A program made the position numbers and the translations under genes. The notes under the pieces were generated by a model that ran no database searches, was not told the origin of the DNA, and worked only from the letters and a program-made list of their open reading frames with translations. Of a stretch of 64,000 bases of DNA, positions 1 to 64,000 are shown in pieces. This DNA comes from Bugula neritina (taxonomy: Eukaryota > Animalia > Bryozoa): assembly GCA_964035545.1 (NCBI GenBank), contig OZ037769.1, positions 5,871,929 to 5,935,928 on the forward strand. The letters run 5' to 3'. Position 1 is the stretch's first letter. The number at the start of each line of letters is the position of its first letter.

Positions 1-700
1 TTAGTAATACTAAAATAATTACTAATTAAAACTATTGTTAACAATAATATTACTATTATTAGTACTGAAGTAGTAGTACAACTACTATTAGTATTACTAC
101 TACTACTAACAGCACTATTATTAAGTTAATTATTATTTAAATTATTATACTTATATTTATAGACATTATAATTATTTCATAATTTAAAAATATACAACAT
201 CAATATGAACATCAATATCAATATGAATATACTAAAAGTAAATCAAGTAGACAATAGTAAACGCAAAACTAAATGCAATATTCAACTTTATACTTATAAT
301 TATTAACTATTAACTAATATTCTACTTATAGTTATACTTATAATTATATTAAATCTTATGTTATACTTATAGTAATACTATTAGACATAGTAATAGTAAT
401 ACTTACGGTTACACCAACTCCAAGTCTAATGCTAATAGTAATACTAATACTAATAGTAATGGTTATACTTATAGTTATACTTATAATATCAATTACAGCA
501 ATATTGATACAGTACTAATAGTTATTCTAATACTAATACTAATAGTAATACTTATACTAATACTGATGTCTAATACTTATACTAATAGTAATACTAATAC
601 TAATAGTAATAGTAATACCAATGCAATAGTAATTTACAATTACATACCCAAGCTTAACTCAAATCGATTGTCAAATACACTAGAAAGAGCGACTTCTAAA
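1..700. repeat. 6-bp-phased (ANT-NNN) low-complexity tract
   Basis: Runs such as AATACTAATAGT, AATATCAATATG, ACTTATAGTTAT keep A-N-T every 6 nt while the other triplet varies. Confidence 0.75.
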
Positions 701-1199
701 TCAAGCATGGTGGCTGTAACAGTTATTAAATGAAACGCATATGTCTATGAAAAGACAGTTGCCCATCAACAGACCAAGTGAACCTTTACGTAATGGATTA
801 GCTAAGCGTCATACTAGAAAGTCAAAGTAATTATTGGCTCTTATTATAATAATAGTACTGAACAGCTGTGACTGAAAATGTGATATTGTTTACAAATTAG
901 CGCATGCCTATGCAGTGTAAACAAAGTATCACGTGATAAAGTATTCAAACCAATACTCAATAAGTTGCCAGTATCTGCGTTCACACAGGAAATTCGTATG
1001 ACAGAAAAAAAGTAGAAAGTAAAATATTTTGCAAAATAAAAAGTATGTTTTAACGAAGTTTATTAGTATCAGTTTTCACTATTGTACTCGCCCTCCTCAA
1101 GTCTATGACTTGCCACTATTAAACTTTTGACAGTTTTTGATAATGTTTAAAAGTGAATAAAACATGAAGCTAAAGTAAAAGTTAAACTTGTATTTCATT

Positions 1200-1900
1200 T
1201 TATATTTTAATTTTAGATACTTACATCAACTTACATCAATATTGATATTCATATTCATATTGATATTGCTCTTGTAATTTAATTGAAATAATTATAATAA
1301 CTTCAAGTTTATATTATTTAGTCTTACCATTTTCTTACTTCAGATTACTTAAAGTTAACTGTTAATAAGTACCAATTTTCACTTGCCAATTAATATTAGT
1401 ATCACGCTGTGGCTTCTGCTGAAAATGTCTGATTAAATCAATAAATTAAAATACTAAATACTAATAGTAAATGAAATAATAATAATAATTCAAATTTAAT
1501 TTAGTTTTATAATGACTATAAGTAATGACTACTCGTGAATAACTTGCCCACAACTGATTTTCCTTATATTGACTAAGATAAAACAAATTTATTGATTAGT
1601 TATAAAATTACATCAAACTAAAAGTACTAATATTGGTTATTCAATCTTGTAAGATAAATTGTTGCAGATTAAAAAAAAATTTTGGTGCTGGGTTTGTGGA
1701 GGTTTAATTTTAGTTACTAATACTAATAGTAATACTAATTGTAATTGGTTCTATGGTAAAATGGTAGTCACGGCTGTGTCAAGTGTTTTAATAATAATAC
1801 TATGAATACGGCTATATCCCGTTGTATATCATTATTACTATTAGTTTTAGTTGTGTAATATAATTAATAATCAATTTAAATTTATGTAAATTAGTAGCCA
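1200..1900. repeat. 6-bp-phased (ANT-NNN) low-complexity tract, patchy
   Basis: ATTGATATTCATATTCATATTGAT, ACTAATACTAATAGTAATACTAAT and similar runs, interrupted by ordinary sequence. Confidence 0.6.
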
Positions 1901-2567
1901 GTAGGCTAATATGGACACAAAAGATCTTACCTCAAGTTTTAAATTTCAAACTTAAATTTGTTTGAGTTTAGTGTAAATTCCTATTTTTCCTATTTTTGTT
2001 CTTTGATATTGGTAGAGCTTCATGCGGATACTACCCAACCATTGTGCAACAGGTTCTTGTTATTTTTTATGCGTTATATAAATTTAGAAATCAATCAATG
2101 TCTAAACACACATATATTAATGGGGGACTGTTTCAAAGGGGTTTAATGACCTTCAAAACACTAAGCAATTTACAAGGCTTGTCTGGATAAAACTAGGAAA
2201 TTTTCAGTTTTAGCAAAAAACATAGCAAATTCCCAAAATCATTTTATTTCTAATGCATCAGAGCTATCAAATTTTGTTTTCAAAAAAGTATTTTTGTAAA
2301 ATGTGACTAAAATAGTGTTCTAAAATGTTTTCAAAATATGAATTAAAATTAACCAGAAAAATTGTGATAAACACATGTATTCAAATTTTAAAATATAATT
2401 TAATAAAAACTTCAGTAAAGCCCAGTTAGCCATAATTGTTTTACTAAAATATGTTGAAATGTAATGATTCACAAAGGACCTACTCAGATAAACTCAAATC
2501 ATTGACCTGTAACTAATTTGGTTTTGTTTTAGGTTCCTGATCACATACGCCTGGGTATTGGTTCAAT

Positions 2568-4910
2568 ATGGGTAAGTTCTATATCTCCCTTCTTGTAGAT
2601 GAGTTATCTTTTTTTATCATAGAGTTGGACTAAAATTTATGAAATGATATGTCATCTGTGCCTTTATTCTATGTATATGCCTCTTGGTCTGTTGAGACAA
2701 GGTGCTAGAAATTATAGGCTGCCTGGAAATAGTAAACTGTACAGTCTACAGTATCACAGCAGCTTTTTCATACTTCCAGCTGTTAGTTTAAATACCATTC
2801 TAAGTTGTACTTCAAAGTGGATTAGACCCATTCAGATGCTCCTCCTGGAGGATTTTTGTATCCAAGTTTCCAACTGTTAATACTTGTATTGTATTACCAG
2901 TTTATTTATTAAATTACTGTTGATATATATTTTTAGTAAAGGGTGTGAAATATTGAACAGTTCCAGCAGGTTATTTTAATACAGTTACTTTCATCAACAC
3001 TCTAATTATTTTGTAGCTGTGTCAAGCTCCATTTCCCTGGTTATCTCCCTTTCTCTCTGCATCCTCATATTTGGTGGAATGCAAATGTTCAAATCCAATA
3101 TTGCCAGCACTGAATGGAAAACAGTTGCTGGTGGTTTTGTTGGCTCCTGGTTCTTTGTGTTTAGCTTGACGGTAAGTTTTCTTTTATTACTTTTTGATGA
3201 GATATTTTATGATATTGCATATAGGAGTTGTCTTCCCTTGTACAAGGGCAATTTGAAAAGTAAAGATAATTTTGCCTTAGTCAAGTTGTAATTGAGTTAG
3301 AGACCTAATTTTTTTTATTTTTCAACATAGTTTTTTGACAAGAAAGCACATCTTTTCATCTTGGTACTATTATTTATTTTTCTAGTAAGGCTGCGATATA
3401 AATATTCTCTCAAATAAAAAAGTATTCCCTCAAAAATATTAAAATGATTACAGTGTAACGACAACCCCTTGAGCCACATAATATTAAAAAATAGGCATGT
3501 ATTACAAGTATATTTTGTTCTGTAAGGAAATTATCTTTACTTTTCGAATCTCAACTATGGTGTTATTCTAGGCGATGAACAACTTGGAATCAACATTGTT
3601 TGGAGAGGGATTTCAATCACAGCTATTTCCAGATGGTATGTTAGTCATGTTATAGGCATTCTAGGTGGAGATACTTAATTTTGTGAATCTGGCACTTGTG
3701 TTCTGTTGTTGATGGCTTTTCTAGAATTGTAAACATTTTTTTCTAATCAAAAAGATTTTCCTTATCATGTTTGTGTTGCCAAGAGGAACTTTTAGGATGT
3801 TTTTATTTTGTAGTAATATCATGCTTGGCTCTCTCCCTGTTTGTATGCAGTCTTGTGCATAGAGTTTGCGTTACTACATGGTATGTATTGTATCACCGTG
3901 AAGTATAGGAAATGTTAAAAAAGCCATGTAGTAGAAATATGGTAGCTTCACCAAGTTGCATTACTAGTCACATGTTATACTATACTGTAGGCCTATGTCT
4001 GGTAGAAACTGAGTCTCTTTTTTACAATTGTTTATCTAGGAAAAGAGTAATTCTATAAGTTAAAATTTGTGTTCACAAGTGACTGTGAAATGTATACTTA
4101 AGTGTCAAATAGCCATAATTTACTTTATTTTATTGTAGATCAGGTTTTCAGGTTACACTATAATTATTGTTAGACAGGCTTAGGATTAAAGAGCAGATAA
4201 CTCCAGTGAATGTCAAAATGAATTTTCCTCTTTTTCTGTACACTATGTGTAACCGGGTGCATTAATACTATTCAACTTGTTTATTATAATGAAATGATAA
4301 ACTGTTCAGAAACTTTCTTCTCACTTTTAAGTATCGCCATGATATAGTGAGCTAGAAATGTATTCTTTTTCCCTGAACACCCCTGGGAACTTGCTATAGT
4401 CTAGATTATTTGAGTTATATTAATTACATTAACTGCTAATTGCTATTATGTGATTGGACTTTTATATGGTATGCTAGAGTAGATATATAGTGAAGATTGG
4501 GCTGGAAATAAATGATACATCTACTATCTAGCAGTAAATATCATTACAGCAGCATGTGATGACTTGGAATTGCATGAATTAATTATATAGTAATATGGGT
4601 GTAGCTCTAAGCTAATTAGTCAATGTTTATCCAATCACGGGTTATGCTTCTATTATAATGTAATAGCTTTTACATCATATATGTTAATAGCTATTATAAG
4701 AAGAAATATTTTAGTGCTCATAGGTTTTGATAGCATTCTATCTTTAAAAATACTCTCCCTGTTTGTTAATTACTGGCTCTGTTATTTTGTAGTCTTATAT
4801 TCTCTCTTATCGCCTTGTACTATATGAATGCTGCATCTAATGAGAAATACTCTGCCCATGTTACTGCCCATCCCGTCACAGCTCCACACGGCAAACGAAA
4901 GAAACATTAG
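2568..4910 (+). CDS. KRTCAP2: Keratinocyte-associated protein 2 (KCP2, oligosaccharyltransferase accessory subunit)
   Basis: Exons 2568-2571, 3017-3171, 3572-3635, 3814-3880, 4793-4910 join in phase with GT-AG sites. They give [109 protein letters not shown]...GKRKKH*. This matches KRTCAP2 motifs (GMQ, [17 protein letters not shown]) and ends in a KxKxx ER-retrieval signal. Confidence 0.95.
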
Positions 4911-6188
4911 TTTTAGACGATCTGACTGTACAGCAAAGTATGATACAGTGTGATAAAATGACAGATATAACTTTAAATACATGTAGAACAAAAATAGCTT
5001 GTAGTTGTCTGTCCTTGCATATCTGAGAAAGTTTTCTACTTACTTCAAGTAGTTTCAAGAGAGATAACAGTAGCTTAGCAACTAGTTGGAAGTTATTCTA
5101 ATTTTGATGATATATGCGCTTATGACAATATTTTTCCAGATTCCTGAACTGGCTTGTAGGATATGATTTTGTTTAGTTGATGTATAAAAATAAACTTGTC
5201 TATAACAAAAACCCCTTAGTCGTGTGTTTGCTTCACTTTAGTGCAAATAGGCATTTCTGTATAGTCTAAAACCAATCCTATGACTAGTGTTTAAAATTAT
5301 AGAGCTAGTGTATGAAACTAAAGAATTAAGGTGTGTAAAACTATAGACAGAGTGTATATAACTGCTGAATCAGTAGCTTATTTAATATAATATAAATAAT
5401 AATTATATATAATAGAAGAAATCAATTTTAATCATTAGGCTCCAATAAAATTTGATTTTGCTTGTCTCCAGCATTCGTTGAAATTCTATATGCAATGACG
5501 AGAATGTCTAGTGAATAAATTGAGTTACTCAAACCTTGTAAAGTATCTGGTTTCAGTGTAATTAAATTAGAGTTCACTGCTACTGAATATACTCCAGGCT
5601 ATTTCTGAAAGCGTATTATTTTATTGTTGCACTGAAAATATTTGCTACGTTGAGCTCTAAAGTTACGTAGTGTTTATAGACAAATTCAACAGTTGTGTGT
5701 AATTATATACTATGCTGCAAAACTCATCACCACACCCTGTGACTGTATGAATATACTACATTCTTTAACAATGTTTATGTAAAGTCTCTGGCGGTGTTTA
5801 TATAAAGTTATCTATTAGTGAAGATGAAATATGTTACAGTAGGGTTGGACATTTTTAGGCTAAAACGCTTTGGTTTGCCAGTAGGTGTGTGCGATGATTG
5901 TGCTGGTAGCAACAGCATTCTATGATCCCATGAATGATAATCCACAAAGGGTGACTCTGCAATCCCATTGGTTGAAACTTTCATAGCAGCTGTCAGATTT
6001 GTCCGGACACTTCCCTAATGATCATACTGCCGCGAGAGTAATCAGAAAAACAACTTGTTAGTTATCACTTGGGTTTCATTTTTCACTGCTATTGCACTAG
6101 CAATAAAACTTAAAAATTGAATTGCTAAATTGTAGCAAATTCTCCAGGTTTTGTATGATTTTGCTAAAAGCTTGTTGGAAGTAAAAAT

Positions 6189-19430
<13,242 letters not shown>

Positions 19431-20403
19431 AACATTTTATATGCAAGTTATATTCTTTTTCTCAAGACTTAAACTGCACATACACACCGTCTTGGCTTCT
19501 CATTAGGATTGTGTGGAGGATCTTGCTAAATTAGCCTATATCCTGGAACACTAGTTGATGTATTTGCATATACCTACCTAAGAACTACTCCTTGTTAGGC
19601 TATATAAGAAAGACTATGTTATTAGATTTTAGAATGTTTTCTCGGGCATCTTTTTTACTGATATATTATGAACATTGTACTCTGTTAGATTTATTTACTG
19701 TGTAATATATATATATAATTATATATATAAAATCATATATATAAATATATATATTAGGTAATTTAATCACAATGCTATTGCCCAACTAAAAATAGTTCTA
19801 TGCAGGACACATATTTGAATGAGTGATACTTTTGAAATTGTTAAACCCACACACAGTATACCCAAAATATTTTGATTTTATATTATTGGCTAAACCCTCG
19901 ATTCATTATTATATTATTTCTACATTGCTGCTTGCCTGAGTCACCCTGTCATATCCCAGATAATTTATTACTCATTTAAAATATAATAATACACCAAATT
20001 AGCAGTGTCTTATGATTTAGAGATACATTTTCAAACCAGCACCTCTAAAATAATATTACCATAAAACTAAGAGAAGCGAAGCAGAGCAATTGTCTGTTGT
20101 CTTCACCAGTCAACTTTTATTGAAAATGTTATTTTATTTGATAAAGAATGTGTATAAACAAACTAAAAGTATACTATAACAACAACAACTAGGCTCAACA
20201 AAGCTATAAATAAAACATTAAGGCATGATGTCACATTGAGCATATCTATCACTAACTAGGTCAAGGGGCACAAGGTAGCTAGAGAAAACACACAGATTAT
20301 ATTCCTACGTGACTAGCATTACAGCAGCCATCAAATAAGCATCTTGTTGCAAGGCAGCGTGTATTCTACATTAGCTCAAAGCTGAATCTGCTGGCATCCT
20401 GGA

Positions 20404-23400
20404 TCACTGAGTTTTCTTTTGAGCTGCTCCAGTGCTAGCCTGAGGTTTAGAAGGACGTCCGATAGGGTGGCTCTTACACTGCCGATGTAACTCATTCAGA
20501 TCAAAGTGGTCCTTGATGTTCTTCTGTAAAAAGTTATTTAACTCTTCATTAGTAGATCAAATAGATATTACAAACAGCTAGTGAATAGTGTCATACAACC
20601 ATAACACTGTGTCAGAGTCTGAACACTGTAGCCAATATGGCTGCTCAGAATATAATTTACACTAAGAGTGACTTTGAAACTAAAATCCTGGTTCTCGTAA
20701 TAGTAACAACACTCTCTCAAGAGCCACTATCAACTAGAATATTGCACAAAAAGAAAATTTAGCCTAAAAATTCAGATCAAATAGACAATGACATGAGGTC
20801 CTTTGATGATTAAATGCCCTTCTTACCATAGCCTTTGTCGAGATCCAAGCCACTAACCTAGTGCTTTAATTATAAGACCATAATATAAGACAAGTCCTTA
20901 GCTTGCTTAAGAAAAACCCTCTCCACTAGGGGTTCCTGCAGGGATGGTGACTATAAACCTGCTTGAGTTTATAAGACGTCCCACTCACACACAAGTGGTG
21001 ATGTTACAGTTGTGCGCGTGCGCACATGCAACACACATGCAACACACACACACAGACACACACAAGAGCTAGTATAGAACATGCAACACTTATAGCTCAC
21101 CTCTGAGAAGTAAAACTTCTGCACAGTTCCTTTATAGTCCACATATGGTCGACGCATTTTCTCCTTTCCATTAACAAACAGAATCACAGTTGGTAGCTGT
21201 TTGGACCAGGAACTTCCGTCAACTTTATACCTAATAAACAGTAGAGGCACACAATATATTGCAACCTCAAAAGAGAAGACAAATTCAACTCACAACTGCT
21301 AAACATTGATATATTAATGGTGAACTTATTATCTAAAGAGAAACGTGATGAGGATTAATAAATTTGTAAAATTTACAAAAGGAAATGTAAAAACTAATTA
21401 TTAAACTGGAATAGCTGTAATACTCACTGTGAGGCTACATCCTGGTAACGACTAGCATCAATTTTACCAAATTTAAGGTTTGGCAGTGAATAACTAAAAC
21501 AGGAAGTAAATTTTGATGAGAATGTAAAAAATCAGCAATCTACGATTCATACATTACATAAGAAACAAGAGATATGATGTAACACAAGACACTTTCAATA
21601 GCTGCAATCCAATACACACGCGTTACCTTACACACTCGTAAGCTTACACACACTCACAACCTTATACTCACTCGTAGGATATCTTAGCGAATTCCTCTGC
21701 CAGTTTCACACAGGCCGGAGACCATGAGGCATAGAAAGCTATTAGCCAGGTTATTCTCTTGTCTTTCTCTAACTCATGCTGATAATGAAGAGGGAAATAG
21801 GTACATAAATAATACTCATAGTTTTTTCAATCTATTACACATTAGCACTTTAAAGAATCCATGACACACTTCATTTAAGCAGCATTAAAATATTCGTATA
21901 TGTATTAGCTTTCATTTACATATTGTTTTCGAATTAAATGCTTCAACATTTTGTTTAACAATAAATTTTGCTGAATTGATTTGAGATTTCTAATCATTTG
22001 CTGAGGACATTTTGATCGGCTTTGAAGTTCATGGTATTATAAAACTGTAATTACTATGAATAGCCTACACTGCTATGCTTTAACTTACCTCTAAATTTGG
22101 ACCCCTAAAGTAAGTGATGGAGTCCGGCCCAGCGTAGTCTGCAGGGGCTGGTATGAAGATCATGTGCACTAAACGAGCAGAAGAATGTAAACTGTGAGAG
22201 TTTGTGTGAGAGAAGATTACACAAAGTATGAAGCTGCTGTATAATTTACAACTGGCACGCTTTGAGCTTTGATGGTTGTAAATTGCTCATATCCGAGAAA
22301 GCCATGAAGCAATATTTTTGTGGTATCAATATTATTGCAGCATGAAGAATAACTCCTCTAGAAGTTAATAAATCAATCTCAATGATGTATTCAAAAAGTT
22401 TTAAATTTCCAGCTTTTATTTCTACCTTTTAATCATTCGGAACATTATACACAATCCTTAAAACCAAGTACAAATTTAACTTTTTAAAAAAATATCAGAA
22501 GTATTTTGAAGGTCATAGTTATCACTGAGAAGAGGTTTACTCACCTAAACATACAACTATGTAGATAGCTGAGTAGAGAATATTGTATCGCCCATAGAGA
22601 AGGACATTGAGAATCTTTGTGAACATACATAGAGTTGAGAAATACTCCTTAAACGAACCTGTGCAAGATTAGCAATTAATTATTTAAAAAATGTCAACTA
22701 AAAGCATGTTATTTCCAGCTATATATTATATAGATACTTTTGAGTTTTACTATGTCAATGTGAGTTAGCAACTATTGAATCATTATGATTTAAAAGACTT
22801 ATATACCATGCTCTGTGCAAAGAAGGGAACAAGCCCTGAAACAGTTGCTATAGGTATATATATAAAATTAATATTACAGTTCAATAGTAAATAACGTATA
22901 CTATCTACAATACAATAGCCAATCACACAAGCCTACAGCGCACCTCAAATTTAGCAACAGACCTTTAAACAGGGTAACGGTTCTAATTTTAACATAAATA
23001 TTTACAAGCTTTACATAAACAGTACATATAGTTTACAACTCTTACAAATACCTGGTTTACACAAGATCAAACAATCTAACATAATTATTCTACTTACTTC
23101 TTTGCTTTTTTGTTTTAAGCGCCAGCACACACCCTAAGAAAGTTAAAAGCTCTAATTCCCGCTGAAATGACAGGAAATCATTATTTACATAATATTACCA
23201 CAAACAATGAATCTGATACTATATATGAAAGGTAGAGTCAGCCTATAATAGTGATATTATTATACTTGTATCTAGTAAACCAATAAAAAATGAGCTTATA
23301 AACAGTCTAAAGAAATGGCGGAGTCTCACATTTTTCAAATAGCTTCAAGAGAATTTTCAATTTCTGTAATCATAAATAGACTCTTTTCAGAGGTCTCTGA

Positions 23401-25722
23401 TATTCCCTTTACATTTAGCCTAAGAGTTGTGCCCTCCCAAAGTGAATCAGTTGAACCTTCGTATAGAAAGCAAACTCATTAAAAATTTAAAGTTTGGCTG
23501 CTACTTAAAGTTCTAACTATGCTATAGAATTTTTATTTTTGGAGATAGATATTTTGGTATAAGCATACATATTGGCAGTTCAAAATTCTTTTAAAAGTAT
23601 TTCTTAATGGATAATTTTAACAGAAATAAACTTGAAAGCATTTTTGTGGTTTTGGTTACTGAGCAATGACTAAAACCACAAAATTGAATTCATGTCTATT
23701 TTGCTCAACATATTTCATTTTGAGAGACCAAAACTCTTAATTGTAAGGGGTAACATTGGGGACCACTGAAAAGGGTTTATTGACAGAATCCTAGACTCGT
23801 TATTCCACTTCATGCAATTCACAGCAAGTAAACTGTTTCCAAGACCGACAAAAACATTCAATTTTATTGCTTTTGTTCAAAGTTTGGTTAAAACTTTTAA
23901 TGATATTATGATTTTCTGCTAAAACTGCCTGCAACTGCAGTATAAAACAAGCTAAGAGACAGGGATGTTTAAGTTGATAAATACAGCATCGGCTAGCTAG
24001 GTATACGGTTTATAACATAGATAGCTATATTAATTCAACAGTGTGGTCTAGTAGCAATACCTGTGCCCGAATTTACAGTTAACAATGGTAGCTGTAATAG
24101 ATAGTGAATTAAAATTTAACAATATCATACTTATTTACAGTATTTTAACTTACAGCGAATCACAAAGTAATGGGCATAGTCACTATGATACTCATACTGA
24201 AGGCACTTAGTTTTACATTGAATAAAAGTTTCAGTCACATTGGTGTTTAAAGGCTTTACAGTATTGTAAATGTGGATATATGGGCACCCACACTGTAATG
24301 CAGGCTGCAAGTATAAAATTAAATAATAAATGCTATACAAATACCAAGAGTAAGCCTTTTGGTAATAGTATTAGTAAATGAATACAATAACGTATGTAAG
24401 ATATAACATTACATACGTTACTGTTATATCTTCAAACTCCTGGCTATTGTCAAGACCCAACTAACACTATGATTATGACCATTGGACTTAAGCACTGATA
24501 ATTACATAGTAGTGGACTAGGTAGTTAACAGCTATGCTTATGGCTGTCATGGTGATGGTAACAGTTAAACTTAGTGTCATTACCATTATGATTTTAATTG
24601 TCACGCTAAACCTTAACGCAAGAGAAATCATAAAAATTATCATTATATAATTGTATAGTTACACTAATTACTAATTACAAATATTAAAAAATACATATAT
24701 TAATCAATATAATAATAATAAAAACAATAATCATAACCACTCAACACTTAAAAGTTAATGAGTGATACTGATAATGATAATTAAAATGACCATCACTAAT
24801 CACTATCAGTATGAGCATCAATATAGATAGAAGCTGAATAGAACTAGAAGTAAAACAATAAATTAAATTTAATTATAATAATATTAATAATATAAAAAAT
24901 AAATGATAAAAATAAAATAATAGAAATTCAAGTAATTATTTAACTTGTAGGCTACTAAATCCAATACTTATACCTATAGTTCATTGGTAAAGTGTAAAAC
25001 TAAATGTAAATAATATTAGTTATAATGACATAAAGTAATACTAAAAGTAAAAGTAAATCTAGTAGTAGTAGTAGTAGTAGTAGTACTACTACTACTACTA
25101 CTACTAGTAGTAGTAGTTATACTTTTAGAGTTAGACTGTAGACATAGTTAGTATCATAGTATTACTAAGACTAATAGTAATAGTATTAGTAATAGTATAT
25201 ATTACCTTAATTTATAGTTATACTATTACTATTAGTATTAATATTAGTATTACTAACTTACTTATAGTTATACCAAGTCCACTTACTAAGATAAATATTG
25301 CCAAATTTTATAGTAATCACTCATTTTAAAAGTAAAAGCAAAAATAAAAATAATAGCAATAGTATTACTATTAGTAATATTCATACTCATACTCATACTG
25401 AGGCTAAATTTACTATATTTTAACAATAATTTATATAAATATTATAATAATAAATTTATAATTACATTAATGATTAAATATAATCATAATCATTAAATTT
25501 TATATTTAATTATTAATATATAACTTGAATTAGTCAATTACTACATCAATATGAATAGTTGCTTACCATTTCATATTCGCATGTTTCAAATATCGCATTA
25601 CATAGGTGAGGCAAATTTTTCAATATAAAGAATGATGCTGCCAAAATTAAATTAACCAAATAATGTGGTTTTAACAAAAATTGGTAAGTTTTTAAAGTTT
25701 TCAGATCCATTACTATGGGCAT
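20404..25722 (-). CDS. TMX2: Thioredoxin-related transmembrane protein 2
   Basis: Exons 25722-25567, 23161-23098, 22658-22545, 22168-22089, 21778-21672, 21493-21428, 21230-21101, 20523-20404 join in phase. They give MPIVMDLK..KPHYLVN..RELELL..FTKILN..YAGPDSITYF..WLIAFYASWSPACV..LKFGKID..SKQLPTVILF..GKEKMRRP..FDLNEL..KKTQ*, with the SxxC active-site variant and KKxx ER signal typical of TMX2. Confidence 0.96.
20815..20970. mobile_element. Rearranged tRNA-derived SINE copy (5' part inverted relative to 3' part)
   Basis: 20894-20970 matches the SINE 3' body in + orientation (CCTTAGC...CAGGGATGGTGACTATAAAC). About 20815-20865 matches the head/middle in - orientation (GCAC..GGCTTGGATCTCGACAAAGGC..GGT..GAAGGGCAT). 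Confidence 0.65.
24500..25560. repeat. 6-bp-phased (ANT-NNN) tract in TMX2 intron 1, including a (TAG)n(TAC)n palindrome
   Basis: ACTCATACTCAT, AGTAATAGTATT and ACTTATAGTTAT runs; (AGT)n switches to (ACT)n at about 25085. Confidence 0.8.
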
Positions 25723-25754
25723 GATTATAGCAGATGTTGAAGTAAAGTCACTGA

Positions 25755-25901
25755 ATTGTTCTATAAGCAGCTCCCTGTTGAGAATGAAGGACGATTTTAG
25801 TGTGGGGAGGTTTCAAGTTTGGAATTAGGTCCCCATTTCTAAACTTGAGACCCTAAACTAAAATTGTCTTTCACCCCCAACTCGGCGCTGCTTATGGAAC
25901 A
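25755..25901. repeat. Long imperfect inverted repeat (hairpin/MITE-like) immediately upstream of the TMX2 start codon
   Basis: Nested arm pairs: TTGTTCTATAAGCAGC / GCTGCTTATGGAACAA; GAAGGACGATTTTAGT / ACTAAAATTGTCTTTC; GGTTTCAAGTTTGGAA / TTCTAAACTTGAGACC. Confidence 0.85.
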
Positions 25902-26559
25902 ACTCAAAGTTCACGTTTTGTGAATAGTCTCGTTTTAGAAGTCTGTAAACTACGAAATTCAAACTGACCATGAAAATTGGTTCATGTAAAAACCCCAGGC
26001 TATTAAACATCGTAGGCATCCAGGTTATTTTGATAAAATCAATTACTGTTAATTAAAAGATCATACTTTTTTAGTTGCATTCACAAAATATATACAAAAA
26101 ATCTCAACTCAATATACCAGAAAAAATGAATTAAAATATATGTGTTAATAGCACTGAGATTGACGTGACCGTGGCGCATGAAAAATCTGAAAGAAGAGTT
26201 GTCTTCTATTTTTCTATATTAATATATAGAGCTTGTCGTGAAAATGAAGATTTTTTAAAAAAAATATTGTGATCCTCTGGTAACTTCCTGAATTTAGAAA
26301 ATTAACTCATATATTTCTTTTCATGTGGACAACAGCTCACTTTTTTTTAAATTTATTTTGAAGCTCTTTTCGTAAAAAATAATCAAAAGTAAAAAATCCA
26401 AAATTTTTACAAATTGGTTCGGGGCTTGACGTGAAAGGCATTTGGACGAAGATGTCAAGGTCACCATTAATAAATTTATTTTATCACAATTCACAATACT
26501 GCACAGAAAGTTAATGAAGTGGGCTGAAAATTAGGTTGCTAGCATATTCATATTGATAT

Positions 26560-27300
26560 GCATTATATTGATTGTTACAGTATTATTTTTTAAATGTGTT
26601 TTGTTATCAGTTATGTTTAACTTCTTTATAGAGCTGCTGTTAGACTAAGACTAAGAGTAAGACATAATATTAGCAACAATGAATGATTCAATGATAATAT
26701 TAATAATTAATATCACTTTAATATTAAATTAAAATTATTATTAAATTGAAATTCACGTGACGTATCACTATCACTATGAGTATGAGTATCGTACAAATTA
26801 ATTATGAGTATGAGTATTACTATGACATTAACTCAATCAGTGATTGACTATTAGTATTACTATGAATATGACTGTGCATAACTCAATCACAATGAGAATA
26901 TCAATATGAATATGGCTTCTAATTCTTGTAACTTTTGACTATCACTATGATGATGCTGATAGTGATAATCACTGCCAGCCCAAGTCTCATACTCATAGTG
27001 ATACTATTACTATTGTCTATTAGTATTAATAACTAGTATTACTATTAGTACAACTACTAGTACTGTACTAGTATTACTCATAGTTCTGATAATGATGGAG
27101 ATAATAGTTTTAAAAGTTCTACTTCTACTTTTATAGTAACTGTGAGCTAGATTGTATATGTTGAACTCTACTCATTTTTTACTACTAATGCTAATACTAA
27201 TAGTAATAGTAATACTAATAATAATTATAGTTGTTATAATGATAGTAATACTAATAGTAATAATAACTATTTCAATTTGATAATTTATGTTTTACAACAG
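26560..27300. repeat. 6-bp-phased (ANT-NNN) tract inside the left part of the transposon
   Basis: ACTAAGACTAAGAGTAAG, ACTATGAGTATGAGTATC and AATATCAATATGAATATG runs. Confidence 0.75.
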
Positions 27301-27991
27301 CATTATCGCTTATCAATTACATTGGTTCATAATATGATTATTTTAATTTTGCTTTGTGTGTTTTTTCATGTTGTAAATTTAAGTTCGTATGGTTATTTAA
27401 TGAACTAGAGAACTAGCCAAATGTTATGTACCGATTGCAATAATTTACTATAAACTCAGTGAAATTTAAAACCTAATTGATATTACTATGACATTGATTG
27501 TACAGAGGTAGCTAAAATATACATTAAATTACCAATAATTTTAACTCGCCAATACACTATGAGTAGAACAGTCAAATGCAATGATAGAAAATTAATTAGT
27601 CATAGCAGCCCGTTGCTTGAGGAACATTGAGCTACAGGTCTAAAATGATTTAGTTTTGTGATCCCTTATATAACAAAATAATTTTTTTTAAACTGGTTTA
27701 ATACTTTTATTATAAACACGCTTATCAAAGTAACATGTTTTTGATGTATATTCTATTAAAAAAGCAATCACATCAGGTTTTCAATTTGTATGTTGTACAA
27801 AGTTTATTATGGTGACAAGTTACTAAATTATATGGTTCAGCTTTGTAAAGTAAAGCTGATAAAATAAATACAATTATGTGATTGTTTTACTGCTATATAT
27901 TAAATTTAAATGAGTTGAATAATATCCTAGTGCATTGAATTAGATATTTTTTTTAGCTTTGGTACACCTGTTTGTTATAGGCTAACATTCC

Positions 27992-28580
27992 ACCAATAGA
28001 AGAATGGTGCAAGTAGAAGAAATTTCAGGTGCAGAAAGCTAAGGAGCAGTCAGAATGCTGCCAGAGTTGTGAAGAGGCACTTGAAAAAGCTGAATTTCAA
28101 TAATGACATGAAATTCGTAACAGATCACCCTGGTGTAATTGAACTGACATGGCCAGCAGAGTTCTCGAAGTCACATACAACAGCTATTTACATCATCATG
28201 GTTAGCTTAAATGTAATTCCTATATCAGTCTCTAATATATAGTTTGATATCTGCTGTAAATTCGCTTAAGGAGCATACACATAACCAAAACTGAGTTACA
28301 CTATAGTATTTGTTCTTGAATATATTTACCAAGATAAGTAGATTTGCTAATTCATTAACAGTAAAATTATAATGATACAACAATTTTTCTTTTAGATGAT
28401 TCAATCAATAACACAAGACACTACAACATGGTTTTGCAGTTATAGAGTATTAATTTTCTGGCTCTTTCCAAATCTTCATAGAAGGCAAAGAAAACCACCG
28501 TCAGCTTGCCTTTATAACTGAGTGCACGCGTCTTCCACCTACAGATGATGGTTAACAATTTGCTGGTGTGGAACTTTCTA
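27992..28580 (+). pseudogene. P2X7 C-terminal 'ballast' domain-like (KolX) pseudogene
   Basis: Exon ~27992-28200 reads PIEEWCK*KKFQVQKAKEQSECCQSCEE..(frameshift)..FVTDHPG..(frameshift)..RVLEVTYNSYLHHH. After a GT-AG intron, exon ~28397-28580 reads WFCSYRVLIFWLFPNLHRRQRKPPSACLYN*V. This fits the family pattern WCxCxxC..ECxCC..CITxHPG..VL..AYR..W..L..R..PSC, with stops and frameshifts. Confidence 0.8.
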
Positions 28581-29599
28581 ATTTTGTTTACAATGAAGAT
28601 AGATTATAGGACATTATTCTTTATGTAAAGATTGTCAAGTTTTGTTATAATTAAGAACAGTTTTAGTTTCAATAAATCAGTTCAACATTATGGACATCAT
28701 TGCACAAACATTTTAATCTTTACTATCTACAAAGGTATCTGATGGACTACTTAAAAATACAAAACTATGCTCCAGATACACAATGCACTGACCAGCAAAG
28801 TTAAAATGAGTTGGAGATGTAAAACATAATATCTTGTTCAAGGCTTTTCCCTGCTGTTGGAACCTTCTACTTCAGAACACTGAATTGAACAAACATATGT
28901 AGATATATGAAACTTTGCAAAAAATAATAATGTGAAATTAGTTGCTAAGTATCACATTGCTAATAAATACAGCATTGTGTAATGTTTTATTTAATTTTTT
29001 TTTGAGCCATTGGATCTATAGGCCCGCATAGTATTTACTATATTATAACTAATAAATTGCAGACACATTATGTCAGACCAGTTTCCATTTAAATAGAATA
29101 GTGTAGGCTATCAAATTTGTAGAAGTAAAAAACCGCATTCATATTTAGTAAAATACTTGCCTTTTTTTTCATGATGCCTCTACTGCTAAAAAGAGAAGTT
29201 TTTATCAATACAGCTCCATCAATCTGTATCCTGATGAAGCTAGTAGTTTAGGAACATTTGTGGGGGGGGGGGAGTGTAGGCTGAGCTGCAGTATAGGAAA
29301 AACCCCAACATATGTAATCTATTCAGCACATTATATGTATATTTATTCAAAAAAGGATTTAGAAAATGCTTTATGAAGAGATGAACAAAGTAAAAATTAA
29401 TGCTGGTGAAAGTAATATTATTACACCCATTAGAATTACTAGCAGCTATAGCATTAACATTATGTATTTTCATAAAAATGTGTCTAATTTATGCTACAAA
29501 GTTATTACTGCCAAAGGTTACAAAATTTACCAGTCACATTCATGCAGCTGGCGGAGAATAACTAACTTTCACTTGCAATAAATATTATATAATATATTG

Positions 29600-30250
29600 A
29601 TAATTATTGGAATCATAATTATATTTATTGTTATGATCATTATGATTATAATTATTTAATATTATCTTTATGTTTGTATTTAAAGTTGTTCCTTAAATTA
29701 AAAGTTGTTTAAGTTTTATAAATTTATTATAATTATATTTCTGTATAAGTATTAGTATAATTAAATTATTATAATTTATATTTTATTATTTATATTTATT
29801 TCACTTTTTATTTCAAGACCAGCAGTTCAAATTGAAATTAATACTTGTGTCGTTTGCTTTATATTATAACTTACAAGTATAACTATTAACATAATAATAT
29901 TACATTTGCTATTAGTATTACTATGAATATAAATATTTATATTAATATAGCTATCGGTATAACTTATAGTTATAGTTATACTTATAGTTATAACTAATAT
30001 AACTATAAGTATAAGTATTAGTTTCGAAACTGATCCTGCTCCGTAACATTAACATACTGATACTGTCATATGATTATCATTATGACTAATAATAGTATTA
30101 ATAAATATAACCATTGAATATTATTAATAATAGTTCACCAATAGGCGATAGTCATAGACTTAGAGTGAGAGTCAATGTCATAGAAATAGAGTTAGACTAG
30201 TGACACTCATACTGATACTGATACTCATACTGTGATTCACTTTCAGTTAC
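29600..30250. repeat. 6-bp-phased (ANT-NNN) tract inside the right part of the transposon
   Basis: ACTTATAGTTATAGTTATACTTAT and ACTCATACTGATACTGATACTCAT runs. Confidence 0.75.
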
Positions 30251-31425
30251 AAATTTCAAAACTTGGTTTTACGTAGACAACTACTAACCTATAATTCATC
30301 ACAAAACGGTTGAAAATCATCATTTACTGCATATTTAAGAGTAATTTTCTGGTAGTGTGGTCGACATGATAATTGAAATTAAAATAGGGAAAATAATTAT
30401 TTTGTGATTTACAGCAAGTTACAAACTAGCGAAATGAAATAGTCCATTTGAAAACAGTTAAATTAGTTACCTTTCTTGATGTTGCGTAGCTAACGTTAGT
30501 TATTAGTAGCCGCCCGAAGAGTAACATTCATGTGATTTGAGCTACGAATAACGAGAATCTGCGACAAACCCGCTTCTTAATAACTTTACGCGATATAAAC
30601 TCACGCTACAATTGGGCTATTTTGCCATCCCCACGTCACGGAGGGCACGCTCGCGGGCAAGTCTGGGCAAGTCTAAGACACCTAATATGACCACTTTTAC
30701 TTACATTTTTGTAGTGTTTTCGTATAAGAAATTGGGTAAAATGCTGATAAAACAGTTGAAAAGCATGCAAACTTTTGCTCAAATGTAATAAATAACCTGG
30801 AAGCTTACCGCCTTTAACGATACTCGAATTAATTGCATTTTCTACACTACCGGATCGTTAGAGATCATTTTGGAAGTTGTCTTCTTCAGTATAAGATTGG
30901 GTTTAGTTGCTTTTCTGGCTTTACCATCTTCACATGAGGTTTTAATAATTTCCAAATAATCAACTTATTTTAATCTGCTGAAGTATTAGCGCATCATTTT
31001 GATAACCATGACACAATTAACAAAGCATTTTACCAAGTTGGTTAGCTGGTAGTCACAACAATATAAAAGCTATTCTTCACTAATATAAATGTGCTATAGG
31101 CTTATGAATTTCCATTAATGGGCATAAAAAATTGATAAACATTTTTTATTATGACCAATAACAAATATATTACACCAATCAGGCAGTTTCACGCAACATA
31201 ATTATTCCAGCATTTGAAAATAGATAAAGCACAATATTATTCCAATGTCAACTAATCGGTGTTTGCAGGTTACTAAAACACAGAGAAAACCCCACCAACA
31301 AATGTATATTTTATAATGAAACAACAGAAATTTGCACTGAAAACACTAGTCAGCCTTATCGGTGATGAGCAAGGAACGAGAATAATTCGACGAAGAATCT
31401 CCAAGAAGTAGCAGCTGAAGAGGCA

Positions 31426-34400
31426 TTACTTTGTTCTCTAAAAATATCAAATAACAAAAACTTAAATAAAGTCAAATTGATTGATACTTTCAGGAAGTTA
31501 AGAAACATGTGCCTTAAATAATATCCAATTTGACCAAAATCTGACTATGCAATCTGTATTGACCTCTTACTGTTGATTCTAACAAAACTAATTATGCGTT
31601 TGTCGATAATTTTAGCAAAAAAAAAAACAAACAAGGACACCAATGCAGTAAACAGTAATCTTGTCGCAGTGATAAACATGACCAGTTCCAGATCAATTGG
31701 TAAACTCTATTGAACCTCCATATAATTTATTAAAAGACTCTAAATGGACAGATCTAAAATCTGAGAGTCAAATATAGAGAGTATTTAGATATCAAAACAA
31801 ATTGTCATTTAAAAAGAGGAGAGCAGTTGCAGTAAGTGAACCGCAATACTAAATGTCAGAGAGAGCACAACTACTGTTTGCTACAGACAGAAATAACTGA
31901 CCTTCCTTAGAGGTCGAGACTCATCAGGAGTTGCATCCATCACACTACGCCTCTTCTTCACAGCACTACAAGTCATCAATAAGAAACACAACTACATTTA
32001 AGTCATTGTCTCAGCTTTGGTTAAAGAATTTTCTTTACACACTTAATTTATGCAGTAATAAAATATTCATATACATATTAGCTATCATCTATAGACTGTT
32101 CAAGGGTTGTATGTTCGAACAACTTTGCTTTATAATAAACTTTGTGCTCATGTTGATTGCATTTTCGTTCTAGCCCTAGAGTCCAAGGCATTATACAACT
32201 AATAACAATTGTAAATGACTTTCATTGCATATTATTTTTGGAGGCTGTAACACACAGTCTAATCACTGAGCTGCCTAGAAGGGTTAAAGTTAATACATAA
32301 TATATATATATATATATATATATATTTATTATATTACACTGTAAAGGAGACTCACCTGGCTGAACTTCTAGTTCGCAGAGAGTAGGTGCTGGCATTGGTA
32401 GAAACAGAGCTGGCAGAGTCATGTCTGGTGCGACGAGTGGGACGGGCCGCTAGCATCTCCCCCGACTTACTTTCAGGTTTCAGAGTAGACTTTGAGGAAG
32501 TAGCGCTTTGTTCCTTCTGCATTGATATGGATAACACAACTTTATAGTAGGCCTATATACAGCGTATCAGCAATGTGTTCTTGAAAGTTGTAACGCAATA
32601 TTCAATATTATGCATTGCATGATAATGAATATTGCGTTACAACTTCCAAAAACATGCAAAAAACAATCAAGCATGGTAGTATGGATGTAAATGAAAATGG
32701 TACCTATACTAATTAGAAATAACCACCTGGAAATCTTATATTAGTATGGATAGTCAAACATGGGTGATACCGGTAACAGTTCACTTTATACACAAGTAAG
32801 TTCTTTCTAATGATGCAACCTGATTGTACAAGTTGAACTTTACAGTATTTCATGACAACTGCCTGAAAACCAACTTTAACTTTTCATTTATAAACTTTTC
32901 AAACAAATTCAGCGTAATTTTTTTCCTATCTATGTTTGATGTGAAGAGACGGAATAATAATTGACCTTGTTCTCGTCACTCTCAATTACTTCAGATGGCC
33001 TTTGGCGCAACTTCCTCCTAGTGGCTACCCAGGATTCTACTCTAGCGCCTGTTTCACTCTACAGAGACAGCCGTACTAGTATTGAATGTTATAGTAAGAA
33101 GAGATTAAGAGCAACGCTGTGCAGTCTATAACGCTTGGCATACAATGCATATATTTGAATAGATCATTGTCACCTAAGAAACTCTAGCAATGTTTATATT
33201 CTTCTCTCATCTTAAGAGCTAATAAAAAGCGAAACCACAAGATGAAGGAGTGAAATGAATCATTCAAAAATATACGTTTTAAATACTAAAGATGTGCCAA
33301 AAATTTATTAGGTGATATACACACCTGTCTTAGCCATTTAATATATAAATCACTATTAGATAAAGAGAGTGAGGTTTCGCAAGTTTCATGAGGCTATCAT
33401 GAGATTTCAATGAAACTAAGACAGCAAGAGAGAAACGACTCTTTTAAAAATCCAAACTGCATATAATTAAACATAACTGAATATGACAAGCTATGTAGTT
33501 TTAACAATGAGCTATGTTCTAAAAGATAGTTTATACCTCTGATACGTCAGATAATCCTTCCAATTTACTAGCTTGCAGTTGAGCAGCCTTTTTCTTGCCA
33601 GACTTGCTCAATTTCTCATCATCCTCACTACTACTCTCATCTGAGCTGATCTGAAGGGTAGAAATATTTCCATCATCACACTATTCGCACCAACTTACAC
33701 TTTAGATGAGAATATCAAGAATGTACCCATACTGATCATTTAAAAGTTGACTTACAATACGTGGAGTATCCCTGCGCCATCCAGTTGCAACTGCAAGTTT
33801 AGGAGATATGAAGCTGGAGCTGCCATCTGAACTTTCCGACTCCTTAGTTTTACGCACACTTCTCCCTTTCTGCATTTCTTCCCTGCCAGCTTCAGCCTAG
33901 TAATTCACATAGTTTACTCAGCCGTGAACATAAATTAAAAAACCCAAAGTATTGATGCCAAATAAGAAATGCTAGATTACCTTAGACTTAGTCCTAACGC
34001 CAGTAAACTGTTTACTTCTACGAGTTACTCTAGGAGCAGCGACTTTTTCTGTTCTGTGGGCGGAGCCAGCCTCACTGTCAGACTTCAAAGGAGACTTGGA
34101 CTTTTCTGGAGACTCAGCTGGCTTTAGAGTTGCAGACGACCGACTGCCAACGAATGAGTCATCACTGTCAGCACAAACAAACGTGGCATCACCTCGAGAA
34201 GATTTCTTTTTAGCCGTAGAAGTCCTTGACCCAAGAAGAGGATTCGTGCTGCGCCTCGCTGACCTTTTAATTGGCGTAGCGGCAGAAGCCTTGGTTCCTC
34301 GACTTCTAGTAACTCGGTCACTCACAACCGACCCTTCACAGTCAGAGGGCAGCGTTTCAAGACTCACAGAAGGTAACTTCACAAAGGTAGAGTCTGCTAC

Positions 34401-37400
34401 TTTGGACTGGGGTTTGGCTGGTGTCTTCACCCGTCTGTCAGTTTTAGCGTTCGAGCCTTTACCACGTCTGCTTCTAGAGGTACGACTTACAGTCAAAGAC
34501 TCGTCGCTTTCTGGATCTAAGGATTCTGTGTGTTCATCAATCTCCGTCACAGATTTCACAAGAGATTTAGCAGCAGTCCTTCTACTAGATCTCCGCGCTG
34601 ATGAATAGTGTATTGGCGTATATTCCTCGCTAAGTGATGGTGGACCAGAGACATTCTCAGAGGATTGCGTATCTGCGTGGCTGGAACTAAGCGATGCTTT
34701 CTCTACTTTCTTCACAGTGGATACCGAGAGAGACGGTGTGAAGGTGTCGTCCGAGGAGAGCTCTTTTTCTGGTGATGGAATCATAGTTTCACAGCCAAGT
34801 TCGGTGGCATCTTCTTGCTTCTCTTCGTCTGCTTCAACATCCGAAGCTGCCATCTTGGAAGAAACATTCATCTGCAATGACAACCATCTATATATAGTGT
34901 TAGATAAACAGACTCAGTTCAGTAAAACCACATACTTGGAACTTTTCTCATAAAACAACTTTCAAAGCAATCTGGATAGTGTTAATAACAACTTAAATTT
35001 TGATCTAAATTAAAAAAACATCTGACATTGAAAAAAGCACTAACTTTGCTATAGCAAGTTTAGCCTTTAAGCAACACCTGTGTTACCTAAGCAACAGACA
35101 TATTTGAAAAGAATTCAGAGAAATGTTTTGAAACCCGTTAGAAACTGCTCATCAAAACCTGAGCAATTTAACTTTTGGCATTACTTGAATAATTTTAATA
35201 TTTACAATCATGTTTTGCCTAAGCATGTTTGCCCTAAACAGAATGCCACCACCAATACATTTTTTAGCAAAACTTCAACAGAATTTTCAATGTGACTTGA
35301 TAACTAAAGATTCAAATTTCGGATTACTAACTTCATGCGCTAGATTAGCATATATCTACAACTATGACTACTAATGCTACTGTCACAATAACTACTACCA
35401 TTCAACACCATTACCACTATGGTAACATATATAATACTATATATTACTTATTTAATACTAGAAATACTTGTTCAATAAATATGAATTGTTTACAATAATA
35501 TATCAAATTATCTTGTGACTATGAATTCACTTTCGGCTTTAGGGCAATATCCAGTAAATTAAATATCTTCCTTAGAAACATTCAAATAATCAGAATAGAC
35601 TGCTAATTTAAACGACAGTTATTATTCAACCAAGAGTTTTGTCAATAAGTTCATCTAATTCAACTGTTTGCACTTATTAGTGTTTTAGACTAAATAAAAC
35701 AAACATGCTTAAATTTAAAATTCATCATTCATTTCACCGATTCCAACTATGGGGCACCCACCGAAGTTCGGATAAGAGAACTTCTGCCCACGTGCAACAC
35801 TTTAGTTCTTCGCTTTGATTGCCTGAGAGAGGCACTGTAACTTTGAGCTGTATTTGTAGGTGTGTGGATCAGATCTGTGAAAGAATTTCAACAACTACTG
35901 CTTAAACACTGAAGATTGACATATACATTGACGAGGTCGTGTAAGGTGATGGCTGGGTGTTTCTCATGCTTGAAAAGATTAATAAGAAAGTCAAAAAAGA
36001 TATCCTTCACCCTGATGATTACATTCTGCTAAGTAGCAGTAACACTGATGTAGAAAATGCACAAATTGTTTATAGAGTTTAAAATTCAAATAATGACTAT
36101 TTAAGTAGCAAGAGAACAGTTATAAAGTCAGTAAGTTTGTGTATTGATAGTGATCTCTCAACAGCTCATGTAACTATAAACTAAGTTCTATAAAAACTAG
36201 TATGACTAGTATTACAAAAATACATGAGTTATATAATGTCTTAACATGTCTGAAAGAACAGTACTGCCACTAACACTGCCAGCGTACTTTTATAATAAAG
36301 ACACTTGTATGATACATACACTATAAGAATACAACTTGAATTTTGAAATAAATCGACAGCAAATACTAAAGCAACAGGAAATGAATGAAGCTAACCTTCA
36401 ACTGCAGGTGTAGACTGACTTCTGCCATCAGATTTTGGCGTTTTGACACTACCGGCAGGTGCTTGAAATTCAGTTGCAGGTGTTTGAGTCATGATGGTAG
36501 TATCAGTGACAGGTGATGGCTGCTCTAATTTTGAAGTTCCAGGTGTTTTCACACTATCAACAAATTAATTATAATGACAGTTTGCTCAACACAAATCTGT
36601 TCAAGTCAGTAAAGAACTTTCTTGTAAAAATAGCCAATTATTGAACAAGAATAACGATGAGCTTATCAGCATGGGACAAACCTTGGAGCGAAAGGGGAAC
36701 GCAATGTTTTCTCGTCATCTTCCACGTCAACCTCCATGGGCTCCTGCCAAAACATTTACGTTTACAACATCTTGCAGAAAACAATAGACCGAAACAATTC
36801 CCAAAAGCTATTTCTGAAGAAGATGCAAGTTGCTAGTCAACAAAATTACATAAAACTAAAAACTACGTTCAACTTACAGGAATCTGAGTTTCATGTACAT
36901 CTTCCACAGTATCTCTATCCGTTTCACTTTTATCGCCAGCTTCTATAGAAAATAGAAATACACTAGTTAGTAGAAAATGTAATAGTCAGCTTAACCTGTG
37001 AATAAACATTAGCCCTTAGCAATATTGGCGAGCATGGTAAATGTAAAAAATAGAACATAAAGTTTTAATAATACAAATGAGAAGGAACTATTAAATTGGC
37101 ATTTCAACAACAAAATGGCGAAAGCTTGCAATTTTCACCCAAACTAGACGTTTGCATTCTTTCTGCTATGACCACAAGAACAAGGAGCAAGAATATAACG
37201 TGTGTTCAATGAATCAGTCAAGTCAAAATGAAAATACAGAAACCAAGGCAGGGTTTAGCTCAATTACATACAATAAAAATCCTCATTAACAATACTACAT
37301 AAGATCATGAAACGATATTAAAAGACACAACGCCATGACAGAAGTACACATGGAACTATCTCTTTCTCCCCAGTCCATAGCAAATACAAAGCTTTATGTA

Positions 37401-40400
37401 ACAGTGTGTTGTAAGCTGAGTTTTTATTGGCCGGCTGTTGCAAGCAATTCATCTTTTATACCAGTATCTCGCCCTGGTGAATCTCAACACCACTGATAGG
37501 TCAGCAGGAGAACGACAAACAGGAAACACTAGCCTTAGCTTTTCGTACAGTGAGTTAGGGGAGCTTCATTGGTGCCGAGCAAAAATATTAGGAACTATAC
37601 TAGTACTAGTGGTGCAGCTTTCCTGGTTAAACTCAATACACAAAAAATAAAGTGTGTAACTTGGCATCTACACAAAGTGTGTATATATAACATGCAGGTA
37701 GATTTATAGAATATATTAGCTTTATAACTGATCACTTGATGTTGTGAAAACACATTTGAAATAGAGACTTTAGGTGTACAAGAAACACACCTGTTAATTC
37801 AGTTGCAGTGACAGCTACTTCAGGAGAAGATGGAGAATCTGGTTGCTTAGCAACTGGAGAAGCAGTTGGTTGCTTAGCAACTGGAGAATCTGGTTGCTTA
37901 GCAACTGGAGAAGCAGTTGGTTGCTTAGCAACTGGAGACTTTGTGGAAGAAGCTTTAGAGTCATCCAATGCTGAACTCATTTCTAATTCTATTTCTGATT
38001 CTGCATCATCCAAAACAATAACATCAGGTTTGCTACCTTCTAATTCCAATAACTCTGATGTATTCTCTTTGCTTGGAGAATTTTTATTTTCTTCTTCTGT
38101 ATGGCTTGGATCAAGAGGTTCAGCTTTCACAAATGAGTGAGAGGAATCTAAAAGACAATTTTCCAACACATTTTTCGAGAAAAAAGATTACAATACTGTT
38201 GATTGCCGTAAACAATTCACTTGTTGACTAAAATATGGTCAGGTTAGAGATCCTTGAAAATGGAGCTTTCTAGTGCAACATAAGGTTAGTGAATACTAAA
38301 TGACCAGACATAAATCGAGGAACATACCCAATACAGAGGATCCATCTGGATCCAGTCCGGTTCCCCACAGAGTTGTTTCGAGGTCTTCTTGACCAGAGTG
38401 AAGAGATGTGTCTGAATTTCCACCAGCCGTTTTCTCTTCCTCATTGTTCATATTATCCAGATCTTCAGCTTCCATTTCTTCATTATCTGATGGCTCTTGA
38501 TCGCATGGGTCTTCCTGTTCACCACTCTCAGCCTCTCCATCTTGAGCATCTTCTTTGTCACTGTCAGCATCATCTTTATGCATGTTAGCACTCTCTTTAT
38601 CACTGTTAGCGTCTTCTTTATCACTGCTAGCACCAGCTTTATCATTGTCTACATCATCTTTACCATTGTCTGCATCATCTTTATCCATTTCAACATAATC
38701 TTTATCCATGTCTGCACTCTCTTCATCACTGCTAGCACCAGCTTTATCATTGTCTACATCATCTTTACCATTGTCTGCATCATCTTTATCCATTTCAACA
38801 TAATCTTTATCCATGTCTGCACTCTCTTCATCACTGTTAGCACCAGCTATATCACTGTTATCACCCTCTTTATCCATGTCTGAATCGTCTTTATCACTGT
38901 CAGCCATTTCTTCATCCTCCTGGGCTTCTTCCCTGTCACTCTGAGCCTCATCTTCATTCTCAATTGCATCCTGGGAACTTTGAGAGGCTGTGCTTGGCGG
39001 ATCTTGCTCATTACTCTCAGCATTTCTGTTACCGCTTTGATCTTGCTCTCCGTCATTTCTCTCTGGATCACCCTCCTCCATCTCTACCTGCACAACAGTT
39101 TCTTCGGTGTCCATCTCTGCCGAATCACCGGCCGAGCAATCACTAGTACTACGTTGCACCACAACTGGTGCTTGCCTTGAGCCTGTGCTTTCTTGCTTTT
39201 CATTGGTTGAACCACTTTTACCTTTATTCAAGCCACTTGTAGTGGGGCCATCTGCAAAAATTTTTGTGCACTTTTGTATTTGAAGTTCATTTCATTTTCT
39301 AAATAATTTTTCATTTAATTACCCAAAGTTTTTTTAAATACAAAAAATAATTGTCAGGTAAATTTCTAAAAATAATTAAAATGAATTGAAACCCACAAAA
39401 AACAACTTTTATAGACCAAAAAACCTAATCCTTTTTTTTAAATTTTACCACGGAATTACAAAACCCAGGACTAGAAGATTTGCATGTCCAAGTTTACCTG
39501 AGTTGTTGTATGTGTTGGCAGGATTCTCAGGTTGATCTTGTGAAATTGGACCATAGTCCAGAAAACTAATGTGTTCAAGCATGCTATTGCTTTCCTCTAC
39601 AATTAGAAATCTGCGGTATCAAAGAATGATGTTGATTGCATGTCAATCACGTGTATGCATGCAAGCCGTGGCTTTTACAAGATAGTAAAATTTGGTATAA
39701 CAAAGACAAATTTATAGGCCTACCTATATTGCAAAGCTTGAGCAATTTCAAAACCATAGAGCACAAAAAACAATAAAATTACTCTGTGTGTGACTAATAT
39801 ATGAAATGCTGACCAGAATTTAGCATATTTTTCACCACAAGAACTTCCAATTCTCTACATTTAGTATATTATACACATAAAACTTATATCAATTACTACT
39901 TTGTTACTATCTTTGTAAGTAGTCATCTCCAAGGTTAAACCATACGAAAGTCACAACCCTGTTTGCTTAGATTTGTTTCTTAACCAGATAAGATGTGTTA
40001 AAAGCTTTGCTTCTCTTGTTTATATAGCTATAGAAATGCTGTCATTTTTTGAAAATAGATATAAATAATGACCATTGTTGGTAATGTTTAGTACTAAACA
40101 ACATACCAATAGTTAACATGCCTTTTCTATTGTCCAAACATTCAGACGCACCAGTTTCTTTGGAGGTCGAAGTAGCTGATGATTTATTCTTAGGTGTGAT
40201 CGCATCATTCTACAACACAAGATGTCTTAAAAATCTGGATTTGCTTTTTAATAAAAGAAGTTCAAATGATCCGTAAATATTTGCTCTATGTGATGAATTA
40301 CACTAAAAAAGCTCATGTGTTAAGGTGGACCAACAGATACTACGGAACAGGAAACAAGATGGGTCACCTGATACCAACGTGGATCAACGATTGAAGATGT

Positions 40401-43400
40401 GATACCAATAGGGTAAGCTCTACCCGAAGGTTAACAATTTAAGCACTAAGTACACACTATAGACAAATTCAGCTTCTACTCCAGAACTTTTAGCTTCAGA
40501 ACAGAATGAAGCATACTATGAAAGGGCCAAATATAAGTTACATGATAAAAAACTGGTTGAAAAGCAAAAAGTAGTGAAATGCACTTGTTATTCAACTATC
40601 TCAATCAGATTAGTAAGGACTTATAGACTTGTGCATTGCTTGATTTATAAAGAGTTGTTGTTGGACTTGATAAAGTATAACAAACACCGTTTCTTTGCGT
40701 GTTCCCAGACTGTATTATTAAAACCACATGGCAACAAGAACTTATTGCTAAGCCTAGGGCCACACGGTGCGTATTTTCGCATGCGAAAATTGAAATCACA
40801 AGTAGCAAAGGTGTCCACTGTAGCGTCAGTGATGCGTGATAAATAAAGCATTCATTTTTAAATCGCACTCGCTTTCAATAAAACGCAATTTACTGGAATG
40901 TAGCAATAAATAAAGGAATTGGGCTCGCTGAATAACTACCAGCCAATTAGGTGACGACAACAGAGACGATTCGCACTTGCGTTAAAAATGCAGAGCGACA
41001 AGTGCGAATGTTTTCTCAACGACACCTTTGCTACTCGTGATTTCAATTTTCGCATGTGAAAATACGCACCGTGTGGCCCTAGGCTAACAACAAACTGCTG
41101 ATATATGTGTAATTTACCCGACAACATAATTGAGCCATGGACAAATGAAAGACCAGTTTGAGAGTTTACCAAAATAGACTTACTTTCAGGAACACCTTCT
41201 CAAGGACTGTCAAGAGGTTCGCCAAATCAACCTCCGTGTAGATGGTGTATGTTATGCGCTGTTTGTTCACACTGAGTAAATCGTACAAGTTCTCGTCAAA
41301 TGGACGAATAAACTCAAGATAGCCTGCCCCGGGATCAACCCTTAGTGCCAACTGCAAATCAACATTCAATCAAACCTAGTAAAAAGACTGTAAAACCTTT
41401 AATTACCAAAATATTTTTTTCAATCAAATATAAATTAAAATACTTCAATGTCTTTATAAAATTGAAGTATTTACTTAAAGAAATGCTTGATAAAATATTT
41501 CAAAATAAAATCTTGGAAGTTTCCAGAGGAGAAAGCGCAGTAACGCGGGGGTTCACCTCTTGAATCTTTGCTTCTGGTAGTGATATGTCTCTCCGCTTGA
41601 GTTGGATATGTTTACAAAGAGCCATATAAGATGTATAGCCGGCATGGGTCCAGGGTAATTTGGTTTTACTTAGCTTCTTGATTAACAACCTACAATCAGC
41701 GCACGCTTCAGTCAAAGTCTCCTGTCTACTAACCAAAAATCTAATTTCACGCACAATAGTTGAGCAGGAGAGACAATTACCAAATAAAAATGCTCGTACA
41801 ATTATTTCGCAGTATATAGGGCACGTTATACGATAATCTAAGTTGATCGTGAAAGAACGTAGACAAATGTTGTGAAAATGTAAAAGAGCATTTTAGCATA
41901 TCAAGCTGCTTCTAAAGACTATCACATTCCCCAATATTCACAACTGTTATATGCCAATGACGATATTTTAGACAAGCTCAGTTATTATAGAGACCATGAG
42001 AGATAACTTAAAGGAAGAATATATGACAAGTGCATATTAAATGTTGAATTTTATAGAATCATGTAAGTCATGATGTGAGCTTGTACCCAACACAAGTTGG
42101 TGAAAGGAACACAACTTCTCAGGACATGACAAAGTACAGCAAATTCCCAACAAACCATGTAACACAGTAGAAAATTAAGTGTACGCTTGAATGATGACCT
42201 AATTACACACAAGAGCAAGTAATGAAACCTAAGTAGAGTGTAAATAGTAAGTAGGCTCACAGCGAGAGTTTAATGTGATCTGGGGTCACATCTTCAAGAT
42301 TTCCCAACATAACCTCTGGGATGTGGTTGAAATCCTCTTTCAAGAAGTAAATGAGATGCGAGCAGAGTCTTTCCAGCCTGAAGGAAGAGCATTGGGAGTA
42401 CTCTCTCCTGTAACAATCACAGATTACATATTATGTTTAATTAAAAATGCTATTGAAAATGAATAAAAACTGGCTAGCATTAAAATTAAGGGAGCAGTTG
42501 TGGTCTAGGGGTTAGAGCGTTTGCCCACTAAGCACGAAATCAAAGGTTCGAAGCCGACAAAGGCCATTGGTGATGTTAGGGAAGAGCATCCAGTCATAAT
42601 TGAATATATGAATAATATGAATAAATCCTTAGCCTGATTTAACAAAAAATCTTCCATCAGGGGTTTCTCACAGGGATGGTGACTATAAACTTGTGTGAAT
42701 TTTTTTTGTAACAAAATTATATAGATTTATGAAAATTATTATTATATAAAATAAAATATAAATAGAATATTGTAGTGCATCGTATATATTAATTTTGTAT
42801 TGAATACTATTATTCACTATAAAATGTTGGTTGAGTCCATTGAATCAAAATGCAACAATGCTCGAAGTATAGATATAAGTTAATTTAAAAATCCTATAAA
42901 TGTGCTGCATTTTCATAGAGCTAAAAATAGTAACATCAAGAGTTATATATAGAATAGAATAATTTTCAAGTAACCTGCGCTTGATTATGTTGAAAAGATC
43001 AATATTTTTATTATTTCAATCGAAAGATTTATTAACTATATTGAACACTATATAAAACTACTCAGATATGCCCTATCTACAATTGCAATACCTAGGATAG
43101 TCAAACACAAAAAACTGCAGTATAATGGAATGTTCCATTTAAATAAACATGCTATTACAGCTAATTGCTAACTCAACTGTTGGGCTAGTTTGAGAAATCA
43201 GTACTTGAAAGTAATATGTCACCAAATTTAGCTAAACAAAAGAGGTGTGATAAACGACTGTGTCAGGCTAGCAAAATACACGTGTCAAGTTGAGTTTATA
43301 ACAACACTGCCGTTACATGAGCCTTACCTAACGATAGTAATCTCCTTATCCACCATGTGAGATAGGAGAGAAGCCATCACTTCAACATACTTTATGACCT

Positions 43401-45279
43401 CAGCCCTGCGCTACAAAGATAACATGTGAAAGACAGGTTAGGAAATAAAGCTCTTCAATACATTATTACCTGGCCTTAATGACATGCTACTGTGAAAAAT
43501 GTGTTCAATTGAAAAATTTATTAGACAATTTTTTTTAAGGGAGCAGCTGTGGTCTAGGGGTTAGAGCGTTTGCCTAGTAAGCACGAAGTCATGGGTTCGA
43601 GTCTCAACAGAGGCCATGGGGTTAGAGCTTGCTTAGGGGTTAGGTTGGAACCCCAGCAAAGGCCATTGGTGATGTTATCCTTAGCCCGATTTAACAAAAC
43701 CCCTTCTATCAGAAGTTTTCTCATAGGGAGAGTCACCATAAACTTGAGTGAGTTTTATTAGAAAAATTTCGTTTTGTTGTGGTACTCGCTTTATCTGCAG
43801 TAGAGACAATTTCACCAAATTTCCTTTCTTAAATCTCAAAAACAGTATTATACGGTGACAAAACAGGATATAGAGCAACCTAAACACATATATCTTGTGT
43901 CTTGCTGCTCAAAACAACAATAAAATGATTACAGTGCTGTTCGAAGCAGCTAGTAATGATAGCCTTACCACTGGAGGGTAGAAATAGGCCCTGGGACGGA
44001 AAACTGTTGAAAGGAAGCACATCAGTTCATCATACGACACATTTTCATTATTACACCTGCAGGAAATCATCTTGACAGCATAAATTATAATATTTCTTAT
44101 ACAAAAAAATATAAATTATATATAACATATATAATGTATATATAATACATGCAATAGATGTACAATAATATATAGAAAATATATGCTATGTTTGTAATTT
44201 ATATATTATATGCAAATTAGATAAGAGTCATTTTACTTAATTTAGTACACACTATATACTTTTAGCAGTCTAGCTTTTAGCTGCCTTCGACAGTTTAGAC
44301 TTTAGCCGCTAATGTATATAGTTTCTTGCATTAAACTGATAAAATACTAACAAATACAGCTCAATTAGCAAGTTTATTTTCTAATTTTGTTTGATTTCCA
44401 AAATTTTATCCTTTTTTTATTAATTTGGGCATGCTGTGTGATGAAAAAAGCATCACCCAAATTAATAAAAAAACTAGGACAAAACATTGGAAATCAAACA
44501 AAATTAGAAAAAAAATGCAGCATGTACAAATCATCAGCAACAGTGTCATCCAATAACCATAGGCATCACCGAAAGCAGAGATTTCTGTGACAGCATATTC
44601 AGACTGCACCAACTTGATACTACAGAGTCATACCTCAGTAGGAAGCTGGTCATTAACTTAATCAGCTTGTCACAGGCCAAATCATTGGCAACTATTGTGG
44701 GCCACTTTTTAGCGTCGTATTCCTTTTTATCACATTCCGCACAGTGATATCGTACGTGCTGAGAACACCAATCTACAATATATAAAGTAGCTAGCATCCT
44801 TGGTTGAACATTAAAACATTAAAATGCATTCGCTGTTACAAGTCATTAATAGTGTTTTATTTTTAGAAGCAGTTCTGTAAAAACTATCAATCCTATATAC
44901 TGCTGAGGTTACTAGATCTAGTTAAATGAACATCCATAAATATTGTTTCATAGCCCAAAATTTTGAGCTAAACATTCAAAACTTCTGCTATACCGTTTTG
45001 TTGTCTGGAAAAGCCAGCAACATTGAAATTGTGAGATAAAACATTAGATCATAAAAGCATAAAAAGTTGACTGCCTTCAAATTGAATTGGTTACTTTTCA
45101 AACTTTGGCACCAATAGTATAACACCAATCTATCAAATATCTATCCTTTTGTATATAATACGTTAGCCACTATTCATTTATTTACCCGAGTCATCTTCCT
45201 TTATAATCAGTTTGATCATAGGAGGCTTTGAAGTTTCGTAAATTATTCCTTCTGTATTACAAGGATAGACGTACTCCAT
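31426..45279 (-). CDS. Large uncharacterised nuclear protein: ~330-aa folded N-terminal region followed by a long acidic, then Ser/Arg/Lys-rich disordered tail
   Basis: About 22 exons, e.g. 45279-45186, 44772-44634, 44056-43969, 43410-~43333, 42407-42261, 41728-41557, 41351-41184, ~40208-40151, ~39596-39498, ~39251-38328, ~38149-37791, several small exons, 34871-33981, then down to 31437-31426 (..RPLRKRTK*). Phases join; the donor at ~43333 is uncertain. Contains many S/T-P-x-K sites, VKAE, DVIVLDD and RVTRS/RVTRR motifs. Family not recognised. Confidence 0.8.
32575..32655. repeat. Near-perfect intronic hairpin
   Basis: GTTCTTGAAAGTTGTAACGCAATATTCA pairs with TGAATATTGCGTTACAACTTCCAAAAAC. 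Confidence 0.85.
37836..37940 (-). repeat. Coding tandem repeat (SPVAKQP-TA/D) x4
   Basis: Repeated TGGTTGCTTAGCAACTGGAGA on the + strand. Confidence 0.9.
38560..38900 (-). repeat. Acidic coding repeat: 21-bp heptads with a near-perfect 105-bp duplication
   Basis: SDEESADMDKDYVEMDKDDADNGKDDVDNDKAGA occurs twice, with xxxxxDK heptad periodicity. Confidence 0.9.
40752..41084. mobile_element. PIF/Harbinger (Tourist-like) MITE, young
   Basis: About 64-bp near-identical TIRs GCCTAGGGCCACACGGTGCGTATTTTCGCATGCGAAAATTGAAATCACAAGTAGCAAAGGTGTC; TAA target duplication on both sides; 333 bp. Confidence 0.93.
42490..42710 (+). mobile_element. tRNA-derived SINE
   Basis: A box TGGTCTAGGGG and B box GGTTCGAAGCC; body (CAAAGGCCATTGGTGATGTTA...CAGGGATGGTGACTATAAAC) shared with the copies at 43539, 53888 and 20894. 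Confidence 0.9.
43539..43757 (+). mobile_element. tRNA-derived SINE
   Basis: Head GGGAGCAGCTGTGGTCTAGGGGTTAGAGC...GGTTCGAGTC; same body, with a partial internal head duplication. Confidence 0.9.
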
Positions 45280-45599
45280 CTGAAGCATAAAACAAAACAC
45301 TAAACTTTTCAGGTAAACTAATAGCAAGCCTGTGACATAGTTTACCACAAAAAAATGATTTGAGTTAACAGGTAAATTAAAATAAAAACTTAAAGAGAGT
45401 GTGTGCAATTTCAAGTTGCACAATGTTCAAACTCTTCAGTAATACTCATTATTTAATGACATATAACTCTAACAGATACTGCAGTAAATATGTTTGCAGC
45501 AGCTTTTCAATATAATATTTTCATTAAATACAAGGACAAATTGCATATATAAATAAACACTGAAAAGAAAACATAGATATTTATGCAAGAGTAAATGGT

Positions 45600-46720
45600 G
45601 TGAATCGATAAGTTTTGCTTTGTTGGTTGTTTATTCACTATAAGTATTATTATGATTATGATTAAATTTATCTATTATGATAACAAAAGATAATAATATC
45701 ATTTAATTTTATCAATATCAATATGAAATTGAATAAGAAAATTAATATCAAAATAACATCATCATGATCATTAGACTTAGTACTAGTAGTACTAGTAGCA
45801 CCAGTAAAATATTAGTAGTTAGTAGGCTAGTAGTAGTATTACTAATATTACTAATATTACTACTATTACTACCATCTACTACTACTACTACATCTACTAC
45901 TACTACTACTACTACTACTACTAGACCTTCACCTACCTCTACATCTACTCGTAGTAGAGGTAGGTGAAGGTCTTCTACTACTACTACTACATAGTAGTAG
46001 TAGTAGTAGTAGTAGTAGTAGACGTAGCGGTAGTCTAACTCTAACTTCAAGTTGAACTTTTAACTTAAAATTTAAGTATGTAAAACTAAAAGTAAATGCA
46101 CTGTTGGTGTTAACACAGAATACTGTAAGTGTAACACTAAAAATAATACTAATAGTAATAACACTAGACCTAGGGCTAGTCACTACTAGTACTAATACTT
46201 ATACTCATACTGATACTGAGTAATACTAATACAGTAATAGTTATAGTAATACTAATAGGTCTAGTAGTAGTACTACTAGTACTACTACTAGTACTAGTAT
46301 TACTACTAGTGCTACGCCTACTAGAACTAGTGCTACGCCTACTAGTACTAGTAGTAGTAGTACTACTACTAGTACTACTAGTAGTAGTACTTGTCTACTA
46401 GTACTAGTACTCGTAGTACTAGTAGTAGTACACTAGTAGTACTAGTACACAACACTGTAAGTGTAAGTCATAAGTGTAGTGTGTAGAACTAGACGTAGTC
46501 AGTCTCAGTGGTGTCTCGTAGTAGTACTCAGGTACTGAGTCTGAAGTAGTAGTAGTACTAGTAGTAGTAGTTGAGTACAGAGTGAGAGTCAGAGTGAGAG
46601 TCAGAGTGAGAGTCAGAGTGAGAGTCAGAGTGAGAGTAGTACTAGTTGAGCAGTAGTACTAGCACTAGCAGTACTGGTAGTAGACGCAGTACTAATAATA
46701 CTAGTACCAATACTTCTATT
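45600..46720. repeat. 6-bp-phased (ANT-NNN) tract with (ACT)n/(AGT)n, (AGTGAGAGTCAG)n and a 20-bp fold-back
   Basis: Visible directly; lies between the RPL29 promoter and the first coding exon of the large minus-strand gene. Confidence 0.85.
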
Positions 46721-46839
46721 ACGTCTAGCTCTTTTGTAATTGTATAGAGCTTTATGACTTATGCAGCAGCAGCAGCAAAGATAAAGACTCTTTCAAGCAC
46801 TTGTAGTACTAGTTGCACAGCTTGAGGTAGCCTTGGCCG

Positions 46840-46998
46840 TTGAAGTAGCCGTCGAAAAAACGTACACACGTGTGGGAAAATCAAATCGATCTTTAGCTTG
46901 AGATCTAATATTTCAACGGTGCCAAATCAAACCGGAAATGTAAATCCTTTCGTGCTAAGGCAAGGATATTCTCTTTTTCATTAATACTGGCTGTGAAG
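46840..46998 (+). promoter_or_regulatory. Compact, probably bidirectional promoter with TCT/5'TOP initiator and non-coding first exon of RPL29
   Basis: CpG-rich patch; ETS-like CCGGAAAT at ~46932; DRE-like ATCGAT at ~46885; TTCTCTTTTTC at 46969-46979; donor AAG|GTTAGT at 46998/46999; matching acceptor TTTTAG| at 48170. Confidence 0.8.
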
Positions 46999-48189
46999 GT
47001 TAGTTGATATTAATTTCTAATAATTATCTTGAAACTAAAGCCTTCTAAGAAATCATCGAAAAATTATACCGAAATAATTGTATTCTTGAAGTATCAAACT
47101 TTAAATAAATAACTTGAGTATATGTTGTTTTTCACCAAAATCGATCATATTGAAACCCAGGCAAAGCTCCAGCCTATAGTTGCAACTTCAGCTTTCTGAT
47201 CGTCAAGATTCTTATTTGAAGTCAATTTGATGTTTCCATCAGCTAGTTTTACTCTTTCTGGATAAAAATGATTTTTATGTAGTAATGTTAAAATTATGAT
47301 TATCAGTATCTAGATTGATAAAATTAAACATGCTAAGCCTGATGCTATTCTTGTCGTACTTGAGAGCATATAATTATAAAAAAAAAATTAAAAAGTCCTT
47401 TTCATTCTGGTCATGATCATAATCATAATGATAATCTGAATCATGTTCTTAATTATATTGTTAAACTTAATCGTAATCACTCTAAGACCTAAGTCACTCG
47501 CATTCATGTTCATTATCCTATGGTGACAGCTTTGCTTATTTGATAGTTTCATCATGACTTGAAAAAACATGTGCGGCAAAACCAGAGCCAGAGGCTGTTG
47601 TTGCTCTGCTTTTGCAAATGAAATATGAATCTACTTATAGGCTTTTTCAAATGGAATTTTAGGGTCTTTTTATCGTTAGTGTTGCAAACATTGCAATTGT
47701 AAAAAATGAAAAAGCCATGCAGTGACTGTAAAGTAGCTTCACAGTCAAATTCGTTATTCATGTGATCCAATAACTAGATGGATGTAAATCTATACTTGTA
47801 TACAGCATTAGTATTACTTAGTCCTTGCCATACTTCATATTAATCCTTTCTAATTTTGTTTACTTTACATTGACAGCAGGTCCCTGTATGTGTAGATACT
47901 CATACAGTCAATCCATGTGGCCTGCTAGCTTATTTCTATAAGTATAATACCCGTTTTTTAGTGTTGCCATTAATGAAATGTTCTCCAGTGTAGCCTTTAA
48001 AATATGTTTGTAAATGCAACAAATAATGCTCATACTAAGTTTTCAGTTACTTGATTAATATAGAATGTCACATAAACTTGAAGTAGATTCCCAAGTAGTG
48101 GGTCTTGGTGTTGACATTTTTATTATTGAGTTAAAGTTGACTATTAATATTATGTTTTCTGCTGTTTTAGCTCTGAAGTGAAACTCACA

Positions 48190-49638
48190 ATGGCAAAGTC
48201 TAAAAACCACACCGCTCACAATCAAAGTAAGCATTCTGTTTTCTAAATGTTATGTTATTGTATAAACTGCTGTTATGGTGAGTTAAGTAAGTACTAAATC
48301 ATTCTAGAAGGTACATGCCGTAGAAAACATAAAATTCAGCTGACAAGTGATGACTAAGGGCAAACAACAATTGAAAATATAGCAACAAATCGAACTCTCT
48401 TTTATTTCAGCCTTTTGCACCTGATTGAAATCTAAGAACTTTTGGCTTTAGCTCTATGGCTGAAATAAATTTGAGTTTTCAATATCAATGTACTCTTGAT
48501 GATTAATATACCCATTATGAATTATTGAAGCTGCTCCATAAAAATTACCCCAAGCTCTCCAGTTATCGGTTATACAATGTTTAGTTACACCTTATCATTT
48601 CAAATCATTTTAAATGTAATTTGAGGAAATTTACTCCAACAACCATTTCTGTTACTTTTAAAATTCAAAGAGTACTTGCAAAAATTCTGAATTTAAGATT
48701 GTGTAATGATTTTATTATTATATTATAGTGAGATTTTGCTGAAAGTGCTGTTATAAGTGTACTGTTGGTTGGTTCGTTTATTGTCTTAACTTTCTAATTT
48801 GTATTCTATCTAATTTATATTCTATTTGAGTCCATGGTATATTTTTTATTGGTGTTCATATAAAATTTTGCCTTGCAGACCGTAAAGACCACAGAAATAA
48901 AATTAAAAAGCCAAGCAGTTTTAGGAAACTGAAGCTAAAAGGAAATGTATGTATAGATCTTATTAGTATGAATAGATTTATATAGTAGAGAAATATTCAT
49001 CTTGGTAGGTGGTAGCATACCTTTAAGGAGGTTATAAACACATTTGAGAAATTTGGCTATAAAATTTTAATTGGAAGTGTTATTATACTGTGAACAATAA
49101 CAGTGTAGGGAAGCAAGTAAAGGTTTTTCATCTAGTGATAATTTAGACAACATTTCCTGCATTCTTCAATTTTAATCAAACCTGTCCAACACTTGAAAAA
49201 ATTAATTTTTCAATCCAAAATTCTTCATAATTTTGTAAAATAAAAATCCATCCACTTGATTCCTTCAGGCCTTAATCCATGGTAATACAAAAAATTCCTT
49301 GTGATAATTTGTATGAAAAAAGGTAAGACAAATCTAAAATAATGTGCAAGCTGCAAATAAATACTTTTGGTCAATCAACAAGTTGACAATTCAAAACTTT
49401 GTTGGTGAGAACAGCTTCTTGCCATTGCTTCATCTACCTTTTTCTTCTGGTATAACACTTCACATGCCTCCCTATATGGGGTTATCACACTTACTTGTTA
49501 TGTTCACCACGTATTTAATTTCTGCTGAAGGTGAGTGGATTTTAGTAATTTGCTGTTTGTTCTCAGGTATGTCCCAAGTTCTTGAGGAATATGAGGCGGT
49601 CAAAGAAGTATAACAAGAAACCAGAATCTTCCAGCTAA
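48190..49638 (+). CDS. RPL29: 60S ribosomal protein L29 (eL29)
   Basis: Exons 48190-48226, 48879-48946, 49567-49638 give [64 protein letters not shown] at ~49696. Confidence 0.97.
48344..48427 (+). ncRNA. Candidate intronic box C/D snoRNA in RPL29 intron 2
   Basis: CAA-GTGATGA (box C, 48347-48353) ... CTGA-TTG (box D, 48421-48424), 3-bp terminal stem, 84 nt. Guide matches to 18S rRNA are only partial. Confidence 0.4.
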
Positions 49639-50598
49639 TCAATATGAACGTTATCAGTGGATGCCAGCAATTTATTGTATTCTCATTTGAATCAAAATAA
49701 ATTTCTGTTGAATCTGCAATTTTAATGTATTTATTTGTTCACTATAGAGTCATCTTTACCAAGTATCTATTTAGTTTGCCAACCAGCAATTAAATTTTAA
49801 ACAATCGTTTATAAAAAGTTCATTTTTGAGTTGCTATGGACAGACTTGTTATATTCAAGTCTGATGTTTTATTACAGAGCTTTCTAAATAATTTCAATAA
49901 CCAAGCATGTCAATAGCTGTAAAACAGTTGCAACATAAATATGTGCCTACATTGTTCCAATAACAATGGAGAATTAAGTGCGTATCCAATTACATGTTTC
50001 ATTATTTTAACTACATGTTTCAAAACTACTGGGATTATTTTTAAGTTTAATAGAGCATTAACTGTTGCTCAGATTCTGAGGAAGTTGTTTCTATTTACCT
50101 GGTGAAAAATTAATTGCAAACATTATGTAATCATGTATAAATATGGGGGAGGTAAATAAGCATTCCTCAGTTGCTATAAATAAGTTGGGATATCGTGCAA
50201 GAACCAGCAGGTTACCATTTCGAGAAGCTCCAATTGCTGCACATAGTAAGTATTATATTATTTGTAGTTGTGTGATGTGTTTACTGTAGTGTAGTGCTTG
50301 TTGATCCTACAAAATGACTCATTGTGGTGTCTGCCTACCCTTCAAGAGTAAAAACACGTAGCCATCATCAGAAGTTGTAAAATGTTCTTTGAGGAATTGA
50401 TATTAATGACATTTGGTGAATCAAGCTGTTGGGTCCTAATGGAAGTTGATATTTTTGATCAGGTGTTTTCTGTAATTAAGGAGGTCTTGACTTCAGGTGT
50501 TAGTTTCTTCGGTTTTGCTGCAGTGTTTTCTAATGAATCTGACAACCCTCCTTTTTCTATTTATAGGCACAGAGTTGTACTCACCAATAAAGTATAAT

Positions 50599-51326
50599 AT
50601 GGTAATGTCGACTAGTCGAAAAGAAATAATATCACAAAGTGCAGTGCTGGCCAACTACCATACAATCAGTACTTTAGCCAAGTCTATTCGAGCACCATGC
50701 AAACCAAGGTAGTCGATGGACATATACTTTGATGTATCATAATATACTTTGACACTTCTCTTTCTTTCTTTATATTTCTTAATTTTACTTCAGCATGCTT
50801 GTTTTTGCACATATCCTCAATAACATCTTGATCAATAAATTTTCAATAACGTCTTAAATCATTTTATCACTGCTGAGCATAATTTTTGTCTTTGAAATAA
50901 TTTTTTTATGTTATTGACTAACATTCACAAATAACAGACTTGCTCAAGCATGTAACTGTGCTAACTTGGAGAAGCAGTAACTTTAAAAGTTCACATAATT
51001 ATATCTCTTTTAGTTCAACAACAAAAGATACAGTGGAGTTGTATTCTCCAGACACAGCCACAACAAGATTTAGACGCAAGTATTCCACTAAAGACATTCA
51101 AAAAATAACTGATAGGGTAGCCACGCCCACAGGAAGTAGATTTTCACGCAGACATAATTGTACACCTGCCAACCAATTATCTACTGACCGATATGGTGTG
51201 CCACCACACCTGTGGGGTCGGCAGAAACCGGCTAGCAGACAGCTGATAGAAAGGTTAATTCGGCCGACAACAACACATAGTCAAAGAACAGCTCTCACAT
51301 TGAGACAGCATCGGTCAAAAAGCTGA
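50599..51326 (+). CDS. Small basic protein with repeated [IL]xxR[LV]xxPT motifs (putative microtubule/axoneme-associated)
   Basis: Exons 50599-50708 and 51014-51326 join in phase 2: MVMSTSRKEIISQSAVLANYHTISTLAKSIRAPCKPSSTTKDTVELYSPDTATTRFRRKYSTKDIQKITDRVATPT...LIERLIRPTTTHSQR... The true start may lie upstream (acceptor at 50567). Confidence 0.65.
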
Positions 51327-51716
51327 TTTCTAATTATATCAATTAGCAGAATAACTATGTTTCACATGTCTTGCGTGTAATAACAAAATATGTGTATGTA
51401 TATCAACAAATCTTTAACTGGTATTCTTCATTTTTTTATTGTTCAATTCTCATTCTGGAAATTTTTGTAGCATATTAATATAATAATTATATAAAAGCAA
51501 AAGTAAATAATGCTTTTAATAATGTTAAAATTAGAGGAGTTTCACAATGTCATGACTATAAAGTCCCAATAATCTAGCAGTATTCACTCTGCAGTGTAGT
51601 AGAAACACAAACTCATATTTTGAAGTTCTCATAATTCCATAAGTCAGTGTGTTAATACTACTGCTTCTTCATTGATGCTGTATACATTGGAAAAGCATGT
51701 AATATTTTAATATTTA

Positions 51717-54544
51717 TTATACACACTTGCAACTGGTGATAGTTTGAAGTTGCCCTACTCTAATAACCCCATCCCTACCTTCATATAGCATATTCAGTGG
51801 TTGTTTGCTTGCTGGAATGCACGCAGTTCCAGTGTCTTCACTGTTCAGTTTAAGCAACATTTCTTGTCTTAATATGCTCTGTGAAGGTAGCATAGCCCGT
51901 TCCATGGAGCTCATAGTTTTTAGGCTACAGCTTCCTTCACAATAATTAGCTGTATATCTTTGAGGGTGTATTATCCAGTGCCACCCTAATGTCTCAAAGT
52001 CCACAGTTAATGATTTTAGGCAACAGTTGCCCATGCATCTGTCTGTAGGTTTGTAAGAGACGGTCACGACTTTTGGAAGTTGTGTTTCCATTGGTTCAAG
52101 AGAAAGAATAACGTCTTTAGAATGATGAGTCATTTTACTCTTAAAACGAATTTGCACTTTGAACTGAACGCTGCTATCATTGTTCAGCATCAGAGAGCTC
52201 GTAAATTGTTTCTTTGGTAGTCTCACTTTATACCACCCACCAGATAAGAGGGCAGTCTGAGCTCTGCCCATATACACTCTCTGCCTCTTATAGATAAGAT
52301 CTAAATCCACCCAGTGCTGCCGATATAAGCCTACGCTTTTCTTATGTCTTGCAGATGAATTAGAGTTGGTACTGTTATAGAGGTAGAGGGAAATTCTTTT
52401 AGCATTCATCACATGTTTGTAGGGCAGCACAAAACTGGCCCTGAGTGACTGATGGCCGAACTCAGCTACAAGTAATGACATGATATAGTATATAATTATT
52501 TTTATTTGTTTTTAATTATTATAAGCTATTGAATCAAAATAATATCTTAAAATTTCCATGCTACAACTGCATTCTGTCTAGAGTCTAGACCCATAAGTCT
52601 AGAATACCAAAGAATGAGCAACTTTGCACCCCAAGTCATGCCTTGTCAAACTGACACTGTTGCTATATTACTAATACTATCATAATGCACATAATTATCA
52701 CATTACGGAAATAATATTTGATATATATCAATAAATTGGTTAAAATTTTGATTTCTTATATTTTTAAACATGGCATCTTCATAGCAAAGTTTTATTTTCA
52801 GTTCATATTATGAATATGCCTAATTAAAACTAATCCCGGTCAAGTTGTTCAAATATACAGGTAATTTAAAAAAGTTAAATGGATAGAAAAATATACAAAC
52901 TTAGGTTCATTTTTAAAAAAAATAGTTATAATTTAGTTCTTCACTTCATAGCTATGATCTAAGCCCTAAGGTTATTATCTAAAGTCATATTTTTTATAGA
53001 TTCTTTAGATGCAACTAGAGACATGATCTACTATATACTCAACAGTAATAGATTATTTCAAAATAACATGGATTCCTACAATGTTACTAAAACAGCCTTC
53101 TTGGGGAAAGCCAAAATTTTACCCCTTAAAATTAATTCATAATAGTCGGGCAGTAGAGCATAAATTGTTTATAACCGCTGAAAGCCTAATTTAGGCTTCA
53201 AAAAGTTCATTGCTTTTTATAATAAAGGGTTTTACAAATATAATATGAGAAAATAATTGGAGATAATATGATGATTTTCAGTATTGGCAGCAATTAGAGG
53301 CTGCAGCAGCAAATACTTTTGTTGATTGATGTTGGCAAAATCAATCTAAAATCACCTGGCAGCAGATTACTAGTTGTTTATCTAAAGACCTGAGAACTGA
53401 AGTATAAATGTCAGCAATCAAAAGTGAGTTCCCCAAATGTACTATCTGTATATCATTTCTACAGTTCTACAAATGTATTATATGTATCAATAATTTCAGT
53501 TCTACAACCATACATGTGCAAAATATAGACTATTAATAAAGGTTTGTTCAACATCCAGCAGTGTGTGTACGTACGACAGTAGCTAATCTACGTAAGTTCA
53601 ATCTTTCAATGGTACTGTCTAATTACTCACTCTAAATATTGTTTTTTGAGTGAAGAAATACATCATTTAATGCAAATGTATTACAGATACTTTACATGTA
53701 CTAGTGTGTCATATAATATTTTATACATTTTTTTGATGTGTTGTAGTAGCTATCAGAAACTTGTATATTTCATGTCATTTAAATTCTTCAGCCATTTACT
53801 AATGCAAAAGCCTTGCTTGTATTTAACCCGTATTGTATACTAATATACTGGCTACTGATAAATTCTATTTATGTGTCAAAGCAAACTCGCCATCCCTGCC
53901 ATCCCTGCAAGAAACCCTTGATAAAAATAGTCTTTTTGGTTAGACTGTCCTAAGGACAATTATTCAGATGGGGCATAGGAGCAGTTAGAGCTGGATGCTC
54001 TTCCTAACATCACCAATGGCCTTTGTTGGGGCTCGAAGCCATGACCCTGGATTTACTAAGTTAGTGCTCTAACCCCTAGACCACAGCTGCTCCCTCTACT
54101 TATGTATTATAACATAATTATGTTAAATAATATATAATGTTGAATCTGCTTTGCTTTAATTACATGCTGACTTATACTATATATGGTTGCTATCTTCACA
54201 AAAATGCAAATCAAGAATTGCGTTATAATAACGCATCCACATAATTTTGATCTTGAAGTGTTTTGGTGTAAAACGTCTTTCCATTGAGTAAAACTAAGGA
54301 TAAAAATATACAAACGGCAGCAAAGTTTACCTGTGTCAGCGAGATATAGACTGGTATTCTTATGGCTGTGCTGCAGAAGTTTTGATGTATGGAACCAGTG
54401 ATCACCTGCAGGAAGAGTAGATTTGTGTCCACTTGTAGTCTGGAATTTTCTATCATCTGCTACTACTAAGCAAAAACTATGCAGAAAATAAAGATATGAA
54501 ACAAACACAATAACCTGTGTATTAGCTTCAAATAACCAATTCAT
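51717..54544 (-). CDS. Divergent activin/myostatin-class TGF-beta family ligand (lacks inter-chain Cys and furin site)
   Basis: Exon 1, 54544-54331 (signal peptide MNWLFEANTQVIVFVSYLYFLHSFCLVVA), splices in phase 1 to exon 2, 52465-51717. Cystine-knot domain C..CC.....DF..LGW.WII.P..Y.ANYC.G.C...AC-IP...L..LY...CKC. Confidence 0.9.
53888..54094 (-). mobile_element. tRNA-derived SINE in the intron of the divergent TGF-beta gene
   Basis: Reverse complement reads GGGAGCAGCTGTGGTCTAGGGGTTAGAGC..GGCTTCGAGCCC..CAAAGGCCATTGGTGATGTTAGGAAGAGCATCCAG..CAGGGATGG. Confidence 0.9.
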
Positions 54545-56236
54545 TGCAAATACAGTGCAGTATATGAAAAATCATTCCCCTCTGAGCTGGCTGCAGTGTG
54601 GCGCACTTCTGCCCAATTATTCATTCGGACTCATCATTTCTAATGACTTTATAATTATTAGCTGTTGTTGATCTCATCTCAAATATGTCAGACATTTAAT
54701 TAAGGGTTTTATTACTCATTGGGTCAGCATTGTCTTGCTATGCTCTCCATTAAGGAGTTGTCTGCTATATGTTTTTATTCTGTTTGCTTTACAGAACATA
54801 ATATTCCATGTCGTAATTCAAAAAGTTAAAGCCTGGCTTAGATCCTTATTTTTAGCTTTAACCTATAATTGTTCATATATTCAATTATCCTCATACTTGA
54901 GCTTAGATATTTCGAAGCACTACAAAATAAATTGAAAGCTAAAAATATTTTAAAACTTGTCTATTGTTATAATAAGAACGTCTTTTAAAACAATATTTTA
55001 AATGTTTTAGTCATGTATATTAGCAGTCATACTTGTAATAAGAACCTAATAGCTGATATGAGTAGTTTAGATAATTGAGAGTTATCTTCTCTCTGAGAGA
55101 ATCTACAAGGCTATATCACTTGATATTTGCGTTATCAATCAGTATAGTGACATTTTAACTACTACCGAAGTGTTCTCTGAAGACTATATAGACAAATGTT
55201 GCTTTTATTTTTACATCATCTAAAAAATAGAAAAAAAATTTGCGTGTAGTGTATACAATATTGCAAAACATGTTTACAATATATTTATTTTTATATTCTA
55301 TACTTTCGAATGCTTATATGCTAAATATAAAGATAATAATAACTGCGGCTATTTATAGCACTTCATTGCATAGAGGAGATTGTATATTAGGAGCTCACAT
55401 TACTATTACTGTTGGCTATTGGCTGTGCTACAGGGGATGAGATTGAAACATTAATTTGCAGTATTACTTTCAATAAACTGTGGATAAGCCTGGGCTTTAA
55501 TTTTCAATTTAAATGATATTTTAAGAGTTTTCTGCTCACTAATCATGAAAATGGACCATAAATGTGCTGAGTAGAAAAGTCATATGGCGAGACTAACTAA
55601 CCACAAAGGGTACCCACTTTTTGTACTCCTATAACTCTAAAAAGTATACTGTTTTAACTCTGCAAATGATACATCTGTTTTGAATTTTCAAATTTTGTTA
55701 GCCACTATTTTTGTACCCAAAATCCATCAAAACTTTACTTTAAGTTCAGAATTGACCAGGTTAACATGGTATATACAATGAAGTCTATAAATAAAAGTGA
55801 AATAATATTGTTGTTTAGATAATTACATCTTTTCTTCAGGTAGGCTACACTATAAAGATTTTATTTTGCTGGTTTGGAAAGCTTTATTCTTTGAAACTGT
55901 TATAATTCTTTTATTATTCATAAATTGTAATGAAAAACCTTCGATAGATATAAGATATTCATTGTGAATAAGTGCGGTCAGGTGCAACTTGGAGTTGTCT
56001 CTTCTCTGAGATAAACCCTAACCTTCTAGCAGACTACATACTATCAAAATGCAATTACACAGCTTTGTAACTGATCTCAGTGGTTTAAAATAAACAAGAT
56101 GGATAAGCTGTTTATTTTCCTATTCGGCATCAGTGCTCTGGCCTTGTTTTTTAGAACTATCCAAAACAAATACAGCAAAGAGTTGATGTAGCTTATGAAA
56201 ATATGAAAGGAATGAAGTAAAAACTTTAAAGAAAGC

Positions 56237-56275
56237 TGATTGGTTGATATTTACCTCTGTAGTATATATAAAGCA
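56237..56275 (+). promoter_or_regulatory. CCAAT box (reverse) plus TATA box of the myostatin-like gene
   Basis: TGATTGG at 56237-56243 and TATATATAAAG at ~56263-56273, about 110 nt upstream of the ATG at 56379. Confidence 0.6.
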
Positions 56276-56378
56276 GAAGCAGAGAGAAAATGACTAATTT
56301 GGATTTTGCAGTATAACTTGGCTCACACTAAACACAGGTTTTTACAGATTGTAAAACCATTGATTGCTTGATCTCAAA

Positions 56379-59300
56379 ATGCATCTCATAGGCAAACTCT
56401 CGTATTTTCTTGCAATATTGACTATTTTAATACAGCTTATAGGTTCTGCAACATCAGAACAAAAAAGTCAGTCATTAAGTGGACTTTTAAATATAATAAA
56501 AATGTCATCAGGCCATGGAGAGCCTACAGTAAATAAAAATGGACAGCGATCTACTAAAAATCTGTATATGACATCACGTCTTGGCAGTGCGTCCACTCGA
56601 ACTCCGAACTCTGATGACGACCTTGAGACTGATTCTGACAGCAGTGGAGGCTCCAGCAGTGAAACTGATCTCCCAGATCCTATTTTCTTAGCCAAAAGTC
56701 AAATTCACACTCAAATACAAACTGCGCAAGATAGAGAAACCACACACTTAGAGATGCAGGAATTCCGGAAAGAGGAAATAAAGCATTTGTTGCTTCAAAA
56801 GCTGCAGCTAGACCGACTACCAAAGCCTAACATGACTAATCTATATCGCCGATTTCCAGCTCACTTACTGCGGCACCAAAATGAAGGGCTACAGATGGAT
56901 GCCCCAGCAAGAACAGACAACTACCACATTAAAATTCAGCGAATGATCCGATTCTCTCAACAAAGTAAGTTTCATTTAATCATTATAAAGCAATACAGGT
57001 CAAATTTTAGATAGTGTTGACTTTAGAGAAATATTCAATTAATTTCAAGTGCATAAGATTTTGAGAATAGATATAATCACCAATTCACTATGTAAGCGAC
57101 TGTAAATGCACTAGTTGAGGTCATGTTGGCAACACTGCAGAGTTGCCAGTACAAGTTGCTGATGCACAAGATACTGCGTAAACAGTAATGGACTGCACCT
57201 ACCAGGTGAAAGCCCATTGTTAAACAACTGAATATGCTTCACAGTTAAATAAACTTTAGCACTTGAATTTGTCATATTGAAAACATAAAGCTTTATCTGA
57301 ACTCAAGGTAGATTTTCGTGAACCTGAAAAAATTGTTGATGGTTACCAATCAATTGATTAAACATTGGTGCAAAAAGGGATTGCACTAACAGAGGTTTCT
57401 AACAGCTGTCGTTGCATATTGTACTTAAATTTCATTTTAGTTTAATTTGATTTATTCTGTTTGACCAGATTAACATAAAAAATATGGTAATAAGAAAGCA
57501 AATAAATATAAAAAACAGACTGTTAGTGATAGAAAAAGCGTCACTACACCAGTACAAGGCTCATTGAACTTACAGTGCCACTTTCCGTCTTTTTCATCAT
57601 GCAGATATACAAAACTATCGCACTAAAGTTAAAAACTTTCTAAAAATAAGACTCATGCACAGCAGCCTAGCACAGATTTGATCACCACAGTCTTTTTGTA
57701 GCTTTGTCTAAAGTCACACATTCATTTTAGGGGTTTGAAAAGGATCATTTGCAACTTTTGGCTTCACTGACTTAATACAATTGATCAGATAGCATCATTG
57801 CATAGAATTGTATGGACCTTGTAATAAGATAAATGCTTTATACAGGAACAGCTGGAAGGCGTATTTGCCAAATGAAAGCATACGTGTTGTTACCCCATGA
57901 GACTAAACTCTGTGCTTGTGCAATGCATGCATTGCCATTATACTAAAACACATTTCTAGTCAGCAGTAGTAGTCTCTGCAGAATATAAACTTGCTTAAAC
58001 TCTCCGCAGACTTCCTACGTATCTCTAACGGGAAACTAAACTTAACCTAATTCTAAAGAAGATGTTGAGCAACATGCACTTTGATTAGTTAGAGTTGATG
58101 CCAAGGTCACTGAAGGCCACACAGCTGCTGAATATCTAGATATTTATACTTTAAAATAAGAATCAACTGATGATTTTAAATTAGAAAAACTAGTTGAGGC
58201 AAACTTCCGGGAATGCAAAAATAATAAAGAAACTTTCAAAATAGCATTTCTAAATTCTTAGCTAAAGTTTTGTTTTGTTTTTAGTGTAAAACATTTTCCA
58301 AAGTAAAATGCTTGAAGTATTTTACAATGTTATTGTAAAGTGCTATTTGTGACAGTGTTATTTGCAAAAGTTGGCCTTTTTTAAGATGTAAATTAAATAT
58401 GTTCATTCACAACTCATCAATAAGCATCATATTTTCTCTTGTAAAAAATTTGAATTCATTTGACCTCAAATGTTTATATTGAAAATACAACTATTCTTTT
58501 TAGCAATATACAAGCAGCATTTCTGAGAAGATTTGGCATGGTATTATAAGCAGGTTCAAAGTCAACATTACTTGCATATTTTAAATAAAGCAAGTACCAT
58601 AGCTGTGTACTTTAGTGCGTAAAAAATGCTAAGTTCACTTTCTTATCGCTGCCTTTACACGAATTGAATAGAAGTCATTGCATAGCTAAGGCCACTAAGC
58701 CAATAATAGTTTGGTGTCTTCCTTAGTGAGGAAAGTGAATATGTCATTTGCTTTGCAGCTAGGCCTTCAAATTAACGCGTGGGGAGACCGAGCACCCAAT
58801 CTAAATTTGAAAGCACTAGTTAGAACCACTACTCTATAACTTGAATATTTAAGTAAACTCTGAAAATGTTAAATATTGCTTTCAATTAAATATATTCAAG
58901 GCACTATAAAGCTAAAAGGTATTTTGATATTTAGTAAAAATTGTCAATTTGACCATAGGAAAACCAGCAAATATCGATTAATTAACTGTTTACTTAAAGT
59001 ACAAGTAAACAGTTTACATATCGCAGAAGTTCTAAGCACTATAAAATTAACAAACATTGCTAAATGGCCTATTTTATTGCAGCCTGCAACTTGCAGTAAA
59101 TATATTTCATGCTTTATCTAGAATTTTGCTGACAAAACATTTATATGACTAACCAGTAACTTAGCCAACTTTGTAGCGTATCACTAGTTGAGATAGTAGC
59201 GTCTATCGTCTATCGGTTGGTAAAATGTCGATAAAAAGTTATTGGAAGGAATGAAAGTGTCTGCAGTGGGGGTGAAGTAACTGTTTGTTTTGTCTAGCCT

Positions 59301-61643
59301 AGCCAGAACCATCATGTCAAATTACTTTAAATGGCTGGCTGAAACATTGCATCTACTCAGCATAAAATGGAATAACGCTGCAAGATTTAGAGACTCTTTT
59401 GATGCAATCAATACCAATAGTTAATTATAGAGAGAAAATTTTCTGATTATAGAATTGATTATAGTAGGCAGTGTCTTGTTTGAGCAAATAATTACAGTAA
59501 TGGACTATGCAAGAAAACTCAGTATCTTGCAGCCTTTTGCAAGAATGTAGCCCTAGACGAAAAACCTATCAGTGTATCGAGTCAATACCAGCTACTTCCT
59601 CATCTTAGACATTAGAACTAGGGTTATTTGACAGTTACTATGCCAACCAGTAGTGATGCTATAGAAGTATTATGATATCATGTAAACTCACTCTAACTGA
59701 AAACAAATATGCCAACATTTCGAAGTGCATTAACTGAAGAAGCTCAAATAAATACAGCGGTCACATTCTTTACTTAAAATATTATCAAAAACGAAGGTGT
59801 GCAGTCGTGTGTGGGGGCTAAATGAGGTATTTTGTTGCGCAGAGAACAAGCACTACTGCATATTAAAATGTAATGAATATTTTGGGGTATTTTATCGGGC
59901 AGGTGTAATGTAGAAATTGGGTAATAAGTGTGTTTATCTGGATGCATATTAGAAGCACTGTTGTATTAACATAACCTCCTACAGCTTATGTTTACATTAC
60001 TCAACTGAGTGGCTTTCAATTATTTATTAGTTACTCATTATAATAGGTCATTCATTGTTTTTAAAATTCTGTTTCATTTTCATTGTTAATGCTAGTTTAA
60101 CCTTTTCAATTGTGACATGAGTGCTAGAAGTGTAAAGTGATTTGTTATGATAATTTTGTCATCATTTAGCAGGTTGTTTAGCTGTTATTGTATGTATTTA
60201 TATATTCCATGCAGTTTTGAACTAACTTTTTAACTTCAATAATAACCTGAACTTAATTACTTTGTATTAAGGCAATCTGATTGGGCAAGGCAACAGATTT
60301 GCTAATGATAAATTTAGCTACTATTGCCAGCAAGTCATGCAAATAATTTGATTGTATGGAATAGGTCCCCTAAACAGGTGTCTTTGGCCTACCCAATATG
60401 GGAAGTTTGTACTTGAAATCAATTCCAAGTTAGTAAAAAGAGTATTGCAAGCTACTGGCACTACTTTTACAATATTAAAAAGTTCAGCCATTGCCTGCGG
60501 AAGCTTCTAATTTCGAATATAATAGGATACAGTGAAATATCAATGGTGATCATAAAAATCACATCTTTGTCAGATTAACTGTAAAGTGATGTTGTTTTTA
60601 GTGCCCAGTGAAAAGGCAGCGCAGGTAGCTGATTCAGATTCAACTATGTACTTCCCAATGCCGTTCTCCGTGGACAGAAGCAGCATAAAGAAAGCAACGC
60701 TGTTGGTGTACGTGGAGGAGCCAGAGTGGTACAACAACGAGCTTCTGACTCTGAGAGTTCTCAGTAACCGACTCAACAAATACATCGCCAGTCAGCATTT
60801 TCGTCTGAAACAGGGAAGCCAGTGGCAGCACGTAGACATCACAGAGGAAAGCCAGAGTTGGGTTGACCATGAGTGGACGAACAACCTAGGTCTGGTGGCG
60901 GAGGTCATGTTGAATGGTGTTAACCTAGTCAATTATAACAGCAGCATAAAACCAACAAATGAAACAATTTCACGAGTAAGTCAGCCCTGAATATTGTGTA
61001 TCAGCTTGCTCATTGCATAACTTTTATCAGATAACAGTTGTTTGTGATGTTGCAGTTTTTGTGTAAGAGTTGGCTAGATTAATATTCAGAATTAACCGTG
61101 CATGCAAAATATAAGAATCGTTATTGTTGTTATTGTATGTGGGCAATAGAGTTGAAAATTAAGTGTGCTAATTAACTTGCACCCAATATGAACTACCCTG
61201 ATTTATTTACAATGCCAAATTTCTCATTGAGATTTTTAATATAATTTTAGTTGCCACTAGTCAAACTAGAGATCAATGCGGCTCATCACCAGCGACAGAA
61301 GAGGTCTTCGTCTTCAGATCTTCCTCTGGCATGTTCCCCAGAAGATCAGGAAAAAAGATGCTGTAAATATCGTTTTGTTATTGATTTCGATACTATGGGA
61401 TCAGATTATGATTTTATTGTTGTCCCTAGAAGATATTATGCAAACTACTGCAAGGGCACGTGTCCCAAATACCATATTCCAGCTAACCCACATTACCAAC
61501 TAACACTGAATGTGAAGACAACTCAGCGATGCTGTGCCCCGTCGGAATATTCATCTCTCAACATTATCTTCTACCATGAGAACGGGTCCATGTATGAGGG
61601 GGACCTGCCTGGCATGTCAATATCAGCTTGCAGTTGCGGCTGA
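56379..61643 (+). CDS. MSTN: Myostatin/GDF8-11-like TGF-beta family precursor
   Basis: Exons 56379-56964, 60602-60975, 61251-61643 (intron phases 1 and 0). Signal peptide; latency helix EFRKEEIKHLLLQKLQLDRLPKPN; QMD..DNYH segment matching the tolloid-site region of myostatin; furin site RQKR; 9-Cys mature domain with CC..P.RY.ANYC.G.CP...CCAP...CSC. The symbol denotes family-level similarity, not proven orthology. Confidence 0.88.
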
Positions 61644-62813
61644 GCCTGTCATTCTCTTCAGCCAATCGGAACTTCTCATCTATAAGTCAGAATATGATTA
61701 TTCTCATCACTATACAATATGCATGATATGAATATTGCTTTAATTAGACCTACAAATAGGTTTGTGCATAATATATATATAATGTAGATAATTGCATAGT
61801 ATTATAGAATATAGATTATATTTATTAAAGCATTGAATGCTACCAAATACCAAAAATTTTTGCTATCTTAAAAAGCTTTCGTTCAGCTTTTCTGGTAGTT
61901 GTGCAATTCCTTTCTTATCTAATTTTGTAGTTCATATTAATTTTAGCTAATTTAGCAGTAATTATGTATATATTAGCAATTTCATGTCATATTACTGTTT
62001 TGCAGTTGGTCTTTAGTTGATTTTGCCATCAATTTTTTCTCAGCATTGTAATATTTGCTACTGTAATAAACATGCTAGGCAGAAAAATCGGGATTTGCAT
62101 TACAAAAATTAATTAATAAACATTCAATTTAATAATATTTTATTTTGGCAGCTTATAATTATACTTTTTGTTGTCAAAGATTTGTAAGTGTTTTGCAAAC
62201 CTTTGTTGTATATCTTTGGTTTTAAATCATTTATTTAAAAAGTTTAGCTATTTTTCTGCCCATATTGTTTAAAATCAAATTTTTATTTATAAGTGGACTT
62301 GTAAAACAGGAAAACTTATGCATCCCTGAAGTTTTATAAATCATATAAGTTGTAATACTTGCAACTTTACGTTATTATGATCAAAGATCTGTTCTTTATG
62401 GCCTGTAAATACTGCTTTTCCAATCATCAATTAGCAAATACAATATAACAAATTATGAACTTGACCAGCTTTCAAAATATTATATATTGCAGTAATTAAA
62501 AACTCACACTAGTAAAATGTTGACTACTCTAAAGCAGCAATATGCTACATAATCAGGTTTGTTTTCAAAATAAAAATATATAGATTTTTTGAAAAAAATT
62601 CAAATAAATTTGAATTAGACTGCAATATGTTTTAATAAAAGATTCTATAGTGATGATGAGTCAAAGCAAAGAGTAGACAGTGAATGCATCAAGCAATTAC
62701 TTGCACTGTTCTGCTAACTTCCCTAAAAGCATGGCAGGAAAATGAATTATAAATAACTTATAAATTTTATTAAACTGCAATTCCTAGTGTTGAGATTCCT
62801 CGGTAGACCTCCT

Positions 62814-62887
62814 CCCCCACCCTGTAGTTTAATGGTTAACAGGCTAGCTTGTAAGTTGGAGGTCTGCGGCTCGATCTCAGGTGGGGG
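62814..62887 (+). pseudogene. Degenerate tRNA-Thr(TGT)-like sequence or SINE head embedded in an inverted repeat
   Basis: CCCCACC/GGTGGGG stem; A-box-like TAGTTTAATGG; CTTGTAA anticodon-like loop; AGGTC variable loop; B-box-like GGCTCGATC. Arm geometry is non-canonical. Confidence 0.55.
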
Positions 62888-63839
62888 GGGGGCAGAAGTT
62901 TTTACAAGAATTTCACTGCAATAGAATTCTCTAACAAGTTTACATAAGAATATTATGTGTGGCCAGTTAGATCTGACATCACATTTCTAGTTTATCACAT
63001 TATTAGTAGCTTTTTTCAAAAAGTGAGTTACTTGTGTGTGCAGTGTAGACGACATTGAGAGTTGTTAATAGAATATTTATTTCAATGGGCAGTTTGTCTT
63101 CAAATTAGGAATCGTAGTTTTAGTTGCTCAGGTTTCAATGAGTTGAATACTTCAGATAGTTAAACTTATGCTATATCATGTATTATATAAAAAGAGTTGG
63201 TGTAACAAAGCATTGACCCGGAGCTCTGGGAAGTCCACATAGGTAGAGAATAGCTATGCACCAAGCTCGAAATTCTTCAACTACTGCATGATCAAACAGC
63301 AACAATAAAACCCTACAATATTTTGCCTGTGGCGAAATATCTTGTGTATATAATCACTGCAATCACATCTAATGTAATTATTGCATAATCCAGGCAAGTC
63401 AAAGTTTGTGCTCATCAATTAGCAAGGCTACAAAAGGACCTTGAATTTATTTAATGAAACAACAAAAGGGGGCGAGCTCTATATATAGTATTATTGGATA
63501 ATAACCTTTCGGTTGGAAACTTTCTGCAAGAATGGACCTGTCAGTGCGAAGGTTATTCCATGACAGCTGCCTACCAGGTAGTCTAAACTCTAGGCAGCGC
63601 TGTTTTTGCTGACAGTTGGATTTAATAAAAATTTTATTTAAATTTAACGAGATATAAGTTTTGCACTTATTTTAGCATATGAAGTTGTCTCCCTTCAAAC
63701 TCAATAAAACCAAAGAACATGCATTTATGTACTTAAACATTTAAATTTTCTTTTCTTAAATGATTTAAATTTAAATGAGTGCTGAGTTTTATCATATGAT
63801 GAAAATGTTTAAATCCATAGCGTCACTAGAAAGTATCCT

Positions 63840-63882
63840 ACAGAGAATAGCTAACAGAAAATAGCTGACAGAGAATAGCTAA
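63840..63882. repeat. 14-bp tandem repeat x3
   Basis: ACAGAGAATAGCTA / ACAGAAAATAGCTG / ACAGAGAATAGCTA. Confidence 0.85.
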
Positions 63883-64000
63883 AAGACAGGCGGTAAAGAT
63901 GGAGTCTGAACCTTGACGAAAATTATGAGCAAAGGTCTCATCGGAAAGTTGTCGTCTGCCAGCAACACACTCTCAACTTCCTCCAACAAACATTCCAATT

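Follow-up and report, generated by a model that had tools for sequence, protein, structure and literature searches.

A divergent pair of TGF-beta ligand genes from two separate clades in the bryozoan Bugula neritina, one of them a candidate unprocessed modulator of activin/myostatin signalling

Lefty is processed by furin, and Panda antagonises ACVRII. GDF3/Vg1, GDF9 and BMP15 lack the inter-chain cysteine and act non-covalently or as heterodimers. The exon layout of vertebrate myostatin and GDF11 was used as the comparison in this work. Activin-M108A acts as an antagonist at type II receptors (PMC2387221). Without cleavage, pro-activin A and pro-myostatin fail to signal, and the forearm blocks the type II site (PMC4932183, 10.1101/153403). 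A knuckle proline marks Lefty, Panda and inhibin-alpha, and urchin Myostatin-like C, Panda and a lancelet inhibin-alpha-like ligand are precedents for a divergent W-x-x-W and for loss of the dimer cysteine (PMC11239237). No description of bryozoan activin/myostatin ligands was found in the literature searched.

The window analysed is a stretch of 64,000 nucleotides from Bugula neritina. It contains two spliced, transcribed TGF-beta genes that diverge from each other, with ATGs at 54544 (minus strand) and 56379 (plus strand) (Table 1). Both genes belong to the TGF-beta ligand superfamily by PF00019 and by AlphaFold/Foldseek matches. The mature domains score 65.5 and 71.8 bits against a PF00019 cut-off of 27 (E 8.5e-18 and 9e-20), and the best PDB matches of both proteins are GDF8/GDF11. 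Homolog searches were run exon by exon. RNA contigs from four runs (recorded or guessed as RNA) cover exon 2 of the minus gene and exon 1 of the plus gene. Exon 2 of the minus gene is spanned by gap-free contigs, and a single contig (run X3) joins 52464 to 54331 across the splice. Contigs over exon 1 of the plus gene start at about 56334, inside the spacer, and stop at the donor at 56964; a TATA-like stretch lies near 56265. A preliminary description had reported a divergent TGF-beta pair with a 1.8-kb spacer, and this was confirmed by the ATGs, exons, GT-AG introns, RNA contigs and PF00019. The latency helix, RQKR site and nine cysteines it gave for the plus gene agree with the motif positions and cysteine count. 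The translated exons likewise bear out its account of the minus gene, with GWHW present and furin site, latency helix and dimer cysteine absent.

Table 1. Features of the divergent gene pair, in positions of the window
Feature	Position	Strand	Remarks
Clade B' exon 2, prodomain arm and cystine-knot mature domain	51717-52465	-	mature Cys1 at 52037-52035
Gln five residues ahead of the final CxC (Met in others)	51744-51746	-	equivalent to activin A M108 by count, subject to a register caveat
Ala at the inter-chain (dimer) Cys position, TACIP	51822-51824	-	8 mature Cys remain
GWHW finger motif, both Trp present	51975-51986	-	exon 2
Phase-1 GT-AG intron	52466-54330	-	1,865 nt
Clade B' exon 1	54331-54544	-	hydrophobic signal-peptide-like start, short pro-segment with neither latency helix nor lasso
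Divergent spacer	54545-56378	.	1,834 nt between the two ATGs
Clade A exon 1	56379-56964	+	signal-peptide-like start, latency helix and lasso, tolloid-site-like QMD...DNYH segment
Latency helix-lasso RKEEIK...LPKPN	56766-56831	+	in exon 1
Clade A exon 2, prodomain arm	60602-60975	+	PF00688 E 7.6e-4, under the curated cut-off
Clade A exon 3	61251-61643	+	furin site, 9-Cys mature domain, GSDYDF, dimer Cys
RQKR furin site	61293-61304	+	exon 3
GSDYDF	61398-61415	+	exon 3, in place of W-x-W
Dimer Cys	61530-61532	+	exon 3

The plus gene is a myostatin/GDF11-type member of a bryozoan clade, clade A. It encodes 450 amino acids. As in myostatin, GDF11 and myoglianin there are three exons with GT-AG introns in phase 1 and phase 0, the second immediately ahead of the P-x-x-K/E-L strand. 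Also shared are a latency helix, a tolloid-like site, a furin site, nine cysteines and the absence of a prodomain CxxC. The exon 1 motifs were read by analogy with established myostatin biology. Exon 2 has 40% identity to that of another bryozoan species (L031). Clade A, with three copies in Bugula, is the sister of the MSTN/GDF11 group in the mature-domain tree (97/81) and is nested inside it in another tree. It differs from myostatin and GDF11 in its long branch and in the motif G-[SEK]-[DE]-[YF]-[DE]-F, which takes the place of W-x-W and carries two inserted residues in five of five ligands. In GSDYDF the insertion is accompanied by W to Y and W to F, so that both aromatics are retained. 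The plus protein would be a conventional Smad2/3 ligand, latent, processed by furin and disulfide-linked, whose type I pocket is remodelled yet aromatic.

The minus gene encodes 320 amino acids in two exons with one phase-1 intron; the intron carries a short interspersed repeat near 53990-54090. The signal peptide was judged by eye. Neither an RxxR nor a dibasic site is present in the 28 residues preceding the first mature cysteine, and the prodomain CxxC is absent. AlphaFold pLDDT is 89-97 over the mature domain, where the knuckle carries the Asn of myostatin and the beta6-beta7 loop is short. The gene lies outside the MSTN/GDF11 clade and departs from it in having two exons, no furin site and Ala for the dimer cysteine. 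It is a member of clade B, a separate bryozoan clade of two-exon genes (support 100/100 in the mature-domain tree). Clade B shares the two-exon layout of activin/inhibin-beta and differs from activin/inhibin-beta and Dawdle in a remodelled finger-2 tip; its tree placement with activins is not decisive. Clade B may be the activin lineage or an ancient offshoot within bryozoans beside clade A: placement with the activin-like grade (p-AU 0.417) and with clade A (p-AU 0.442) was not rejected in either case.

Within clade B the minus gene falls in subclade B', which comprises nine sequences including Watersipora subatra XP_067931226. These orthologs came from an exhaustive search; a word-indexed search with exon 2 of the minus gene gave only the near-identical P0001. 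ESM Atlas matches were to generic TGF-beta clusters only. P0004 has the same downstream neighbour ORF as the minus gene. No B' sequence (0/9) has a canonical furin site (RX[KR]R) and eight lack the dimer cysteine, while partial basic sites (AKR, QKR and RQHRR) are left in three orthologs. The activin-type beta8 CxxC occurs in every basal B row and in two of the nine B' rows. B' is unlike the activins in that the furin site is gone, the dimer cysteine mostly so and the CxxC often. Most basal members of clade B have furin site, dimer cysteine and prodomain CxxC all present, and the furin- and cysteine-intact B ligands are probably the only activin-like agonists of the genome. Exon 1 is known in Bugula and Watersipora B' only and contains no recognisable forearm there. 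The C7 paralog P0172 has also lost the forearm, though its furin site and cysteine are intact. The M108 position is non-aliphatic in 21 of 21 clade B ligands and aliphatic in 68 of 68 other ligands and all five of clade A.

Purifying selection on the minus gene is strong, with a dN/dS of 0.066 against a related Bugula type (37 synonymous and 10 nonsynonymous changes; Fisher p 2e-17). The value is 0.048 for the mature domain and 0.086 for the pro part.

Conserved and under selection, the minus protein is a ligand without dimer cysteine, furin site or forearm, and it plausibly modulates signalling. It is read tentatively, with a little less than even confidence, as a modulator, unprocessed and non-covalent, that damps the activin/myostatin branch by occupying type II receptors. 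Speaking for this are the trees and the AU test, the losses across B' set beside mostly intact basal members, the low dN/dS, the A-B linkage, the non-aliphatic M108 position, and the published behaviour of Activin-M108A and of uncleaved precursors. The chain would be secreted mostly unprocessed and non-covalent. Absence of the forearm would leave its type II receptor knuckle unshielded, and the missing dimer cysteine, the tethered arm and the polar M108-equivalent would together make recruitment of the type I receptor poor. Occupancy of type II receptors, by this chain singly or in a pair with a clade A or B chain, would then damp signalling in a manner like inhibin, Panda or Activin-M108A, outside those families. 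Counting against an antagonist are the knuckle Asn in place of Pro, the presence of both Trp, the extension of M108 polarity to intact B ligands, the partial basic sites in three B' orthologs and, from a search that lacked a positive control, the failure to find a CFC co-receptor.

The polar residue at the M108 position of furin- and cysteine-intact B ligands possibly reflects a one-residue register shift.

The minus protein resembles Lefty in lacking the dimer cysteine and in being a candidate Smad2/3-branch antagonist. Unlike Lefty it has a knuckle Asn, a short beta6-beta7 loop and no furin site, and no CFC co-receptor was found in a search that had no positive control. B' as a whole differs from Lefty in its activin-class CC pair, eight cysteines and longer wrist; the trees held no named Lefty sequence. 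The Watersipora B' protein has a knuckle Pro. B' differs from Panda, Myostatin-like C and the lancelet inhibin-alpha-like ligand in being without cleavage site and forearm as well. The Bugula Maverick/Panda/GDF15-like gene is at another locus (C1:34.79 Mb) and groups with GDF15 (99 SH-aLRT); the minus gene does not group with GDF15/Maverick-like ligands. Inhibin-alpha retains the dimer cysteine and the knuckle Pro and binds betaglycan; the minus protein lacks both residues. GDF3/Vg1, GDF9 and BMP15 differ from it in being BMP-class, with six to seven cysteines and retained furin sites.

The minus protein could instead be an independent agonist, a non-covalent homodimer like GDF9/BMP15 that a protease other than furin opens or that needs no cleavage without a forearm, its linkage to the plus gene being inherited cluster history. 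Retention of the Trp pair and of a myostatin-like knuckle Asn favours this, as do the stronger conservation of the mature domain than of the pro part, the changing orientation of A-B pairs and the forearm loss in P0172. Such an agonist is unlikely, given that uncleaved activin/myostatin precursor is inactive and that three activating features were lost jointly, a loss conserved in B'.

An obligate heterodimer partner of the Vg1/GDF3-Nodal type, secreted and active only with the plus protein or another A or B chain and boosting or redirecting its signal, is slightly less likely still. GDF3/Vg1 act in this way (PMC5745085), A-B linkage recurs and both transcripts are in the same four runs. However, Vg1 requires its own cleavage site (PMC5745085), which the minus protein lacks, and pairing with one uncleavable chain would more likely be dominant-negative.

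The preliminary description had proposed that inverted duplication of a myostatin-like gene produced a co-regulated pair with complementary losses. The head-to-head arrangement across a 1.8-kb spacer, the shared GDF8/GDF11 structural matches and the fact that clades A and B as sisters are not rejected speak for such an origin, which is nevertheless very improbable. The phylogeny it had called for, run on the mature domains, places the genes in separate clades, each with strong support (A 100/99, B 100/100), and forcing the two as sisters is rejected (p-AU 0.0017). Their mature domains share 31% identity (28/90), and each is closer to GDF11 (31/92 and 36/93). The exon layouts differ, blastn between the two genes gave no DNA similarity and a repeat search gave no inverted-duplication arms. 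Replacement of W-x-W by GSDYDF is real, but the aromatics are retained and a motif of this type is common to all five clade A ligands, so a loss peculiar to this pair is ruled out. These five include two C4 paralogs that lie near an intact clade B gene, and complementary losses are not supported either.

A and B genes are linked at three loci, each with an orientation of its own. A1, A2 and B are in tandem at Bugula C4, and in L031 the intact B gene P0008 is 3.4 kb upstream of A. Linkage recurs; the head-to-head arrangement is absent at the other two loci. No Watersipora clade A gene came from the mixed-profile search or metagenome scan and none lies within 10 kb of P0006; the remaining B' contigs are too short upstream to show linkage. 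The locus is most likely one copy of an old bryozoan cluster joining a myostatin/GDF11-type clade A gene with a clade B gene, the latter from a separate activin-class family of bryozoans. A complementary head-to-head module is not supported; the recurrent A-B linkage stands.

Decay of the minus gene as a duplicate is scarcely credible despite its multiple losses and a metagenome contig (L038) in which a 10-nt deletion in exon 2 terminates the frame, and pseudogene status is rejected because of the dN/dS and the gap-free RNA over exon 2, with open orthologs present in several species, Watersipora among them.

Antagonists of the Smad2/3 branch that arose from ligands (Lefty, inhibin, Panda) are known mainly from deuterostomes. 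B', read as a modulator, may be a home-grown brake on the activin/myostatin pathway. A fuller scenario, unlikely as it stands, is that cheilostomes independently evolved an antagonist of this branch from their own activin-class gene by stepwise loss of furin site, forearm and dimer cysteine, and that the shared spacer drives its expression together with that of the adjacent myostatin-type ligand. If true, the design would be that of an uncleaved ligand trap, for which Lefty, inhibin and Panda offer no described counterpart. B', without cleavage site, forearm and dimer cysteine, forms with its intact relatives a natural series for following the change from agonist to modulator and for asking if a TGF-beta ligand can act unprocessed. 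Turnover of BMP-pathway genes has been reported in bryozoans (PMC13121700), and the findings on clades A and B carry such turnover over to the activin/myostatin branch.

The window lies at G000:C5:5871929-5935928 of the 216-Mb Bugula assembly, and homology searches were run one exon at a time. The two diverging TGF-beta genes of the preliminary description are both real, as evidenced by exon models, PF00019 and RNA contigs. The + gene encodes a latency helix, an RQKR site and nine mature cysteines, as had been described. The - protein has eight cysteines, Ala at the dimer position and GWHW. It has no latency helix and no basic site ahead of the mature domain, in agreement with the earlier feature list (GWHW present; furin site, helix and dimer Cys absent). 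Both mature domains passed the PF00019 cut-off, and the best PDB match of both proteins was GDF8/GDF11. AlphaFold gave a confident cystine-knot domain in both. The model of - exon 2 resembled the arm-plus-growth-factor structures of pro-TGF-beta, pro-myostatin and pro-activin.

Features of the gene pair, its window and other loci
Feature	Position	Strand	Product
+ gene, three exons	56379-56964, 60602-60975, 61251-61643	+	450 aa
The - gene, two exons	54544-54331, 52465-51717	-	320 aa
Neighbour ORF, tail-to-tail with - gene	50922-51323	+	
Short interspersed repeat, - gene intron	53960-54090		
Open frame, Thr/Ser-rich tandem repeats	9465-10130		mucin-like
Clade B cluster (L010, L012, L015, L049)	G000:C7:2960111-2980535		
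Maverick/Panda/GDF15-like ligand (L013)	G000:C1:34788187-34788900		
Very divergent TGF-beta-like copy (L046)	G000:C5:12623349		
Very divergent TGF-beta-like copy (L047)	G000:C9:6199382		
Very divergent TGF-beta-like tandem pair (L048)	C4:1509043 region		
10-nt deletion, early stop in - exon 2	L038:388-398		

Contigs of four runs, guessed or recorded as RNA, covered - exon 2 and + exon 1; the - intron was crossed exactly by one of them, and the + exon 1 contigs ended at the exon 1 donor. The contigs were 93-97% identical to the window and thus come from a related type; they show whole-sample presence of transcripts, not levels or co-expression within cells. Contig depth over the intron repeat was very high in each of the four runs, and the repeat looks like a tRNA-derived SINE. 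The mucin-like frame had no Pfam match.

Mature domains were placed in a careful tree of 56 rows and 119 columns; a larger quick tree was also constructed. The careful tree separated the pair. The + gene, a divergent member of the myostatin/GDF11 family, fell in clade A, a bryozoan clade (5 rows, 100/99) sister to myostatin/GDF11 (97/81). The - gene fell in a second bryozoan clade, B (18 rows, 100/100), within subclade B' (9 rows, 99/89).

The Bugula ligand census, by PF00019 and profile search, comprised three clade A genes, five intact clade B genes with two partial C7 copies, one Maverick/GDF15-like gene and several very divergent ligands. It also included genes which we take, by motif, to be BMP2/4, two ADMP-like, BMP5-8-like and BMP3-like. 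A canonical activin was not among the genes recovered from the genome by these searches. Two paralogs matched clusters containing Bugula neritina KAF6018374 and KAF6033892, which points to B. neritina or one of its cryptic types as the source. The C7 cluster has two - strand genes head-to-head with one + strand gene, and the match of its partial copies is divided between frames. By eye, apparently duplicated galactosyltransferase-like exons flank it on both sides. L015 independently lacks both the dimer Cys and a canonical furin site, and P0172, of the L010 type, is without the forearm (latency helix and lasso). In L013, GLPDH replaces W-x-W and His stands at the dimer Cys position. L046 and L047 are near-identical on different chromosomes; mature domains of these and the L048 genes are split by introns.

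Rooting clade B with A (p 0.44) or with activin-like ligands (p 0.42) was not rejected in either case. The layout in two exons, the CxxC in the prodomain of basal B members and the lack of another activin lead us to favour clade B as the bryozoan activin lineage. Such a prodomain CxxC occurs in Activin, Dawdle, Maverick and Inhibin-beta a/b (PMC7017013).

Subclade B', rather than complementary losses, is the real feature. A canonical RX[KR]R ahead of the mature domain is absent from all nine members (partial basic sites in three), and eight lack the dimer Cys. Watersipora subatra XP_067931226 belongs here and its annotated N-terminus is likewise short; the remaining members were taken as bryozoan by sequence similarity. 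The window's downstream neighbour ORF also accompanies the B' member P0004 (49% identity). This ORF had no Pfam match and occupies the same position in locus L029 (49% conserved).

The supposed loss of W-x-W in the + gene proved to be a clade-wide aromatic swap and not specific to the pair. G-[SEK]-[DE]-[YF]-[DE]-F was present in 5/5 clade A ligands, even in two C4 paralogs with an intact B gene nearby, which argues against complementary losses. Two residues are inserted and Trp is exchanged for other aromatics. The residue at the activin A M108 position is Met in four of the five. The two Trp make up the pocket for type I receptors (PMC8718839), so a change in receptor preference is plausible from the motif; loss of signalling is no part of this claim. 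Divergent W-x-x-W motifs are already known in Panda, Maverick and urchin Myostatin-like C (PMC11239237).

On Bugula C4, A1, A2 and B share a strand in that order, with B ~21 kb further downstream. At L031, from another bryozoan species, an intact B gene (P0008/P0155, with CC, RRSKR and CxxC all present) precedes an A gene of the same strand by 3.4 kb. Exon 2 of that A gene is nearest to the window + gene (49/115 vs 33-37/108); its mature domain instead groups with the C4 copies in the careful tree. P0008 joined B' at 91 in the quick tree, while the careful tree settled no place for it. The C4 B ortholog P0013, with a shared neighbour gene, occurs elsewhere in the same sample, which makes P0008 a reasonable candidate for the intact state that preceded B'. 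P0013 (L056/L035) is inverted against that neighbour compared with G000:C4:20.95 Mb; B genes thus flip orientation inside their locus. A-B linkage therefore recurs in C4 and L031, but the head-to-head arrangement is not repeated there. Three A-B loci have three orientations, so the cluster is old and the head-to-head arrangement local.

Neither pro-activin A nor pro-myostatin signals while uncleaved, and in myostatin the forearm covers the type II site. A - chain without cleavage site, forearm and dimer Cys would have an exposed knuckle and would assemble the signalling hexamer poorly. The leading, still tentative, reading of the - protein is a type II-occupying or dominant-negative modulator. 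The residue five before the last CxC is non-aliphatic in 21/21 clade B rows and aliphatic in 68/68 other ligands (59 Met), and Activin-M108A acts as an antagonist at type II receptors (PMC2387221). This polar position would lend antagonism weak support, given a possible register shift and its occurrence in B ligands that look like agonists. The knuckle residue counts against antagonism, being Asn in the - protein but Pro in Lefty, Panda and inhibin-alpha. That the - protein is an independent non-covalent agonist is doubtful, as the silence of the uncleaved proproteins speaks against it. An obligate heterodimer partner is somewhat less probable again, since Vg1 needs its own cleavage site.

The inverted duplication of one myostatin-like gene, proposed previously, is very improbable. 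Constraining both genes to one group was rejected (p-AU 0.0017), mature-domain identity between them is 28/90, below that of either to GDF11 (31/92, 36/93), and no DNA similarity was found between the genes. Least probable is a decaying duplicate, for which the frame-ending deletion in L038, a JGI metagenome contig from a related Bugula, might speak; the 37 synonymous and 10 nonsynonymous differences from this contig in - exon 2 give a dN/dS of 0.066 (mature part 0.048), and RNA contigs run gap-free across the exon, so the deletion is an assembly error or rare allele.

No report of a bryozoan B' subfamily, or of cleavage site, forearm and Cys lost together, was found in the incomplete literature covered. 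Dimer Cys loss has invertebrate precedents (PMC11239237), and B' proteins are already in public annotation as unnamed entries. The - gene fails the tested defining features of inhibin, Panda and Lefty and is not counted among them. By analogy, the modulator proposed here may work like one of these three.
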